A stretch of 64,000 nt of DNA from Ostreococcus lucimarinus (Eukaryota), in assembly GCA_000092065.1 (NCBI GenBank), contig CP000588.1; one strand, written 5' to 3'. Positions within the stretch are counted from its first letter, which is position 1. Each line of letters begins with the position of its first letter. The notes below the pieces were generated by a model. It was not told the origin of the DNA. It was given only the letters and a program-made list of their open reading frames with translations, and did no database searches. Shown here piece after piece: positions 1 to 64,000 of the stretch. The position numbers and the translations under genes are program-made.

Positions 1-172
1 ATCGCGATCTCGCCGCGGCGCGCGCGTCGCCTCGCCGCGGCGCCCCGCGCGCGATCTCGCGTTCGAAGCCTCGCGAAACTCGGCGGCGGCGACGCCGCGA
101 CGACGCCCCGACGCGCGCGACGCGCGACGCGGAAAACGACTGACGAACGCGCGCGACGACGAACGCACGCAG

Positions 173-1417
173 TCCACCGACACGAAGCTGTATGACCTGC
201 TCGGCGTGAGCAAGGGGGCGTCGGCGGCGGAGATTAAAAAGGCGTACCGCAAGATGGCTGTGAAGCATCACCCGGATAAAGGCGGCGACGAACAAAAGTT
301 CAAAGAGATCTCCGCCGCGTACGAAGTGCTGAGCGACGACGAAAAACGACAGCTGTACGATGAATACGGTGAGGACGCGCTGAAGGACGGAGGCATGGGC
401 GGAGGAGGCGGATCGCCGTTTGATATCTTTGAGGCGATGTTCGGAGGGAATCCGTTCGGGCCGGGGGGCGGCGGCGGACGAGGAGGAGGGAGATCTCGCG
501 TGCGAAAGGGAGAGGACGTCGTGCATGGGTTGAAACTTGGATTGGATGATTTGTACAACGGGGTGACGAAGAAGCTGAGCCTGTCGAAGAATGTGATTTG
601 CCAAAAATGCGATGGGAAAGGGAGCAAGTCGGGGGCGAGCGGCACGTGCAACGGATGCAGAGGCGCGGGCGTCAAGGTTGTCGTTCGACAAATCGCGCCG
701 GGGATGGTGCAGCAAATGCAGACCGTCTGTAACGATTGCCGAGGCACGGGTCAGACGATCAGCGAGAAGGATAAGTGCGAGAAGTGCCACGCTCAAAAGG
801 TTGTTCAAGAAAAGAAGGTGCTCGAGGTGCACATCGAAAAGGGCATGAAGCACAACCAAAGAGTGGTCTTCCAAGGCGAAGCTGACGAAGCGCCGGACAC
901 CGTGCCGGGTGACATCATCTTCGTCGTGCAACAAAAGGAGCACCCGGTGTTCACGCGCAAGGGGGACGATTTATTCATGGAAAAAGAAATCTCCCTCGTA
1001 GAGGCGTTGTGCGGGATGAAGATGACCGTCGATCACCTCGACGGCCGTCAACTCGTCATCTCCACCCACGAGGGCGAAGTCATCAAGCCCGGTCAATTCA
1101 AGGCTGTATTCGACGAAGGTATGCCTAAGCACACCATGCCTTTCCAAAAGGGTCGCTTGTTCATCCACTTCACCGTCAAGTTTCCGGCTCCGGGCGACTT
1201 GTCCGAAGACGATCTCAAGGCGCTCGAAAAGATTTTACCCGCGCGACCGCAGCTTAGCATTGACATGGAGAGTGAAAATGTGGAAGAGGTTAACATGCAC
1301 GAGGTTGATATGGAGCAAGAAAAGCGTCGTCGCGAAGCCGAGAGCAGACAACAAAGCCAATACGAGTCCGACGACGAAGGCGGCGGACAACCCGGCGTTC
1401 AATGCGCCCAGCAGTGA
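173..1417 (+). CDS. DnaJ/Hsp40 type I (Ydj1/DNAJA-like) with C-terminal CaaX box (CAQQ). The first coding exon lies upstream of the window and the intron acceptor is at about 170-172.
   Basis: The J-domain (YDLLGV...HPDKGG), a G/F-rich region, a zinc-finger region with four CxxCxGxG repeats and the C-terminal domains are all present. No ATG or stop lies in frame between 1 and 205. A CTGAC branch point sits 30 nt upstream of a CAG at 170-172, so the gene is 5'-partial and spliced. Confidence 0.85.
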
Positions 1418-1549
1418 GTTCACCATTCTTTTCTCTTCGTCGAGGGGTGAATGTCCCTCGAGTTGTAGTCGAGCGTTGAGTGCGAGTACTGGTGCTATGG
1501 CGTTAGAGTGTTCGTTCTATTTTACAATACGAAATCCCGTACCTATGAT

Positions 1550-2932
1550 CTAATCGCGGAAAAAGCTCGCCGCGAGCCCGCCGCCGGCACTCTTCTTCTT
1601 TTTCGTCTTCTTCGCCGGCGACTCGTCGACGCTCTGGTCGCGCTTTTTGTTTTTGTACACCCACGAATTCGCATCCTTCGGCAAACGACGCGAGCACGAC
1701 CACGACGTCGCGTCCGGGTCCCACTTCTCCACGCGTTCGGCTTCCTTCTTCGGCGGCGCGAACGCTTCGCGAATCGCCGCCACGCCCTCGGGCGTGACGG
1801 GCCACTTTTTCTCTCCGGCTTTGTTTTGAAGAAAAAGTACAGACGTCGGCGCCGCGCTCGGCGTGAGTTGATCGATGCGCGAGTGCTGCCCGCCACTCAC
1901 AAAGGCGTGTTCCTTCGCCTCGAGCGTTGTGTTCGAGACGCAGTACACGCTCTTCGCCAGTCGCATCCAGCCGCGGCTGTCGTGCCAAAGTGGAACGACT
2001 ACGAAAAAGGATAGCGGTTTTTTCGCGCGAGACAAAAGCCTCTCGACGTGACCCGCCAAACGCAAGATGATTTCCTCGTCGAACGGGGGATTACACTCGA
2101 AGCTCCCTTCGCTCGGCTCGAAGTCGAACGCGTTTCCGAGCGATCCGAACGCGCGATCCGTCATCGCGCTCGCGCTGCAAAACTCTTTAAAGTGCGCGTT
2201 GAGCGGCGACGCGAAGAGCTCGCATCGCACGTCGAATCTTTTTTCGAGCGTCTCGAACACGCGCGGCGGAATCGCCGCCTGCATGTTCCCCGCCTTATAA
2301 TGCGTCCCCTGCAGCGTCGCGTACCTCGCCACGACGCAAAAAACCGCGCGATGAAACCCATCCTCGTCGCGCCGCGCGTCGCCGCGCCATCGCGTCTTCA
2401 GCGTCTCGTAGTGTCTCAAATTCAATTCCAGCGTCACCTTCCCGCACGTCAGCGCCACCTTCTCCGCCCGTTTCCCGTTTCCACCCACCTCGATCCTTCG
2501 CGCGCGCACGCGATTCTTCCTCCCATCGCTCGCCCTCGCGCTCGCGTTCGCCCTCGCCTTCGCCGCCGCCCGCGCCAACCGCCGCGTCGTCGTCGCCATC
2601 TCCCCCGTCGTCCGTCCCGCCTTCGCCAGCGACCGCGCCAGCCCGCCGTCGCGCGCGTCGCGTCTCTTCGCGCTCGGGATCGCGTCGCCGTCTCGCGTCG
2701 CGTCGCGTCGCGCGCACAACCACCGTTCAAAGTGCGCGTACCACCGCCGTCCCAGCGCGTCCTCGGTCTCCTCGCGAAACGTCCCCGCGAGCGCGCGCAT
2801 CGCGGCGCGCTCGCGCGCGAGCGCGGCGGGCGACGCCGCGACCGCCTCGTCGACGTCGGCGTCGACGGCGCGGTCGCGCGCGAGACCCTGGTCGGCGCGC
2901 ATGCGCGCGAGCACGGCGTCCACGGCATCCAT
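1550..2932 (-). CDS. PCIF1/CAPAM-like cap-specific adenosine N6-methyltransferase.
   Basis: It has the NPPF catalytic motif. The flanking blocks (FECNPPFDEEI, LSFFVVVPLWHD, EHAFVSGGQH, FLQNKAGEKKWPVT) align with the human PCIF1 catalytic and helical domains. Confidence 0.7.
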   Translation of the reverse strand: MDAVDAVLARMRADQGLARDRAVDADVDEAVAASPAALARERAAMRALAGTFREETEDALGRRWYAHFERWLCARRDATRDGDAIPSAKRRDARDGGLARSLAKAGRTTGEMATTTRRLARAAAKARANASARASDGRKNRVRARRIEVGGNGKRAEKVALTCGKVTLELNLRHYETLKTRWRGDARRDEDGFHRAVFCVVARYATLQGTHYKAGNMQAAIPPRVFETLEKRFDVRCELFASPLNAHFKEFCSASAMTDRAFGSLGNAFDFEPSEGSFECNPPFDEEIILRLAGHVERLLSRAKKPLSFFVVVPLWHDSRGWMRLAKSVYCVSNTTLEAKEHAFVSGGQHSRIDQLTPSAAPTSVLFLQNKAGEKKWPVTPEGVAAIREAFAPPKKEAERVEKWDPDATSWSCSRRLPKDANSWVYKNKKRDQSVDESPAKKTKKKKSAGGGLAASFFRD

Positions 2933-3040
2933 CGCGGCGCGCTCTGACGCGACGTCGACGGGGCGCGCGCGCGCGCGGCGCTGGACGCTAGGAAATACAC
3001 AGAATTAATTACAGCGATCGCGACGCGCGCGCGCGGCGCG

Positions 3041-3403
3041 TCAGCGCGGTCGAGTCGTCGCCGACCATCGCTCCCACGCGCGCGTCCCGACGACGCGCGC
3101 GCCGCCAAAGTAAAACGTCGCCGCCCACGCGGCGACGACGGCGAACGCGGCGACGGCGAGCGCGCGAGACTCGCGCGCGCGCTTGGCCACGCGCGCGTCG
3201 CGGCCGGGACCGCGGGCGTCGCGCGCGTGGGGGGCGAAGGTCCACGCGTTCAACACCCAGAGCCAAGGCAACGCGAGGAAACCGAGGTAGAAGAGCCCGT
3301 CGGCGAGCGCGCGCGCGGCGGCGCGACGGAGGACGCGCTCGCCGTCGCAGGTGTCGACGAAGTCGTCGTCGGGAGGGGCGGGCGCGGGCGCGGGGGCGGA
3401 CAT
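3041..3403 (-). CDS. Hypothetical small protein of 120 aa with two predicted TM helices.
   Basis: It starts at an ATG and fits the 5'-to-3' spacing between PCIF1-like and MetAP on the same strand. It has two hydrophobic helices (LFYLGFLALPWLWVL and LAVAAFAVVAAWAATFYF). No family is recognised, and it could be a GC-driven artefact. Confidence 0.3.
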   Translation of the reverse strand: MSAPAPAPAPPDDDFVDTCDGERVLRRAAARALADGLFYLGFLALPWLWVLNAWTFAPHARDARGPGRDARVAKRARESRALAVAAFAVVAAWAATFYFGGARVVGTRAWERWSATTRPR

Positions 3404-3551
3404 GGAGTCGGACGCGCGAGGCGACGACTGCGGAGGACGCGAGAGACGACGACGAAGACGGCGAGCGCGAGGATTCGAACGAAGGCGCGAAAGCGCGGGA
3501 TTATGAATGAAGAAAATTAATGCGACGACGCGACGAGGGTCCGGCGCGCGG

Positions 3552-4643
3552 TCACGCCTCGGACAGAGACGCGCGATACGGCGACGCGGTTAAGACGTCG
3601 ACGCCCGTCTCGGTGACGAGCAGCGTGTGCTCGCACTGCGCCGTCCACTTCCCGTCCGCGGTGACGCTCGTCCATCCGTCCTTCCACATCTTGTCTCGAG
3701 TCGTCCCGATCGTCAGCATGGGCTCGATGGTGAACGTCTGACCGACCCGCAGCGTCCCCGGGTCGTTGTTGCGATGATGCCGCACCGTCGGTCCGCTGTG
3801 AAACACCTTCCCCACGCCGTGCCCGACGAACTTATCCACCACCCCGAACTTGGCGTCGTCCGCGATCTGATGAATCGTCGCCCCGATCTTCCTCACCGGC
3901 GTCCCGGGCTTACAAATCGCGATCGCCGCGTCCAGCGCTCGCTCCGTCGTCTCCACCAGCCGCCGCACCTCCTCCGTCACGTTCCCCACCATGATCGTCC
4001 TCGACGTGTCGCCGTGATACCCGTTCAGGTACACCGTGACGTCAATATTTATGATATCTCCGTCCAGGATCACCGTGTCGTCCGGGATTCCGTGACAGAT
4101 GCACTCGTTCAGGCTCGTGCACACGCTCTTCGGAAACCCGCCGTAGTTCAACGGGCTCGGATACGCCCCCGCCGCGATCGTCATCGCGTGCACCGCCTCG
4201 TCGATGTCGTTCGTCGTCGTCGTCCCGGGCGTGATCATCTTTTCCGCCATGTCCAGCACCTCCGCCGCGAGTCTTCCCGCGCGTCGCATCCCCTCGACGT
4301 CCGCCGCCGTCGTCTGCACCTGCACGACGCCGTCGTCGTACTCGGGCAGGTGTCCGTCCCTCGCGTACGGCGGCTGCGGCTCGATCGACGCCGGCACCGT
4401 CTTCTGCGGCGCGTACGTCCCCGGTCGAAGCGGCGCGCGCCCGTTGTACCACGTCGCCTCGTCGCGCGCGCGGTCCCTCGCGACGTTGAGCAGGTCGCCG
4501 AGCAGGCCCTTCTTCTTCGCGCGCGTCTCCGTCGCGCGCGCGCCGAAGCGCGGGCGCCGGAGACGGTCGAGCGACGCGCGAGGACGACGCGCGACGGCGC
4601 GCGCGAACGCGAGGGCGTCGGCGCGACGCGCGGCGACGCGCAT
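3552..4643 (-). CDS. Methionine aminopeptidase type 1 (organellar MAP1D-like) with an N-terminal transit peptide.
   Basis: It has a full MetAP1 pita-bread fold with the metal ligands (D..D..H..E..E context: GHGVG, HSGP, EPM). The internal ATG at 4643 gives 364 aa. The 205 codons upstream in the track ORF are low-complexity and Ser/Ala-rich. Confidence 0.85.
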   Translation of the reverse strand: MRVAARRADALAFARAVARRPRASLDRLRRPRFGARATETRAKKKGLLGDLLNVARDRARDEATWYNGRAPLRPGTYAPQKTVPASIEPQPPYARDGHLPEYDDGVVQVQTTAADVEGMRRAGRLAAEVLDMAEKMITPGTTTTNDIDEAVHAMTIAAGAYPSPLNYGGFPKSVCTSLNECICHGIPDDTVILDGDIINIDVTVYLNGYHGDTSRTIMVGNVTEEVRRLVETTERALDAAIAICKPGTPVRKIGATIHQIADDAKFGVVDKFVGHGVGKVFHSGPTVRHHRNNDPGTLRVGQTFTIEPMLTIGTTRDKMWKDGWTSVTADGKWTAQCEHTLLVTETGVDVLTASPYRASLSEA

Positions 4644-4791
4644 GACGAATGAAACGATGCGTCGAAGCGCGCGTCGAAGAGTGCGGCAGAAAACGTCGCG
4701 CGGCGGCGCGACGGCGACGCGCGCGCGCGAGGGCGGCGCGCGAGCGAAGGGGGACGTCGCGCGGCGCCCGTCGGACGCGCGCGCGGGCGAA

Positions 4792-6831
4792 ATGGCGCGC
4801 GACGACGACGATTCGGACGATGATTTCGAATTCGATGGCGCGGCGGAAGACGGCGACGGCGACGGCGACGGCGCGCGCGCGTGGGACCCGGACGCGCAGC
4901 GCGACGCGGTGGTGATGCTGATCGATTGCTCGCCGGCGATGTTCGAGGCGGACGCGACGCGCGCGGACGGGGCGTGCGCGTTCACGGCGGCGACGCGGGC
5001 GTGCTTTGAATTCGCGCGCGCGCGCGTCGTCGTGGCGCCGGACGACGTGCTGGGCGTGTGCGCGTACAACACCGGGAAGAGCGTGGGTGGGATAGGGATG
5101 GAACGCGTGTGCGAGGTGCGAAGGGCGGAGAACCCGAGCGCGGCGGGAGCGCTGGAATTGAGCGAATACGCGAACGGGGAGAAGGGCGCCGACAAATTTC
5201 GCGAGCGATTCGGCGAGTTGAAACCCGAGGACGACGATGGGACGGGCGATTTTTTCAATCAAGAGGACGCGCTGACGAAGGGGTTATGGACGGCGTCGCA
5301 CATGCTCGAGAACGGACCGAAGCGAGCGGGGCGGAAGAGCGTGTATTTGTTCACGAACGAGGCGGCGCCGTTGAAATCTGGGAGCTCGGGCGCCAAGTTG
5401 ATTCAACGCGCCAAGGAGATGGCGCAGATGGGGCAACGCATCGAAGTTTTGACGCTCACGCGTGACGGAGTGTTTGATTCATCGATATTTTACGACGCCT
5501 TCACCGCCGAGCACTGCGGGGCGATGGAGGGGGAGAAGGCGCTCGTCGTCGTGCGAGACGGCACCGAGTTGCAGCGCGAGTTTTTGAAGCGGGCGCGAAA
5601 ACGCAGGCGATTGAAACAAACCAAGCTGTGGTTGGTGCCGGGGAAAATAGGTATTCCCATCGACGTCTACGCGCTGGTGAGCGAGGCGAAGAAATCGGCC
5701 AGCATTCTCGTCGACGGGAAGGATTTAGGAGAAATTCGTCGTGAAGTGACGTACAGCGACGCCGTGGGCGCGCCGATCGAAAAACCGACCAAAAGTTTCT
5801 TGGAGATGGATGGCAAGCAGTTGATTTTTTCGAACAAAGAGCTCGGTAAGGTGAAAACGGTGAAAATACCGGGCGTAGAAAACGCAAAGGACACCGTGGG
5901 ATTTCACCTCGTCGGCTTCGTGGACGCCAAGACGATTACGAGAGATTTGTGCCTGAAAAAGTCACACTTCGTCGCCGGTGAAGAGAAAGGGTGCGCCGCG
6001 TTCCAAGGACTGTTGCGCGCGTGCGTGGAGGAGAACAAAGTCGCGATATGCGCGCTTTCGCGCTCGACGCGCTCGGCGCTTCGCTACGTCGCCCTTCTGC
6101 CGCAACTGGCGCCGAGCGCGGATGAAATCGCCGCCGCCGACGACGCCGTCTCTCGCTTGGAACCGCCCGAGGGTTTTCACGTCTTTTACCTACCTTTTCG
6201 AGACGACACGCGGCACCCAGAGCGCGCGGTTGCGTCTGAAAAAGCACCGCTCCCGCGCGCGAATGAAGCGCAAATAACCGCCGCGCGAAGCGTCATCGAC
6301 GCCATTCGTCTCACGCAATGGCATCCCAAGCAAACGCCCAATCCGGCGCTCCAGACGCACTATCGCGTGTTGGAAATGTGCGCGTTAGAGCGCAACGTCA
6401 TGGAACCCGTGCACGACGACACTGAACCCGCGCTGGATGAATGGCAACGCGCCGGCATCCCCGCCCTTCTCGCCGGTTTCGACGCCGAGTGCTTCGGCGC
6501 GTCTCGCGCCATCGACGACTTGCACGGCCGCGCCGCGCCCGCCGTCGACGTCACGGGCGCCACGATCGGCGCGAAGCGCAAAGCCATCGAAGCTCCGAAA
6601 CCTCGTTCGCCGCCCGCGCGGGCGCACAGACCCGAACCCATCATGACCATCGCGCCGCACCACGCGTTCGTCATCGAGCGCGTGAAAGCCGACGCCCTGA
6701 CGTCTCTCACCACCGACGCCCTGAAACGATTCTTAGCCGCGCACAACCTTTCGTGCGCCGGTTCCAAGGCGCAGCTCTGCGATCGAGTCGAATGTCACGT
6801 TCGCATGTGCGCCGGAGACGCACTAGACTAG
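4792..6831 (+). CDS. Ku70 (XRCC6) DNA end-binding protein.
   Basis: It has an N-terminal vWA domain, a Ku core beta-barrel and a C-terminal SAP domain (LTSLTTDALKRFLAAHNLSCAGSKAQLCDRV). The ATG at 4792 lies 148 bp from the divergent MetAP start. Confidence 0.85.
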   Translation: MARDDDDSDDDFEFDGAAEDGDGDGDGARAWDPDAQRDAVVMLIDCSPAMFEADATRADGACAFTAATRACFEFARARVVVAPDDVLGVCAYNTGKSVGGIGMERVCEVRRAENPSAAGALELSEYANGEKGADKFRERFGELKPEDDDGTGDFFNQEDALTKGLWTASHMLENGPKRAGRKSVYLFTNEAAPLKSGSSGAKLIQRAKEMAQMGQRIEVLTLTRDGVFDSSIFYDAFTAEHCGAMEGEKALVVVRDGTELQREFLKRARKRRRLKQTKLWLVPGKIGIPIDVYALVSEAKKSASILVDGKDLGEIRREVTYSDAVGAPIEKPTKSFLEMDGKQLIFSNKELGKVKTVKIPGVENAKDTVGFHLVGFVDAKTITRDLCLKKSHFVAGEEKGCAAFQGLLRACVEENKVAICALSRSTRSALRYVALLPQLAPSADEIAAADDAVSRLEPPEGFHVFYLPFRDDTRHPERAVASEKAPLPRANEAQITAARSVIDAIRLTQWHPKQTPNPALQTHYRVLEMCALERNVMEPVHDDTEPALDEWQRAGIPALLAGFDAECFGASRAIDDLHGRAAPAVDVTGATIGAKRKAIEAPKPRSPPARAHRPEPIMTIAPHHAFVIERVKADALTSLTTDALKRFLAAHNLSCAGSKAQLCDRVECHVRMCAGDALD

Positions 6832-6844
6832 CTCCGGAACCGAC

Positions 6845-6849
6845 TGTAA
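6845..6849 (+). promoter_or_regulatory. TGTAA poly(A) signal 14 nt after the Ku70 stop.
   Basis: TGTAA is the chlorophyte polyadenylation signal. Similar sites follow the nicastrin, helicase, POLE2 and coiled-coil genes. Confidence 0.5.
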
Positions 6850-6881
6850 ACCGACGCGCGCGCCGCACAACGCGAAGCACC

Positions 6882-7862
6882 ATGTCCACGCCCGCGGCGC
6901 CCGAGCCGCCCGCTCCCGAGGCCCCGCCCGAGCCACCGAGCCTTTTGATTCCCGGCCACATTCCGTTTCCGCCCGCGCGCGAGGGCGAGATGGCGGAACC
7001 GACGGTGCAAATCGCGCAGCCGCCGCCGCTGTACCCACCGCTCCCGCGCGGTCTCAAGCCCTTCACCGACGCCACGCCCGAGGAACTGCGCCTCGTGCGC
7101 CTGTCGCGCGCGATTCGAGGGTTCTTCCGCGCGTCGGCGTATCATCACGGCGATCGGGACGACGAGCTCGAGCGCCGCGCGCGCGAGGGCGACGTCTCGC
7201 GATGGCGGGACGAGGAGGCGAGCGGGACGAGCTCGGACGAGGACGATGAAAGGGGCGATAAGGACGACGAGGACGCGATCGATGAACGATGGATACGAAG
7301 CATGCGACGAGCGTTCACGCTGGAGGATTTAAAGGTGACGGATGAGCGGATCGTGCCCAGGGAGATATTAGAGGCGGCGTTCGGCGCGAGGGCGAACGCG
7401 CCGAACGGAAAGGGTAAGAAACGCGCCGCGAACGACGCGAGCGCGAGCGGTGGAGACAAGAAGCGCGGTAAGGCGAACGAAGACGGCGAACGCGACGATC
7501 AAGGGGCGACGGCGTCGACGAAACAGAGAAAGGGTGATATTTCGCGTCTCGAGCGTCTGGCGCGTTTAGAAGAGTCGAGCGCGGCCAAGGAGCTCGACGG
7601 CGACGCCGTCGAGGGCAAGTCGCGCGGTCGTCTCCAATCGCGCGCGAGCGATCGTCAGCGTCGCGCGCGATCGCCGTCCAAAAATGCGCGCGCCGGGGAC
7701 GAGGACGACGACGAAGCCGACGAAGACGCCGTCGACCGCGCCGCGGACGACGACGACGAGCTCGACAGCGACGACGACTACGCCCGCGCCGCCGGTTTCG
7801 ACGACGACGACGGCTACGACGACGACATCGCCGACCACGCCGACACCGAGGCCTTCTATTAG
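6882..7862 (+). CDS. Hypothetical protein with a Pro-rich N-terminus and a D/E-rich C-terminus.
   Basis: The ORF runs from the ATG at 6882. The central segment is non-repetitive (TLEDLKVTDERIVPREILEAAFG). No family is recognised. Confidence 0.45.
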   Translation: MSTPAAPEPPAPEAPPEPPSLLIPGHIPFPPAREGEMAEPTVQIAQPPPLYPPLPRGLKPFTDATPEELRLVRLSRAIRGFFRASAYHHGDRDDELERRAREGDVSRWRDEEASGTSSDEDDERGDKDDEDAIDERWIRSMRRAFTLEDLKVTDERIVPREILEAAFGARANAPNGKGKKRAANDASASGGDKKRGKANEDGERDDQGATASTKQRKGDISRLERLARLEESSAAKELDGDAVEGKSRGRLQSRASDRQRRARSPSKNARAGDEDDDEADEDAVDRAADDDDELDSDDDYARAAGFDDDDGYDDDIADHADTEAFY

Positions 7863-7923
7863 CTCGCTCGTCTCTTTCATGCGTCATTCAAAACCTAAGC
7901 TTCGTCTTCTACGTCGCGTCTCG

Positions 7924-8220
7924 CTACGACCCTCCCATGTTTTGCAGCCTCCCGAGCACGACTTGCCCGCTCTCCAGGTACCGCAGCGCGCAGTTCGTCA
8001 GGCAGCTCGACTCGCTCGACGAAAACTTCGCGCCCGGCGCGTACGTCACGCACTTCTCGAAGCACGTCTCCGTGAGCTTCGCGACGACCTCGTTGAACAC
8101 CGCCTTGCGCTTTTCCTCCTGCGGCGCGATGAAACGTCAGTCGTGCGACGCGCGACGGCGAACGCGGCGAATCGAGCGCACCTCGAGGAACTGTTGCATG
8201 TGCGCGTCGTTGGCCTGCAT
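7924..8220 (-). CDS. Small TIM (Tim9/Tim10 family) mitochondrial intermembrane-space chaperone, 77 aa. It has two exons, 8182..8220 and 7924..8118, and a 63-nt intron at 8119..8181.
   Basis: The spliced product is MQANDAHMQQFLE|EEKRKAVFNEVVAKLTETCFEKCVTYAPGAKFSSSESSCLTNCALRYLESGQVVLGRLQNMGGS. It carries the twin CX3C motif with 15-residue spacing. The intron has a GTGCGC donor, a CTGAC branch and a CAG acceptor, and it contains the in-frame TGA. The ORF track misses this gene. Confidence 0.65.
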
Positions 8221-8380
8221 CGCGACGCGGCCTCGACGGATCGAGGATCGCGCGCGCGGGTGTGACGACGAGACGCGAATTCGAGCCGAGTCGCGAGCGC
8301 GAGCGCGGCGAGACGACGCGAAGGACGCGACGCGCGCGCGGCGATCGGTCGACGGCGACGCGCCGCGCCGTCAACTCGCA

Positions 8381-8460
8381 TTTCAATTCCAACTCGCATT
8401 TCAATTTACGTTTCAATTCGCGTTTCAATTCGCGTTTCAATTCGCGCGTTCGACGGACGC
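8381..8460. repeat. Compound AT-rich minisatellite made of an 18-bp unit repeated twice and a 12-bp unit (gtttcaattcgc) repeated three times.
   Basis: Tandem units are visible by eye. The repeat lies in the convergent 3' region of the methyltransferase gene and upstream of the Tim9 promoter. It generates spurious repeat-peptide ORFs such as RELKRELK and NSRFNSRF. Confidence 0.7.
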
Positions 8461-9126
8461 TCGCGCGCGCGCGCGCCTCGGCACGACGAAGACGCCGAAG
8501 TCGGCGGCGCGATCGCGCCGAACCTCCCACGGCGTCGAATCGTCGGGCTCGGCGAACGCACCGTCGCGCTCGAAGTCCACGCACGCGTCCAGGGCGTCGA
8601 CGCACGTGACGATGCGAAAATCTCCAATCTCCCAGGCGCGCCGCAGCGTCGGCGACAGTCGACGCAGGCCCGCGCCCGTGAGCCACGCGAACGCGCACGT
8701 CGGCGCGGGTGAATCGAGCACGCCGCGCGCCAGCGCCTCGGCGGTCAACGCGGTGAGATCACCTTTGTGCACGGTGATCAAGTCCTCGAGATTCTCGCGC
8801 GCGACGCGTTCGCGCGCGTCTCGCACGAGCGCGTCGTCGAGCTCGAGGCCCACGCAGCGGCAGCCCCTCGCCTTGGCGGCGTCCACGAGCACGCGCCCAT
8901 CGCCGCATCCGAGGTCGTACAGGACGTCGGAGGACGACAGCGCGCACGCGTCGAAGGCGACGGCGCGTCGGCGCGGCTCCGTGGGCGCCCACGGGGCGAG
9001 GGACGTCGCCGCCGCCTCGGCGCACTTTTCGTCGTTTCGAGCGGCGAGCGCGGCGCGCAGCAGCGCGTTCTGCGCGCGCGCGACGTCGGCGGGATCGAAA
9101 TCGTACGCGTCTTCGTCGTCGCGCAT
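8437..9126 (-). CDS. Class I SAM-dependent methyltransferase.
   Basis: Motif I (VLYDLGCGDGRVL) and motif II (CVGLELDDALV) are present on a Rossmann-fold MTase core. The substrate is unknown. Confidence 0.7.
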   Translation of the reverse strand: MRDDEDAYDFDPADVARAQNALLRAALAARNDEKCAEAAATSLAPWAPTEPRRRAVAFDACALSSSDVLYDLGCGDGRVLVDAAKARGCRCVGLELDDALVRDARERVARENLEDLITVHKGDLTALTAEALARGVLDSPAPTCAFAWLTGAGLRRLSPTLRRAWEIGDFRIVTCVDALDACVDFERDGAFAEPDDSTPWEVRRDRAADFGVFVVPRRARARASVERAN

Positions 9127-9209
9127 CGCGCGAGCGCGCGGTCGAGCGCGAGCTCGATCGACCGCGCGCTGTGCGGTCGGGGACGCGCTTCGAGTCGAAT
9201 CGCGTCGCG

Positions 9210-9914
9210 TTACATGACGAGTCGAATCGCGGCCAAAGACAGCGCGCCGAGCGATACCAGCGTCCCCACGCTGTATCGAATAATTTCCGTCTTCGCCGCC
9301 TCTATCTGCGTTCGCATCTGATGCAACTCTCGATCGACGCGCGCCTCGACCTCTTTCATCTGACTCTCCTGAATCCCGTGCAACTCTCGCAGTCGTCCCT
9401 TCTCCAGATTCAAGTCCAACTTTTGCGACTGCGTGATCCTATCGATGTTATACTTGAGATCGGCGCGCAGCTTCTCGTTCTCCGCCTGCAGGGTTTCGGT
9501 GGAGTGTTTCATCGACGCGCTCGCCTCGCGCAGCGACGACGCCACCTCCTGCTTGAGCGCCTGCGTCTCCGCGCGTCCGTGCATCAACTCTCGCTCCAGT
9601 TCGTTTCTCGCGACGAATCCCGCGCGCGTCATGGACGTCAGCGCGCTCGCGACGATGGCCTCCGCCTGCGGTTCGCCGAACCCGCCCGCTTTCGCGAGCT
9701 GCTTGATGATGGCGTGCGAGTCGAACCGGTCGACCGTCGCCGCGGGCGGGTCCCACGCCGTCGCCGGCGACGCCGCGGACGCGCGCGCGCGTCGCGCGAC
9801 GCCGCGCGCGTCGAAACGATCGACCGTCGCGAGTCGCGGGTCGAGCGCGCGCGCGCGTCGCGCGACGCGCGTCGCGACGCCGCGCGCGAACATCGATTTG
9901 AACGATGAATTCAA
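9210..9914 (-). CDS. DUF1640 / CCDC90B-MCUR1-like mitochondrial coiled-coil membrane protein.
   Basis: It has a conserved N-terminal block (FDSHAIIKQLAKAGGFGEPQAEAIV), a long coiled coil and a C-terminal TM helix. The presequence contains an internal duplication (ATVDRFDARG / ATVDRFDSH). Confidence 0.55.
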   Translation of the reverse strand: MNSSFKSMFARGVATRVARRARALDPRLATVDRFDARGVARRARASAASPATAWDPPAATVDRFDSHAIIKQLAKAGGFGEPQAEAIVASALTSMTRAGFVARNELERELMHGRAETQALKQEVASSLREASASMKHSTETLQAENEKLRADLKYNIDRITQSQKLDLNLEKGRLRELHGIQESQMKEVEARVDRELHQMRTQIEAAKTEIIRYSVGTLVSLGALSLAAIRLVM

Positions 9915-10101
9915 AGCCGTCGTCGCGCGGCGTCGCGCGGCGTCGCCGAAGCGCGGGCGTCGAGACGCGCGCGCGAGCGTGCGAACCTCGAGACGCGCGC
10001 GCGACGCGGACGCGCGACGCGCGCGCGACGCGACGCGAACGCGGTGATGTGAAGCGACGCGGTCGTTAGTCCCGCGGTACTTCGTCGCGCCGCGCGCCGC
10101 G

Positions 10102-12078
10102 ATGGCGACGCGATCGACGCTCGAGCGCGCCGTCGCGCGCGCGGGCGGTGCGCGCGCGTCGCGCGCGCGATCGCGCGCGACGCGGCGACGACGGGTGACG
10201 ACGCGCGCGGCGCCGAAGGGTGAGAGGAGGCGCGGCGGCGGCGCCGGAGCGAAGACGAAACGCGCGCCCGCGCGCGCGAACGACGACGACGACGGCGACG
10301 CGTGGCGCGTGTACGACGTGCACGTGCCGCTCGATCGTGACCTGGGTAAGGACTCGAGCGAGGCGTCGCCCGCGGTGCTGGAGGCGGTGCAAAAGATTTT
10401 GGGGACGGCGCGGACGCCGAGCGCGAGCGGGACGCGCGTGCGAAGGAAGACGTGCGACGCGCGGACGGATCCGCCGGGATTTAGTTACGTCGTGGACGTC
10501 ACGGATGAGGCGATCGTCGCGTGCGGCGGGACGAAGAGGCCGATACGCGCGCGGGCGAAAAAAATTGAACGGTGCGGCGCGGAGGCGGCGCCGGACATCG
10601 CGAGAAACGCTCGCGAGTTGCGAAACGCGTTCGAACGCGCGCCGGATCGGCGCGAGGGGGGGGCGACCGGCGAAACGACTGTTTTTAGCGACGGTGATGA
10701 TGATCGAGTGGTCGTCGTCGGTTTAGGGCCGGCCGGGTTGTTCGCCGCGTTGGCGCTCGCCGAGGCGGGCGAACGCGTGACGGTGTTCGAGCGCGGGCAG
10801 CCAGTGGAAGAGCGCGGACGAGACATCGGCGCGCTATTCGCGCGCAGACAGTTGAACGAAGAGTCGAATTTGTGTTACGGCGAAGGTGGCGCGGGCACGT
10901 GGTCGGATGGAAAGCTCACGACGCGAATCGGTCGAAACAGCGAACGCGTCCGCGCGGTGTTGCACGCGCTCGTCGCATTCGGCGCGCCTGAGAACATTCT
11001 CGTCGACGGCAAGCCGCACTTGGGTACCGATCGTTTGGTGCGAATCTTGCGCACGGCGAGAAAATATTTAGAGGGACTGGGGGTGGAGTTTAGATTCGGC
11101 GTGCGGTGCGCGCGGGTGAACCGCGATCCGAACACCGGGGACGCGTGCGGTGTGACGCTCGCCGACGGCGCCGTGGTGGCCGCCAAAGCCGTCGTGCTCG
11201 CCGCCGGGCACTCATCCAGAGGTCTCATGGAAGCCTTACACGAAGAAGACGTGAAACTGACGTATCAATCCTTCGCGGCGGGTTTTCGCATCGAACATCC
11301 GCAAGGAATGTTGGACACGATTCAATATGGCGAAAAGTACGCCGGATACGTCGACGGCGGTAAAGGCCCGCTCCCGGTGGCGGATTATCGCGTGGCGAAC
11401 ACTGTTCCCGACGGCGTCGCCGCTGGACGCGCGTGTTACAGCTTTTGCATGTGTCCGGGCGGTCAAATCGTCCCTACGTCCACAGTAGAGGACGAGTTGT
11501 GCATCAACGGCATGAGTTTCAGCAAAAGATCGAGCAAGTGGGCAAACAGCGGATTGGTGAGCACCATCACCGAACGCGACGCGAAGCCGTTCGCGGACGA
11601 AGGCTACGAACCGTTGTGTGGGGTTTCATTCCAGCGTCACATCGAACGCGAGGCGGCGATAATGGGCGGAGGCAAACTCGTCGTCCCTGTGCAGACGGCG
11701 GAGGATTTTTTGAGCGAAACCGTTTCGAACGCGTCGACGCTTCCGTCGAGTTCGTACAGACTAGGGGTCGTGCCGGGACCGTTACACGAGTTGTACCCAC
11801 GCGAAGTGACGAAGGCGATTCAGGAATCGCTCGCGCGTTTCGATAAGCAACTCCCGGGATTTGCCGGTTCACAGGCGCTCATTCACGCGCCGGAGGCGCG
11901 CACGTCGTCTCCCGTTCGCATAGACCGCGACAAAGAGACGTTAGAGTCCGTGTCGTGTCGCGCGTTGTATCCCACGGGCGAAGGTGCGGGCTATGCCGGC
12001 GGGATTGTCTCCGCAGCGTGCGACGGGCTCGCGGCGGCGACGGAAATTTTGCGCGCGTACAAGAGTGCGCAGGCGTGA
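10102..12078 (+). CDS. FAD-dependent oxidoreductase (COG2509-like), probably organellar.
   Basis: An R/A/T-rich presequence is followed by a GxGxxG dinucleotide-binding motif (VVVVGLGPAGLFAALALAEAG) and the conserved FAD-dehydrogenase core. Confidence 0.7.
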   Translation: MATRSTLERAVARAGGARASRARSRATRRRRVTTRAAPKGERRRGGGAGAKTKRAPARANDDDDGDAWRVYDVHVPLDRDLGKDSSEASPAVLEAVQKILGTARTPSASGTRVRRKTCDARTDPPGFSYVVDVTDEAIVACGGTKRPIRARAKKIERCGAEAAPDIARNARELRNAFERAPDRREGGATGETTVFSDGDDDRVVVVGLGPAGLFAALALAEAGERVTVFERGQPVEERGRDIGALFARRQLNEESNLCYGEGGAGTWSDGKLTTRIGRNSERVRAVLHALVAFGAPENILVDGKPHLGTDRLVRILRTARKYLEGLGVEFRFGVRCARVNRDPNTGDACGVTLADGAVVAAKAVVLAAGHSSRGLMEALHEEDVKLTYQSFAAGFRIEHPQGMLDTIQYGEKYAGYVDGGKGPLPVADYRVANTVPDGVAAGRACYSFCMCPGGQIVPTSTVEDELCINGMSFSKRSSKWANSGLVSTITERDAKPFADEGYEPLCGVSFQRHIEREAAIMGGGKLVVPVQTAEDFLSETVSNASTLPSSSYRLGVVPGPLHELYPREVTKAIQESLARFDKQLPGFAGSQALIHAPEARTSSPVRIDRDKETLESVSCRALYPTGEGAGYAGGIVSAACDGLAAATEILRAYKSAQA

Positions 12079-12161
12079 TTCGGAGGTGAATGACAACGAT
12101 GTGTTAATGCGATACACCAGCTAAATATTTGTTTTGTACAAGCGACTGGGCGTCAGCTCTT

Positions 12162-13595
12162 TCACGCCGTGCGCGCCAAGAACCCGCCGCCTCGCGTCGG
12201 CAGCTCCCACGCGCGATTTACGTCGAACGCGTCGCCAACGGCAGCAATTGGTGGGGCGTCCAAATCTTCGTCCGAAATCGCGATCAGCGTCGCGTCTAGT
12301 ACCGATCGAACCGTCGTGTCGGGATGTTTCGAACGCTTTTGTAAATCTTCCTCGACCAAGCGCCGCCACGCCTTGTTGTTGGCGCACCCGTGGAATAAAT
12401 TTTGAATAGGATGCATCATGTGACGAACGCTCGGAATGCGATACCCATCCTTCGCGGTACCGTATCTACCGATCGTTTCATCCGCGTACACCGCGTACTT
12501 GTTCAAAAAGTCGCGCCTGGACGCGCTCGGGTTGGACGCCTCGCCGAAGAGCGTGGTGTCCGCGGCGCTGAGCAACCCCCACGGATCCGCGTGTGCCTGT
12601 CGACCAATCATCGCCCCCACGATCGGCCCTCCGTCCTCGGGCCCGCGTTTGAGAACGTTCTTCACATCGTTCAGCGTCTTTAATCCACCGTTCAAGTGAA
12701 ACTCGCACTCGGGAAAATCTCTCGCCAACGCGTACGCCCACTCGTGCTTGAGCGGAGGCACCGTTCGATTCTCCGCGGGCGACAATCCGGCGAGCAACGC
12801 TTTGCGCGCGTGCACGTAAAATCGACGCGTCGAGCTCCCCGCGACGATGCGTTCGACGTAATCGCACAGATCGTCGTACGAATCCACGTCATCGACCCCG
12901 ATTCGACACTTCACGCTCACCGGCGTCCCCTCGGGCGCGTTCTCCGCCATCGCCGCCAGGCACTCCGCCACCAACCCCGGCTCCGCCATGAGCGCCGCTC
13001 CGAAGCACCCCTTCCCCGCCACCTTCGGGCTCGGGCATCCACTGTTCAAATTTATCTCGTCGTACCCGTACGGCGCCGCGATCGCCGTCGCGCGTCCTAA
13101 ATATTCCGGCGTCGACCCTCCCAACTGCAGCACCGTCCCAAACGTCGCCGCGGGATAATCCAAAAATTTATCCACCCGATCCCCATCTCGCGCGCTGTGC
13201 GTCACCGTCTGATCCACCTCCATCTCCGTCCACAGCATGACGCGCCTGGACATCAACCGCGCCATGACGCGAAAGTGCGGCGTCGTGTACTCCATCATCG
13301 GCGCGACGCTCAGCGCCGCGCGTCCCGCGTCCACGCGTTCCCGCGTCGCGCGCGCGCGCTCCACGTCGACGCCCTCGACGCCCGGTCCGCGGACGTAACA
13401 CTCCGACGCCCACAACCACGTCGACGCGCTCGCCTTCGTCGCGACGCCGCGCGCGTCGCGTCGTCGCGCCGCCACCGCGCCGTCGCGCGTCGTGCTCCGC
13501 CCGTCGCGTCGCGTCGTCGCGCGCGCGTCGCGCGTCGCGCGCGCCGTTCGCGCGCGCATCGCGCGCAGCATCGACCGCGGCGCGCCGCGGCGCAT
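12162..13595 (-). CDS. tRNA-dihydrouridine synthase (DusA-like, bacterial type) with a transit peptide.
   Basis: It has the Dus TIM-barrel motifs (APMMEYTTPHFR..., LNSGCPSPKVAGKGCFGAALM, VKCRIG). A roughly 95-aa R/A/T-rich extension sits at the N-terminus. Confidence 0.85.
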   Translation of the reverse strand: MRRGAPRSMLRAMRARTARATRDARATTRRDGRSTTRDGAVAARRRDARGVATKASASTWLWASECYVRGPGVEGVDVERARATRERVDAGRAALSVAPMMEYTTPHFRVMARLMSRRVMLWTEMEVDQTVTHSARDGDRVDKFLDYPAATFGTVLQLGGSTPEYLGRATAIAAPYGYDEINLNSGCPSPKVAGKGCFGAALMAEPGLVAECLAAMAENAPEGTPVSVKCRIGVDDVDSYDDLCDYVERIVAGSSTRRFYVHARKALLAGLSPAENRTVPPLKHEWAYALARDFPECEFHLNGGLKTLNDVKNVLKRGPEDGGPIVGAMIGRQAHADPWGLLSAADTTLFGEASNPSASRRDFLNKYAVYADETIGRYGTAKDGYRIPSVRHMMHPIQNLFHGCANNKAWRRLVEEDLQKRSKHPDTTVRSVLDATLIAISDEDLDAPPIAAVGDAFDVNRAWELPTRGGGFLARTA

Positions 13596-13654
13596 CGACG
13601 CGCCGCGCGCCGCGACGACGCGCGATTCGTCGCGTCGGCGTCACTCTGTGCCGC

Positions 13655-14272
13655 ATGCGTCCATCGTTCGCGACGCCGCGCGCCGCGACGCCGCGCGCCG
13701 CGACGCCGCGCGCGGCGCGAGCGACGCGCGCGACGCCTCGGCGCGCCGCGACGCCGACCCGCGCGACGCGCGACGACCGCGCGAGGGATCTGTTCGCCAA
13801 TTTGTACCGGGGCGGCGGTGGGAAACAAATCTACTACGGCGTGTTTCAGCGCGACGCGCCGGCGAGCGCGACGAAGAGCGAGGAAGCGCGCGCGCGATCG
13901 CGCGATGAAGCCGCGAAGACGCTGACGAACATCGACGCGGAGGAACGCGGACGACGGATGGAGGTGGGGAAGGCGGCGGGCGCGGCGACGGCGGCGCTCG
14001 CGGCGGCGCAGCTGGCGCTGGGGGCGACGCGCGTCGAACGGTTGGCGATCGCGGTGCCGCTGTTCTTCGCGCTCGGGTTCGTGGGAAGCGCGAAGACGGG
14101 GTTGTGAAACATCGCGCAAGCCGGCGTTTGGGACGTCGATGGCACTGGTTTGCAAGATATCGAGGACGAGTCGGTGGCGACGGCGATTCGTAAAAAGGTT
14201 AACGATTTTAACGGTAAAAGCGCGGCGGCGGTGGCGGTGATCACCGCGATGTACGTCGCGCTGCCGGTGTAG
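13655..14272 (+). CDS. Small two-TM membrane protein. The conventional ORF is 13655..14107 and ends at TGA. The frame then continues for 54 more codons to a TAG at 14270..14272, so this is a candidate selenoprotein with UGA decoded as Sec.
   Basis: The start at 13655 is an ATG, 60 bp from the divergent Dus start. The predicted product has a transit-peptide-like N-terminus, a TM helix (LAIAVPLFFALGFVGS), the TGA, and then NIAQAGVWDVDGTGLQDIEDESVATAIRKKVNDFNGKSAAAVAVITAMYVALPV, which includes a second hydrophobic helix. A SECIS-like hairpin and a TGTAA signal follow, as described in the next feature. Confidence 0.45.
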
Positions 14273-14301
14273 ACGTCGGTCGTCGAACGGTGTCGTTCGG
14301 T

Positions 14302-14376
14302 GGGATGGTGCGCCGTGACGGCGCGCGCCGAAAGCGCTGACGCGTTCAGCGAGGCGCGCGCTCGATACGCCATCTC
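14302..14376 (+). promoter_or_regulatory. SECIS-like stem-loop in the 3' UTR of the gene at 13655.
   Basis: Helix I is GGGAUGG / CCAUCUC, followed by an internal loop. The core is G-UGA-C (14316-14318) opposite C-GA-U (14364-14365). Helix II is a 10-bp stem, GGCGCGCGCC / GGCGCGCGCU. It is followed by unpaired AAA (14331-14333) and a mini-stem, CGCUG / CAGCG. This layout matches a type-2 SECIS. A TGTAA signal follows at 14409..14413. Confidence 0.4.
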
Positions 14377-14457
14377 ACTTTGTGACGCGCGAGAGTTTGG
14401 CGATGTGTTGTAAAATTACGCTTCTTTCATTTCAATCTAGAGAAGACGATTTCGTTA

Positions 14458-16635
14458 TTAGTCTGTCTTCGGCGGCGGCGCGACGGATCGCACGTGCAGA
14501 TCGGCGTATTGGGCGTCGCTCACTTGTCCCGGCGCCTCGGTGAGCAAGCACTGCCCGGCGGCGGTTTTCGGGAACGCGATGACGTCGCGAATCGATTTTG
14601 CCCCCGCGAGCATCATCACCAATCGATCGAGCCCGAACGCGAGACCGCCGTGCGGTGGGGCGCCGTATTGGAACGCCTCCATGAGGTAACCGAACTTGTT
14701 CTCCGCCTCTTCGTCGCTCAAACCGATGGCGCGGAAGACTTTTTCTTGCACGTCTCGACGATAAATACGCAGCGATCCACCGCCAATTTCCACGCCGTTA
14801 TACACCAAATCATACGCGATCGCGCGCGCACCGGTTAAATCATCCGGATTCGCCGCGGCGTCGTCTTGGTTGGGCGCCGTGAACGGGTGGTGCATCGCCT
14901 CGTAACGGTTTTCGTCCTCGTTGAACTCAAACATCGGGAACTCAGTGATCCACAGCACCGCGTGCGCGTTCTCGGGGATCATGTCGTACGTCTTCGCGAT
15001 GTACTGTCGAACGCGATCGAGGGTTTTGTTCACCAAAGCCTTGTTCCCCGCCGCGAAGAGCATCAAATCCCCGGGCTTGGCGCCCGAGGCGGAGATCATC
15101 GCCGCCGCGTGCGCCGCCGTCCCTTCGACCAAACCCTTCGCACCTTCGAGCGATTTCCCGTCATCGGCGACGCGCGCGAACGCCAAACCGCCCGCGCCCG
15201 CCGCGAGCGCTTCGTTGAACACATCACCCTTCGGTTTGAGCTTCGAGTTCGGTATTTTCTTATCGTCGTCGACGACGAGCGCCTTGACGGTGCCGTTGGA
15301 CTCCGCGAGCGCGTCGGCGAAGATTTTGAACTCACATCCCGCCAACGCGTCGTCGAGCGTGGTCATCTCTAACCCGTATCGCAAATCTGGTTTATCGCTG
15401 CCGTACTTTTCCATCGCATGCGCGTATGTCATCTGCGGAAAACTCGCCGGCAAATCGACGTCGACGCCGCTCTTGAACGCGGCGCGCATTAAATCCTCTG
15501 CGAGCTTCATGATCCCGGCGTCATCCGTGAACGCCATCTCGATGTCGAGCTGCGTGAATTCCGGTTGACGATCGGCGCGCAAGTCTTCGTCTCTGAAGCA
15601 CCTCGCGACTTGATAGTATCGATCGACGCCCGCAACCATGAGCATTTGCTTGAAGAGTTGCGGTGATTGCGGCAACGCGTACGCCCCCCCCGGCTGCAAA
15701 CGACTCGGCACCAAGTAATCCCGCGCCCCCTCCGGCGTGCTTCGCGTCAGCATCGGCGTTTCGACCTCTAAAAACCCGTAATCGTCCTCCATCACCTTGC
15801 GCAACGCGCGGAGCGTATCGTGACGAAGCTTTAAATTCCTCGCCATTTGCGGTCGACGCAAATCCAACACGCGATGCTCCAAACGCGTCTCCTCCTTGAT
15901 TTCCTCCTTCTCCCCGCTCGACTCCGACACCGCGAACGGCAACGATTTCCCCACAGAGTTCAAAATCTTCAACTCCGTGACCACGAGCTCGACCGTCCCC
16001 GTCTTTGTCTTTTTATTCACGCTCTTCCTCGCTCGAACCGTCCCTCGCGCGCGCACCACGCACTCCTGTCTCAAGTTCCCGAACGTCTCCCGCACCTCCG
16101 CCGACGCGTCCTCGTCCGCGACGATCTGCGCGATTCCACTGTGATCGCGCACGTCCGCGAACGCGATCCCGCCCATATCGCGCGATTTATCGATCCATCC
16201 GCACAGCGTCGCCTCCGCGCCGACGTCCCCGTCCCGCAGCGTCCCCGCCAGCCGGTCCCGGCTCGGCCACTCCAGCGCCTCGCTCGACGACGACGACGCG
16301 CGCGCGCGCGTCGAGTCCACCCTCGCCATCCCTCGCGCGCGCTCGCGCGCGCATCGCGCGCCGTGCGCCGTCGTGAACGCGCGCGCGACGCGCGTCCGCG
16401 TCCCCACCGCGCTCGCCGTCTCCGCGCCCGCGCGCGCCGCCCTGGCCGTCTTCGCGCGCGCGCTCGACGCGAATCGCGCGCGCATGAGCTCGCGCTCGAG
16501 TCGGAAGCGCGCGAGCGACATCGCGCGCGACGACGCGACGCGGCGGACGACGACGCGCGTCGACGTTTGAGGTTTTGGCGTCGTCGACGACGACGCGCGC
16601 GCAGAACGCGACGCCGCGCCCGCGCGCGCGCGCAT
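14458..16635 (-). CDS. Aspartyl-tRNA synthetase, bacterial/organellar type.
   Basis: It has an N-terminal anticodon-binding OB fold (TLCGWIDKSRDMGGIAFADVRD), class II motifs 1-3 (QLFKQMLMVAGVDRYYQVARCFRDED...GGGSLRI...GLAFGLDR) and the bacterial insertion domain. The true start may be an internal Met (e.g. 16521), because the 5' end overlaps the divergent HPP gene. Confidence 0.9.
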   Translation of the reverse strand: MRARAGAASRSARASSSTTPKPQTSTRVVVRRVASSRAMSLARFRLERELMRARFASSARAKTARAARAGAETASAVGTRTRVARAFTTAHGARCARERARGMARVDSTRARASSSSSEALEWPSRDRLAGTLRDGDVGAEATLCGWIDKSRDMGGIAFADVRDHSGIAQIVADEDASAEVRETFGNLRQECVVRARGTVRARKSVNKKTKTGTVELVVTELKILNSVGKSLPFAVSESSGEKEEIKEETRLEHRVLDLRRPQMARNLKLRHDTLRALRKVMEDDYGFLEVETPMLTRSTPEGARDYLVPSRLQPGGAYALPQSPQLFKQMLMVAGVDRYYQVARCFRDEDLRADRQPEFTQLDIEMAFTDDAGIMKLAEDLMRAAFKSGVDVDLPASFPQMTYAHAMEKYGSDKPDLRYGLEMTTLDDALAGCEFKIFADALAESNGTVKALVVDDDKKIPNSKLKPKGDVFNEALAAGAGGLAFARVADDGKSLEGAKGLVEGTAAHAAAMISASGAKPGDLMLFAAGNKALVNKTLDRVRQYIAKTYDMIPENAHAVLWITEFPMFEFNEDENRYEAMHHPFTAPNQDDAAANPDDLTGARAIAYDLVYNGVEIGGGSLRIYRRDVQEKVFRAIGLSDEEAENKFGYLMEAFQYGAPPHGGLAFGLDRLVMMLAGAKSIRDVIAFPKTAAGQCLLTEAPGQVSDAQYADLHVRSVAPPPKTD

Positions 16636-17471
16636 CGCGTCGCGCGATGCTCCGCGCCTTCGCGCGCCCTCCCGGCGCGATCGCGGCGTCGGCGACGCGC
16701 GACGCGACGCGCGAAGACGGCGCGAAGTTTGCGAATCAAAAAGCGCGCGCGACGGTTGGACGAAAACCGCGCGCGCCTCGCGCGCGCGCGCGCGACGACG
16801 ACGACCGAGCGGTCGCGCGCGATTGGGCCGACGTCGACGCGCGCGGTTTCGGTCGCGGATCGAGCGCGCTCGATCGCGCGCGGTACGTGGTGAGGGACGC
16901 GAAGGCTCGACTCGCGCTGCCGTCGAGCGACGGCGGCGTCGTCGGCGAGCGGCCGTTCAGCGACGTCGTCTACGGATGCGCGTTCTGCGCGGCGACGACG
17001 TACGCGTTGGGCGCTGTGGATTGTTGGATGCGCGCGAACGCGATGGCGCGCGCGCCGTTCATGATCGGGGCGTGGGCGAGCCTGTCGGTGCTGGCGTTCG
17101 GCGTCGTCGACGCGCCGCCGCTGCGATGGTGGAATTTAATCGTCGCCACGACGTGCTCGGCGCTCATCGGCGTTCTGTCGGTGCGCGCGTTCGGGGCGAA
17201 TCACGTCGCGCGCGCGGTCGCGCTCGGCGCGTCGCTCGCGGTGATGATGCGTCTGGGCGCGATTCATCCGCCCGCGGGCGCGGTGGCGTTCGCGGCGGTG
17301 GAATCGCCCGCGTTCGCGGATTTGGGATGGTGGTTCGCCGTCTATCCCGCGCTCATCGGCGCCGTGTTCATCGCGTGCGCGGGCAAGGCGTGCGAGTGGG
17401 TCAAGTTGAATCGCGCGTTCGAGTTCGCGGACGTCGCGCGTGTATTTTCGAGTGCATTTTCGTCGTCCTAG
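16575..17471 (+). CDS. HPP-family integral membrane protein (plastid nitrite-transporter-like).
   Basis: It has the HPP signature (AIHPPAGAVAF), multiple TM helices and an R/A-rich presequence. The start could instead be the Met at about 16647. Confidence 0.7.
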   Translation: MASSTTTRAQNATPRPRARASRRAMLRAFARPPGAIAASATRDATREDGAKFANQKARATVGRKPRAPRARARDDDDRAVARDWADVDARGFGRGSSALDRARYVVRDAKARLALPSSDGGVVGERPFSDVVYGCAFCAATTYALGAVDCWMRANAMARAPFMIGAWASLSVLAFGVVDAPPLRWWNLIVATTCSALIGVLSVRAFGANHVARAVALGASLAVMMRLGAIHPPAGAVAFAAVESPAFADLGWWFAVYPALIGAVFIACAGKACEWVKLNRAFEFADVARVFSSAFSSS

Positions 17472-17552
17472 CGTCGTCGCGTCGTAGCGTTGGTTTGAAA
17501 CTGTTTTGACGATGCGCGCGTTCGTTCGCCTCATTCGCGCGCGCTCGGACGC

Positions 17553-18746
17553 ATGAAGCGTAAAACGAGCGTAAAACGCGAAGACGACGACGACGCGCGA
17601 TCCGACGACGCGCGCGGCGCGCGGGGGGGGGCGAGCGCGTACGAAACGGACGACGCGCTGACGCAGTATTTGGAATTTCACTACGCGCGAAGTGACAGTT
17701 ACGACGGAGACATTCAACACGGTCGACCACCGCGTTTCGCGGGAACGCTGCCGGCAAGCGGTTTTGTAGAAAAGGAAGGGTGTGAAGGGTGTCATGAGTT
17801 TGTGCCGTTTCCCGTGCGCTGTACGTGGTTCTTGATGAACGCGCTGAGAGCGAGCCCCAAGTTCCTGTCCCGCTCGGACGAAGGCGAGAAAATGCGAGCG
17901 CTCGACGTCGGTTGCGCCGTGGGCGGCGCGACGATCGAATTGGCGAGAAAACGATGTATACATCGGGAATGTTACGAGACCTTCTTCGGATATGACGAAC
18001 GGACGTGTTGCGGTTACCATTTGTTATCAAAGGTGTTTTGGAGCTATCGGGGCGAGAGAATAGCAGGCTGGCCCGATGTTTGGGGATACCTACCGCGTCA
18101 TGGGAAACTAGACGAATTCGAATATCATCACGAACTAGCGGAGCGCGTAAAGCACGCAGAGTTTGTTTTCGATGAAGTCGTTGGATTTGATAGTAGCGCA
18201 CCCTTCATCGAAGCGGCAAAGCAGATGCGCGATGAAAAAGAGAGGCGTGTAGATGTTCCAATGGAAGGCGGTAAACGGGAAAGTATGGAATTGAGTTGGT
18301 TTGAAGACGCTCCATTCATCGATTGGTTCAAGAGCTGGGCGACCGAGAAACACTTGGTGGATTTCAAACCAATGACAAAGTGTACGTTTGAAGTCGGCGA
18401 CGCGTGCTCGCTCGAGTACTGGAAAACTCTGGGGAAATTTGACGCCGTGTTGGTGGCCAACTTACTGTGTCGACTGCCTCGGCCGCGAGCGTGCCTGGAT
18501 GGACTGGCGACGGTGTGCAATCCCGGCGCCGTCGTCGTGTTTTGCACGCCGTGGTCCTGGTTGGACGAGTACACGCCAGATAAACGCGAGCGCTTAGACA
18601 GTGCAGAGTTAGTATCGGAAATGAAGACGCGGGGTTTCGAAGAGGGCGAGCGGGACTATGATTACGAAATCCCGTGTTTCATTCGGGAGCATTACCGAAA
18701 AGTACAGTACATCATATCACAAGTGCGCGTGTTCATCAAACAGTAG
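17553..18746 (+). CDS. SAM-dependent methyltransferase-like protein, possibly related to ovoA C-terminal / 4-mercaptohistidine N1-methyltransferase. GC content is conspicuously low, about 50%.
   Basis: Motif I is LDVGCAVGGATIELA, an upstream LTQYLEFHY block is present, and the post-I motif is FDAVLVANLLCRLP. Codon usage is AT-richer than in the neighbouring genes. Confidence 0.55.
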   Translation: MKRKTSVKREDDDDARSDDARGARGGASAYETDDALTQYLEFHYARSDSYDGDIQHGRPPRFAGTLPASGFVEKEGCEGCHEFVPFPVRCTWFLMNALRASPKFLSRSDEGEKMRALDVGCAVGGATIELARKRCIHRECYETFFGYDERTCCGYHLLSKVFWSYRGERIAGWPDVWGYLPRHGKLDEFEYHHELAERVKHAEFVFDEVVGFDSSAPFIEAAKQMRDEKERRVDVPMEGGKRESMELSWFEDAPFIDWFKSWATEKHLVDFKPMTKCTFEVGDACSLEYWKTLGKFDAVLVANLLCRLPRPRACLDGLATVCNPGAVVVFCTPWSWLDEYTPDKRERLDSAELVSEMKTRGFEEGERDYDYEIPCFIREHYRKVQYIISQVRVFIKQ

Positions 18747-18759
18747 CAGCGAAGCGATT

Positions 18760-20139
18760 TCAATAGAGCACCACTTGCGCGCGAGTGTCGCGAACCCATC
18801 GTCCGAGTCGCTCGTCGAGCGTGAAGAATCGAGGCTCAAACGTTTCGCCGCGCGCCTCTCGCTCGCGTCGCTTTTCTCTTTCGGATTCCTCGACACGCTT
18901 CTTCGCGTTTTTCGCGTCGTCCCATCGATTCTCCTCCATCGCTTTAAACGTCTCTTTCCACACGACTTCGGTGTCTCGTTCGTCGTCGAGGTGCGTGTGT
19001 CGAACGATTTGCCCTCGGAACCTTTTCGCGTCTTCCAAATCGTAACGAGCGACGGCTTCGCCACTCGAAATTTTCTTCGCGACGACGCTGCCGTCGTATC
19101 GCCCATCGATCTCGCAGACGGCGGCACCGCTCCAGGTACTGTATACGACACCGCGAACACCACGCTTCGCGGCGTACGTAAATTCGCCTCGTAAACCCGT
19201 CTTTTCGCATCGAATCGACCACTTTCGCTTGCGCGTCATTCGCGAATGCCACCTCGGGACGAATCGCCACTCAAACGACGGTAAATCGCTCACGTACGTC
19301 TCGTCGCGATCGATCAGCGTAATTCTCGCCTCGCCTTCGAGCTCGACTTCGATGTGCGCGCCGACGAGGTGCGGTTTCGGTCGCAACTCACCCTCCACGC
19401 GGACGTTCGATCCGCGAGTGCAATGCGCCGAAATCGGCGGATGATGCGACACTTGTTCCCAAACGCTCTCGAATCGCTCGTTCGGGAAAACCACCGAATG
19501 AATCGCCGTTTCCCCCAGCACTGGATTGAGCGGCTTTTTCAGCGACGCCGGCGGCTCGATCTCCGCGATCATCGCCAGAGCGACGCCCGCGAAGCGCGTC
19601 ACCGCGTCGTCTCGCTCGGCGTCGACGCGTCTCAACATCTCAAAAAATCGCACCGTGCGCGACGGCGCGTCGCTCGACACCGAGCTCGCGCTGTCCGTCA
19701 CCGTTCGCAGCAGAGATATTCTCGCGCACCATCGAATCGGGGTCCCGAGAAACGACGTCAAGTCCACCCTGCCACCGCGCGCGGCGACGCTCGCCATCGC
19801 CGTCACCGCCTTCGCGTACGCCCTCGCCTTGGCCGCGAACGACCCTCCTCGAGATTCCGCCTCCATCTCCGACGACGCCCGCGCGAGCGCGCGGTGAAAC
19901 GCATCGTCCGCTTGCGTCTTCGGCTGCGTCGTCGCCAGCGTCGTCGCCGTCGCCGTCGCCGTCGCGTTCGCGTCCGTCTCCAGCCTTCGTTCCTCGACCT
20001 CGGACGATTTCACCAACGTCGGCGCCCACCACGGCGCGCGTCGCTCGAACGACGACGGTGCGTCGTAAAAGATTTCTTTTTCGCTCTCCCGCGGCTCTGC
20101 GTCGTCTCGCGGCGCGCGGACGCACGCGAAACACGCCAT
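18760..20139 (-). CDS. Oxysterol-binding protein-related protein (ORP), ligand-binding domain only.
   Basis: It carries the OSBP fingerprint EQVSHHPPISA and the surrounding ORD beta-barrel. Its stop is 13 bp from the stop of the convergent methyltransferase gene. Confidence 0.85.
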   Translation of the reverse strand: MACFACVRAPRDDAEPRESEKEIFYDAPSSFERRAPWWAPTLVKSSEVEERRLETDANATATATATTLATTQPKTQADDAFHRALARASSEMEAESRGGSFAAKARAYAKAVTAMASVAARGGRVDLTSFLGTPIRWCARISLLRTVTDSASSVSSDAPSRTVRFFEMLRRVDAERDDAVTRFAGVALAMIAEIEPPASLKKPLNPVLGETAIHSVVFPNERFESVWEQVSHHPPISAHCTRGSNVRVEGELRPKPHLVGAHIEVELEGEARITLIDRDETYVSDLPSFEWRFVPRWHSRMTRKRKWSIRCEKTGLRGEFTYAAKRGVRGVVYSTWSGAAVCEIDGRYDGSVVAKKISSGEAVARYDLEDAKRFRGQIVRHTHLDDERDTEVVWKETFKAMEENRWDDAKNAKKRVEESEREKRREREARGETFEPRFFTLDERLGRWVRDTRAQVVLY

Positions 20140-20491
20140 CGCGCCGCGGCGACATGTGACGATTCCTGTTCTCGCGGCGAATCGTCACACGAAGCGTTTC
20201 ACCGCGCGCGCGGCGTCTCGCGGCGCGCGTCTCGCGTCTCGCGGCGCGCGCGACGCCGCCGCGGCGATCGCGGTCGCGCTCGATCGCCGCGCGGACGCCG
20301 CGGCGACGCCGCGCGACGCCACACGTCGACGCGTTCGACCGAATTCACGCGTCGCGCGTCGCGCGCGCCCTCGACCGCCGCGCCCGACCCGCGCGACCGT
20401 CGCGCGCGTCGCCCGGCGACCGCCGACCGCGCCGCGCGCGCGACCGCGCCGGCGCGACGCCGCGCGCGCGAAAGATCGCCCGCGAGACGCG

Positions 20492-20818
20492 ATGTCCGCG
20501 ACGCGAGAATCGACGGACGCCGAGCGCGCGCAGACGAACGACGATGGATTCGAGTCCTCGGACGACGAGCAATACGTCGTGAAGCCCATCGACGTGTCGA
20601 CGATGTCGATCAGCGAGCGACGCGCGCAGCGGTTCAAGGATTGCTTTTGGGATCTCGAGGCGAAGCTCGCGCGGTGGTTCGGCTTGGAGGACTCGCGATA
20701 CGAATTCGAGCTGAGCGTGCGAGAAGAGGAAGACGAGCGCGCGGCGGCGGAGGCGGCGAGGGAGGAGGCGAAGAAAGACGCGGCGGCGCGCGCGGCGGAG
20801 GACGGGACGACGGCGTGA
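20492..20818 (+). CDS. Hypothetical small acidic protein of 108 aa.
   Basis: It begins at an internal ATG of the track ORF. The segment YVVKPIDVSTMSISERRAQRFKDCFWDLEAKLARWFGLED is non-repetitive, and the tail is E/A-rich. No family is recognised. Confidence 0.4.
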   Translation: MSATRESTDAERAQTNDDGFESSDDEQYVVKPIDVSTMSISERRAQRFKDCFWDLEAKLARWFGLEDSRYEFELSVREEEDERAAAEAAREEAKKDAAARAAEDGTTA

Positions 20819-21096
20819 GAGGCGCGGCGCGCGCGCGAACCGTCGTCGACGGTTCGATTTCGGCGTCGACTCGGGCGAGCGAACGCGGCGCGAGAGGATT
20901 CGATGGCGACGTCGGCGTCGCGACGTCGGCGTCGGTGTTTATCAGTCATCGCGCGTGTATTACCATGGTGTTGCGATTCAACGATTCGTCGCGCGCGATC
21001 GCTCGTCGTCGATTCGTTCGCTCTCGTCGCGCGCCGCTCGCCGAACACCCTTCGGCGCCGCGTCGCGTCGCCGTAGACTGCGACGCGCGCGACGCC

Positions 21097-23271
21097 ATGC
21101 GACGTCGCGCGTCGACGCGCGCGCGCGCGATGCTCTTCGCGCTCTTCGCTCTGACGTGCGCGACGCTCCCGCGCGCGTCCGACGCGCGAGAAGCGTGCGC
21201 GACGAACGTCACCGCGTTCAAGCGACTCGCCGATCTTCGCGCGTTTCGGAATCCCGCGCTCCGAGGCGCGTTCTGCGTCACGCGGCTGCGCGCGGACGGC
21301 GTCGCGGGATGCTCGAACGATGCCATCACGTCGGCGCCGCTGCTAAGGCTTCGACCCGACGGGAACGAGACGATCGAGCTGGACGGCGAGAGGGTGTTGG
21401 TGGCGACGCCGGCGGCGTGGCAAAATTTAATGCGGCAGGCGTTCGTCGCGAACGACGCGCGAAGCGAGGCGTTGCGAGGGCGGATTAAAGCGGTACTCGT
21501 GGAAGCGATCGCGCCCGAAAGCGAGGAGGAGCGAGAGTGGGCGCGAGGGTACGCGCCGGGACCGGCGCACGAAACCAACGTCACGGGAGGCTTCGTGGGC
21601 GGCGTCGACGCGATGGGGATGGATCTCAGAGGAGTGCCGATGATGTTGTTAGATCGCGAGAGCACGTTGTTGGCGAGGAAGCGATCGCTGGATAACGTGA
21701 TCGCGGCCGATGCTGGGAGGGAGAAGGATATGTGGCAGGTGCGAACGGATGAACGCATGAATGGATTGGGAAAGCAACCGACGCTTGCTCCTCCGACGTC
21801 GTTGACGTGCCTGAAGTCGGGATCGTGTTTGCCGATCGGTGGGTACAGCGTGGTCGCCACCGCGCCGCCGATGTGGGGGCGCACCGACGGGCCGCACGCG
21901 GGCAAGAGCGTGATTTTAGTCATCGCGCGATTGGACGCGAACGGGTTGTTTAGAGACGCGACGCCCGCGGTGAACGCGCGGATGACTGGCCTCGTCGCGT
22001 TAATGGCGGCCGCCAAGTCGACGCAAAAGATGTTCAAGGAGATGGACGCGGAAGACGTCGCCCATCCCGTGGCGTTTCTGGCGCTCAGTGGTGAAGATTT
22101 CGGTAAGCTCGGCTCTGAGCGAATCGCGCGCGAGATGCTCGCCTCCACCGAAACGTCGCAGCTTCCCGGTTTGGCTGGGAAGAAAATTCGCGCCATCATA
22201 GAACTTGGTCCGCTCGGTTTCTCTGAATCCTTCGTGGGCGAACGCGTGCCGACGATTTACGTCCACGGCGCGCACGAGGGGAAAATGTTGGAGCGGATTG
22301 AGAAAATCGCGAACACGTTTGAGTTTGAAGAGACGGCGGCGTTGGGTGTACCCCGGATTCTTGAGACCGCGGCGCCGACATTCGAAGCGCTCCTCGCGAA
22401 TGAGTACGAAACGGCGTATTTATCCGAGGATCCCGACGCTCCAATCGACGAGCTCAGTGGAACGACGTTGGACGCCGGTAGTTTTCGCGCCATCGACGCC
22501 GAGCGCATGGAAACTGTCGTGCACGTCATCGCGCGTCTCGTGCGCGCCCTCGCGACGAACGACAAAGTCGACGCCCCGCGCTTGGATGTCGAGGGAGGTA
22601 AGCTCGCGGTGAAAGAGCTCGCAAAGTGTCTCACGAATGAAAACTACGGTTTGGAGAGATGCGAACTCGGCAAGAAGTTTTTGTACGGCGAAGAAGCGAG
22701 CGCGCCCGGACTCGGGGAATCTTTCGTCGACCCAGTCGCCTTGCCGTCTCGTTACCCCGATGCACTGCAAGGACTCTCTCGCGATATGCAGTCGCACGAA
22801 GACAAGAACGCCCTGGCAAGATTCGTGTGGAATTATCTCGCCGACGCCACGTCGAACACGGTTTCGCCCAAGATGTGCGAAGGAGACGGTTCTTGCGCCG
22901 AAAACACCGTATGCGTCGGCCGCACGCCGATGAGCGTCGGTGAGTGTCATGCTGCGACGTCGAAGTATATGTTAGCGCTTTCGACGCGATTAGCTTTTGA
23001 TCGTTCGACGGGTCTTTGGATCGTGAACGAGCCCAAAGACCCGTTCGAGCGCGCGGCGCCGCTGTGGACGGAGAGCGACTGGTCGCCGGCGATCGGTGCC
23101 ACGCTCGTCGCCCCGGTGAAGTACAACTTCTTCACGAGCGTGGATGCTTTTCTTCTGTACGGTGTCATCTGCCTGATGCTCGTCGTGGCTGCGCAGTTTT
23201 GCTTCGATCGCGACAAGAAACGCGGCGGCGCTCGCGAGCGCGAAGCGCTTTTGCGAGGCGCTCAACCGTGA
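21097..23271 (+). CDS. Nicastrin (gamma-secretase subunit).
   Basis: It has a signal peptide (MLFALFALTCATLPRASDA). The DYIGS-region homolog (FLALSGEDFGKLGSERIAREM...IELGPLG) aligns with human NCSTN. Near the C-terminus a WTESDWSP block precedes a single TM helix. The upstream 580 codons of the 1305-aa track ORF are a low-complexity artefact. Confidence 0.8.
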   Translation: MRRRASTRARAMLFALFALTCATLPRASDAREACATNVTAFKRLADLRAFRNPALRGAFCVTRLRADGVAGCSNDAITSAPLLRLRPDGNETIELDGERVLVATPAAWQNLMRQAFVANDARSEALRGRIKAVLVEAIAPESEEEREWARGYAPGPAHETNVTGGFVGGVDAMGMDLRGVPMMLLDRESTLLARKRSLDNVIAADAGREKDMWQVRTDERMNGLGKQPTLAPPTSLTCLKSGSCLPIGGYSVVATAPPMWGRTDGPHAGKSVILVIARLDANGLFRDATPAVNARMTGLVALMAAAKSTQKMFKEMDAEDVAHPVAFLALSGEDFGKLGSERIAREMLASTETSQLPGLAGKKIRAIIELGPLGFSESFVGERVPTIYVHGAHEGKMLERIEKIANTFEFEETAALGVPRILETAAPTFEALLANEYETAYLSEDPDAPIDELSGTTLDAGSFRAIDAERMETVVHVIARLVRALATNDKVDAPRLDVEGGKLAVKELAKCLTNENYGLERCELGKKFLYGEEASAPGLGESFVDPVALPSRYPDALQGLSRDMQSHEDKNALARFVWNYLADATSNTVSPKMCEGDGSCAENTVCVGRTPMSVGECHAATSKYMLALSTRLAFDRSTGLWIVNEPKDPFERAAPLWTESDWSPAIGATLVAPVKYNFFTSVDAFLLYGVICLMLVVAAQFCFDRDKKRGGAREREALLRGAQP

Positions 23272-23316
23272 CGCGCGGCGCGAACAGAAAACGCGTGTAA
23301 TATTAGTAGTTGACAA

Positions 23317-24150
23317 TTAAAACGACCACTGAAACGAAACATCCGCGACGTCATCGACGATGCCAACCTTTTCAAATCTCCCCGCGCTCTCCCACGCCTC
23401 GAGACCCCCTCGGACTTCGTCGTACGTCTTCGCGCCGTCCGGGTCGCGCTTGACCGCCTCGTACATCCGACGCAAATTCGCCCCACCGAGCGCCGCGCCC
23501 TCGCTCCAACCGAAGTACTTTGGCAACAAAAAATCACAAAAAATCAGCGTCGGAAACAGCGCGGCGTCCGCCGCGCTCTTCGTCTCGCCCGCGACGTAAT
23601 CGCCGTCCTCGCGTCCGCAAATCTCGTCCAGTATCCGCAACTGCCTCGCGATCTCCGCCAACTGCGTCGCGCGCGTCGCTCGGTCCATCGGCCCTCGATA
23701 CATCGCCCCCTGTATCGGCACCAAGTACTGATCGTGCGTTCGCGTCGCCAGCGCCCCGTTCGTCCGTCCCTCGATCGTCTTCGGCGTCGCCAGTCTCCGC
23801 GCCCCCTCGCTCGCCGCGTCCATCAGGTACGCGTTGATCACCTCGCTCTCCGGCACGCGCAGCCCGTTCGCCGCGACGAGCGTCGGCATCTTGAGCTGCG
23901 GATTAATCTCCGCGTACGCCGCGGACTTGATCCCGCCGTCCGCGAACGCGTCGTTCGGATTCGTCAACACGAGGTCGTCGTACAGCCCGAGCCAGCGCGC
24001 GAGCAATCGACACCGCGCGCCGTTGTTCGACACCGGGACGTCGTACAGCGTGCCGAGCGCGCGCGGGCGAAGCGTTGCCGCGCGCTGCGGCGTCGCGCGG
24101 CGCGCGCGCGCGCGCGCGGGCGCGGGCGCGGCGCGAGGCAACGTCGACAT
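23317..24150 (-). CDS. Glutathione S-transferase-like protein with a transit peptide.
   Basis: It has a thioredoxin-like N-domain and an alpha-helical C-domain typical of GSTs. It starts at an internal ATG, which is 'cat' at 24148-24150 on the plus strand. Confidence 0.7.
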   Translation of the reverse strand: MSTLPRAAPAPARARARRATPQRAATLRPRALGTLYDVPVSNNGARCRLLARWLGLYDDLVLTNPNDAFADGGIKSAAYAEINPQLKMPTLVAANGLRVPESEVINAYLMDAASEGARRLATPKTIEGRTNGALATRTHDQYLVPIQGAMYRGPMDRATRATQLAEIARQLRILDEICGREDGDYVAGETKSAADAALFPTLIFCDFLLPKYFGWSEGAALGGANLRRMYEAVKRDPDGAKTYDEVRGGLEAWESAGRFEKVGIVDDVADVSFQWSF

Positions 24151-24335
24151 GACGAAGACGCGTCGCACACTGACGCGCGGCGCGCGCGCGCGACGCGTCG
24201 AAGGGCCGATCGGACGGCGCGCGCGGCGCCGACGCGTTCGTGGACGCGAACGCGCGAGAAACGGGACGCGCGAGGGCGCGAGGGCGACGCGAGACGGTCG
24301 GGACATCGCCGCCGCCGCCGCGAGCCGAAAGCGCG

Positions 24336-25718
24336 ATGAGCGACGAGAAACGCGCGAAGAAGGAAAAGAAGGCGAAGAAGGCGAAGAAGGAGAAGAAAGA
24401 AAAACGATCGTCGCGCGACGGCGCGGTCGAGGGCGGCGAGGCGAAGCGGGCGAAGAGGGAAGCGAGGACGGAGGGGGAGACGGCGGACGCGGACGCGAAC
24501 GCGAAGCGCGCGAGGTTCGCGTCGTTCGCGGAGACGCCGTTCGACGAGGCGATCGTCGCGCGGTTGTCGAGCGCGTTTCCGTCGCCGAGTCCGATTCAGG
24601 CGGCGGCGTGGCCGGCGGCGTGCGCGGGGAAGGATGTCGTCGCCGTCGCGAAGACGGGGAGCGGGAAGACGTTGGCGTTTCTGTTGCCGATGTTTCACGG
24701 TATGAAGCGACACGGTGGCGTGGAGGGACTCGTCGTCGCCCCGACGCGGGAATTGGCGATACAGATTCAAGCCGAAGCGGAGAAGTTCGGCGCGGCGCAT
24801 GGGTTTCAAAGCGTCGTGGTGTACGGCGGCGCGAGCGCGTACGAGCAAAAGAACGCGTTGCGAACGAAAAAGCCGTGCCTCGTCATCGGCACGCCGGGGC
24901 GATTGACGGACTTGATGAGTCAAGAGGGGGTGCTTTCGCTCGCCGAGCTTTCGGTGATCGTGCTGGATGAGGCGGATAGGATGTTAGATATGGGGTTTGA
25001 GCCGCAGATTAAGCAAATCTTCGGCGCGACGCCGACGAAGCGGCAGACGCTCTTGTTTTCGGCGACGTGGCCGAAATCCGTGCGTAAGCTCGCGGCGGGG
25101 TATTTAAATCAAGATAAATCGTGCGTCGAAGAGATTTTCATCGGCGAAGGCGCGTCGGACGGCGAACTGGCGGCGAACAAGGCTATCACGCAACGCTTCA
25201 TCGAGGCGAGAGACCACGAAAAAGACGAGCACTTGTACAATCTCATTTGCGAGTTTCCAGACGAGTCTCGCGTCGTCGTGTTCGCGAATACCAAGCGTCG
25301 CGTCGAAAATCTGGCGAAAACGTTCGCCGCGGAAGGTTTCGGCACCGTCTCCGTGCACGGCGATAAATCTCAAGCCGACCGCGAGGCGTCTCTGCGCAAA
25401 TTCGTCGAAAACAAGGCGCCGCTCATGATGGCCACCGACGTCGCCGCGCGCGGTTTAGACATCAAGGGCGTCACCCACGTCATCAATTACGACATGGCGC
25501 GCGACGTTGAGAGTTACGTCCACAGAATCGGTCGAACCGGCCGCGCCGGCGAACTCGGCGCCGCCGTCACGTTTTGGAACGTCGATTACGACAAGCCCTG
25601 CACCCCGGCGCTGTGCAAAATCGCTCGAGACGCCGGTCAGGCTGTCCCAGATTGGCTCGCCAAGTACGAAAAAATCAAAGAGTCTAAGCAATGGCGCGTC
25701 AAGGACGCTCATTTGTGA
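24336..25718 (+). CDS. DEAD-box ATP-dependent RNA helicase (DDX5/Dbp2-like).
   Basis: It has the Q-motif, AKTGSGKT, PTRELA, DEAD, SAT and HRIGRTGRAG. The N-terminus is a K-rich basic tail. A TGTAA signal lies at about 25770. Confidence 0.9.
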   Translation: MSDEKRAKKEKKAKKAKKEKKEKRSSRDGAVEGGEAKRAKREARTEGETADADANAKRARFASFAETPFDEAIVARLSSAFPSPSPIQAAAWPAACAGKDVVAVAKTGSGKTLAFLLPMFHGMKRHGGVEGLVVAPTRELAIQIQAEAEKFGAAHGFQSVVVYGGASAYEQKNALRTKKPCLVIGTPGRLTDLMSQEGVLSLAELSVIVLDEADRMLDMGFEPQIKQIFGATPTKRQTLLFSATWPKSVRKLAAGYLNQDKSCVEEIFIGEGASDGELAANKAITQRFIEARDHEKDEHLYNLICEFPDESRVVVFANTKRRVENLAKTFAAEGFGTVSVHGDKSQADREASLRKFVENKAPLMMATDVAARGLDIKGVTHVINYDMARDVESYVHRIGRTGRAGELGAAVTFWNVDYDKPCTPALCKIARDAGQAVPDWLAKYEKIKESKQWRVKDAHL

Positions 25719-25895
25719 TGCACGCGCACACGCTCGTGACGCGTCCTCTGATGTCGTCGTCGTCCGCGTTGTAATAGAATTCAAATTTTTTTTTCAAAAT
25801 TTTCAGCTGTCAGCCACCGATGCTTCGCTCGCGCCGCACACTCCCTCGCGCGTCGCGCCGCATCGCGCGCACCGCGCGGCGCGCGCTCGTCCGCC

Positions 25896-27611
25896 ATGCC
25901 CGCGGCGACGCACGACCGCGCTTTGGCGTCCATGGTGAACGAACGCTTCAAACTCCACGGTTTGTCCCTGATGGGTGACGCCATGCGCGCCGTCTTAAAA
26001 CACGTCGCGCACGTCGCGCCCGCGACGAGCGAGCGCGAAGCGGTGGACCAGGTGTTGAAAACGCTATCGCGCACGGAACTGTCCAGCGGTGTGCTGCAAA
26101 AAGCGACGATTGAATCGGCGATCGAGAGAGGATTGGCGGAAGGGACGATCGAGGCGGTCGAGCGCGGCGCGCGAGAGATGGACGTCGACGGCGGCGAAGA
26201 CGACGAGGGCGAAGCGATGACGGAGACGGCGGCGGCGATGGTGCACAGCGATGGTTTGACGATATGTGACGCGTTTAAGACGAAAAGATACGCGTATGAT
26301 TCGCAGCGACGGATGTTTGATGAGGCGAGCAAGACGGCGAAGATTGAGAGCGCCGCCGAGTCGAAAATCGACTTGTATAGGGATCGGTTCTTGTTGTTGC
26401 AGCAGCGCTTGTCGCGGTCAAGGCAGTTCGCGAAGCCGACGTTGCAGACGTCCTCGACCGAGGGCATCGCGGAGTTGACGTCGATTCAGTCGTTGTTAGG
26501 GGTGAGCAAGGAGACGAAGTTTATCATGGGATGTTTGAGTCAATTGGAGGACGAACGGTTTTACATGGAGGATTTGACGGGGACGGTGCGAGTTGATTTG
26601 ACGGCGTGCGAGCGCAGCGCGGGGTTGTTCACGGAGAATTGCATCGTGATCGCGCAGGGTGAGGTGCGACCGGACGGGGTGTTTGAGGTCATGGCGTTGA
26701 CGTTTCCCCCGGCGGAGACGCGAGCGGCGACGAGAAACGCGACGAACGCTTTGGATTTCTTCGGCGCGGGGCACATCTTGCGACCGAACGAGCTGGAGGA
26801 GCTCGAAGAGAAGGAACTTGAACGCGTCGGTGAGAGGTTTATCGTGTTGTCGGACGTTTGGCTCGACCAACCACGCACTTTTGATAGATTGGCAAAAATG
26901 TTTGACGCGTTTGACTCGCAAGAGGAAGACGTGCCGGGATTGATTGTCTTCATGGGAGATTTCACATCGAAACCGTTCGGCCCGACGCACTACGACTTTC
27001 GCGCGTATACCGAAGGCTTTGACAAACTCGCGGAGTTGCTGGAGGAATATCCGCGCTTGCGACAGGAAAGTCGGTTCGTCTTCATCCCTGGTCCGGGCGA
27101 TCCCGGTTTGAACGCCGCGCTTCCGCGCCCGGGATTGCAATCATCCGTCATCGGTTCTCTGCTGGAGAAGGTTCCGCGCGCGCAATTCGCGAGTAACCCG
27201 GCAAAAATTAGATACTTTTCGCAAGATCTCGTGTTCTTTCGCGACGACTTGCAGGCGAAGATGCGCAGAAACTGTTTGATGCCGCCCGACGACGATAAAC
27301 TGCCGGAAATCGCGCCCGGCGACGAGTGGGCGAACCGCCCGGTGTTCAAGCATCTCGCGGCTACCATGGTGCAGCAGGCGCACTTATGCCCGTTACCGAT
27401 CACACAAAGCCCGATTTATTGGGAATACGACCACTCGTTGTGGTTGTATCCGGCGCCAAACTGTATTTTCTTAGGCGATCGAACCGAGCAACAATCGCTG
27501 GCCAACTTTGAGGAGACTTCGCTCGCGAATCCCGGATGCTTTTCCGACGACGGGTCGTTCTTGCTGTACATCCCCGCCACGGGTGAGTGTTCGTTCTCAG
27601 CCGTGCCGTGA
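25896..27611 (+). CDS. DNA polymerase epsilon subunit B (POLE2/Dpb2).
   Basis: It has the N-terminal Dpoe2NT helical domain, an OB fold and an inactive calcineurin-like phosphoesterase domain (FVFIPGPGDPG). The C-terminal tail is typical of POLE2. A TGTAA signal lies at about 27628. Confidence 0.85.
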   Translation: MPAATHDRALASMVNERFKLHGLSLMGDAMRAVLKHVAHVAPATSEREAVDQVLKTLSRTELSSGVLQKATIESAIERGLAEGTIEAVERGAREMDVDGGEDDEGEAMTETAAAMVHSDGLTICDAFKTKRYAYDSQRRMFDEASKTAKIESAAESKIDLYRDRFLLLQQRLSRSRQFAKPTLQTSSTEGIAELTSIQSLLGVSKETKFIMGCLSQLEDERFYMEDLTGTVRVDLTACERSAGLFTENCIVIAQGEVRPDGVFEVMALTFPPAETRAATRNATNALDFFGAGHILRPNELEELEEKELERVGERFIVLSDVWLDQPRTFDRLAKMFDAFDSQEEDVPGLIVFMGDFTSKPFGPTHYDFRAYTEGFDKLAELLEEYPRLRQESRFVFIPGPGDPGLNAALPRPGLQSSVIGSLLEKVPRAQFASNPAKIRYFSQDLVFFRDDLQAKMRRNCLMPPDDDKLPEIAPGDEWANRPVFKHLAATMVQQAHLCPLPITQSPIYWEYDHSLWLYPAPNCIFLGDRTEQQSLANFEETSLANPGCFSDDGSFLLYIPATGECSFSAVP

Positions 27612-27675
27612 GAGACTAGTCGTTGTTTGTAATTCTCAAGGAGTGCTAATAACTAAAAGCTGTCTACAGTATCAC

Positions 27676-28995
27676 CTAATTCCGCGACGCGGTTCGCTTA
27701 TACCCGGACCAGCGCTTTGACTTTTTCTCGTGCCATCCGTCAAAGCCTCGTCGTGGCTCGAACATTTTTGGGTGCTCGAATAACTCTGTCTTTGCGGCGT
27801 CGTATTTTTCGTCGGCTTCGCGCTTCGCGCGCGCGTACGCCTCAAGCGTAAACGTCGGCGAATCCCCGACGTCTTCGCCGAGCAGACTTAAATACAACTC
27901 GTACAGCGCCGCCTTGGACGTCGAAGGCGCGCTCGCGTCTTCGTGAAGAAACGTCCCCGTTTTCCCGTTCAACGCCTCCGCCGCGTCGTCGCCGTCGCAC
28001 CATATCATCGCGAACGGGTTTTCAAACACTGCCCCCTCTTCCACGTCCATCGGTACGTCGTCGAACACCACGGCGGTTTCCATCAACGCGGGATGCGTCG
28101 TCGCGAAGCCGCCGCACGACGAGCGAAACCCATCCACGCGACAACACATCGCTCGACACAAGTGCGGCTCGGAAAACTTTCGTCCGATAGTAATCGTCTC
28201 CACGTACAAAGGTTCGCGCATGAACCGTCGCAGCAGCGCGCCTTGATACCCGACCACGTTCCACACGCACAACTTGTCGCTACACGTCAACGCCTCGTCG
28301 CCGTCTCCGCGCGCCGGCGCCGTCCCCGCCGCGAGCTCCCCGCGCGTCACCATATCGCGCAAGACCTCAGGGACGTCTTCGTCTTTGCTCGCCTTGATGA
28401 CTTTGACGCACAGCGCCACCTGCCCCGCATCCGTCGCCGATCGACTCAACGTCTCGTGCGGTTCGCTCGGCGCGTTCGCCGTCCCGAGCTCGTCCCGTCG
28501 TTTCGTCGACCGTCCTTTCGCCCACCGCCGCACGCACGCGTTTCCGCACGGCGCCGAACTGACGTATAAATGTAAGCTCAGGCCATCCTTAACCTTGACG
28601 TCGCCTTCGCGCGTCCGCACGACGACATCGCCGTCGTTCGCGTCGCCGCCGCGAAGCGCCGCGCGCGCGTCCCGCAGCAAAAACTTCTTCAACCCTCGCC
28701 GCGCCAGCACCTCCGCGTGGCAGTCCACGAGCGCGCGTCCGGTGGTGCACGCGTACCGTCCCAGTGTTTTCGTGCCGACGCCGAGCGACAGGACGCGCAG
28801 GGAATCGCGCGCGTCGTCGCGTAAGATGAAGGCGGCGAGCACGGTGCGCACGGGAAACTCAGCGACGTCGACGCCGCACGACGCGCGCTGCGCGGCGTAG
28901 GCATCGATGGCGCATCGCGCGATGCGGTCCGCGAGCGCGCACGTCCCCGCGCGAGGCTTTTCGGCCAGGCGCGTGCGTTTGGGCGGCGGGGCCAT
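27676..28995 (-). CDS. tRNA-specific adenosine deaminase ADAT1/Tad1 (ADAR-type deaminase domain).
   Basis: It has the deaminase zinc motifs (DCHAE, SAPCG) and the A_deamin fold. Confidence 0.8.
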   Translation of the reverse strand: MAPPPKRTRLAEKPRAGTCALADRIARCAIDAYAAQRASCGVDVAEFPVRTVLAAFILRDDARDSLRVLSLGVGTKTLGRYACTTGRALVDCHAEVLARRGLKKFLLRDARAALRGGDANDGDVVVRTREGDVKVKDGLSLHLYVSSAPCGNACVRRWAKGRSTKRRDELGTANAPSEPHETLSRSATDAGQVALCVKVIKASKDEDVPEVLRDMVTRGELAAGTAPARGDGDEALTCSDKLCVWNVVGYQGALLRRFMREPLYVETITIGRKFSEPHLCRAMCCRVDGFRSSCGGFATTHPALMETAVVFDDVPMDVEEGAVFENPFAMIWCDGDDAAEALNGKTGTFLHEDASAPSTSKAALYELYLSLLGEDVGDSPTFTLEAYARAKREADEKYDAAKTELFEHPKMFEPRRGFDGWHEKKSKRWSGYKRTASRN

Positions 28996-29066
28996 TGTGG
29001 CGCGCGACGGTTGGCGCTCGGCGACGAAGGCGCGCGGCGAGACGAGCGTGATTATTAAATCGTCGG

Positions 29067-30689
29067 TTAACCTTGCTTGCCGAGCTCGAGCTTGCGGCGC
29101 ACGAGGGCGAGTGAGTTGAACAAAACGCCGTCGGCGATGCCCATGACGGAGTACACGCCGCCGATGATGGCCATGAGACTGGTGATGAATGAGTAAAACG
29201 CCATCTTTTCCTCGGAGACGACGATTTGCATCGGGCTCGGTTGGTAATGAAACTTTGCCTTTGGAAGCGGTTCGTGCACGGCGTGAGAGTGCTGGGTGTA
29301 CTCGTACACGCTGAACGGAAGGGTGTATCGCCCGCGCGGAGTGATGGTCGTGAGGACGGTTTGTAAATAGTGCTCGTGAGAGACGTGCGCGGCGTTGGAG
29401 ACGAAGCGCTCGCTCGCGAGTCTGTCGTGCCAGTCGCCCGCTTTTTCTCCGGCGTGAAACTTTTCCAGGTAACGTCTACGTTCGTCGCTGAGTTGATGTC
29501 CAAAGTAAAAGTGGTTGACGACGTGCGTCATGTTCATCGTTTCACCGTGGAACGAGTGATCCGGAGAGGACGCGCTGATCCACAAGTGCCCGGGAACTTT
29601 CTTCACGAGCACGAAACCGGTGATGGCGCACCCCGGGCCGATGATGCGCTTTTGCATATCGACGCTCGCCGGAAGCCGAAGCTTCATGTTTTCCTCCTGC
29701 GCCGCCTCTATGCTCGACTCACCCACCGGCTCCGGCGGTGGCACGAGCGTGTCCACAAACTGCGTCAGCCCATCCACCGTGCGCGGACCCTTGTAAAACG
29801 CGTGCTCGCGCTTGCCCTCGTGCATCAAAATGTCGGTGCCGTGAGTGAAAATGCGAATCGTGGGGTATCCCGTCACGACTTGCGCCATGCAAAACTTTTC
29901 GTGCACCACGCAATCAATCTTCGTGAACAGCACGCGCGACTTCGTCCCGGGCGGGTACTTTTCGTGCACCGCGAGCCCCGCGGCTTCGTACACGGGCTCG
30001 AGCCTCTGACACCACGGACACCACGGCGCGTAGAAATTCACCAACACCACCGCGTGCGTCGGATCCTTCACCATCGCTTGCAGTTCGTCCAGATCCGCGA
30101 TCTCGTACACCACGTGCGCGTGCCCATCCGCGGGCCTATTCGACTCCTGCAGCACCTTGAGCGCCTCCTTGTGCCGCGCCACCCTCTCCTCGGCGCGCGT
30201 CGTCTCCTCGTCGCTCGCCTTGAGCACCTCGTCCACCGCTCGGTCCCACTGCAGCGGCCCGATCGCTCGCATGTCCGCGTCGATCGCCCGCTTAAACACC
30301 GTCTTCGTGAGATTGAACCGATTCAATCCCAGGGCGTCGCCGACGTCCACGCTCGCGAACTCGCACGACAGCGCGGGAAACGAAAGATTAAAGTTGATTC
30401 GCAGCAATTCCCCATCCACGCTCCGATCCACCACCACCTTGGTGTCGAACGAGCTCGACGAGTAACTCCGCAGTTCGCTGAGCAACAGAAACGTCATCAA
30501 CACCGCGGCGAAGATGGATATCACGCTCCCGCTCACCGTGCCCTCCGTCATGTCGCGCGGGAGTTTGCGATAAAAGTCTACGCTTCGAAACGCGCGTCCG
30601 AGCCTCGTGGGGGCGTGCGCGCCGCCGAACGGGGCCCCGTGCGGGGCGCCGAAGGCGCCACCGCCGCGCACCGCCGTCGGGCGCTGCAT
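29067..30689 (-). CDS. ERGIC/Erv41-46-family protein with an inserted thioredoxin domain (plant PDIL5-4-like).
   Basis: It has an ERGIC_N segment with a TM helix (GSVISIFAAVLMTFLLL), a thioredoxin domain with a WCPWC active site, a COPII-coated ERV domain and a C-terminal TM helix. Confidence 0.8.
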   Translation of the reverse strand: MQRPTAVRGGGAFGAPHGAPFGGAHAPTRLGRAFRSVDFYRKLPRDMTEGTVSGSVISIFAAVLMTFLLLSELRSYSSSSFDTKVVVDRSVDGELLRINFNLSFPALSCEFASVDVGDALGLNRFNLTKTVFKRAIDADMRAIGPLQWDRAVDEVLKASDEETTRAEERVARHKEALKVLQESNRPADGHAHVVYEIADLDELQAMVKDPTHAVVLVNFYAPWCPWCQRLEPVYEAAGLAVHEKYPPGTKSRVLFTKIDCVVHEKFCMAQVVTGYPTIRIFTHGTDILMHEGKREHAFYKGPRTVDGLTQFVDTLVPPPEPVGESSIEAAQEENMKLRLPASVDMQKRIIGPGCAITGFVLVKKVPGHLWISASSPDHSFHGETMNMTHVVNHFYFGHQLSDERRRYLEKFHAGEKAGDWHDRLASERFVSNAAHVSHEHYLQTVLTTITPRGRYTLPFSVYEYTQHSHAVHEPLPKAKFHYQPSPMQIVVSEEKMAFYSFITSLMAIIGGVYSVMGIADGVLFNSLALVRRKLELGKQG

Positions 30690-31006
30690 CGGACGCGTCG
30701 CGAAGTGTCCGCGCGCCGCCGCGCGTCCGAATCTTCATCGTCCACGATCCTCGCGTCGACGGGACGGGTCGCGACTCAAGCGTAGGGGTACTCTGCATAT
30801 ATTACACAAAAAAACGCCGTGTGTGGTAAAAAACGACCCCGCGCGCGTCAACGCGACGGTTCGCGTCCGGCGCGCGTCCGCCATTCTCCGGCGCGCCATC
30901 GCAGCGACCTCATCTCGCTCGACGCCCGCTCGATCGACCGCATCGCGCCGACCGCATCGCGCGACTTCCAGCGTTCCAACGACTTTGAATTCTTCGCCGA
31001 GACGAC

Positions 31007-32553
<1,547 letters not shown>

Positions 32554-32986
32554 GCCCGCGGCGCCGTCGCACTGTCGCGCATGCACCGCTCGAGGCACTG
32601 ACTCGCGGTGACGCGCCACCACTTTACGATGACTGCACGAACTTGTCATCACAATATGAACGTTTACTTTTCCCGCCCGATACGTCCGACCGTCGCGCCG
32701 TCGCGTCGCCGGGGGCTCGGCGGGCGGCGCGCGAGCGGGTGATTGAACATCGTCGAGACGTATCGCGCCGCTCGCCCGCAACCCGTGTTACAGCATGATA
32801 CGAAACACCGTCGGTTACGAAAAAGAAACGAGCACGACGGGCATGTACGCGATCCGCGCGCGTCGTTTTACGGTCCGGACACTATCATACGATCCTTTAC
32901 ACACACTATCATACATTACAAGTGTTTTCGTCGCCCGCGGCGCGTTTTGTTCCCCGCGCGCCCGCGACGTGGACGCCGCCGCTCTG

Positions 32987-34084
32987 CTACAACTTTTCGC
33001 ACACGCGCAGCTTCGCGCTCCGACTTCGCACGTTGACGTCGATCTCGGCGCTCGTCGGCACTTTGGGCTTACGCGTGATCAATTTCACGATTTTCGGCGG
33101 CGCCTCGGGTTGAGGCATGTATCGATTCACCTCCTCGCTCGGCGGTTCCGCGCGTCCCGCGAAGTGGCGAAACCGCCTCTTCACGATGGAATCCTCCAAA
33201 CTGTGAAACGATATGATGGCTAAACGTCCGCCCGGTCGCAGCGCCTCGATCGCGGCCGGAATGACGTCTTCGACGGCGCCCAACTCATCGTTCACCGCGA
33301 TTCGTATGCCTTGAAACGTGCGCGTGGCGGGATGAATCGACCCCCACTTCCCCGGCACGTTGCCGATGGCGTCCACGAGCTCGCGCGTCGTCCTAATCTC
33401 CTTCTCCGCCCGTCTCTCGCATATCCGTCTCGCCAACAATCGCCAGTGTTTTTCCTCGCCGTATTCGCGCAAAATCCTACCGATCTCTTCCTCCGGCCAC
33501 GCGTTGACGATTTCCTCCGCCGTCGTCGTCGCGCTCTCCCCCATGCGCATGTCCAGCGGTCCATCGTTCATGAACGAAAACCCACGCTCGGCGCGATCGA
33601 GGTGCATCGAGCTCACCCCGAGATCTAACACGACGCTGTCCACCCCGTCGACGTCGAGCGCTCTGAGCGCCTCGCGCATCCGTCTAAAATTCGCCTCCAC
33701 CAGACTCAACCGCAGCGTCGTCGTCGCCTCGTCGCCTCGCGTCGCCGCCCTCGCCCGCTCCAGCCTCGGCCTCGCCAGCGCGTGCGCCGACGCGTCGACG
33801 TCGAACCCGACGAAGTGTTCCATCTCCTCGTGCGCCTCGATCATCGCTCGCGCGTGTCCACCCGCGCCCAGCGTCCCGTCCACGTGCGTTCGCGCGCGCA
33901 CGTCCCTGAACGCCTCCAGCACCTCGTCCATCATCACGCTCGCGTGCGGCGCCCCCTCGTCGCGCGTCGTCGTCGCGCGTCGTCGCGCCGTCGGTTTCGC
34001 CGCGCCGAAGCGGCGGCGCGCGAAATCATCGCGTCGCGCGGCGCGCGCCGACGCGCGCGCGACGCGCGCGCCGCGCGGAAGCAT
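32987..34084 (-). CDS. 16S rRNA (cytosine1402-N4)-methyltransferase RsmH/MraW, organellar.
   Basis: It has the RsmH motifs (DGTLGAGGHA, LDLGVSSMHLD, GGRLAIISFHSLEDSIVK) after a 50-aa presequence. The remaining 640 codons of the track ORF (34085..36016) are antisense to the WD40 gene and spurious. Confidence 0.85.
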   Translation of the reverse strand: MLPRGARVARASARAARRDDFARRRFGAAKPTARRRATTTRDEGAPHASVMMDEVLEAFRDVRARTHVDGTLGAGGHARAMIEAHEEMEHFVGFDVDASAHALARPRLERARAATRGDEATTTLRLSLVEANFRRMREALRALDVDGVDSVVLDLGVSSMHLDRAERGFSFMNDGPLDMRMGESATTTAEEIVNAWPEEEIGRILREYGEEKHWRLLARRICERRAEKEIRTTRELVDAIGNVPGKWGSIHPATRTFQGIRIAVNDELGAVEDVIPAAIEALRPGGRLAIISFHSLEDSIVKRRFRHFAGRAEPPSEEVNRYMPQPEAPPKIVKLITRKPKVPTSAEIDVNVRSRSAKLRVCEKL

Positions 34085-34249
34085 CGAAATCGCGCGCGCG
34101 CGTCGTCCTCTCTCGACGCGTCCGCGACGCGTCGCCGCGATCGTCGCGTCGCGGTCGCGAGTGCGGCGTCGACGTCGACGGATGGCCGGCCGCCGCACTC
34201 CGCGTCGCCCGGCGACGCGCGACGATCGCGGCGACGCGTCGAACGAGCG

Positions 34250-35878
34250 ATGCCGAGACCGCGTCGCGACGCGGCGCGCGCGATCCTGCGCGACGTCGAC
34301 GCGAACGCGACGACGAGCGACGCGGCGAGGGACGATTCGAAAGCGCCGAGCGGCGACGCGATGAAGACCGAGGCGGTGACGCGCGACGACGACGACGCGC
34401 GCGCGAACGACGATGGATCGAACGATGGACTCACGGCGTTCGAACGCGCGCGAGAGGCGCACATCGCGCGGAATAAGGCGAGGATGGAGGCGTTGAACAT
34501 CAACGCGCTGAGCGCGGGCGTCGGCGCGGCGTCTCGCGGGAGCGCGGCGTCGTCGCGAGGGATCACGGGGAAGCGAAATCGGGATAAAGCGAGCGCGCCG
34601 AGCGTGCCGACGCGACGGTCGAGCCGGGCGAGGAAGATCGCGCCGGAGTTGGCGAGCGGGGTGGATCGAGAGCGGCGCGACGGGACGGTGGTGCTCGCGA
34701 ACGGGGCGACGTATCATCCGAGCGGCGAACTCACGGCGGCGCCGACGAGGACGCGACCGAGCGGTGAGGTGGCGATGCGGAGTGAAAACGGGAGCGAGAA
34801 GACGGACGCGGCGTTCATCGAGGAGTTGAAGACGAAGATGGGGGCGCACGTCGGCGAGACGAAGGAGGCGAAGGAGGCGACGGCGAGCGTGCGAGAGATG
34901 ATCAAGAATAAGCTCACGCTGCGCGACGTGGACGTCGCGAAGTGCGTGCCCAAGGGTGTGACGCACTTGGACTTTTCCCCCGACGAGTCCATGCTTCTCG
35001 TGGCGTCGGGAGATAAGGAGGGACACATCGGTTTGTGGCGCGTCGATAAGACGACGTCGGAGGAGGAGGACGAGGACGACGGGGTGTTGTACTATAAAGC
35101 CCACGGGTCGTACATCTCGCACTGCAAATGGGGCCGCGGCGCCTTGCGAGGGAAGCTCTTCACGTGCGCGTACGACGGCGCGGTTCGCGTCCTCGATCCG
35201 CAAACCGGTTCGTTTCAGGAAACCGTCTACTCCGAGGAGGACGAATTCTCGGCGTGCGACCAATTCGCCGACGGCAACACCGCATTGGTGTGCGATAACG
35301 TCGGTAACTTGCATCAACTGGATCTGCGCGTGGGTAAATTCACGTCCCCGAGCCTGTCGATTCACGAGAAGAAGATCAACACCGTGCACATCGATCCCGG
35401 CAACGAGCACCGATTCGCCACTTCCACGAATCAGCTCGTCAGCGTCTGGGACGCGCGAAAGTTGAAAAAGAACGCCAAGTCCACGCACGATCTGGTCCAT
35501 CGAAAATCGTCCCAAGCGGCGTATTGGTGTCCCGACGGCTCCGGCGCGCTCCTCACGACGTGTTACGACGACGCCCTCCGCGTCTGGCACCCCGACCGAT
35601 CCGCCGCCGCGCCCACCGCCACCATCAAGCACAACAATCAAACCGGTCGTTGGGTCCTTCCCTTCCGCGCCGTCTGGTCCGCCGCCGGCGACGGCGTCTT
35701 GTGCGGTTCCATGACGCGTCAAGTCGAAATTTTCAACCCCGCCACCGGCGCGTCGCTCGCGCGTTACGCCTCTCCCGACCACATGACCGCCATCGCCAGT
35801 CGTCTGGCGTGTCATCGCTCGCTCAATTACGTCGCCGCCGGCACCGCGAGCGGTCGCGTGCACGTGTACCGCGCGTGA
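34250..35878 (+). CDS. WDR76/Cmr1-like WD40 repeat protein.
   Basis: It has an N-terminal LTAFERAREAHIARNKARM block that is characteristic of WDR76, followed by a WD40 propeller. It is divergent from rsmH, with a 165-bp spacer. Confidence 0.65.
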   Translation: MPRPRRDAARAILRDVDANATTSDAARDDSKAPSGDAMKTEAVTRDDDDARANDDGSNDGLTAFERAREAHIARNKARMEALNINALSAGVGAASRGSAASSRGITGKRNRDKASAPSVPTRRSSRARKIAPELASGVDRERRDGTVVLANGATYHPSGELTAAPTRTRPSGEVAMRSENGSEKTDAAFIEELKTKMGAHVGETKEAKEATASVREMIKNKLTLRDVDVAKCVPKGVTHLDFSPDESMLLVASGDKEGHIGLWRVDKTTSEEEDEDDGVLYYKAHGSYISHCKWGRGALRGKLFTCAYDGAVRVLDPQTGSFQETVYSEEDEFSACDQFADGNTALVCDNVGNLHQLDLRVGKFTSPSLSIHEKKINTVHIDPGNEHRFATSTNQLVSVWDARKLKKNAKSTHDLVHRKSSQAAYWCPDGSGALLTTCYDDALRVWHPDRSAAAPTATIKHNNQTGRWVLPFRAVWSAAGDGVLCGSMTRQVEIFNPATGASLARYASPDHMTAIASRLACHRSLNYVAAGTASGRVHVYRA

Positions 35879-36027
35879 GCGACTCGACGCGCGCTTCGCG
35901 CCTTCATTTAATCCACCTTCGCACTGTTTGCCATAGAGGCCCCCGTCGCGCGCTTTTTTTCCATGCCAAACCTCCACGCCAAACCTCGCCGCGCCGCAGC
36001 GCGCGTCCCCGCACACGCGCGCGCGCG

Positions 36028-37188
36028 ATGCGCACCGCGCCGACGATCGCGTCCGCGTCCGCCGCCGTCGCGCCGACGCGCGCGGCGCGACGCGCGAGCG
36101 CGCGACGGGACGCGAACGCGCGCGCGACGGCGCGACGGCGCGACGCGACGAGTCGCGCGCGACGCGACGCGACGACGCGCGCGATGCCGCGCGCGCAGGG
36201 CCCGATGCGAGGGCAACACCCGGTCGCGCCGCACGGCCCGCGATTTCACGAGTACGGCGGGTTCGACATCGATCCCGAGCTGCAGCACAGTCGAGTGTCG
36301 TACCTGCGCGAACGCGTCGAGGCGGTGACGAAGGAGTTCCCGAACGCGATCGGCATGGACGATTTCCTGTTCCGAACGGAGGTGATGCTGCGACGATTCG
36401 GGTTCACGACGGATAATTCCATCGCGCTGACGAGCCTGTGTCGGGACGAGATCACGTTTCCGCTGAAGAACGCCATCGACGACATTTTCGGATATTCGAT
36501 GGATTTGGACGGGTTGGGAGGGATCATCTCCGCGGGGACCACGGGGTTGGGGGCGGGATTGAGTCACTCGCCCACCGATCACTTGACCGGGAAGGAGCGG
36601 TACGTGCTGTTCGCCATGCCGCACATCGCGATCGACGCGGAAGGGCGCGTGGGGAGCATCGTGCGCGCGGGGCGTCGGGGACAGTCGTGCGCGTGCGGGG
36701 CGCTCGTGAAGATGCAACCGATGTTCAAGCAGTACAAAGAGGGCACGCTGGAGATGGGTTTGGACGAGGGCGGACACGACCCGCTCGATCCGGAGTTCTC
36801 CATCCTCACCAGGCGCTTGATCACCGCGGTGAACAAGGATGAAATCCCTGACAAAGGCTTGCCCCTCTCCGACGTCACGCGTCTCGCCGACCGCGTCATC
36901 CGTCGCGATCTCGACAAGCTCATCGGCGAGACCGTGGACGTGACCAAATCTGATTACGCCGTCGTCACCGGGATCCAAATCCACAGCACCGCCGCGAACA
37001 ACCGCACGTGGCATCCAGCCTTAGAATTTATCTCGCCGACGTCGATGTACGTCGTCAAGGACGGCGTTCGTCACGACATGGACGTCCTCGCCATCGATCC
37101 ACCGACGCCGCGGCAGCTGTTCCACATCGCCGGCGGCGAAGAGATCGCGGAGCTTCCATCGCCGAGGCGCTCTTGGCCCGGGCTCTGA
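36028..37188 (+). CDS. LCIB/LCIC-like protein (beta-carbonic-anhydrase-like limiting-CO2-inducible family) with a transit peptide. The assignment is tentative.
   Basis: Conserved blocks are GFDIDPELQ, SLCRDEIT, PHIAID and SCACGAL. They resemble the Cys/His zinc-site spacing of the LCIB family. The call rests on pattern recall only. Confidence 0.4.
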   Translation: MRTAPTIASASAAVAPTRAARRASARRDANARATARRRDATSRARRDATTRAMPRAQGPMRGQHPVAPHGPRFHEYGGFDIDPELQHSRVSYLRERVEAVTKEFPNAIGMDDFLFRTEVMLRRFGFTTDNSIALTSLCRDEITFPLKNAIDDIFGYSMDLDGLGGIISAGTTGLGAGLSHSPTDHLTGKERYVLFAMPHIAIDAEGRVGSIVRAGRRGQSCACGALVKMQPMFKQYKEGTLEMGLDEGGHDPLDPEFSILTRRLITAVNKDEIPDKGLPLSDVTRLADRVIRRDLDKLIGETVDVTKSDYAVVTGIQIHSTAANNRTWHPALEFISPTSMYVVKDGVRHDMDVLAIDPPTPRQLFHIAGGEEIAELPSPRRSWPGL

Positions 37189-37286
37189 CGCCGCGTTCGC
37201 CTTCGCGTCTCGCTCGTCCGCGTCGCGTCGTTTATCAATCCAATTCCTAACCGTAGCCTCTCCGCATCCGCACTCTCGCGCGCGCC

Positions 37287-37291
37287 ATGCG

Positions 37292-37325
<34 letters not shown>

Positions 37326-38630
37326 GCGTCGCCGTCGTCGTCGACGCCGACCGGCGCGAGCGCGCTGCACGAGCGCCACATCGGATCGACGCGAACGCTC
37401 GCGGCGAAGCGCTACGCCGGCATCGTCCCCGGCGGCGTCGCCACGCGCATCGGACGCGAGCGCGAGAGCGCGCGAGACCGCGCGCTGAACTCTCGCGCCG
37501 AGGCGCTGCGAAAAGCGCTGCGAAATCGGACGGAGACGGCGACCGAGGGCGGGGACGCGCGCGCGACGGCGCGGTTGTACGAATACGCGAGCGTGCTGCA
37601 GGAACAAGCCGAACGATGCGAGAACCGAGGCGACGACGGCGCGCTGCGCGAGGAATTAACGCTCCGGGCGTGCGAAGCGTACGGTAGGGCGGCGGAGATG
37701 GACGGAGAGCGACACGGGGTGCTGTATAACTGGGGCATCGCGTTGGGCGACCGCGCGGAGCGAGCGACGACGCGAGGCGACGGAGACGCGGCGAGGAAAC
37801 TGTGGGACGAGGCGATAGATAAGTACGAAAGAGCGTCGAGAACGACGGCGAGCGGGACGGTGTCGACGCAGCAGGCGACGCAAGGGTTGAATAATCTCGG
37901 TTTGGCGTATCAGAGTCGCGCGGCGTGCGTGGATTTCGAACGCGCGGCGAAGAGTTTGGAGGCGACGCAGAGGGCTCGAGAGGAGCGCGTGCGGTCGCTC
38001 AGCGCGGGTGTGCGCAAGTTTCGACGCGCGCTCAGACTCGATCCGAGTTTCGATCGCGCGGCGTATAATTTAGGCACCGCCGTGTACGCGCTGAGCGTCG
38101 AGTACGCGTCGATGGCGCGCTTGTACCCGCAAGACGCGTCGCTCGCACCGTTGTCCAAGGACTACGCCGTCGCCGCCGCCATTTACGTCGGCTTAGCGCT
38201 CGCCAACGAGCCGCACAACGACGTCTACGCCACCTCCCACGGCATCGTCAAGCACTTCGTCCCGTCGCCGCGCGTCTTCGACGAGCGCTTCCTCTTCGCC
38301 TCCGACGACGCCCCTCCCGACGACGTCCTCGACGTCCGTCTCGTCCTCGACGCCCACTCCCTCCGCGCGTATTCCGACGCCGATCCCTCCGTCCCCGTCC
38401 TGGACGTCCCCCTCGCCGCGATCGCGTCCTTCGAGCCCGTCGAGGACGCGTCGCTCGCGTCGGGCGTCGCCCGCGCCCTCCTCGGCGTCGTCGATCCCGA
38501 CGTCCCCCAGCGCCTCTTCGCGTGTCCCAATCCCCGCGTTCGCGACAGGGTCATCGACGCCGTCGTTCTCGCGCGAGATTTAGCGCGCCGCCGACGCGAG
38601 GCCGACGTTCGCGCCGCCTTCGCGTCGTGA
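37287..38630 (+). CDS. TPR-repeat protein with a plant Tom20-like TPR pattern and a (GACGCC)n-encoded DA-repeat N-terminus.
   Basis: It has repeated Ala-rich helical TPR-like units (LYNWGIALGDRAE, LNNLGLAYQSRA, AAYNLGTAVYALS). Confidence 0.5.
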
Positions 38631-38964
38631 GCCTTCGCGCGCCTGTCGGCGAGATCTTTCAATCGGTCAATCGTATGGCGTTTCAGTCTCGACTCGATTT
38701 TGTCGCAAAAAGTGCACTTTTTCGCCCATGCCATTCCGCGATCGTCGAGGACGCGTCCGTCGATCGTCGCGTCGTCACCGCGCGACGCGCGCTCGAGCGC
38801 GAGACGCGCGCGACCGAGCCCGCGCGCGCGCGACCGCGAGACCGCGAGGACGCGCGCGCGACGACGACGACGACGAGGGTCGGACGAGGGTCGCGCGGGG
38901 ACGCCGACGACGACGCGACGCGACGCGCGACGACGCACGCGACGCGACGGCGGACGCGCATACG

Positions 38965-39540
38965 ATGGTGTTTGGATTCGGGAAGCGCGCGAGCGCGCTG
39001 ACGGCGGCGATCGAGACGCGCGAGGCGAGCGCGAGCGCGAGGACGAGCGAGGACGGCGCGAGGGGGGGCGACGCGTCGGCGTCGGGACGCGCGAGGGACG
39101 CGTCGACGAGCGAGCGGTCCGGGAATTACGGAAGCTCGAGTCACGGCGGCCACGGACGGGAGATGATGTACGACGCCGACGAGGCGCGGACGTTCGGGCG
39201 ACAACACGGAAGCACGGAGGTTTTGAGCGCGCTGACGACGGAGGAGGCGCGGACGATTCCGGCGCGGGCGATCGCGGTGCACGCGGGGGAAAAGAGCGAG
39301 AGCTACGTGCGAGGCGAGGACGGGGAGCTTTACGAGATGATGGCGTGTGGGAGGACGCGGACGCGCGCGCACGCGCCGTCGTCGCCGAGAGCGGTGGTGA
39401 CGGTGCATAGCTCGGAGGTTAACGAAGACGCGGGGGCCATCGGCGCCGCGGGGCGGAGGTATCGAGGGTCGTTCAACTCTCTTCTCTTGCTCGAGGCGCA
39501 AGAGTTGAGCACCGGACGGGCATCCTCGGCGAGTGGGTGA
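38965..39540 (+). CDS. Hypothetical protein of 191 aa. A possible upstream exon begins at the ATG near 38675.
   Basis: The ORF runs from the ATG (MVFGFGKRASALTAAIE...). No family is recognised. An upstream ATG opens a presequence-like peptide (MAFQSRLDFVAKSALFRPCHSAIV...) in another frame. Confidence 0.3.
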   Translation: MVFGFGKRASALTAAIETREASASARTSEDGARGGDASASGRARDASTSERSGNYGSSSHGGHGREMMYDADEARTFGRQHGSTEVLSALTTEEARTIPARAIAVHAGEKSESYVRGEDGELYEMMACGRTRTRAHAPSSPRAVVTVHSSEVNEDAGAIGAAGRRYRGSFNSLLLLEAQELSTGRASSASG

Positions 39541-39766
39541 GCGGGTAATAACGCGTAATACATCGCGCGCGCGCGAGATCGGCGTCGACGCCGATTTCGC
39601 GCGGCGCGCACATTTTTGAACGAGTTGAGTATTCTTAGTATCCGCCTTTGGAATTTTTGTGATTCATGAAACGACGTGTATAACCATGACTAAAGGATCT
39701 TATGTGCGATCATTAACAACGTGTGCCAGCGCGATACGGGGGTGGCGTGCGATACGCGCGCGGCGC

Positions 39767-42700
39767 TCACTTGGCGACGAGCGCCTGCATTTGTTCGATG
39801 CGAGATCGAACGACGGCGAGTTGCTCTTGCAACTCGCTCAACTCCTTCTGCGCTTTTTCTACGACCGCCGCGGGGGCTTTGTCGACGAACGCGGGCGAGT
39901 TGACGCGATCAGCCAGCCCATCGATTTCCTTTTGCATCTTTGTCTCTTGCTTCGTGAGGCGGGCGATTTCTTTAACCGGATCCGCGAGACCCGCGAGCGG
40001 CAAGTACACCTCCAGGCTTTCGTTGACGATGATTTGAACGAAATTCTCCGGCGCGCTCGCGACTTCGGTGGGTGGCGCGCTCGCGACGGACGTTTGCTCG
40101 GCGTCTAAACGCGCGAGCGTGGCGATAAGATTCAACTCGGCGCTGTACGCCGCGTTCGCTTCGGCATCCGTCGCTACGATGACGGCGGGAATACGCTTCG
40201 CCGGCTCCACCGAGTACTCGGCGCGCGCGTTGCGAATACGCGTGACGATCGATTGTAAGTTTTCAAACGTCGACACTGCGGATTTGTCCACGTAAGCTTC
40301 AAGCGCGGGCCAGTCTTGGCCTATCAACGCCTCGCCGCGATGCGGAAGCGCTTGCCAAACTTCCTCCGTCACGTACGGCACGAATGGGTGGAGCAATCGA
40401 AGCGTTTGATCCAAAACGTACAGCGTCACCGCTTTGGTGACTCGCGCGGCGTCGGCATCGTCTCCGTACGTGCGACTTTTAGCGCCTTCAATGAACCAAT
40501 CGGCAAAGGAGTCGTAGAAGAACGTGTACGTCGATCTACCAGCCTCACCAAAGTCGTACTTGTCTTGCGCGGCGGTGACGTGATCCACCGTCGCGTTCAA
40601 TTTGCTCACGATCCAACGCTCGGCGAGCGGAAGCTCGGCAATTGACGCTTCATCGGCGCAAAGCGCAGCACCTTCGTCGACGAGCGCCATGCGCTCATCG
40701 TCTGTCATGTCCTCCATACTATACAGCACAAACTTACCGGCGTTCCAAATCTTGTTGGTGAAGTTTCTGTTCGACGCCAAACGTTCGAGGTTCAAGTTCA
40801 AGTCTTGACCGGGCGTGGTGCCGGTGGCGAGCGTGAATCGTAAAGCGTCGCAGCCTTGCTCAGCGATGACGCCTAACGGATCCACGACGTTACCAAGCGA
40901 TTTGCTCATTTTGCGACCTTGCGAATCGCGGACGAGGCCGTGGAGAAAGACAGTGTGGAAGGGTAATTTCCCCGTCATCCCGTACGACATCATGATCATA
41001 CGCGCCACCCAAAAGAATAAAATATCGTGCCCAGTCTCAAGCACGCTCGCCGGAAAGAAATTTTTCATGTCAGGAGCTTCTTCGTTGGGCCACCCACACG
41101 TGCTGAACGGCCACAGACCAGAAGAAAACCAAGTGTCGAGCACGTCTTCTTCACGGTACAACACGACGTTTTCGCCGTATTGCGCCTTCGCTTTTTCTGC
41201 GGCGTCGGCGTCATTTCGCGCCACTACGTATCGCTTATTCGTGCCTTTACCTTCCCCCTCTCTCGCACGCGCGAGATCTTCTTCAGAATCGTGCACGTAC
41301 CACACTGGGATTTGATGACCCCACCACAGCTGTCTCGAGATGCACCAATCTCGGATATCCGTCAACCAAGACTTGTAAATTTTCTCAAAACGCTGCGGGA
41401 TGATGGTGAGTTCGCCAGTCTCCACAGCCTTCAGCGAGGGCTCCGCCATGGTTTCCATCTTACAGAACCATTGCTCAGAAACAATTGGTTCGATGATTTC
41501 GCCACCCCGCTGCGAGCGAGGCACGCGGTTCGTATACGGCTCCGCCTTGATTGCTAAACCTTCCGCCTCCATATCCGCCCAGAGTTGCTTTCGGCAATCC
41601 GCGCGATCGATGCCGGCATACTTGCCGCAGTTAGAGTTCATGGAACCATCTTTGTTCATAATATTGATCAAATCCAAGCCCACACGCTTGCCGATTTCGT
41701 AATCATTCGGGTCGTGTCCCGGCGTGATCTTCAACGCCCCCGTGCCGAATTCCATGTCCACGTACGAGTCGCCGATGATGGGCACGGTGCGACCGTTGGT
41801 GAAGGGCACGACGCATCTCTTCCCGATCATGTGCTTGAAGCGATCGTCTTCTGGGTTGACCGCGACTGCAGTGTCACCAAGAATCGTTTCCGGACGCGTC
41901 GTTGCCACCGGAAGGTAGTCGTCCGCGCCGCCGCCCTCGACCGGGTACTTGAAAAAGTACAACGTCCCCGGCTCTTCGGTGTACTCGACCTCCAAGTCAC
42001 TCACCGCGGTTTGCAACTTCGGCGCCCAGTTCACCATGTAGGTTCCTTTATAAATGAGACCGCGATCGTGCAGCGTGATGAATGCCTCGAGCACGCTCTC
42101 AGATAACCCCTCGTCGAGCGTAAATCTCTCGCGAGACCAATCGCAAGACGCCCCCAACCTCTTAATCTGCTGCTGAATCCGTCCCCCATACTCGGCCTTC
42201 CACTCCCACACTCGCTCCACGAACTCATCGCGCGTCATATCCGTTCGTTTCACTCCCTCGCTCTCTAACTTTCTCTCCACGACCAATTGCGTGGCGATGC
42301 CCGCGTGGTCCGTCCCCGGCAGCCACAGCGTCTTGCGACCACGCATTCGCGCGCTTCGAGTCATCACGTCCTGCAGCGTCACGAACATCGCGTGTCCCAT
42401 GTGCAGCGCTCCCGTGACATTCGGTGGCGGCATCGGGATCACGAACGGCGGTCCCGTGGCCGTCTCATCGTTCGGGGCAAAGTATCCGCGCGACTCCCAC
42501 CACTCGTACAGGTTTTCCTCCACGTTTTGGTGCTCAAAGTTCTTCGGCAGGTCTCCGTGTCGTTTTCCGGGCTTGGGCATAGTTTTCATCGTCGCGCACG
42601 ACGGATACGACGTCGTCGCGCGCGTTCGCACCGCGATTCGCGCCCCGCACGTCCGCGCAGACGGTATCGTCGGCGCATTTCTGTCCGTCACTGGGGTGGC

Positions 42701-42817
42701 CAGTGCGAGCTTTCTATTCGACGCCGCGCTCGCGAGCACGCGTCCGTACGCGTGAGGACACGCGCGTGGGTGCCTTGCGAGCGTGACGCGCGCGAGCGTG
42801 CGAAGGCCGCTCGCCAT
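39767..42817 (-). CDS. Valyl-tRNA synthetase with a C-terminal coiled coil and a transit peptide. A second in-frame Met at 42589 could give a cytosolic isoform.
   Basis: It has the HMGH-type motif (PNVTGALHMGHAM), KMSKS, editing and anticodon-binding domains and a C-terminal coiled coil. A start at 42922 would leave only 30 bp to the next gene, so I prefer 42817. Confidence 0.9.
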   Translation of the reverse strand: MASGLRTLARVTLARHPRACPHAYGRVLASAASNRKLALATPVTDRNAPTIPSARTCGARIAVRTRATTSYPSCATMKTMPKPGKRHGDLPKNFEHQNVEENLYEWWESRGYFAPNDETATGPPFVIPMPPPNVTGALHMGHAMFVTLQDVMTRSARMRGRKTLWLPGTDHAGIATQLVVERKLESEGVKRTDMTRDEFVERVWEWKAEYGGRIQQQIKRLGASCDWSRERFTLDEGLSESVLEAFITLHDRGLIYKGTYMVNWAPKLQTAVSDLEVEYTEEPGTLYFFKYPVEGGGADDYLPVATTRPETILGDTAVAVNPEDDRFKHMIGKRCVVPFTNGRTVPIIGDSYVDMEFGTGALKITPGHDPNDYEIGKRVGLDLINIMNKDGSMNSNCGKYAGIDRADCRKQLWADMEAEGLAIKAEPYTNRVPRSQRGGEIIEPIVSEQWFCKMETMAEPSLKAVETGELTIIPQRFEKIYKSWLTDIRDWCISRQLWWGHQIPVWYVHDSEEDLARAREGEGKGTNKRYVVARNDADAAEKAKAQYGENVVLYREEDVLDTWFSSGLWPFSTCGWPNEEAPDMKNFFPASVLETGHDILFFWVARMIMMSYGMTGKLPFHTVFLHGLVRDSQGRKMSKSLGNVVDPLGVIAEQGCDALRFTLATGTTPGQDLNLNLERLASNRNFTNKIWNAGKFVLYSMEDMTDDERMALVDEGAALCADEASIAELPLAERWIVSKLNATVDHVTAAQDKYDFGEAGRSTYTFFYDSFADWFIEGAKSRTYGDDADAARVTKAVTLYVLDQTLRLLHPFVPYVTEEVWQALPHRGEALIGQDWPALEAYVDKSAVSTFENLQSIVTRIRNARAEYSVEPAKRIPAVIVATDAEANAAYSAELNLIATLARLDAEQTSVASAPPTEVASAPENFVQIIVNESLEVYLPLAGLADPVKEIARLTKQETKMQKEIDGLADRVNSPAFVDKAPAAVVEKAQKELSELQEQLAVVRSRIEQMQALVAK

Positions 42818-42952
42818 GACGACGAGGACGCGCGCCGGTGTGTGGGGGACGCCGACGCGGGCGGGACTGAGGTTTTCGGAGCGTTCGGCGAGCGTCTGAT
42901 GAAATGTCGGTGAATGAATCATCGCAAAGGGTAAAAGTACTCGGTGACTCTT

Positions 42953-43867
42953 TTAATCGTCGTCTTCGTATTCGTACGCCGCTTCGGTCCACGCCGACGG
43001 GACGGATTCGATGTCGACGGCGCCGACGGCGTCGACTGGGTCGTCGGAAGACTGAATCGAGGTCTTCTCTTCGGCGGTGAGCGGCGGTTGGCCGTATCGC
43101 TTGCGAAGCGCGTCCGTGGCCGAGATCAATGCTGATACCTGTTCGCCGTCGAACTCGTCGTCGCCGTCGAACGGGAGCAAGACGTGATCGATCGAGTGCA
43201 AAATGGCCCCGCACGCGCGAATATCCGCTTCGACGATTCGCGCGTCGGACCCGAGTCCTGAGATTACCACACCGTTCGCCTTCTGTTCGACCACGTACAG
43301 CGGCATGACGTTGTTGAGATAATCTTCGAGAAAGCGATCGTCGCCACGAAGTTGTTCGAGCTGTGACATCGTGTACGTGGCGTTTGGCACGGCGTGGTAC
43401 GCCAAAAGGTAGGCTCTCATCAATCGCGTGGAGCCAAACGCGTCCACGAGATCGCGCCGCGCAGCTTCCCAATCTTCCCAAGCTCGCAGCTTCTCGATCG
43501 CATCGTTCGTCGGACAGAACAAGGTGAAAACTCTCGTGGGGTCTTGCAGCTTGTCCTTGATTCTCGGCAGCGTGTCTATGACTTGTTTCAATTCCGACAG
43601 TTCAGGTCGACGCGCGATTTGATCGTACGCGACGACGCAGTGACCATCTTCACGCAACACGGGCGCAACCTCTGTCGCGTCGTTACTGTCGTAACTTTCG
43701 AGTAACTTTCGACCGATACCAACGCGATCGGCGGCGCGAGGTCCGATCCCACGTCCAGAGATTCGGCGTCCACCGACGGCGCGTCCTCGGTACCGCGCGT
43801 CGACGCGCAGCGCCAGGAGAGAAAACAAAGCGACGAGGAAGCCGCGCAGATGAGACGCGCGCGTCAT
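42953..43867 (-). CDS. Secreted fasciclin (FAS1) domain protein.
   Basis: It has a signal peptide (MTRASHLRGFLVALFSLLALRVDA) and FAS1 motifs (TLFCPTNDAIEKL, ILHSIDHVLLP). It starts at an internal ATG. Confidence 0.75.
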   Translation of the reverse strand: MTRASHLRGFLVALFSLLALRVDARYRGRAVGGRRISGRGIGPRAADRVGIGRKLLESYDSNDATEVAPVLREDGHCVVAYDQIARRPELSELKQVIDTLPRIKDKLQDPTRVFTLFCPTNDAIEKLRAWEDWEAARRDLVDAFGSTRLMRAYLLAYHAVPNATYTMSQLEQLRGDDRFLEDYLNNVMPLYVVEQKANGVVISGLGSDARIVEADIRACGAILHSIDHVLLPFDGDDEFDGEQVSALISATDALRKRYGQPPLTAEEKTSIQSSDDPVDAVGAVDIESVPSAWTEAAYEYEDDD

Positions 43868-43895
43868 GAGTGCGTGAGAGTGCGTGAGAGTGCGT
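43861..43895. repeat. (AGTGCGTGAG)x3 tandem repeat at the start / 5' UTR of the fasciclin gene.
   Basis: Three perfect 10-bp units are visible. A (CGTTCT)n tract follows at about 43990-44010. Confidence 0.6.
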
Positions 43896-44148
43896 GAGAG
43901 TGCGAAAACGTCACTTTCGTGTGGTTCGATCGTTGTCACGAACGTCGTCGCGCGCGCGAGTGTGGTCCCCAGCGAGTTCCTCGTTCTCGTTCTCGTTCTC
44001 GGTCTCTGTCTCGGCGCGATGATGGTTGGTTGGCAGCGCAAAAGAATTTATTGAACAAAAGTGATCCTAAGAATCGCTTGATGACGTGTTGCGAAGAAGG
44101 AGAAGTCGTTAAATACTTGTATACAGCAGCAGCAGCGGCAGCTCATGA

Positions 44149-45225
44149 TCACGAGAACGAAGTGAACAACGTTCCGTCATCCGGACCGCCAAACTCGCTC
44201 GAATTCATCAACACGTAGTCGAGAGCATCCATATCGTCGCCGTTACCGGTGCTCATCGATCGATCAGACAACGTACTTGGGTACGTGCCTTCGTCGTAGT
44301 TTACCTGCGTCGCCGCTCGCAACGCGTTCGAGTCCACCACACACTCGAGCTGATTGAGATTTTTTGTGAAACTGTCCGTGTAGTTGAGTCGCAATCCAAG
44401 CGGGAGTTCCCGCATGTCAGGCATGCTCAACGCGCGATTCATAGTATTGCCGTGGAAGAACTGTAACTCGTCTGGTGACGTGCCCAGCATTTGGTCGAAA
44501 GCGCGTTGGTACGCGACCGCGGTCGCTCCCGTCTGCTTCTTCGCGGCCGCGGCGGGCGCGCGCTTGAGCTTTGCGCTCTTCGTTTTCAACTTTGACGCCG
44601 CGTTCATCGACGTTTCGCGCACCTTACGCGTCTCTGTCTCGGCTAGTAGCATCGCTTGACGTGCGTTCATCGCATCCAGACTCATCGGTGGCGTCGGCGA
44701 ACGCAACTGCGCCTCACCGTACGCCACGGCGTCGAGCACGTTCATGCCGCGGCAAAACGGCTTCGTAAAGTTGTGCACATTCGTCGCGCTCGACGATCGC
44801 TTCAGCGTCTCTAAAACCTCGGGGTCGTCCTTCTCCTTGATCATCTTCCGAACCGTATGCTGCCACAAATTGGCCGTATTCTGCTTCACGAGCGGATATC
44901 GAATCACGTCCACCACCCCCATCGAAATCGCCTGGACGATAAACTCCCGCTCCGCCGCGTCGCTATCATCCGTCTGCAACACAACGATCGCCACCTTCTT
45001 CGCCACGATCGGAAACATCCGCGCGCACCTCGAGTGCGGATTTTCCAGGCACGATCGCAGCATCTTCGCCTCCACCAGCATCACGTCTCGTCTCGGCGCC
45101 GGCTCTCGCGTCAGCGACTGCGCCGCCTCCTCCATCCCTCGCATCGTCGTCACCCTATACGACGCCCCCTCGAGCATCTTCACCGCCGCTTCCAGATGCG
45201 CGCCCGCTTCGCTCACCACCACCAC
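44149..45225 (-). CDS. Pseudo-response-regulator-like protein with a receiver-like domain that carries Glu at the phospho-acceptor position and has no CCT motif.
   Basis: The receiver-fold pattern is present (MVVVSEAG..., DVMLVEAKM in place of llDxxMP, IVVLQTDDSD, GVVDVIRYPL). The C-terminal half is unrelated to the CCT domain. Confidence 0.45.
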   Translation of the reverse strand: MVVVSEAGAHLEAAVKMLEGASYRVTTMRGMEEAAQSLTREPAPRRDVMLVEAKMLRSCLENPHSRCARMFPIVAKKVAIVVLQTDDSDAAEREFIVQAISMGVVDVIRYPLVKQNTANLWQHTVRKMIKEKDDPEVLETLKRSSSATNVHNFTKPFCRGMNVLDAVAYGEAQLRSPTPPMSLDAMNARQAMLLAETETRKVRETSMNAASKLKTKSAKLKRAPAAAAKKQTGATAVAYQRAFDQMLGTSPDELQFFHGNTMNRALSMPDMRELPLGLRLNYTDSFTKNLNQLECVVDSNALRAATQVNYDEGTYPSTLSDRSMSTGNGDDMDALDYVLMNSSEFGGPDDGTLFTSFS

Positions 45226-45717
45226 CTGTTCGTTCGTTCGCGCGTCGTTCGCGCGTCGTCAGTCATCGCGGCTCGCGTTCGAATCGTTTCGATTCGATTA
45301 ATCTTTCGGATAGCGTCCGCGTCGTCGCGCGTCTCGCCTCGCGCGCGCGCGGCGTCGCACCTCGAGCCCGCTCGGGAACCCCGGGCGCGTGTGTCGAAGG
45401 TAATCCATCGCCGACGCCGAGTTTCCCCGGTTTCGAGCGCTCGCGGACGGCATCGCGCGCGTCGCGTCGCGCCGCGTCGCGCTCTCGCGCGCGTCGCGCC
45501 GCGCGCGCGCGCCGTCGCGGTTTTTTATCGTCTCCATCGCCGCATTCAGGGCGCTCGGTGCCCCATCGAGGACGATGCAAACATCGGACATACGGGTATG
45601 CGTTATGTGTGAGACGGAATCTTCGATCGAGACGTGCCGACAGACGTGCCGACAGACGGTTGCGGCGTTCGGCGACGCGTTCGGCGTCGACGCGACGCGG
45701 TCGACGCGGCGTCGCGC

Positions 45718-46917
45718 ATGGACCGCCGACGGGAGCGTCGATCGATCGACCGCGCGTCGTCGCGCGATCGCGAGGCGCTCGAACTGAAGCGCAAGCTCGA
45801 GGCGTCGGCGGCGAATTTGGCGCGACTCGTCCGACGCAAGGAGGCGCTCGCGCGCGCGGTCGCGACGCCGTCGACGCCGGACGCGGGCGGGGTCTCGAGC
45901 GCGTCGATGACGAATGACGAGACGCGCGAGGTGACGCCGGACGACGAGGACGTGGACGCGGTCGAGCGAGGGGAGGGATTTCTGTCCAAGACGATGCAAA
46001 AGTTTTTGCAGAGGCAGTGCGTGCCGGCGGCGAAGAAGATGGCGATTTCGCCGGCGAAGGCGGCGAAGGCGGCGAAGGCGGCGAAGGCGAAGGCTGGACG
46101 AGGACGATTGCCCGTCCGGGAGTACGCGCCGAAAGTGGCGACGATGGCGAAGAGACTCGGGGATGAGGTCGGGAAGAAGTCGGCGGCGAGGGAGAAGAAG
46201 CGCAAGCTGAACGACGAGCAACTCGCGGAGTGCTACACCGTCATGCACGCGGCGGTCGATGCGGGTGATCTCGAGCGATGCGAAGAGTTGCGCAAATACT
46301 TCGTGAGACACGAGGGAAAGTTCTCCAACCCGTACAAATGGGATCACGAGCTCGTCGCGTGCTGCTCGCGAGACGGACGCCGACCGATCGCAACGCTCGC
46401 GTGGGCCTTCAGCAAAGGCGCGCGACGCGACGCCAAAGCCGCATTTTTCGCGTGCGAACGCGTCGATCACGAGTTACGTCGAGATGAAGACGGCAACTAC
46501 ACCGATTCTTTGACCGTTTTACAGTTCTTACACGAGCACGGCGTGCGCATCGATTACGACACCATGTACTGCGCGTGCGAGTTCGGCAATCTCGCCTGCC
46601 TCGAGTGGATGCACCAAAACATTCGCGGGCTCAGATTCGCCGATTGGCCCACGTCCAAAAATCCTCAAGGTCAAGACAACGATTTGATGCTCATCGCCGC
46701 CAAAAACGGCCACTTACCCGTGCTCCAGTACCTCTACGACAACGACTGCGATTTCACCGACGCCGACGCGCGAGACGCGATCGAACAAGTCATGAACCGC
46801 GAACCGTCCTCGCCTTTGGGCTGGCACGCCGTCGTGCGATGGATACAGAACACCGACGAATACAAAGCGTACCGCTCGGTCGACGAAGACGACCCGCTCG
46901 CCGCGCGCGCGAACTAG
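45718..46917 (+). CDS. Ankyrin-repeat protein.
   Basis: Ankyrin-like repeats are present (DNDLMLIAAKNGHLPVLQYLYDN). There is a coding (GCGAAG)n tract that encodes AKAAKAAKA. The start is the ATG at 45718. The track start at 45634 is a GTG. Confidence 0.55.
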   Translation: MDRRRERRSIDRASSRDREALELKRKLEASAANLARLVRRKEALARAVATPSTPDAGGVSSASMTNDETREVTPDDEDVDAVERGEGFLSKTMQKFLQRQCVPAAKKMAISPAKAAKAAKAAKAKAGRGRLPVREYAPKVATMAKRLGDEVGKKSAAREKKRKLNDEQLAECYTVMHAAVDAGDLERCEELRKYFVRHEGKFSNPYKWDHELVACCSRDGRRPIATLAWAFSKGARRDAKAAFFACERVDHELRRDEDGNYTDSLTVLQFLHEHGVRIDYDTMYCACEFGNLACLEWMHQNIRGLRFADWPTSKNPQGQDNDLMLIAAKNGHLPVLQYLYDNDCDFTDADARDAIEQVMNREPSSPLGWHAVVRWIQNTDEYKAYRSVDEDDPLAARAN

Positions 46918-47077
46918 CCGATTAGCCAAACTTCAACGCTCGACGCCTTCGTCGGTTCGCCGCCATATCCACCGTCGCCGCGAAAGATATCTTTGTCGCT
47001 CCCATCGCCTCGTCGTCACTCGTCGGCGCGCTCTCGCGCCCGCCCGCTCGCCGGCGCGCGCGCGACGGACGACGACG

Positions 47078-47953
47078 ATGCGCGCGACGGCGTCGACGAC
47101 GACGCGCGCGCACGGCGCGAGTCATCGTCCGCGTCGTCGCCGCGCGCTCGAGCGCGCGGCGACGACGCGAACGCTCCGAGCGCTCCGCGAGCCCGACGTG
47201 AACGACGCGGTGGACGAGATCGCGAGCGACGACGCGAACGACGACGCGAACGAGCGATTGGACGCGTTTCTGCGACGAAAGGGGCGACACGCGTCGTTCA
47301 GCGCGACGAAGATTGCGTCGCGGCGCGTGCATCAGGCGCCCGAGGCGCGAGCGGTTCGAGCGTACATGTCGCTGCCGGCGTCGCAGTACAGCACGCTGGA
47401 CGGAGAGTCGGTCGAACGCGTGAGCGATGATACGTTCAAGGTGGAACTGAGCGAGTTGGCGTTTTTGGGGTTGTCGTTACGGCCGAGATTGAAGGCGAAG
47501 GTGCGAGTGCGAGACGACGGGAGCGGGTGCGAGGTGCGCGTGGAGGATATGGAGTTGACGGGGAGCGGAGTAGTGGAATACGCGAGCGATGCGTTTGAGA
47601 TTGTGAGTGTGAACAACGTCACGTGGTGCGACGTCGAAAGCGAGGCGTTGAGCGCGGAGGAACGCGCGGTGGTGGAGTCGCGGGGCGGGGAGTATAAGGA
47701 GTTGACGAGCGAGACGAGCGTGCGGGTGTACATCATCGTACCGGGGTGGTTTCCGTTCACGATCAAGTCCACCGAGCGCACGGGGCGGTTCGTGGTGAAC
47801 CAGGTCGTCGCGCAGGTGGTGCCGAGATTTTTAAATCAGCTCGCGGAGGATTACGGGACGTGGTCGCGCGGCGACGATTCGCGAACGGCGAGCGCGAAAG
47901 GGATGTTTGATTGCGACGTCGACGACTCCGCGCAGGAGTGCGAGGCGGTGTAA
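47078..47953 (+). CDS. DUF1997-family protein (cyanobacteria/plastid lineage) with a transit peptide.
   Basis: The conserved DUF1997 core is present (YMSLPASQYSTLDGESVERVSDDTFKVELSELAFLGLSLRP...VYIIVPGWFPF). Confidence 0.5.
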   Translation: MRATASTTTRAHGASHRPRRRRALERAATTRTLRALREPDVNDAVDEIASDDANDDANERLDAFLRRKGRHASFSATKIASRRVHQAPEARAVRAYMSLPASQYSTLDGESVERVSDDTFKVELSELAFLGLSLRPRLKAKVRVRDDGSGCEVRVEDMELTGSGVVEYASDAFEIVSVNNVTWCDVESEALSAEERAVVESRGGEYKELTSETSVRVYIIVPGWFPFTIKSTERTGRFVVNQVVAQVVPRFLNQLAEDYGTWSRGDDSRTASAKGMFDCDVDDSAQECEAV

Positions 47954-48006
47954 GTAAAGGTTGGTGATGATGTAATACGACTAATATCGAGTGCGCGCGA
48001 TTGTGT

Positions 48007-48546
48007 CTAAACTTCCTCTTTTCTCATCGCCGCGTGGACGAGGATGTAGGATTCGGCAAGTCGCGTGAAGACTAGCGAGGCGACGTACGTGATGTACCCG
48101 AAGACTGCGATAACGGCGGTCGTTGCCCATCTCAAATGCGAGCACTCGAGCTCACCGAGCGCTTCAGTCGGCATCTTACACGCATCATATGTGGAGTACA
48201 TGATCGCAAAGCCCTTTGAGATTGTGAGCGACATGAACATCGCCATAGCGTTCCGCATATGAGAGGCGTAACCGAGCGAGCGGCCGCGCGGTAAGAAGCT
48301 CGCTTGCCTGCAGATGATGGTGGTTAAAATTGCTAAACCTGCACTTCCTACGAATTCGGCGTTGCCCTCGACGCACATGACGACTATGAAGTATATCGCC
48401 GCCGCCAACGGACCGAACGAGAGGCTGTACAAGCGCTTGAGCGCCAGCGCGCACTCAGGCGGGACCTGATTCTCCGCCAAGCAAAGAGCGAATCGATCAT
48501 CCTCCGGCCTGAAGTATGACTCGAACGCATCGAGAAAGTTTGTCAT
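48007..48546 (-). CDS. Hypothetical four-TM membrane protein with low GC content.
   Basis: It has four hydrophobic helices and no recognised family. Local GC is about 50%. Confidence 0.4.
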   Translation of the reverse strand: MTNFLDAFESYFRPEDDRFALCLAENQVPPECALALKRLYSLSFGPLAAAIYFIVVMCVEGNAEFVGSAGLAILTTIICRQASFLPRGRSLGYASHMRNAMAMFMSLTISKGFAIMYSTYDACKMPTEALGELECSHLRWATTAVIAVFGYITYVASLVFTRLAESYILVHAAMRKEEV

Positions 48547-48705
48547 CGCTGAACAACCGCGTGCGTCGACGAGTGAGCGTTTTTATTTTTGTTCGCCGTC
48601 GCATCGATATTGTCAAGCCATAGCCCGCGAAGTCTCGTCGTTGGATGGTGCACCATCTAAAATCTCATCTTTCATCATCGTATCGTGGCGTTCGTATCGG
48701 GTTGA

Positions 48706-49698
48706 CTAAACAAAGTATCCGTAAGTTCCTGCGTCGTGCCAGCACCGCGCGAGATCGATTTCGACGGATCGAGCGGCGCGTTCGGCCCGATCGTTTCTCG
48801 CCATCAACGCGGAGAAGCATTTACGCGCGACGATAAACGCGATTCCGGACGCGGTGACGACGACGATGACGTCTGTGAGCGATGATGCTTCTTTTTGTAG
48901 ATCGAATTTGCGCCGCGCCATCCGTCTCGTGCAGCGCACAAAGCGATCCCACAAATCTCGACTCAACGGTGCGATGGCTTCGGCGCCTTCTCGCGCGACT
49001 CGATAGATTCGCTTCTCGAGCTCACGGTACGCTTCGATCGCTTTCAAACGCAATCGATCGAATGCGTTATCTCGTATGTCGACATCTGATTTCGAGATCA
49101 CCTCGACCGCGTCGTCGTCCTCCGCGTCGTCGTCCTCCGCGTCGCTCTCCTCGCCGAATTCCGTTTGGGACGACGAATCCTCGGATTCGTCGTCGTCGTC
49201 GTCGTCGTCGTCGTTCGCCGACACCGCCTCGTCCTCCCGCACCGCCGCGCGCCGCGCTAGCCGTGCCCGATCAAGCTCCATTCTGACTTGAAACTGCGCG
49301 TAATATTCCGCGACCAGGGCAGCGTCCTCCCCCGGGAGCGGCGGAATCGTTCTCGCCGTCTCGGCGTCCGCCGTCTCGGCCATCGCATCCATCGCATCCA
49401 TCTCCCTCTTCCCGCGCGCGTCCGCGCCCTCGTCCTCATCCATCGTCTCGACGTTGACATCGCCGTCGCCGTCGCCGTCGCCGTCTTCCGCCTCGTCGTC
49501 CGCGACCTCGCTCGAGACCTCTCCGTCGTCGTCGTCGCGCCGCGCCGGCGCGCGCACCACGACCCAATCATCATCGTCGTCGTCCTCGCCCTCGACGCCC
49601 GCGTCGCGCGTTCGCGCGGCGCCCGAGAGAGACACCTCCGTCGCGACGGCGCGCGCGTCGAGACGCGTCCATCGCGCGCCCGCGCCGCGCGTTTCCAT
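48706..49698 (-). CDS. Hypothetical acidic protein with a C-terminal TM helix. It is D/E-rich and encoded partly by (GTCGTC)n tracts.
   Basis: Long poly-D/E tracts are present, and a C-terminal hydrophobic segment (VIVVVTASGIAFIVA) suggests tail anchoring. Confidence 0.35.
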   Translation of the reverse strand: METRGAGARWTRLDARAVATEVSLSGAARTRDAGVEGEDDDDDDWVVVRAPARRDDDDGEVSSEVADDEAEDGDGDGDGDVNVETMDEDEGADARGKREMDAMDAMAETADAETARTIPPLPGEDAALVAEYYAQFQVRMELDRARLARRAAVREDEAVSANDDDDDDDDESEDSSSQTEFGEESDAEDDDAEDDDAVEVISKSDVDIRDNAFDRLRLKAIEAYRELEKRIYRVAREGAEAIAPLSRDLWDRFVRCTRRMARRKFDLQKEASSLTDVIVVVTASGIAFIVARKCFSALMARNDRAERAARSVEIDLARCWHDAGTYGYFV

Positions 49699-49775
49699 TC
49701 GTTTCCGCGCGCGTCGCAGTGGCGCGAGGGAAGCCGAATCGTCATTCCGCGCCGCGCGCGCCGACGATCGTCGCC

Positions 49776-50585
49776 ATGCCCGCGCGCGCGATCCTCCGCG
49801 TCGCGCGCGACGCGCTGCGAGCCTCGACGGCGCCGCGCGTCGACGCGCGCGTCGTCGCGCGCGCGACGTACGCCCGGGCGTCGCTCAAGGGCGTGACGCC
49901 GCCCGCGCAGACGGCGTCGATGCGCGGCGGCGGCGTGCGCGTCGCGCAGACGAGCTCGAACCTGATCGCCGAACCGTACGCCGGCCCGCCGCGACGACCG
50001 ACGCTCGCGGAGTGGGCGACGACGAGCAAGGGATGGCGGTACGCGTACGAGGCGGCGACGAGCCGAGCGAAGGACGCGTACGCGCTGTCGAAATGCGCGA
50101 AAGAAGTGCGTGGATTCACGCTCGAGGGATTCAAACAGGAGGCGAAACAAATGTATAAGATGATAAACGCGTCGAGCGCGAACGTGGGGCACGGGAAGAC
50201 GCTGGAACACGAGACGCGACACGCGACGACGGATAAGACGCAGAGCGATTTGAAAAGGGAACGGAAAAGCCGCGAGCGGGGGGGGTGGGCGCGAGTGGAT
50301 TGGAATTTGGAATCGATCGATGAGTGTCAGGTGGTGCGAGGACGGTTGATCATGGCGAACGCGAACGATAGTAATGGACCGGGGTTCGCGCAGTTGACGA
50401 CGCGGTTTCGAGGGAAGCAAAGATTCGCGGCGTACGACGCGCGGGGACGATTAGTGGCGGGTGATCCCGATGAGATTTTGGATGTGGAAGACTTCTGGGT
50501 GTTCGAACACGGGCTGAAAATTCCCAACGCGCGGTGGCGACTCGCTGGTCGGTTGCACATGCCGACGCCGCGTGCGCCGGTTTGA
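49776..50585 (+). CDS. Mitochondrial ribosomal protein L45 / Tim44-like domain protein.
   Basis: It has a classic presequence (MPARAILRVARDALRAS...) and a C-terminal Tim44-like fold (EDFWVFEHGL...ARWRLAGRL). Confidence 0.55.
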   Translation: MPARAILRVARDALRASTAPRVDARVVARATYARASLKGVTPPAQTASMRGGGVRVAQTSSNLIAEPYAGPPRRPTLAEWATTSKGWRYAYEAATSRAKDAYALSKCAKEVRGFTLEGFKQEAKQMYKMINASSANVGHGKTLEHETRHATTDKTQSDLKRERKSRERGGWARVDWNLESIDECQVVRGRLIMANANDSNGPGFAQLTTRFRGKQRFAAYDARGRLVAGDPDEILDVEDFWVFEHGLKIPNARWRLAGRLHMPTPRAPV

Positions 50586-50624
50586 CTTTTGACTTTGACT
50601 TTGTGATGCGACTACACGCGTTGA

Positions 50625-51560
50625 CTACTCTAGATTTAATCGATAGCGAGATAATAAGTGCGGGATGCTCGCGATTTCCGCGCCGTACTTTCCCGGGTTC
50701 CCGTACAGCTCGAACAACGGCACCGCGAGGAGCTTTAAGTTCTTCGGCACGGCGAAGTAGCACTTCTCCGGCAAGTGCGCGACGAACATTCTGTACTCCT
50801 CCTTCGGTTTCGTGATGTGCGCGGGCAAGTACGGATACATTTGCGGTTCATACGACGTGCGATACCACGTCGCGACCTGATCACCGATATCGAACTCGTA
50901 CTGCTCCAACCCGTCGTCGCGTTCGGGTTGCAGCTTGTTTCGCATCTTTCGCGCCAGCCCCTCGACGTCGCCCTCGCCCGCGCGCAACCGTCCCCCCGGC
51001 AGCTTAAAACTCGTCGGCGTGATCTGCAACAGCAACACGTGCGGCGTCCTGTGTTGGCTCACCATGCATATCGCCCCCACACTCCGCCGTTTCCCTTCCT
51101 TTTCGTATTGCGCGCGCATTCGCAACAGTCGCTCCGCCGCCGTCGCGTCCTTCTCTCCTCGCGCCCGTTTCGTCCCAAACGTATAATTCGACAGCGAGTA
51201 CACGTCCACCACCCCTCTCGACCCGACGCCGAGCGCATCCATCGCCTCGCCCTCGTCTTCCTCCCCGTCCGCCGCTTCCTCGTCCTTCGTCGCCGCCGCC
51301 GCCGCCGCCGCCTCGGCGCGCGCCTCCGCCGCCTCCTTCTCCTTCTCCTCCCGCTCCGCCTCCGCGCGCTCGTGCTCGGCGACGACGTCGATGTCCTCGC
51401 GAAGTTCGATCTCGATGTCGTCCGAGTCGCTCTCGTCGTCGCGCGACGCGTCGTCGTCGTCGTCGCCCGCCGACGTCGCCGACGGTGGATCGCTCGCGGG
51501 CGCATCTTCGCTCACCGGCGCCGTCGCCGGCGCCTTTCGCGCGCGTCGCGTCGCCGGCAT
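50625..51560 (-). CDS. Cleavage factor Im 25 kDa subunit (CPSF5/NUDT21).
   Basis: Its Nudix-like core aligns with CFIm25 (HRTPHVLLLQITPTSFKLPGGRLRAGEGDVEGLARKM). The N-terminus is acidic. Confidence 0.85.
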   Translation of the reverse strand: MPATRRARKAPATAPVSEDAPASDPPSATSAGDDDDDASRDDESDSDDIEIELREDIDVVAEHERAEAEREEKEKEAAEARAEAAAAAAATKDEEAADGEEDEGEAMDALGVGSRGVVDVYSLSNYTFGTKRARGEKDATAAERLLRMRAQYEKEGKRRSVGAICMVSQHRTPHVLLLQITPTSFKLPGGRLRAGEGDVEGLARKMRNKLQPERDDGLEQYEFDIGDQVATWYRTSYEPQMYPYLPAHITKPKEEYRMFVAHLPEKCYFAVPKNLKLLAVPLFELYGNPGKYGAEIASIPHLLSRYRLNLE

Positions 51561-51685
51561 CGCGCGCGTTCGAACCGCCGTCGTTTCGCGCGCGCGCGCG
51601 GTCCCGCGCGCGCGCGCGGCGTCGACGTGTGACGATTTGAAGATTGAATCGTTCATTCGAATCGTAATCCGCACTCAGACGCGCG

Positions 51686-54298
51686 ATGGCGCGCGCGACG
51701 GCGCGCGCGACGCGCGCGACGGCGTCCCGCGATGTCGCGCCGAGCGCCGAGCGCGCGCGCGCGCGATCGCGGACGCGCGGACGCGCGCGAGGACGCGAAG
51801 AGGGAATCGAAGCGGTCGTTGAAATGCGCGGCACGCACGCTTCGCGACGCGTTCGCGGCGTCGCGCGACGCGCGATGCGGCGCGCGGACGACGCGGACGA
51901 CGCGGACGCGTTTCTCGCGCTCGACGCGCTCGCGTCGAGCGCTTCACGGGACGAGGATGAAGACGCGAAGGGAAAGAAGATGCGCGCGGCGACGGCGGCG
52001 AGCGCGTGGGCGTTCGAAGACGACGACGACGGCGCGTTGGATTTCGATGACGACGACGTCAGCGATGGAGAGATGTCCGTGATGTCTCTCACGGCGTGGT
52101 TGACGGTGGTTGAACGGTTGAGCACGCTCGGGGCGGTGTCGAGCGGGTTGGCGTCGGTGGCGCTGCGGGAGGCGGCGCTGGGCGCGCTCGCGGGGACGCT
52201 GCCGCTGGTGGGAGCGCTGGCGCGGAGAACGAGGGAGCGACGGGTGAGGAAACGGCGAGCGGCGCTGGCGCTGGTGAGGAGAGATGAGATGCTGGCGTTG
52301 CGAGCGAAGGCGAGCCGGAACGTGACGATACGGGAGGCGACGGCGCAGGCGGCGCCGCTGGCGGCGGCGGCGGTGCGAAGAGACGTGACGCCCGCGCTCG
52401 AGGCGCTCGCGAATCGATTATCGAGCGTGGAACGAGCGCAAGTTGAAGCGGCGAAGACGGCGGCGGCGACAGCGCGAGATAGTGGAGCGGTGGCGGGGAT
52501 GTTGGCGAGAGACTTGGCCGCCGCGCGCGTGGACGCTCGGGAGGGAATCGCGAGCGTTCGCGACGAGTTTAGATCCACGGCGCAGAGCGCCACGGGGGAG
52601 TTGAAGAAGGAGATGACGATGCTGTGGGAACTCGTGGAAAACGTGGAAAAGGACACCGCAGGATTACGCGAACCCATGGAATCGCTTGCTGGGGAGATAC
52701 GTGACGTCGTCGAGGGAGTCGTGCGAGATTCTGACGCGACGAGCGCGGCGACGGCGACGCTGTCGAGCGAACAACTCGCCGAGCTGCGCACCGCCGTCGC
52801 CGATAGCACAAGCGCCAAAGTGCGCGAAGCGGTGGAGCAGTTGTTGGGATCTATCAATGCTGTGACGGCAGAGGATACTATAGTGCAGAGTCTGGCGTCT
52901 AAGCTCGATGAAAGTCAGTGGGAGGCGATGATTGGTCGTTTAGACGCCATCGACGCGGGCGTGAACGCGTCCGACCGCGTCGTCGAGGACGACTTGGAAG
53001 ACTTGCGAGTCGAGATACGCCAAGAAATTTCGCGGGACATTCAGGGCATCGTGGACAGTGTCGCCGATCTGAAAATGGCGCTGGAGACGTCGCAGCGACG
53101 AGACGAATCGTCCTCTGGTCGAGGCGCGGGCGGCGCCGAAGCGGCGGCGGCGGTGAAGCAGTGGGCGGAGGACAAGTTGAAAGCTGCCGAGCCCTCGTCC
53201 GAGGTGGAGGAACAGATGCAATGGCAGGCGGCCATCGTGTCCGACGAGGCGGCAGAGGAAGAATTGGTGTGGGTCGGTGAAAAGTCGACGCCCACTCGAG
53301 ATTCACCCAAGAAAAAGGCGATGAATGCCAACGTATCGCGAGAGGAGGCGTTTGCCAACATGCAAGCCTTGTTGAACTCAAAACCACCGCCTCCACCGAG
53401 TGAAGACGGGGAAGTTTCTTCTTCTGCTACCATCGATCCCGACGAAGAGGTTTGGGATCCCTTCGTCGGTGCTGCAGACGCAGAAAACGTGGCCAAGTAC
53501 GAAGCAGAACTGAAGGAGAAGATAGAATCCTCGGATACGCCCAACGAAATCGCGGAGAATTCTGAAAAGGGATTGACGGCTTTGCGCGCGGGGAGAGACG
53601 TGGCGCGACGCGCTGGAAACGACGTGGATATGCTCGAAGAAGGCGATGAGCTGTTTGCGGAATCGATTCAATTTTTAGAGCTCGCAGTGAGTGGAGACTC
53701 GTCGTCGCGCGCCGTCGGGAATTTAGGAAATGCGCACCTCGCACGAGGGCGCGTCCAAGCCGTGCTCGCCGAGCTCGCTTTACGCGAAGCGGCAAGCGCG
53801 CGCGATGCGCGCGTGAATGTCGGTTTGGATGGCACGGCGGAAATGTACTTGGAACTTGCAGAGGAAAATTTGGTCCAAGCAGGTCGATATTTTCGGGCGG
53901 CAATAGTCTCAGCAGAGGCGGAATCCGAGGAGATGAAGGTTTCTCCAGACGGCGTCGCGAGCGATACGAGCGGAATCAAAGCTAAAGCCCTCACGGGATG
54001 GGGCACCGCGTTGTCGCTCAGGAGCGAGTTGGTGCTCAGTAGTGAAGGCGCGACAATGGATGCTGAATCTCTCGCCGTTGCCGCGGCGGAAAAGTTCAAA
54101 GCCGCGGCGGCGATCGATCGCGATTCGCCAAAGATTTACGTCTCTTGGGGAGACGCGTTACGCCTGAGCGCGTCTCTCGGTGAAGTGAACGATGAAGAGG
54201 AGCGTTTACAACAAGCGAAAGGGTGTTACGGTGAGGCGTTACGTTTATCGCCAGACTACGCCCTGGCGCTCGAAGCTCTGCGCGATTTCGACCTTTAG
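51686..54298 (+). CDS. Long coiled-coil protein with a C-terminal TPR (Tom20-like) region.
   Basis: It has about 600 aa of heptad-rich sequence, then TPR-like units (GNLGNAHLARG, ALTGWGTALSLRSE, IYVSWGDALRLSA). A TGTAA signal lies at 54303..54307. Confidence 0.5.
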   Translation: MARATARATRATASRDVAPSAERARARSRTRGRARGREEGIEAVVEMRGTHASRRVRGVARRAMRRADDADDADAFLALDALASSASRDEDEDAKGKKMRAATAASAWAFEDDDDGALDFDDDDVSDGEMSVMSLTAWLTVVERLSTLGAVSSGLASVALREAALGALAGTLPLVGALARRTRERRVRKRRAALALVRRDEMLALRAKASRNVTIREATAQAAPLAAAAVRRDVTPALEALANRLSSVERAQVEAAKTAAATARDSGAVAGMLARDLAAARVDAREGIASVRDEFRSTAQSATGELKKEMTMLWELVENVEKDTAGLREPMESLAGEIRDVVEGVVRDSDATSAATATLSSEQLAELRTAVADSTSAKVREAVEQLLGSINAVTAEDTIVQSLASKLDESQWEAMIGRLDAIDAGVNASDRVVEDDLEDLRVEIRQEISRDIQGIVDSVADLKMALETSQRRDESSSGRGAGGAEAAAAVKQWAEDKLKAAEPSSEVEEQMQWQAAIVSDEAAEEELVWVGEKSTPTRDSPKKKAMNANVSREEAFANMQALLNSKPPPPPSEDGEVSSSATIDPDEEVWDPFVGAADAENVAKYEAELKEKIESSDTPNEIAENSEKGLTALRAGRDVARRAGNDVDMLEEGDELFAESIQFLELAVSGDSSSRAVGNLGNAHLARGRVQAVLAELALREAASARDARVNVGLDGTAEMYLELAEENLVQAGRYFRAAIVSAEAESEEMKVSPDGVASDTSGIKAKALTGWGTALSLRSELVLSSEGATMDAESLAVAAAEKFKAAAAIDRDSPKIYVSWGDALRLSASLGEVNDEEERLQQAKGCYGEALRLSPDYALALEALRDFDL

Positions 54299-54332
54299 GG
54301 TCTGTAATTAAAACTCTGAAATTAAAGCGCTC

Positions 54333-57300
54333 TCAACCGACGATCGTCGGAACGCCCGAAAAGTGATCGGGTTTAATTACCGGCGCACCGACGAGTGGGA
54401 TGAGCATGTACGACACGAACACATCCGGCCCGTATGTGTCCCAAGCGCGAAGTTCCAAATCCGCAGCCATAAAGGTGATGGTGTTCGCGGTTCCGGCTTG
54501 ACATTCGACAGCGATGGAGCGAGTGGGGTCCTTGTCGGTGTCGATTCGAACCGTCGCAAGGCATTGATAGTCGAGCCTGTTCAAGTTGTGCTCGAGCGTC
54601 ACGTTTGAAAACGTCTTTTTGCCGATCGGGAGAGGCTTCGGAAGTTGAATCTCGCCGGCGGCGAGAATGTCATTCGTCAACGACGGGGCGTTTGGCTTGA
54701 ACGCCGCGTACACGACGCGAATGTCGTTATCGCCCCAACCATGACCGTGGCTATCCGCGCGTCCGACGCGCACTCTGAACGTCCCACCTTTCGTGCTGAG
54801 TTTGAACACGTTGCACACAAACGTATCCGGCCAGTTGTTGGGCGTGTAAGTGTTGATCAAAATGACGGGATGCGCTCCAGTCGCCAAGCCTTTTTTGCTG
54901 TACGACTGCGTCGCGGGCAGCGTCTTCATCGAACTGCCCGAGTACCATGGTAGACTATGGAGCCTGGTATTGTGGTCGCCCATACCCACTACGATTCCTT
55001 GGCCGACGAGCTCGCTCAAGGTGAAGAGATACGCAACGTTCGCGTTTTGTAGCCATGGTTGACTTTTGCTCCTGTCCCACTGAGAGTGGACGTTCAGGCT
55101 GCGAGATGCCGCCCTCCACGCGTACCACGACACTTGACGAACGTCTTGTTTGATTTCGGCGCCGTACGCCGTTGCGATGAGGGAAAACTCTCCAACTGGG
55201 GCGCCCGGGTCGCCGGGGATCGACATCGTCACCTTGCCACTCCCGGATTTCGAAAGCGGCGCGGTGTACGTGTCCTGCGCCGATTCCGGCGTCACTTTGG
55301 TGGCGGTGGCGGGAATAGGATCGCCGCACACAGTATCATCACCGCTCGCATCCGCACCACCGAGAGCTTCTCGGCCGGACGCACACGGCGTGCACACGTG
55401 CGAAGAGACGTACTCGTGTGCGCCACACAAAACGGCGTCGCACGTCGTGTCCTCGCCGGTGTAATAGTCGCCGGGGCGATTGGTGGTTCCCGGGGGGCAG
55501 GGGACGCACGCGCCGTCCACGACGTGCTGATTCGTTTGGCACGCCGCGTTCTTGTCGAGCTGACACGTCGTATCATCACCCGAGGCGTCGCCGCCCGGAG
55601 CGACGGTGAAGCCCGGATCGCACGATACGCACGCGTGATCTTGCACGCGCTGATTGGCGAGGCACTGAATAGCTTTGCACGTTGTCGGCGCGCCGCTGGC
55701 GTCGGCGCCGGAGGCGCTGGTCATCCCCGGGTCGCACGGTACACACGCGTGATTCTCGTCGACGCGTTCGTTTGTCGCGCAAAGCGTCGCCGCACACGTC
55801 GTGTCGTCGCCGTTCGCGAGAGAGCCCGGCGGCGCCGTCGTTCCCGCAGCGCACGACGCGCACGTATTTTCCGTCACGTATTGATTCGCGATGCACACGA
55901 CGGGGTCGCATGTGGTATCATCGCCGCTTGCATCGTCTTGAGCGTCGTTCGTCGTCCCAGCTTCGCACGATACGCATTCATTGCCTGAGACTTTTTGGTT
56001 GACGCCGCAAAGGATCGCTTCGCACGTGGTGTCCGCGCCGAGCATGTAGTCACCGGCTTCATTCGACTCACCCGGCTCGCACGGCACGCACGCACCGCCA
56101 GACACGCGATGGTTTTCTTCGCAGAGCACGATGTCACATGTCGTGTCTTTCCCGCTCGCGTCATCGCCCGCAGCGTTTTCCATGCCAGCGTCGCACGGCA
56201 CGCACGCGTTGTCTTGAACTCGCATGTGGACGGGACAAAGCACCGGATCGCACGTCGTATCACCACCGCTCACCGGATCGTTATTGGCGTTCACCGTCCC
56301 GGGTGGGCACGCCTCGCACGCACCACTGAGAACTTTCATGTTAACGTGGCAGTAGAGGTCATCGCACGAGGTATCGCCTCCGGTCGGGGAATCTCCAGCT
56401 TCGTGAGATGCGTCGTCGGGACACTTATGACACACGGCTGACTCCACGGCTTCATTCGTGCCGCACATTTGGACGTCGCAATCCGTGTTGCCTAAAGCGG
56501 CGTTATCGCCGGCTTCGTTCGCAGAGCCGTCAAGGCACGCGACGCACGCGTGAGATATGACGTGCTGATTCAACCCGCAAATGATGGGATCGCACTCGGT
56601 ATCGCTGCCCGAAGCGTCGTCGCCGGCGTCGTTCGTCGTTCCAAGCGGACAACCCACGCATTGGTTGCCTAAGACTCTTTGATTGACGCCGCAGAGGATT
56701 GCGGGGCAGGTTGTGTCGGCGCTCGTCGTGATATCGCCAGCGGTTCGATGCGTCCCCGGCGCACAGTCGGTGCAGACGTGATTTTTGATATGCTGATTTT
56801 CTTCGCATATACCGTAATCACACGTAGTGTCATCACCCGTTGCGTCATCACCCGCGGCGTTCTCCGAGCCAGCCGGGCAAGGCACGCACGCGTTACCAAC
56901 CACTCGCATGTGTTCGGTGCAGAGCGTCGGCGTGCACGCAGTGTTGCCACCGGCGGCGTTTGCGCCAGAGGGCGATGTTGAACCGGCCGGACACGCGACG
57001 CACAAGTGGTTCTGAACCCGTTCGTTACTTCCGCACATGATCGCTTCACAATAAGTGTTTTGCCCGGAGGCGTCGTCGCCCGCAGCGTTCTCCGTCCCAG
57101 CCGCGCAGGCGCGACAGACGTGGTACGAGACTCGTTCGTGTTCGCCACAATACGTCGGGATACACGTCGTGTCTTCCGCCGACGCGATGTCTCCCATCGG
57201 TCGAGTTGTTCCCGCTGGACAGTTTCGGCAGATGTTGTTTCTGACGTACTGGTTGGACCCACAAACGATGTCGGTGCACTCAGTGTCGTCGCCGAACGCG

Positions 57301-58463
57301 TCGTCGCCCGCGGCGTTTTCTTTGCCAGGTTCGCATGGGACGCACACGTGGTTGGAAACTTTTTGATGGATTCCACACAACGTGTGATCGCAGGAACTAT
57401 CGGCTTCCATACAGCTGTCGCCTTGATCGTTCGTCGTGCCGGGCGGGCACGCCGCGCACTCGTGATTTTTCACGAGTTCGTTCGGACCGCATCGAATGGG
57501 AGCGCACTGTGAGTCCGGGCCCGCGGGTTGCGCTCCAGCGTAGTGCGTCGAACCGGGCGGACACGGCGTACACCTGTGTCCTTGCACGAACTCGTTGATC
57601 GCGCACACCGGACATTGCGGCGGCTGGTAGTCGGCGCACGCGTTCCCGCACGACCCCCACACGAAAGTGGTCTGACGCCCGTCGTAAATACGATTGAAAA
57701 ACGTCTCGTGCCCAGGATCGGGTTCGTCGTAATACACATCGAATCGCCGCACGCAATTCCCATCGTTGGTACCGGTGCCCACCAACGCGAGAGGCGCGGG
57801 CGAGAACTTTGGACTGCAACGATCCCAGTTGGGATCGCCGCCGCCTCCTTTGCCTTCGTCGCGGCATCCCGAGTCGCTCTGCGCGAATTCAAACTGTTCA
57901 TCGTACACCAACGTTTCGTTCGCATCGTTCTTGATCGGATACAGCCAGAAGTTCATCTGCACACCCGCGCGCAATCGTACCGTACCGGTGTACGTCCCGC
58001 ACCTGAGCGGATCTTCGCGCAAGTGGTGCGCCATCCTAAACGCCATCTCGTTATCGTGATCCTTCGTCGTCACCTTCGCCCCGACTCTGTGATGCCACGT
58101 CCCTGGATTCATTCGAATCATATCGTGCGGCGAACACGCCGTCAAGAGCGTGATTTTCACATCGCGTCCCGGTCGCCCGGCGCCCTCGCGAGCCTCCGCG
58201 CTCGACGGCGCCGCGAAGCCCGCCAACCACGACGACAGCGACGTCGACGACCCGCTCGCGCCGTTGCGGGACGTCGTCAGGCCACCGATGAGCGCGCCGA
58301 CGGCGACGAGCGTCGCGCCTATCGCGAGCTTCGTCGTCCACGCCTTCGAGCGATGATTCGGCCGGATCATCGCGGGGTGTTGGGCGCCTCCTTCGACGTC
58401 GTCGGCGGCGGCGCGCGACGCGCCCGCGAGCAGTGGCGCGCGTTCGGCACCGCGCGATGCCAT
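54333..58463 (-). CDS. Giant surface protein of about 1,376 aa. It has a signal-anchor, an N-terminal domain, about 24 tandem Cys-rich repeats of about 40 aa (ephrin-receptor-like / GCC2-GCC3 / TNFR-like) and a C-terminal domain of about 330 aa with no recognised family.
   Basis: The repeat consensus is LCxxNxRVxxNxCVxCxAGTxNxAGDDxSGxDTTCD, with about 120-bp DNA periodicity. The N-terminal TM helix is KLAIGATLVAVGALIGGL. GC is lower than in the flanks. Confidence 0.75.
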   Translation of the reverse strand: MASRGAERAPLLAGASRAAADDVEGGAQHPAMIRPNHRSKAWTTKLAIGATLVAVGALIGGLTTSRNGASGSSTSLSSWLAGFAAPSSAEAREGAGRPGRDVKITLLTACSPHDMIRMNPGTWHHRVGAKVTTKDHDNEMAFRMAHHLREDPLRCGTYTGTVRLRAGVQMNFWLYPIKNDANETLVYDEQFEFAQSDSGCRDEGKGGGGDPNWDRCSPKFSPAPLALVGTGTNDGNCVRRFDVYYDEPDPGHETFFNRIYDGRQTTFVWGSCGNACADYQPPQCPVCAINEFVQGHRCTPCPPGSTHYAGAQPAGPDSQCAPIRCGPNELVKNHECAACPPGTTNDQGDSCMEADSSCDHTLCGIHQKVSNHVCVPCEPGKENAAGDDAFGDDTECTDIVCGSNQYVRNNICRNCPAGTTRPMGDIASAEDTTCIPTYCGEHERVSYHVCRACAAGTENAAGDDASGQNTYCEAIMCGSNERVQNHLCVACPAGSTSPSGANAAGGNTACTPTLCTEHMRVVGNACVPCPAGSENAAGDDATGDDTTCDYGICEENQHIKNHVCTDCAPGTHRTAGDITTSADTTCPAILCGVNQRVLGNQCVGCPLGTTNDAGDDASGSDTECDPIICGLNQHVISHACVACLDGSANEAGDNAALGNTDCDVQMCGTNEAVESAVCHKCPDDASHEAGDSPTGGDTSCDDLYCHVNMKVLSGACEACPPGTVNANNDPVSGGDTTCDPVLCPVHMRVQDNACVPCDAGMENAAGDDASGKDTTCDIVLCEENHRVSGGACVPCEPGESNEAGDYMLGADTTCEAILCGVNQKVSGNECVSCEAGTTNDAQDDASGDDTTCDPVVCIANQYVTENTCASCAAGTTAPPGSLANGDDTTCAATLCATNERVDENHACVPCDPGMTSASGADASGAPTTCKAIQCLANQRVQDHACVSCDPGFTVAPGGDASGDDTTCQLDKNAACQTNQHVVDGACVPCPPGTTNRPGDYYTGEDTTCDAVLCGAHEYVSSHVCTPCASGREALGGADASGDDTVCGDPIPATATKVTPESAQDTYTAPLSKSGSGKVTMSIPGDPGAPVGEFSLIATAYGAEIKQDVRQVSWYAWRAASRSLNVHSQWDRSKSQPWLQNANVAYLFTLSELVGQGIVVGMGDHNTRLHSLPWYSGSSMKTLPATQSYSKKGLATGAHPVILINTYTPNNWPDTFVCNVFKLSTKGGTFRVRVGRADSHGHGWGDNDIRVVYAAFKPNAPSLTNDILAAGEIQLPKPLPIGKKTFSNVTLEHNLNRLDYQCLATVRIDTDKDPTRSIAVECQAGTANTITFMAADLELRAWDTYGPDVFVSYMLIPLVGAPVIKPDHFSGVPTIVG

Positions 58464-58644
58464 CCTTAACTTTCTGACTTTTTTTGACGACGAGCGCGGT
58501 GTCGTCGCGCGCGCTTCGTTGTGAGGAAGGAAATTCTTTAGTGTTACACCGACAGCCTAAACCCCGTCGCGCCCGGGTGACGCTGAATTGCGACGGCGGT
58601 GCTGGTGAGAAAACGCGACTCGTTTGTCGATTATAATTCATCGA

Positions 58645-61497
58645 TTATAAAAAGCCTAACACGATGCGGTCGACAGGATCCATGGCGCGGAGACGACGTT
58701 TCGGAGGTACGCCGCCTTTTTCCATGGCGACGTCTCGAAGGCGAGCGGCGGCGCGGAGCGCGAATTTGCCGGCGGATTTGCGGACGAAGGCGGCGGGCCA
58801 ACCCATGGGAGTGTCAACAGTGATCCACGACCCTCGGCCACCTTCGTCAGAGCCGATGAGGTCGGGCTGCACGGGCGCTCTTTGCGTCGTCCAGGCGTCG
58901 ACCCACACGTCGCCGGGCGGAAGATAAACGTGCACGTGCGTGGCGCCTTTGTCCAACACGGGGGCGACGAGAATGTCTCGTCCGAGGAGGAATTGCGTGG
59001 CGATATTGGCGGCGTTGGTGTCGTATGGGTAGTGAATGATCATCGAACGAGTCATGGGGAGCCCCACGGCTTGGGCCTCTCGCATGAGCTCGACTTTGTA
59101 CGGCTTGAGCGCGACGTGAATATCCACGCAAAACTTCAAATGTTCCACCAACTCTGGCGTGTTCCATGGCTGTGCGTTGTGATGCGGGCGATTACCTTGG
59201 TGTGTGCGAAAAATCGCGTCGGCGAATGCGTTCAGCTCCATCCATCGCATCAGGAGTTCTTCCGAACGATGCTTGAGCGGGTGGGCGGTGTACCCTCCGA
59301 CGTCGCTGTGCGTCAACGTAAGACCGGACAATCCGCCTGATAATCCGCCGAGCACGGCTGTTTTGATGCCGTCGTACGCGTCCCATGAGACCATTTGATC
59401 GCCAAGCCAGAAAAGCGCGGAATGTTTCGGGGACTTCGTACTCGCACTGCGGCTCCAGAAGAAACCTGTGCCCTCGAGACCGGCTCGCCGCATCGCTCGT
59501 CGATTCACCTCTGCCCAATCCTCAGGATAACGATTATGCACTTCGATGGGCAACTCCCCTGAGTGCAAAACCGCGTCGAAAGGGAGATATTCACCAAAGT
59601 CCGCCATCCAGCCCATCGCGCCCGTCGTTTCCAGCATGTCGACAATGATATCCTCTATCCACGCCACGCACTCGGGATTGGACAAGTCGAGTAAACCGAA
59701 TGTCACGCCCGGTTCCGAGCCGAGTCTATATACTTCACCCTTGACATCGCGTACCATGTAGTTTTTCTCCTTCGCCTCTCTATAAAGTAATCCTTTGTCG
59801 GAATTCGCATCCATCAAGAAGGTATTGACGTATGTCAGAAGGTGCGTGCCGTTTGGTTTGATTTCCTCTCGCAGCGCGTCCCAATCCGTGTAGTGCGTCT
59901 CGTCGAGACGCCAATTCCACCACACGCGTTCAATCCCGATAGACGTGTTGCGCACGCCACCCCAGTCTTGGAGCCACAATCCAGCCACTTTCACACCGCC
60001 TTCGCCCAATGTTTTGTACACTTGACGTACTTTCTGTGGACCACCCGTCATGCCGAGAATGACGCCGTTCATCGCCCATTCCGGAAGCGACGTCATGCGT
60101 CCGGCATAATCAGTGTACGCCCGTAAAACGTCAGGAATGCTAGACCCACCGATTATTTGTCCGGTGATCAATCCACTCGGAGCCGCGGCGCGAATAACGA
60201 CACTTTCTTCCTCGGTGAAATCAAACTCGCTGTAGGTGTAATTCGTCAGAAACACCGATCGCGCCTTGTGCGTGATGTAATGCGGAATCGCCGTGTATGT
60301 CGTGTGCCAGGACCCAGCCGACCCTGGAAAGACGGAATTAAACATGAATGATAAAGGTTGCACTCCGCGACCCATGCCTTGTTCGCCCGTAATCACGGGC
60401 ACTCGACGCCCGCGATGATTGTACGAAGAAAATTGCTCGCCCAGCCCGTACACGCGCTCGTCTGGGTCCATGGCGTAGACGAAATCAAGCTGATTCAACC
60501 CGACCGTTCTTCGACGGCGACCGGCGCGAACGACGCCGGGAACTTCGTCGTCCCAATCGATCGCGAACGCCAATCGATCCTCCCCATCGCACTCTAACGT
60601 AAACTCGTACGAAGCTACGAGTTTACTCTGCGCGACGTACGCCTGCCTCTTCACCGTGCGCTCGCGTAAATGTGCGCTCAAATCCCCCAATTTCGTCAAC
60701 CATCGATCGAGTCTCGCGTCTTCTTTCACGAGTTTTCCTCGCATCACCAGCTTATTCGCCTGTGCGTCGTGCTCAATCTCATCTATCGTCTGTATGCTCG
60801 TCTTCAGAATAGCCTTCATGGTAATCTTAAAGTGCCCCGAGATTAACTGATGCACGCGGATCGGTCCATTCGCCACGCGCACGAAAGGTTTCCCCGGCAC
60901 TGTGCTCCACGCATCCCACGTCTTCTGTCCTTCGCACCCTTCACCTCGTCCTATTCGCATCATGCACCACACCGAATTCCGTTCTCGTCTCTCCGCGCCC
61001 CCCGCGTACGACGCTCGCAACGCGCGCGCCTCTCGATCCCACGACACCTTAAACCGCGTCCCCATCTCCCACGTCTCGCTCGCGACATCACTCACGATCG
61101 TCCCTTCCGTTCGCACCATGTGATACGCCCTACCGAACGCTGGAACGAGCACCGCGTACGCGAGCAGCACGAACGCGCTGCTAAAAATTGGCAACTTTGG
61201 CGCGTACACCGCGACGAATCGCGGCAACGCGCGCTGCACGCGCTTCACGGCGCGTTTCAGCGGCGAGGGCGGAGGCGACCGCGATTTCAGCCCCCCGCGC
61301 GCGCGCGTTTCCGACGTCGGCGGCCTTCGCGCGGTCGTTTTCGGTGCCGGAGACACCAAATTACCGGTTAGTTGCGAACGGTCATCCTCCGAGCGTTCGC
61401 GCGCGTCACCGCGCGCGCGAGGCTCGGACGGCGACGGGCCCGGCGTCGCGACGCGCGTTCTCGCGCGTTCTCGCGCGCGACCGCGACTCGGCGGCAT
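58645..61497 (-). CDS. Glycoside hydrolase family 31 (alpha-glucosidase/alpha-xylosidase-like) with an N-terminal membrane anchor.
   Basis: It has the GH31 N-terminal beta-sandwich, the catalytic barrel with nucleophile and acid/base regions (GLWLQDWGG, WLGDQMVSWD, HSDVGGY) and an upstream TM helix. It starts at an internal ATG at 61497, which leaves a 200-bp promoter region containing a (GGGC)n tract. Confidence 0.8.
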   Translation of the reverse strand: MPPSRGRARERARTRVATPGPSPSEPRARGDARERSEDDRSQLTGNLVSPAPKTTARRPPTSETRARGGLKSRSPPPSPLKRAVKRVQRALPRFVAVYAPKLPIFSSAFVLLAYAVLVPAFGRAYHMVRTEGTIVSDVASETWEMGTRFKVSWDREARALRASYAGGAERRERNSVWCMMRIGRGEGCEGQKTWDAWSTVPGKPFVRVANGPIRVHQLISGHFKITMKAILKTSIQTIDEIEHDAQANKLVMRGKLVKEDARLDRWLTKLGDLSAHLRERTVKRQAYVAQSKLVASYEFTLECDGEDRLAFAIDWDDEVPGVVRAGRRRRTVGLNQLDFVYAMDPDERVYGLGEQFSSYNHRGRRVPVITGEQGMGRGVQPLSFMFNSVFPGSAGSWHTTYTAIPHYITHKARSVFLTNYTYSEFDFTEEESVVIRAAAPSGLITGQIIGGSSIPDVLRAYTDYAGRMTSLPEWAMNGVILGMTGGPQKVRQVYKTLGEGGVKVAGLWLQDWGGVRNTSIGIERVWWNWRLDETHYTDWDALREEIKPNGTHLLTYVNTFLMDANSDKGLLYREAKEKNYMVRDVKGEVYRLGSEPGVTFGLLDLSNPECVAWIEDIIVDMLETTGAMGWMADFGEYLPFDAVLHSGELPIEVHNRYPEDWAEVNRRAMRRAGLEGTGFFWSRSASTKSPKHSALFWLGDQMVSWDAYDGIKTAVLGGLSGGLSGLTLTHSDVGGYTAHPLKHRSEELLMRWMELNAFADAIFRTHQGNRPHHNAQPWNTPELVEHLKFCVDIHVALKPYKVELMREAQAVGLPMTRSMIIHYPYDTNAANIATQFLLGRDILVAPVLDKGATHVHVYLPPGDVWVDAWTTQRAPVQPDLIGSDEGGRGSWITVDTPMGWPAAFVRKSAGKFALRAAARLRDVAMEKGGVPPKRRLRAMDPVDRIVLGFL

Positions 61498-61698
61498 CGC
61501 GCGCGTTCGCGCGCGCGTGTGACGCGCGAGGGGTCGGTCGGGCGGGCGGGCGGGCGGGCGGCGACGGCGCGAGGCGCGGCGAACGCGAAGAACGCGCGAC
61601 GATGCGCGCGTGACGACGCGACGACGCGCGCGCGCGGCGAGCGCGAAGAATAGTCGTATGCTTCTACGCGCGAGTGAATGAATCACACGGATGTGGAC

Positions 61699-62757
61699 CT
61701 ACGACGCGACGCGTCTGGAGGCGCGGATGTTGCGCAAACGAGCCGAGCCGAATAAGGCGTCGACGCGAACGACGTCGAACGCGCCTTTGGACTTTAACAC
61801 TTCGACCGCGCGATCGAAATTTGAGTCGTGACACTCGAGATGCACGCGTTGGATTTTGCCCCAGTCGGTCTCGTCGACGCCGTTCAAGACGTCGAGCTCG
61901 GCGCGCTCGACGTCGATCTTTAACAAATCGACCGAATCGAGCCCGTGCGCTTCGATGAGATCAGAGACCGTGACGACGGGTCGTTTCACCACGCGCGCGC
62001 CTGACAGCATGTACGCCGCGACGCACCGCACGGCGACGCGCAAAACGAAGCTCGCGATGACGCTCGCGAGACGTCGAAGCGGCGTCGCGTCGTCGTCGTC
62101 GTCCGCGACGCGCGCTCTCAACCAACGTCCCGCGCCGACGACGACGTTACTCTCCAACCCATCGTCCCCACCACCGTCGCCCCTCAGCGCGTCCAAGACG
62201 TACGCGATCAAATTCTCCGTCGTCTCCGCGTCGTCTCTCGCGTTCTCGCGCGTCGCCCATCCCGCCGCGCGCGGAAACTCGACGAAATCCGCCGCGTCCC
62301 GCCTCTCCCCCCCCACGCCGACGTCGTGCGCGTACACCGTCGCCATCCCGCGCCCATCGCGCGCCGCGCCTTTTATCTCCACCCCTCGCACGCCGCACGT
62401 CGTCGCCGCGTCCCTCGTCGTCGTCTCGCCTCCCCTGTTTTCCCGCGCGCCGACGTTTTCCACCAACGCCGCGAACGTCCTCGGGATCGGTTCGCACGCG
62501 ATCACCGCGTCGCTCCTCGCCGCGAACCACAGCGCGCTCAATCCAACGTTCGCGCCGACGTCGATCACGACGCCCGTCCTTTTCGCCCCGTCCGCGATCG
62601 CGTCGAACCCGTAACACTCGCGCTCGAAGATTTCATCGTGCATGAATTTCACATCCGCGCGACTGACGTACCTGAGACGCACGCCGCGCCCCACGGCGAC
62701 GCGATTCCGCGCGTCGTGCGTCCACGCGCTCGCGGGCGTCGCGCGCGCGCGCGCCAT
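61699..62757 (-). CDS. FkbM-family methyltransferase (Methyltransf_21) with a low-complexity insertion.
   Basis: It has VIDVGANVGLSALWFA and, at the C-terminus, LLKIDVERAELDVLNG. Confidence 0.75.
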   Translation of the reverse strand: MARARATPASAWTHDARNRVAVGRGVRLRYVSRADVKFMHDEIFERECYGFDAIADGAKRTGVVIDVGANVGLSALWFAARSDAVIACEPIPRTFAALVENVGARENRGGETTTRDAATTCGVRGVEIKGAARDGRGMATVYAHDVGVGGERRDAADFVEFPRAAGWATRENARDDAETTENLIAYVLDALRGDGGGDDGLESNVVVGAGRWLRARVADDDDDATPLRRLASVIASFVLRVAVRCVAAYMLSGARVVKRPVVTVSDLIEAHGLDSVDLLKIDVERAELDVLNGVDETDWGKIQRVHLECHDSNFDRAVEVLKSKGAFDVVRVDALFGSARLRNIRASRRVAS

Positions 62758-62825
62758 CGCGCGAGACGTCGACGTGTCGATCGGTCAACGATTCGATGCG
62801 CGCGCACAGCGCGACGCGACGTCGA

Positions 62826-64000
62826 ATGCCGACGGCGACGCGCGCGCGCGAGCGCGACATCGTCGGCTGGGCGCGCGTCGCGCCGCGCGGCGCGCGATCG
62901 GCGCTCGCGCGCGCGGGAGGCGTCGCGTGGCACGACGCGCGCGAGAACGTCGTCGCGTGCGCGGGAGGGCGCGGCGCGCGCGACGCGGCGTCGGTGACGA
63001 TCGGTGCGACGACGCGCGACGACCCGCGAACGAACGCGCGAACGAACGAACGAACGCACGAACGAACGCGGATCGGGACTGACGCCGAGCGCGCGACGCG
63101 ACGGACCGATAGGGACGTGGGACGCGAGGACGCTGACGACGAGCGGCGACGCGCCGACGGCGAGCGAAGGCGCGGCGTACGCGCACGACGATGGAACGAC
63201 GGAACGAACGCTCGGGAGGAAAAGGGCGATGACGTACGCGTTCGGTGGCGCGGATGACGGCGGGAGGATGCACGGGGAGACGCGGGCGATGGATCGAGAG
63301 ACGAGGAAATGGACGCGGTTGGCGACGAAGGGACGAGGACCGACGAAACGCGCGGGCGCGGCGGCGACGGTGACGGCGAGAGGGCGGTTGTTCGTGCACG
63401 GGGGGGTGGGAGAGGATGGGAAGTATCTCGCCGACGCGTACGAGTTGAATTTAGATTCGTTGATTTGGAGAGAGGTGAAGATGAACGGGTCGGCGCCGAC
63501 GGCGCGAGCGTTTCACACCGTGAGCGCGCTGAGTACGATGTTGGTGTGTTTCGGTGGCGATAATGGGACGGAGTTTTTGAGGGAGACGTACTACATGCCC
63601 TACGACGACGAGGTTTGGCGCGAACCCGACGCGGCGGCGTACGTCGGCGAAGACAGCGAAAACGTGTGTTGGCCGTGCGAGCGCGCGTGTCACACGGCGA
63701 CGCCGCTGAGCGACGGCGATACGATGATCGTGTTCGGTGGGTTAAGCAAGAATAGCGTGTCGTTGAGCGACACCTGGGCGTGGTCCGCCACGGAGCTGTG
63801 CTGGAGCCCGGTGGAGCCGCCATCGCAAGAGCCGGACGCGCGCTTCATGCACACCGCCACCGTCGTCGGCGACGGTTTAGTCGTCCTCGGAGGGATGACG
63901 CTGAACTTGAAAGGAGTGGACAGCGGCAAGTCGCACCGCGTGTTCGATCACATGTACATTTTAACGGGTTTGCAGCTCCTGACGCACCCGGCGAGAAAAG
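62826..64000 (+). CDS. Kelch-repeat beta-propeller protein, 3'-partial at the window edge. It has two exons, 62826..63003 and 63113..>64000, and the 109-nt intron holds a (CGAA)n microsatellite.
   Basis: Kelch repeats with about 50-aa periodicity (…GG…W…) run open to the window end. Splicing at GTGCGA/TAG joins two frames, removes two in-frame stops and restores the kelch spacing (...CAGGRGARDAASVTIG|TWDARTL...). The start is 68 bp from the divergent FkbM gene. Confidence 0.55.

What the first reader, a model, noticed from the sequence alone, without database searches (positions are those of the whole stretch)
7924..8220. Hidden two-exon small-TIM (Tim9/10) gene with an in-frame TGA that is intronic.
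The region looks like a 570-bp gene-free gap, but the minus strand encodes a 77-aa twin-CX3C protein once a 63-nt intron is removed. The intron has a GTGCGC donor, a CTGAC branch and a CAG acceptor. The ORF track shows only low-complexity overlapping ORFs here. This shows that short intron-split genes are being missed in this genome. It also shows that an in-frame stop can mark an intron rather than recoding, which contrasts with the finding at 13655.
Basis: seen in the sequence. Interest (0 to 1): 0.5.

Follow-up and report, generated by a model that had tools for sequence, protein, structure and literature searches.

The report
Two-exon Tim8 gene, already annotated
The "gap" holds a real two-exon gene for Tim8, a small chaperone of the mitochondrial intermembrane space in the green alga Ostreococcus lucimarinus, but the same gene model has been in that genome's public annotation for years, so it is ordinary.

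Summary
On the minus strand there are three parts:
- Exon 1 is 8220..8182.
- The intron is 8181..8119 (63 nt). It has a GTGCGC donor, a GACTGACG branch site, a CGCAG acceptor and an in-frame TGA at 8139..8137.
- Exon 2 is 8118..7924.

Together they encode a 77-aa twin-CX3C protein that matches PF02953 over the whole profile (E = 1.7e-21).

Four results support splicing:
- The junction FLE|EEKRKA is invariant in 15 Mamiellales homologues.
- Intron position and phase are shared by five Ostreococcus lineages and Micromonas pusilla, while the intron length ranges from 63 to 158 nt.
- dN/dS is 0.05-0.18.
- Two public read-assembly contigs are 99.7-99.9% identical to the window and lack exactly these 63 nt.

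The window is Ostreococcus lucimarinus CCE9901. The exact 77-aa protein is already on record as XP_001419426.1 / ABO97719.1, "inner membrane translocase (import) Tim8".

So the gene is hidden only from a naive ORF list, not from the genome's annotation. It is the Tim8 orthologue, not Tim9 or Tim10. The intron signals match the published consensus for this species. This is a correct reading of a known, ordinary gene, and its interest is low.

The parts
8182..8220 (-). Exon 1 of the Tim8 CDS: ATG plus 12 codons (MQANDAHMQQFLE).
   Evidence: Sequence. There is no upstream in-frame ATG before a stop. The residues QQFLE align with all homologues. Exon 1 adds Pfam profile positions 1-10 and 8 bits over exon 2 alone.
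8119..8181 (-). Spliceosomal intron, 63 nt, phase 0. Donor GTGCGCT, branch site GACTGACG at 8142..8135 (15 nt between ACTGAC and the terminal AG), acceptor CGCAG. The in-frame TGA is at 8139..8137.
   Evidence: These 63 nt are exactly absent from contigs L011 and L012. Orthologous introns sit at the same position and phase in O. tauri, three metagenomic Ostreococcus lineages and M. pusilla. The signals match the published O. lucimarinus consensus GTGCGTG / GACTGACG / CGCAG (PMC2483917).
7924..8118 (-). Exon 2 of the Tim8 CDS: 64 codons plus TAG (7926..7924). It holds the twin CX3C motif (C32, C36, C52, C56).
   Evidence: It is 87-95% identical to Ostreococcus homologues. dN/dS is 0.05-0.18.
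8221..8406 (-). Probable 5' untranslated region. Its minimum extent is set by how far the intron-less contigs reach; the true transcription start is not determined.
   Evidence: L011 aligns to window 8406..8181 and L012 aligns up to 8422-8447. This is inference only, because the contig ends coincide with a tandem repeat that could break an assembly.

Best explanation
Window 7924..8220 (minus strand) is the nuclear gene for Tim8 of Ostreococcus lucimarinus CCE9901. Its pre-mRNA carries one 63-nt phase-0 spliceosomal intron after codon 13. Removing the intron joins ...QQFLE to EEKRKAVFNEVV... and gives a 77-aa protein.

By homology with yeast and human Tim8, the following steps are inferred:
- The protein has no cleavable presequence and crosses the outer membrane through TOM.
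- It is trapped in the intermembrane space when the Mia40/Erv1 relay oxidises its twin CX3C motif into two disulfides that staple a helix-loop-helix hairpin.
- It assembles with Tim13 into a hexameric chaperone.
- That chaperone shields hydrophobic precursors such as Tim23 on their way to inner- and outer-membrane insertases.

Shown here are the gene structure, the splice junction, family membership, Tim8 as the closest paralogue, purifying selection and a predicted hairpin fold. Location, disulfides, partner and substrates are inferred. The in-frame TGA is simply part of the branch-site motif (gacTGAcg), which happens to fall in frame 0.
For: - Pfam PF02953 matches at E = 1.7e-21 and 75.9 bits (cut-off 22.3) over profile positions 1-64 of 64. 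The exon-2 ORF alone covers only positions 11-64.
- The exact 77-aa sequence is XP_001419426.1 'inner membrane translocase (import) Tim8 [Ostreococcus lucimarinus]'. The adjacent ORF 8437..9126 is XP_001419427.1, the next accession number.
- O. tauri Tim8 is 92% identical. The neighbouring genes keep the same order: CCDC90-like, methyltransferase, Tim8, a convergent gene, Ku.
- FLEEEKRKA.FNEVV is invariant in 15 homologues. These include proteins carrying MMETSP transcriptome identifiers (P0005, P0033, P0035).
- The intron has the same position and phase in five Ostreococcus lineages and M. pusilla, with lengths of 63, 151, 120, 108, 120 and 158 nt.
- Contigs L011 and L012 are 99.7-99.9% identical to the window and read CTCGAG|GAGGAAAAG with exactly 63 nt missing.
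- dN/dS is 0.05-0.18 against four orthologues.
- A family profile against PDB sequences scores Tim8 best, at 42.4 bits against 33.5 or less for the other small Tims.
- The AlphaFold model has helix 3-36, a loop and helix 47-75, with mean pLDDT 74.9. The best Foldseek matches are chains of the yeast Tim8-Tim13 complex 3cjh; one of them, 3cjh_B, is labelled Tim8.
- The splice signals equal the species consensus (PMC2483917).
- A Mia40 homologue of O. lucimarinus (XP_001419132) is listed in PMC3097184.
Against: - No experiment on this protein was found. Its location, disulfide pattern and Tim13 partnership are by analogy only.
- I did not check that O. lucimarinus has a Tim13 gene.
- I could not establish whether the two intron-less contigs come from RNA or DNA libraries.
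- The Foldseek E-values are weak (1.9e-3 at best) because the fold is a tiny hairpin.
- The margin of Tim8 over Tim10 is modest for a single sequence (34.8 against 31 bits) and only clearer with the profile.
Confidence: 0.95

Rival explanations
1. There is no splicing. Only the 58-aa exon-2 ORF (7924..8100, GTG start) is translated as an N-terminally shorter small Tim, and the ATG at 8220 is fortuitous.
For: The 58-aa ORF alone already passes the Pfam cut-off (E = 5.6e-19). Gene callers called it on 361 metagenomic or assembly contigs.
Against: - Exon 1 residues (A/Q)MQQFLE are conserved across Mamiellales, and the Bathycoccus gene is contiguous with them.
- The spliced product gains profile positions 1-10.
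- Two contigs carry the exact junction.
- A eukaryotic nuclear gene would not normally start at GTG (established knowledge).
Confidence: 0.02
2. The TGA at 8139..8137 is recoded (selenocysteine or read-through), and the unspliced 98-codon frame is translated.
For: The intron length is a multiple of 3, so the frame continues across it. Ostreococcus species are known to encode selenoproteins (own knowledge, not tested here).
Against: - The intron-encoded residues are not conserved in sequence or length among orthologues. The O. tauri intron (151 nt) and the M. pusilla intron (158 nt) are not multiples of 3.
- Pfam homology skips the segment.
- The intron-less contigs exist.
- The segment has complete species-typical splice signals.
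Confidence: 0.01
3. The protein is Tim9 or Tim10, or Tim13, rather than Tim8.
For: All four paralogues share PF02953 and the same fold. Single-sequence scores are close: yeast Tim8 34.8 bits, Tim10 31, Tim9 28.7, Tim13 28. The structural TM-scores are in fact highest for Tim9/Tim10 chains (0.78-0.79), because the crystallised Tim8 chain is shorter.
Against: - The family profile prefers Tim8 by 9 bits.
- Every source that classifies a homologue names it Tim8.
- The N-terminal motif FLE.E..K matches yeast Tim8. Its crystallised chain aligns from position 14 of the query. The full-length yeast and human sequences are from my own recollection.
Confidence: 0.04

Closest known systems
XP_001419426.1 / ABO97719.1 / UniRef100_A4S1U3, Tim8 of Ostreococcus lucimarinus CCE9901
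   Same: Identical over all 77 residues, so the exon-intron model is the same. The neighbouring gene is also identical to the next accession.
   Different: Nothing; it is the same gene.
Tim8 of Ostreococcus tauri (P0001, assembly GCA_000214015.2, contig CAID01000008.2)
   Same: 92% identity, the same gene order on both sides, and the same phase-0 intron position after ...FLE, with a CTGAC branch site and a CAG acceptor.
   Different: The O. tauri intron is 151 nt, has a GTACGC donor, is not a multiple of 3 and has no in-frame stop among its 50 complete codons. The protein is 76 aa.
Yeast Tim8 in the Tim8-Tim13 complex (PDB 3cjh) and human TIMM8A/DDP1
   Same: Twin CX3C motif, helix-loop-helix hairpin and about 33% identity. 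It is the best sequence and Foldseek match.
   Different: The algal protein is shorter at both ends. Its function, partner and substrates are untested in Ostreococcus. The human and yeast comparison beyond the PDB chains rests on my own knowledge.
Canonical non-chromosome-2 introns of O. lucimarinus (Irimia and Roy 2008, PMC2483917)
   Same: The donor starts GTGCG (consensus GTGCGTG). The extended branch motif GACTGACG is exact (found in 66.5% of confirmed introns). The acceptor CGCAG is exact.
   Different: At 63 nt it is well below the median of 111 nt reported for all predicted introns. The branch-to-AG spacing of 15 nt is just under the reported broad peak of 20-35 nt. Donor positions 6-7 are CT instead of TG.

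Membership tests
Small Tim family (Pfam PF02953, Tim10/DDP zinc finger) | Sequence match above the curated Pfam threshold | tested here: met
   75.9 bits against a cut-off of 22.3, E = 1.7e-21, profile positions 1-64 of 64.
Small Tim family (Pfam PF02953, Tim10/DDP zinc finger) | Twin CX3C motif, with two CX3C separated by about 11-16 residues | tested here: met
   C32-FEK-C36 and C52-LTN-C56, with 15 residues between them. Three of the four Cys are invariant and the fourth is nearly invariant in 15 homologues.
Small Tim family (Pfam PF02953, Tim10/DDP zinc finger) | Small size (about 70-100 aa) and a helix-loop-helix hairpin | tested here: met
   77 aa. The AlphaFold model has helix 3-36 and helix 47-75 with mean pLDDT 74.9. 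The top 16 Foldseek matches in the PDB are all small Tim chains, with TM-scores of 0.57-0.79.
Small Tim family (Pfam PF02953, Tim10/DDP zinc finger) | Location in the intermembrane space and Mia40/Erv1-dependent oxidative import | not testable with these tools
   The only supporting fact is that a Mia40 homologue of O. lucimarinus is listed in PMC3097184.
Tim8 orthologue group (as against Tim9, Tim10 and Tim13) | Closer to Tim8 than to the other three paralogues | tested here: met
   The profile against PDB sequences gives Tim8 42.4 bits, Tim10 33.5, Tim13 31.0 and Tim9 27.4. Source names of homologues are Tim8 wherever a name classifies them. No full phylogeny was made.
Tim8 orthologue group (as against Tim9, Tim10 and Tim13) | A Tim13 partner encoded in the same genome, and hetero-hexamer formation | not tested
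   I did not search for O. lucimarinus Tim13. Assembly cannot be tested with these tools.
U2-type spliceosomal intron of O. lucimarinus (non-chromosome-2 class) | GT...AG ends with the species consensus: GTGCG donor, ACTGAC branch site and CGCAG acceptor | tested here: met
   GTGCGCT ... GACTGACG ... CGCAG, against the consensus in PMC2483917.
U2-type spliceosomal intron of O. lucimarinus (non-chromosome-2 class) | Removed from the transcript at exactly these bases | tested here: met
   L011 (run SRR28369057) and L012 (run DRR699210) lack exactly 8181..8119. The library type was not verified. An intron-less DNA allele made by reverse transcription would imply the same junction.

The most novel reading that the evidence does not exclude
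The two intron-less contigs might not be transcripts. They could be a natural genomic allele of O. lucimarinus that has lost this intron precisely, which would be an intron presence/absence polymorphism segregating in wild populations. Both contigs run for 2.4-3.2 kb into the neighbouring genes, and those genes have no introns that could serve as a control. I therefore cannot exclude DNA origin.
Probability: 0.07. Interest if true: 0.3.

Novelty: already known. Interest (0 to 1): 0.08.

Why it matters
It matters little for biology. Tim8 is a well-understood mitochondrial chaperone, and this exact gene model has been public since the O. lucimarinus genome was annotated.

The practical lesson concerns method. 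In compact, GC-rich picoeukaryote genomes, a six-frame ORF list or a prokaryotic gene caller truncates short 5'-intron genes or fuses them across the intron. An in-frame stop flanked by species-typical splice signals should be read as an intron before recoding is invoked. Metagenomic protein catalogues do contain such mis-called versions of this gene.

Tried and rejected
- **Splice-signal statistics.** The composite pattern and GACTGACG are no more frequent in the window than in shuffles. I therefore did not use the signals as evidence by themselves.
- **A control for the contig source.** To show that SRR28369057 and DRR699210 are RNA libraries, I built a second intron-containing gene model in the window (45453..44149 minus strand, 135-nt intron) and looked up its spliced product. 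That exact sequence is not in the collection, so the control failed.
- **Run accessions in the literature.** A search for the two run accessions found nothing.
- **Direct look-up of the 77-aa sequence.** It worked through the id returned by the cluster look-up.
- **Intron alignments.** Global alignment of the 63-nt intron to the longer orthologous introns is uninformative, because gaps let nearly every base match. I discarded it and report only lengths and terminal signals.
- **Overlapping ORFs as real genes.** The long ORFs on the plus strand and in other frames (7684..8265, 7937..9217, 7895..8698) have no Pfam match. I rejected them as high-GC artefacts.
- **Tim13 search.** I ran no further search on finding Tim13, because it would not change the verdict.

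Full report
**Observation**

Reading the minus strand of 7600..8600 and assembling the proposed model reproduces the finding exactly.
- Exon 1 is 8220..8182: ATG plus 12 codons, MQANDAHMQQFLE.
- The intron is 8181..8119 and is 63 nt long: GTGCGCTCGATTCGCCGCGTTCGCCGTCGCGCGTCGCACGACTGACGTTTCATCGCGCCGCAG.
- Exon 2 is 8118..7924 and ends in TAG.

The spliced product is MQANDAHMQQFLEEEKRKAVFNEVVAKLTETCFEKCVTYAPGAKFSSSESSCLTNCALRYLESGQVVLGRLQNMGGS. It is 77 aa, with Cys at 32, 36, 52 and 56.

The unspliced frame stops at a TGA at 8139..8137. This is the intron's only in-frame stop, and it lies inside the branch-site motif gacTGAcg.

The mechanical ORF list shows only a 27-aa piece and a 58-aa piece of the gene. 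It also shows long ORFs in other frames and on the other strand, and these have no Pfam match.

**Is it more than chance?**

The splice signals alone are not.
- The pattern GTGCG-N-ACTGAC-N-CAG occurs once in the window, and 34 of 100 shuffles also have at least one match.
- GACTGACG occurs 5 times against 4.3 expected.

The case rests on the evidence below.

**Family**

- The 77-aa product matches Pfam PF02953 (Tim10/DDP) at E = 1.7e-21 and 75.9 bits, against a cut-off of 22.3.
- The match covers profile positions 1-64 of 64 and runs straight across the junction.
- The exon-2 ORF alone covers only positions 11-64 and scores 8 bits less.

**Identity of the gene and the organism**

- An exact-sequence look-up finds the 77-aa protein as XP_001419426.1 / ABO97719.1 / UniRef100_A4S1U3. 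Its name is 'MPT family transporter: inner membrane translocase (import) Tim8 [Ostreococcus lucimarinus]', and it sits on a 701,771-nt record.
- The neighbouring ORF 8437..9126 (minus strand) is the next accession, XP_001419427.1.
- The window is therefore O. lucimarinus CCE9901, and this exact two-exon model is already in the public annotation.
- The O. tauri orthologue (P0001) is 92% identical and is also named Tim8. It lies in the same gene order: CCDC90-like, methyltransferase, Tim8, a convergent gene, Ku.

**Evidence that the intron is spliced**

1. FLEEEKRKA.FNEVV is invariant across 15 Mamiellales homologues. These include proteins carrying MMETSP transcriptome identifiers: P0005 (Ostreococcus sp. 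RCC789), P0033 and P0035.
2. In genomic DNA, an intron sits at exactly this phase-0 position in other lineages.
   - O. tauri has 151 nt.
   - Three metagenomic Ostreococcus lineages have 120, 108 and 120 nt.
   - Micromonas pusilla CCMP1545 has 158 nt.
   - Only the terminal signals are shared.
   - Bathycoccus has no intron.
   - M. commoda has its intron 10 codons further downstream.
3. The exons are under purifying selection, with dN/dS of 0.05-0.18 against four orthologues.
4. Two contigs assembled from public sequencing runs are 99.7-99.9% identical to window 4967..8447. They are L011 from SRR28369057 and L012 from DRR699210. They lack exactly the 63 nt and read CTCGAG|GAGGAAAAG.

I could not verify that these runs are RNA. 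A control gene look-up failed, and no paper mentions the runs. However, a precise intron-less DNA allele would itself be a product of the spliced mRNA, so the junction is validated either way.

**Splice signals against the literature**

Irimia and Roy (PMC2483917) report the following for EST-confirmed O. lucimarinus introns outside chromosome 2:
- the donor consensus is GTGCGTG;
- ACTGAC is present in 87% of introns, and the extended GACTGACG in 66.5%;
- CGCAG is the preferred acceptor;
- the branch-to-AG spacing has a broad peak at 20-35 nt.

This intron has GTGCGCT, an exact GACTGACG, an exact CGCAG and a spacing of 15 nt. It is a textbook intron for this species, only short: 63 nt, against a median of 111 nt reported for all predicted introns.

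**Which small Tim?**

- As a single sequence against PDB chains, yeast Tim8 is best at 34.8 bits. Tim10 scores 31, Tim9 28.7 and Tim13 28.
- With a profile of 15 homologues the gap widens. Tim8 scores 42.4 bits, Tim10 33.5, Tim13 31.0 and Tim9 27.4.
- The AlphaFold model is a helix-loop-helix hairpin (helix 3-36 and helix 47-75, mean pLDDT 74.9).
- Its best Foldseek matches are chains of the yeast Tim8-Tim13 complex 3cjh, followed by Tim9/Tim10 chains. One of the 3cjh matches, 3cjh_B, is labelled Tim8.

This is Tim8.

**Mechanism**

The gene structure, junction, family and fold are shown above. The rest is inferred from established knowledge of small Tims, summarised in PMC3097184.
- The protein is imported without a presequence.
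- It is oxidised on the twin CX3C motif by Mia40/Erv1. A Mia40 homologue of O. lucimarinus is listed in that paper.
- It assembles with Tim13 into a hexamer in the intermembrane space.
- The hexamer chaperones hydrophobic precursors to the membrane insertases.

I did not test for the presence of Tim13.

**Rivals**

- Translation of the 58-aa ORF alone, TGA recoding and a pseudogene are each contradicted by the conservation of exon 1, the variable and non-conserved introns, the intron-less contigs and the low dN/dS.
- Assignment to another paralogue remains a small possibility until a phylogeny is made.

**Verdict**

The gene is already annotated, belongs to a well-known family and has species-typical splice signals. 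The claim that such genes are being missed in this genome is not supported. What misses them is naive ORF calling. The metagenomic catalogues show this, because they hold a truncated 58-aa version on 361 contigs and 113-116-aa intron read-through versions in sister lineages.

Noticed in passing
window 8372..8446: An AT-richer tandem repeat lies between the methyltransferase gene and Tim8: a 12-nt unit AAACGCGAATTG in 4.8 copies, plus an 18-nt unit in 1.9 copies. Its first units include the TGA stop (8439..8437) of the upstream gene 8437..9126. Contig L012 appears to carry a different copy number from the window, which would make the repeat polymorphic. O. tauri has no such repeat at this place.
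   Followed up: partly
window 45226..45360 (minus strand), within a gene model 45453..44149: A second candidate intron with the same species-typical signals: GTGCGAC ... GACTGACG ... AACAG, 135 nt, phase 0 after codon 31. Splicing gives a 389-aa product whose exon 2 begins VVVVSEAGAHLEAAVKMLEG, which resembles a receiver domain. That exact product is not in the protein collection, so the public model of this gene may differ.
   Followed up: partly
loci L002-L007 (gene at 3001..3348, 1728..2075, 3001..3342, 3001..3342, 2073..2423, 1128..1478) and proteins P0002, P0004, P0008, P0044: Metagenome gene callers have deposited wrong versions of this gene. One is the exon-2-only 58-aa ORF, seen on 361 contigs. 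The others are 113-116-aa proteins in sister Ostreococcus lineages that translate straight through stop-free introns whose lengths are multiples of 3. Some of them are named TIM8 by JGI.
   Followed up: yes
L008 1501..1740; L009 1501..1857; L010 1501..1889: The intron position varies within Mamiellales. Bathycoccus Tim8 has no intron. M. pusilla CCMP1545 has a 158-nt intron at the Ostreococcus position. M. commoda has a 117-nt phase-0 intron 10 codons downstream, after ...MFNE.
   Followed up: yes
window 6441..7862 (+): The convergent neighbour ends 61 nt from the Tim8 stop. The 473-aa ORF is longer than the 326-aa gene called on the matching contigs, which corresponds to window 6882..7862. 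It has no Pfam match and ends in a strongly acidic tail. Its orthologues in O. tauri and the metagenomic lineages (307-353 aa) also have no Pfam hit.
   Followed up: no
The ORF list shows a 150-aa ATG ORF starting there, ending ...GSAKTGL, with no obvious family. I did not examine it further.
   Followed up: no

What the first reader, a model, noticed from the sequence alone, without database searches (positions are those of the whole stretch)
13655..14413. Candidate selenoprotein: in-frame TGA, a sensible 54-codon extension, a SECIS-shaped 3' UTR hairpin and a distal TGTAA.
The small membrane-protein ORF stops at TGA (14105-14107). The same frame stays open for 54 more codons and ends in a second hydrophobic helix before a TAG at 14270-14272. 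A stem-loop 30 nt downstream has every hallmark of a type-2 SECIS: helix I, an internal loop, a UGA/GA quartet, a 10-bp helix II, unpaired AAA and an apical mini-stem. The first TGTAA poly(A) signal lies after this element, at 14409, not after the TGA. Mamiellophyceae and Chlamydomonas are known to be selenoprotein-rich, and a 'membrane selenoprotein' MSP has been described in them. The predicted protein has no Cys and would be a single-Sec membrane protein. Caveats: stop-free runs are common in GC-rich DNA, the SECIS core reads GUGA rather than AUGA, and the extension uses AT-richer codons.
Basis: partly seen in the sequence, partly recalled or inferred. Interest (0 to 1): 0.7.

Follow-up and report, generated by a model that had tools for sequence, protein, structure and literature searches.

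The report
Known Ostreococcus selenoprotein gene ("Hypothetical protein 3")
The in-frame TGA is a real selenocysteine codon in a small membrane-protein gene with a working-looking SECIS hairpin behind it, but this exact gene was already published in 2007 as Ostreococcus lucimarinus selenoprotein "Hypothetical protein 3", whose function is still unknown.

Summary
It is not new. The TGA-read-through protein (13655-14272, 205 aa) matches the "O. lucimarinus hypothetical protein 3" selenoprotein in the supplement of Lobanov et al. 2007 (PMC2375036), and it is not MSP.

- **Codon conservation:** all 34 related algal loci I fetched carry TGA at this codon, never TAA, TAG or TGY.
- **Coding extension:** the next 54-56 codons stay open. 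dN/dS is mostly 0.1-0.3, and changes fall mainly at third codon positions.
- **Cys homologues:** some distant, diatom-type homologues have Cys at the aligned position.
- **SECIS:** a GUGAC...AAA...CGAU hairpin follows the second stop in nine lineages, with compensatory base changes. The "non-canonical" GUGA is the published norm for Ostreococcus.
- **What does not count as evidence:** the open extension (29.5% of stops in this window are followed by at least 54 open codons) and the bare sequence motif are both at chance level.

It has no Pfam family and no solved structural relative. Diatom-type members carry plastid-type presequences. Function remains unknown.

The parts
13655..14104 (+). Coding sequence before the Sec codon (codons 1-150). 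It encodes an R/A/T/P-rich presequence containing ATPRA x3, the conserved GKxIyYGVFqRD and LTNIDxxERxRR motifs, and two hydrophobic segments, the second being PLFFALGFVGSAKTGL.
   Evidence: Homologues. Hydropathy.
14105..14107 (+). TGA decoded as selenocysteine (residue 151).
   Evidence: TGA at the homologous codon in 34/34 fetched loci and in Elliptochloris. Cys in P0119, P0166, P0176, P0184, P0191 and P0199-P0204. Printed as U in Lobanov 2007 supplement 2.
14108..14272 (+). Coding sequence after Sec: 54 codons (NIAQAGVWDVDGTGLQDIEDESVATAIRKKVNDFNGKSAAAVAVITAMYVALPV) plus the true stop TAG at 14270-14272. It ends in a C-terminal hydrophobic helix.
   Evidence: Purifying selection: dN/dS mostly 0.08-0.4, with differences by codon position 386/302/880.
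14300..14380 (+). Type-2 SECIS element in the 3' UTR. Helix I 14300-14310/14368-14378; G+UGA 14315-14318; helix II 14320-14329/14353-14362; AAA 14331-14333; mini-stem 14335-14340/14346-14351; GA 14364-14365.
   Evidence: Fold (z -3.4). Rfam SECIS_1 26.2 bits, E 0.025. Own covariance model gives one strong hit in the window, 82 bits at 14303-14378. Covariation over 9 orthologous elements.
14409..14413 (+). TGTAA, the likely poly(A) signal of this gene, downstream of the SECIS.
   Evidence: Only + strand TGTAA between 12340 and 23296; the motif is enriched in the window, 39 against 25 +/- 4.7. A TGTAA follows the SECIS in L001, L003, L004 and L005 and is visible after it in L017 and L023. Its function as a poly(A) signal is inferred, not shown.
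12162..13595 (-). Divergent upstream neighbour, a dihydrouridine synthase (Dus)-like gene. It is context only and serves as a synteny marker.
   Evidence: ORF. PF01207 Dus lies on the same side in L001 and L003-L005.
14458..16635 (-). Convergent downstream neighbour, aspartyl-tRNA synthetase. Its stop lies 45 nt beyond the TGTAA. It is context only and serves as a synteny marker.
   Evidence: ORF. tRNA-synt_2/GAD domains in the same position in L003-L006.

Best explanation
This is the nuclear gene for the Ostreococcus lucimarinus selenoprotein published as 'Hypothetical protein 3'.

Recoding step. The mRNA runs from about 13655 to a poly(A) site just after TGTAA (14409). The UGA at 14105-14107 is not a terminator. 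The type-2 SECIS hairpin at 14300-14380 has a kink-turn quartet UGA/GA, an unpaired AAA and an apical mini-stem. By analogy with established eukaryotic Sec decoding (SBP2, eEFSec, Sec-tRNA[Ser]Sec), it is expected to recruit the Sec-insertion machinery, so that residue 151 is selenocysteine and translation ends at TAG 14270. The product is 205 aa.

Protein anatomy (shown). There is a basic, acid-free presequence; a small soluble region (GKxIyYGVF hairpin and LTNIDxxERxRR); and two hydrophobic helices. Sec sits directly at the end of the second helix (..GFVGSAKTGL-U-NIAQAG). An invariant WDVDGxG loop, an amphipathic helix and a C-terminal membrane helix follow.

Function (inferred). Sec/Cys is the only conserved redox residue, so the most likely chemistry is a single selenol/thiol acting at the membrane surface. 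Candidates are a peroxidase- or reductase-like selenenic acid or selenenylsulfide cycle with an external thiol, or an intermolecular bond in a dimer. All eight diatom-type homologues retrieved carry a signal peptide followed by an AxA|F cleavage motif, which marks plastid import in diatoms. The Ostreococcus protein has a transit-peptide-like N-terminus. The protein is therefore most likely a plastid membrane protein.

The recoding and the conservation are shown by the data. Localisation and chemistry are inference.
For: Identity with the published gene
- 202/202 aligned residues are identical to 'O. lucimarinus hypothetical protein 3' in supplement 2 of PMC2375036. The three one-residue gaps are machine-read PDF dropouts.
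- It is 64% identical (E 6e-67) to O. tauri hypothetical protein 3.

The TGA is a sense codon
- TGA is kept in 34/34 related loci, and the frame stays open for 54-56 codons with conserved amino acids.
- dN/dS in the extension is mostly 0.08-0.4, with third-position excess 386/302/880. This is stronger constraint than in the 60 codons upstream.
- About 170 of 205 family proteins in public databases end exactly before this codon, 11 have Cys and 6 have W, the last being TGA read as Trp by the gene caller.
- Elliptochloris carries TGA at the same codon, with the conserved WDVDGTG exon after an intron.

The SECIS
- The architecture fits the search criteria of Lobanov 2007: NTGA, 12 nt to the AAA, then GA.
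- GUGAC and CGAU are invariant in 9 lineages. 81.3% of cells are paired against 69.5 +/- 2.1 in shuffles (0/500) and 36-51% in slid controls. 14 of 23 pairs change on both sides. Helix II is 88.5% paired with 5/10 compensatory pairs.
- The window has only one strong hit to the model.

Protein
- AF2 model of the Cys-form homologue P0204: pLDDT 82, pTM 0.72, with a helical membrane topology.
- Plastid-type presequences in P0184, P0197, P0198, P0200 and P0202-P0205 are visible. Reading them as plastid-targeting signals rests on my own knowledge of the diatom ASAFAP motif.
Against: - There is no proteomics, 75Se labelling or ribosome profiling.
- Rfam SECIS_1 stays below its gathering score: 26.2 against 35 in the window, and 24.2 in L005. 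It misses the other orthologues.
- The covariation counts were made on an alignment fitted to my own model, which leans towards the structure.
- No SECIS was found within 900 nt downstream of the Elliptochloris gene.
- For function: no Pfam family, no PDB sequence or fold relative, and no second conserved Cys to suggest a resolving residue.
- Plastid localisation has not been tested with any predictor.
Confidence: 0.95

Rival explanations
1. This is an ordinary 150-aa protein that terminates at TGA 14105. On this view the open 54-codon extension and the hairpin are by-products of GC-rich DNA.
For: 29.5% of stops in this window are followed by >=54 open codons. The linear SECIS motif is at chance frequency. 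Rfam SECIS_1 is below its gathering score. Public gene callers annotate the 150-aa form.
Against: TGA, never another stop, is present in 34/34 loci, with the same frame open behind it. The extension is under purifying selection. Cys homologues read straight through. The SECIS covaries. The gene was published as a selenoprotein.
Confidence: 0.02
2. The extension is made by SECIS-independent stop-codon read-through, with a near-cognate tRNA inserting Trp, Cys or Arg at UGA rather than selenocysteine.
For: Some database entries show W at this position.
Against: The W entries are explained by gene callers using a TGA=Trp code on metagenome contigs. A conserved, covarying SECIS sits in every Mamiellophyceae 3' UTR examined. 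The only sense-codon replacement seen is Cys, the classical Sec substitute. The organism has a large SECIS-dependent selenoproteome (PMC2375036).
Confidence: 0.02
3. The gene is a member of the MSP (membrane selenoprotein) family known from Chlamydomonas, Volvox, Dictyostelium and Ostreococcus.
Against: MSP of O. lucimarinus is a different gene (Chr_1 146656-147396) with the motif PSLVG[AS]UCWPLL. BLASTP of the two proteins gives E 0.38 over 18 residues.
Confidence: 0.01

Closest known systems
'Hypothetical protein 3' selenoprotein of Ostreococcus tauri and O. lucimarinus (Lobanov, Fomenko, Zhang, Sengupta, Hatfield, Gladyshev 2007, Genome Biol 8:R198). It is probably the family kept as 'Hypo' in Jiang et al. 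2020, BMC Genomics 21:699.
   Same: It is the same gene. The protein is identical to the printed O. lucimarinus sequence, with U at residue 151, and 64% identical to the O. tauri one. The SECIS has the G-before-quartet and long mini-stem described for Ostreococcus.
   Different: There is no difference in the gene itself. It has 405 clusters at 50% identity, including a trebouxiophyte and diatom-type members, with both Sec and Cys forms. The link to 'Hypo' is my inference from that paper's abbreviation list, not a sequence match.
MSP, membrane selenoprotein (Chlamydomonas, Volvox, Dictyostelium, Ostreococcus)
   Same: It is a small multi-helix membrane protein with Sec in or next to a hydrophobic segment. 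It occurs almost only in the Sec form and its function is unknown.
   Different: There is no sequence similarity (E 0.38). The Sec context differs (UC in LVGSUCWPLL against GLUNIAQAG), and it lies at a different locus.
YgaP-like transmembrane domain (Pfam PF11127, formerly DUF2892), a two-helix hairpin with a conserved Cys after the second helix
   Same: There is a superficial resemblance: a basic R-rich stretch before helix 1, two helices, then G-[FL]-C/U-x-[MI]-A right after helix 2 (ISGFCGMA in E. coli YgaP against KTGLUNIA here).
   Different: The resemblance is not supported statistically. Pfam hits appear in only 3 of 21 members, with best E 0.061, well under the cutoff. hhalign probability is 0.5% against the YgaP sequence and 0.2% against a YgaP profile. 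It should be treated as a resemblance only.

Membership tests
Eukaryotic SECIS-dependent selenoprotein gene | In-frame UGA with the reading frame continuing to a second stop | tested here: met
   TGA 14105-14107, then 54 open codons to TAG 14270. This is not significant on its own: 29.5% of stops in the window are followed by >=54 open codons.
Eukaryotic SECIS-dependent selenoprotein gene | UGA conserved at the same codon in orthologues, with the downstream sequence conserved as protein | tested here: met
   34/34 loci have TGA and a conserved extension. dN/dS is mostly 0.08-0.4, with differences by codon position 386/302/880.
Eukaryotic SECIS-dependent selenoprotein gene | Homologues with Cys aligned to the UGA | tested here: met
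   P0119, P0166, P0176, P0184, P0191 and P0199-P0204 have Cys in ..G[LMIV]-C-N[IV][AG]Q.G.WD[VI][DE]G.
Eukaryotic SECIS-dependent selenoprotein gene | SECIS in the 3' UTR: helix I, internal loop, NUGA/NGAN quartet, helix II placing unpaired AA(A) 10-13 nt from the quartet, and an apical loop or mini-stem | tested here: met
   Fold of 14300-14380. There are 12 nt between UGA and AAA, and the helix lengths fit the criteria quoted from Lobanov 2007. The own scanner also finds it.
Eukaryotic SECIS-dependent selenoprotein gene | SECIS structure supported by covariation in orthologues | tested here: met
   9 lineages. 81.3% of cells paired against 69.5% in shuffles (0/500) and 36-51% when slid; 14/23 pairs show two-sided changes. 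Caveat: the alignment was fitted to the model.
Eukaryotic SECIS-dependent selenoprotein gene | Curated-threshold match to a SECIS model (Rfam SECIS_1, or SECISearch3/Seblastian) | tested here: inconclusive
   Rfam SECIS_1 scores 26.2 bits against a gathering score of 35, with E 0.025 on 2 kb. L005 scores 24.2 bits and the others are missed. SECISearch3 and Seblastian are not available here.
Eukaryotic SECIS-dependent selenoprotein gene | Selenium shown in the protein (75Se labelling, or MS of a Sec peptide) | not testable with these tools
   Literature only. Lobanov 2007 labelled O. tauri cells with 75Se but did not assign a band to this protein. PMC8834552 lists an O. tauri selenoprotein 'ostta08g03600 Unknown' quantified by proteomics. 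That is probably the orthologue, but I did not verify this.
'Hypothetical protein 3' (Lobanov et al. 2007) | Sequence identity or homology to the published O. lucimarinus and O. tauri proteins, with U at the same residue | tested here: met
   202/202 aligned residues identical. 64% identity, E 6e-67, to O. tauri.
MSP (membrane selenoprotein) | Homology to the MSP alignment, with the Sec motif LVG[SA]UCWP[LV]L | tested here: not met
   The motif is absent and BLASTP gives E 0.38.
YgaP-like_TM / DUF2892 (PF11127) | Match to the Pfam model at its gathering score, or a significant profile-profile match | tested here: not met
   Best score is 11.2 bits against a cutoff of 25.3, and only 3/21 members match at E <= 10. 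hhalign probability is 0.2-0.5%.
EF-hand / dockerin-type Ca2+-binding loop (DxDxDG) | 12-residue loop with liganding side chains at positions 1, 3, 5 and 12, and Gly at position 6 | tested here: inconclusive
   D-V-D-G-T-G-L-Q-D-I-E-D aligns to the dockerin loop DVDGNGSVRIND of 4uyq_B/4uyp_B, but only at E 0.36-0.76. Position 5 is T/S/N, but A in several members, and position 3 can be E.

The most novel reading that the evidence does not exclude
The gene itself is known, but the family may be more than a two-species curiosity. On this reading it is a widespread and ancient plastid-membrane selenoprotein family of marine photosynthetic eukaryotes (prasinophytes, a trebouxiophyte, diatom-type stramenopiles). 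It would have a fold unlike any solved structure, with a lone Sec/Cys at the membrane surface acting together with the adjacent invariant WDVDGxG acidic loop. That loop could bind Ca2+ or another metal, giving a redox- or metal-sensing or detoxifying function in the plastid membrane. The family is almost invisible in databases because about 85% of its members are truncated at the Sec codon.
Probability: 0.2. Interest if true: 0.45.

Novelty: already known. Interest (0 to 1): 0.2.

Why it matters
For the scan, this is a true positive. A reader working from sequence alone correctly recognised a selenoprotein gene that automatic annotation truncates. Public databases hold the 150-aa form, and about 170 of 205 family members retrieved end at the Sec codon.

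Scientifically the gene adds nothing new, because it has been in the Ostreococcus selenoproteome list since 2007.

The residual value is practical:
- It documents a systematic mis-annotation across hundreds of metagenomic and genomic entries. One example is an NCBI gene model in Elliptochloris that splices around the TGA.
- It shows that this still uncharacterised family is large, is mostly Sec-dependent, has no Pfam model and no structural relative, and probably resides in plastid membranes. These are useful starting points if anyone wants to give 'Hypothetical protein 3' a function.

Tried and rejected
- **Pfam.** Scans of the window protein and of 21 full-length family members found no family. 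The only hits were sub-threshold ones to Apo-CII and YgaP-like_TM.
- **YgaP/DUF2892 link.** I fetched E. coli ygaP, built a YgaP TM profile and ran hhalign. Probability was 0.2-0.5%, so the link is rejected.
- **PDB by sequence.** The only hit was a weak dockerin-loop similarity, E 0.36.
- **Rfam on the orthologous loci.** Only L005 gave a SECIS_1 hit, at 24.2 bits. The whole-window scan at E <= 1 listed no SECIS.
- **Linear SECIS motif in the window.** It occurs at chance frequency.
- **First covariation count.** I mis-registered the structure on the MAFFT alignment, so that result is meaningless and was discarded. I redid it with a covariance-model alignment.
- **My first strict SECIS scanner.** It allowed no mismatches and found only the window-type element. 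The other lineages have one mismatch or bulge in helix II.
- **Elliptochloris SECIS.** None was found in 900 nt downstream.
- **A second selenoprotein gene in the window.** I looked for the GPx that the 2007 paper places about 24 kb away on chromosome 8, but it is not in the window near 37.4 kb.
- **Sensitive HMMER search with a U-to-C full-length query.** I used the pre-TGA profile instead.
- **Cluster look-ups.** They gave no organism names.

Full report
**What is in the sequence.**
The ORF starts at ATG 13655 and meets TGA at 14105-14107 after 150 codons. The same frame continues for 54 codons to TAG 14270-14272, and the 205-residue product has no Cys.

- an 11-bp helix I;
- an internal loop holding G-UGA (14315-14318) opposite GA (14364-14365);
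- a 10-bp helix II;
- unpaired AAA (14331-14333);
- a 6-bp apical mini-stem.

Its MFE is -46.9 kcal/mol against -35.4 +/- 3.4 for shuffles (z -3.4). TGTAA at 14409 is the only + strand copy between 12340 and 23296.

**Is it more than chance within the window?**
- In this 60-70% GC window, 29.5% of all stops in the six frames are followed by at least 54 open codons.
- The linear motif GTGA..AA..CGAT occurs 21 times against 20.8 expected.
- Rfam SECIS_1 matches 14304-14374 at 26.2 bits, below the family's gathering score of 35. E is 0.025 for the 2-kb search.

The case has to rest on comparison with other sequences.

**Comparative evidence for recoding.**
A protein search with the read-through product returned 55 relatives. 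All but one end exactly at ...GF[VA]GSAKTG[LA], that is, at the same stop.

I fetched DNA for 34 related loci from metagenomes and assemblies. In the ten loci whose called genes were listed, Dus lies upstream in five (L001, L003-L005; L002 only by its near-identity to L001) and AspRS downstream in four (L003-L006). In every locus:
- the codon is TGA, never TAA, TAG or TGY;
- the frame stays open for 54-56 codons wherever the contig reaches the second stop (it ends earlier in L007 and L022);
- the extension reads NIAQAGVWDVDGxGLxEIEDxSxAxAIRxKVNDFNxKSA plus a hydrophobic tail.

Nei-Gojobori estimates over nine lineages give dN/dS mostly 0.08-0.4 for the 53 codons after the TGA. Differences by codon position are 386/302/880. 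This constraint is tighter than in the 60 codons before the TGA, where the counts are 641/485/946.

A profile search of 1.84 billion representative proteins found 405 clusters at E <= 1e-3. Of the 205 family proteins I retrieved:
- about 170 stop exactly before this codon;
- 11 carry Cys there;
- 6 carry W, which is what a TGA=Trp gene caller would print.

In Elliptochloris bilobata the homologous exon reads ...ASGVSGL-TGA-SIAL. The conserved ASVWDVDGTGMQFIED exon follows after an intron. The deposited gene model avoids the TGA by splicing round it.

**Comparative evidence for the SECIS.**
A GUGAC...AAA...CGAU hairpin lies 30-240 nt after the second stop in all Mamiellophyceae-type loci examined. 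In two lineages the AAA is replaced, by ACC in one and AGA in the other.

I built a covariance model from eight of these elements. In the 64-kb window it finds only 14303-14378 strongly (82 bits). The next hit scores 21.7 bits in GC-rich DNA.

On nine elements aligned to the model:
- GUGAC and CGAU are invariant;
- 81.3% of cells pair, against 69.5 +/- 2.1 in shuffles (0/500) and 36-51% when the 3' partners are slid;
- 14 of 23 pairs change on both sides;
- helix II is 88.5% paired, with 5 of 10 pairs compensatory, for example G-C/A-U at positions 2, 5 and 6.

The alignment was fitted to the model, which favours the structure. The slid controls and the two-sided changes are nevertheless clear.

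**It is already published.**
The supplement of Lobanov et al. 2007 (Genome Biol 8:R198, PMC2375036) prints 'O. lucimarinus hypothetical protein 3', with U in ...SAKTGLUNIAQAGVWDVDG..., and locates it at Chr_8 [589802, 590269]. It matches the window's product at 202 of 202 aligned residues. The three one-residue gaps are dropouts of the machine-read PDF. The O. tauri counterpart is 64% identical. The window is therefore O. lucimarinus chromosome 8.

The same paper states that all but one SECIS in each of the two Ostreococcus species have G before the quartet, and that almost all O. tauri SECIS have a long apical mini-stem.

The gene is not MSP. That family has the motif LVGSUCWPLL, lies on Chr_1, and shows no similarity to this protein (E 0.38).

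Jiang et al. 2020 still list a 'Hypo' (hypothetical selenoprotein) family that is about 80% Sec-containing. That this is the same family is my inference. A 2022 O. tauri proteomics paper lists a selenoprotein 'ostta08g03600 Unknown'. This is probably the orthologue, but I did not verify it.

**What the protein might do.**
There is no Pfam family, no PDB relative by sequence and no PDB relative by fold.

An AlphaFold model of the diatom Cys form P0204 is confident (pLDDT 82, pTM 0.72). It shows:
- a small beta-hairpin plus helix;
- two membrane helices, with the Cys/Sec immediately after the second;
- a short loop formed by WD[VI][DE]GxG;
- a long amphipathic-to-membrane helix, plus a further helix in diatoms.

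Two leads were tested. A resemblance to the YgaP/DUF2892 hairpin (ISGFCGMA against KTGLUNIA) is not statistically supported. The DVDGxGxxxIED loop resembles a dockerin/EF-hand Ca2+ loop only weakly (E 0.36), and a liganding position is not conserved.

All eight diatom-type homologues retrieved start with a signal peptide followed by AxA|F. From my own knowledge of diatom plastid targeting (the 'ASAFAP' motif), this points to plastid import. The Ostreococcus N-terminus is basic and free of acidic residues.

My best guess is a plastid-membrane protein using a single selenol at the membrane surface. That is inference only.

**Verdict.**
The novelty class is 'already known'. Interest is low, apart from the annotation lesson and the breadth of the family.

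Noticed in passing
L008 3880-4400 (Elliptochloris bilobata GCA_040144335.1, JALJOU010000012.1): The trebouxiophyte homologue has TGA at the Sec-equivalent codon (4000-4002: ..GGC CTA TGA TCC ATC GCC CTG). The NCBI gene model (P0055) splices round it. A second, diverged copy of the same exon end (AAAAGTGGCCTGTGATCAATTGCCCTG|gtaatc, about 4108-4145) lies about 110 nt downstream and has a better GT donor. No SECIS was found in 900 nt after the stop.
   Followed up: partly
Family-wide (proteins P0001-P0205): About 170 of 205 database proteins of this family end exactly before the Sec codon. Six show W there, which is TGA translated as Trp by the gene caller. This is systematic truncation or mis-translation of a selenoprotein family in public protein collections.
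   Followed up: yes
P0184, P0197, P0198, P0200, P0202-P0205 (N-termini): Diatom-type homologues, one of them named Mayamaea pseudoterrestris, begin with a signal peptide followed by an AxA|F junction (for example TLASVHA|FAPR and AGIAA|FAPQ). This is the hallmark of plastid import in diatoms. Both Sec (W or truncated) and Cys forms occur among them.
   Followed up: partly
window 13670-13714 (+): There are three tandem copies of a 15-nt unit (GCGACGCCGCGCGCC) encoding ATPRA x3 in the presequence of the selenoprotein. The surrounding 13400-13760 is extremely CG-dinucleotide-rich, with a GC fraction of 0.73 for window 13001-14000.
   Followed up: no
window, whole (TGTAA sites): TGTAA is over-represented in the window, 39 against 25 +/- 4.7 in shuffles with none of 100 shuffles reaching 39. 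It sits just after the SECIS in the four orthologous loci scanned that have one. This fits its use as a poly(A) signal in these algae.
   Followed up: partly
window 14409-14460: The selenoprotein gene and the convergent aspartyl-tRNA synthetase gene (stop at 14458-14460, minus strand) leave only about 45 nt between the TGTAA and the neighbour's stop codon. The two 3' UTRs must abut or overlap.
   Followed up: no
window 13582-13656 (-): The second-best hit of my SECIS model scores 21.7 bits. It contains GUGAC...CGAU and lies in the 60-bp divergent promoter and 5' region between the Dus gene and the selenoprotein gene. I judged it GC-rich noise, because it is not in a 3' UTR and has many non-pairs.
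   Followed up: partly
PMC8834552, table of O. tauri selenoproteins: A selenoprotein listed only as 'ostta08g03600 Unknown' was quantified by proteomics and scored as rhythmic. Chromosome 8 matches the O. tauri location (CR954208) given in 2007 for Hypothetical protein 3, so protein-level data for the orthologue may already exist.
   Followed up: no
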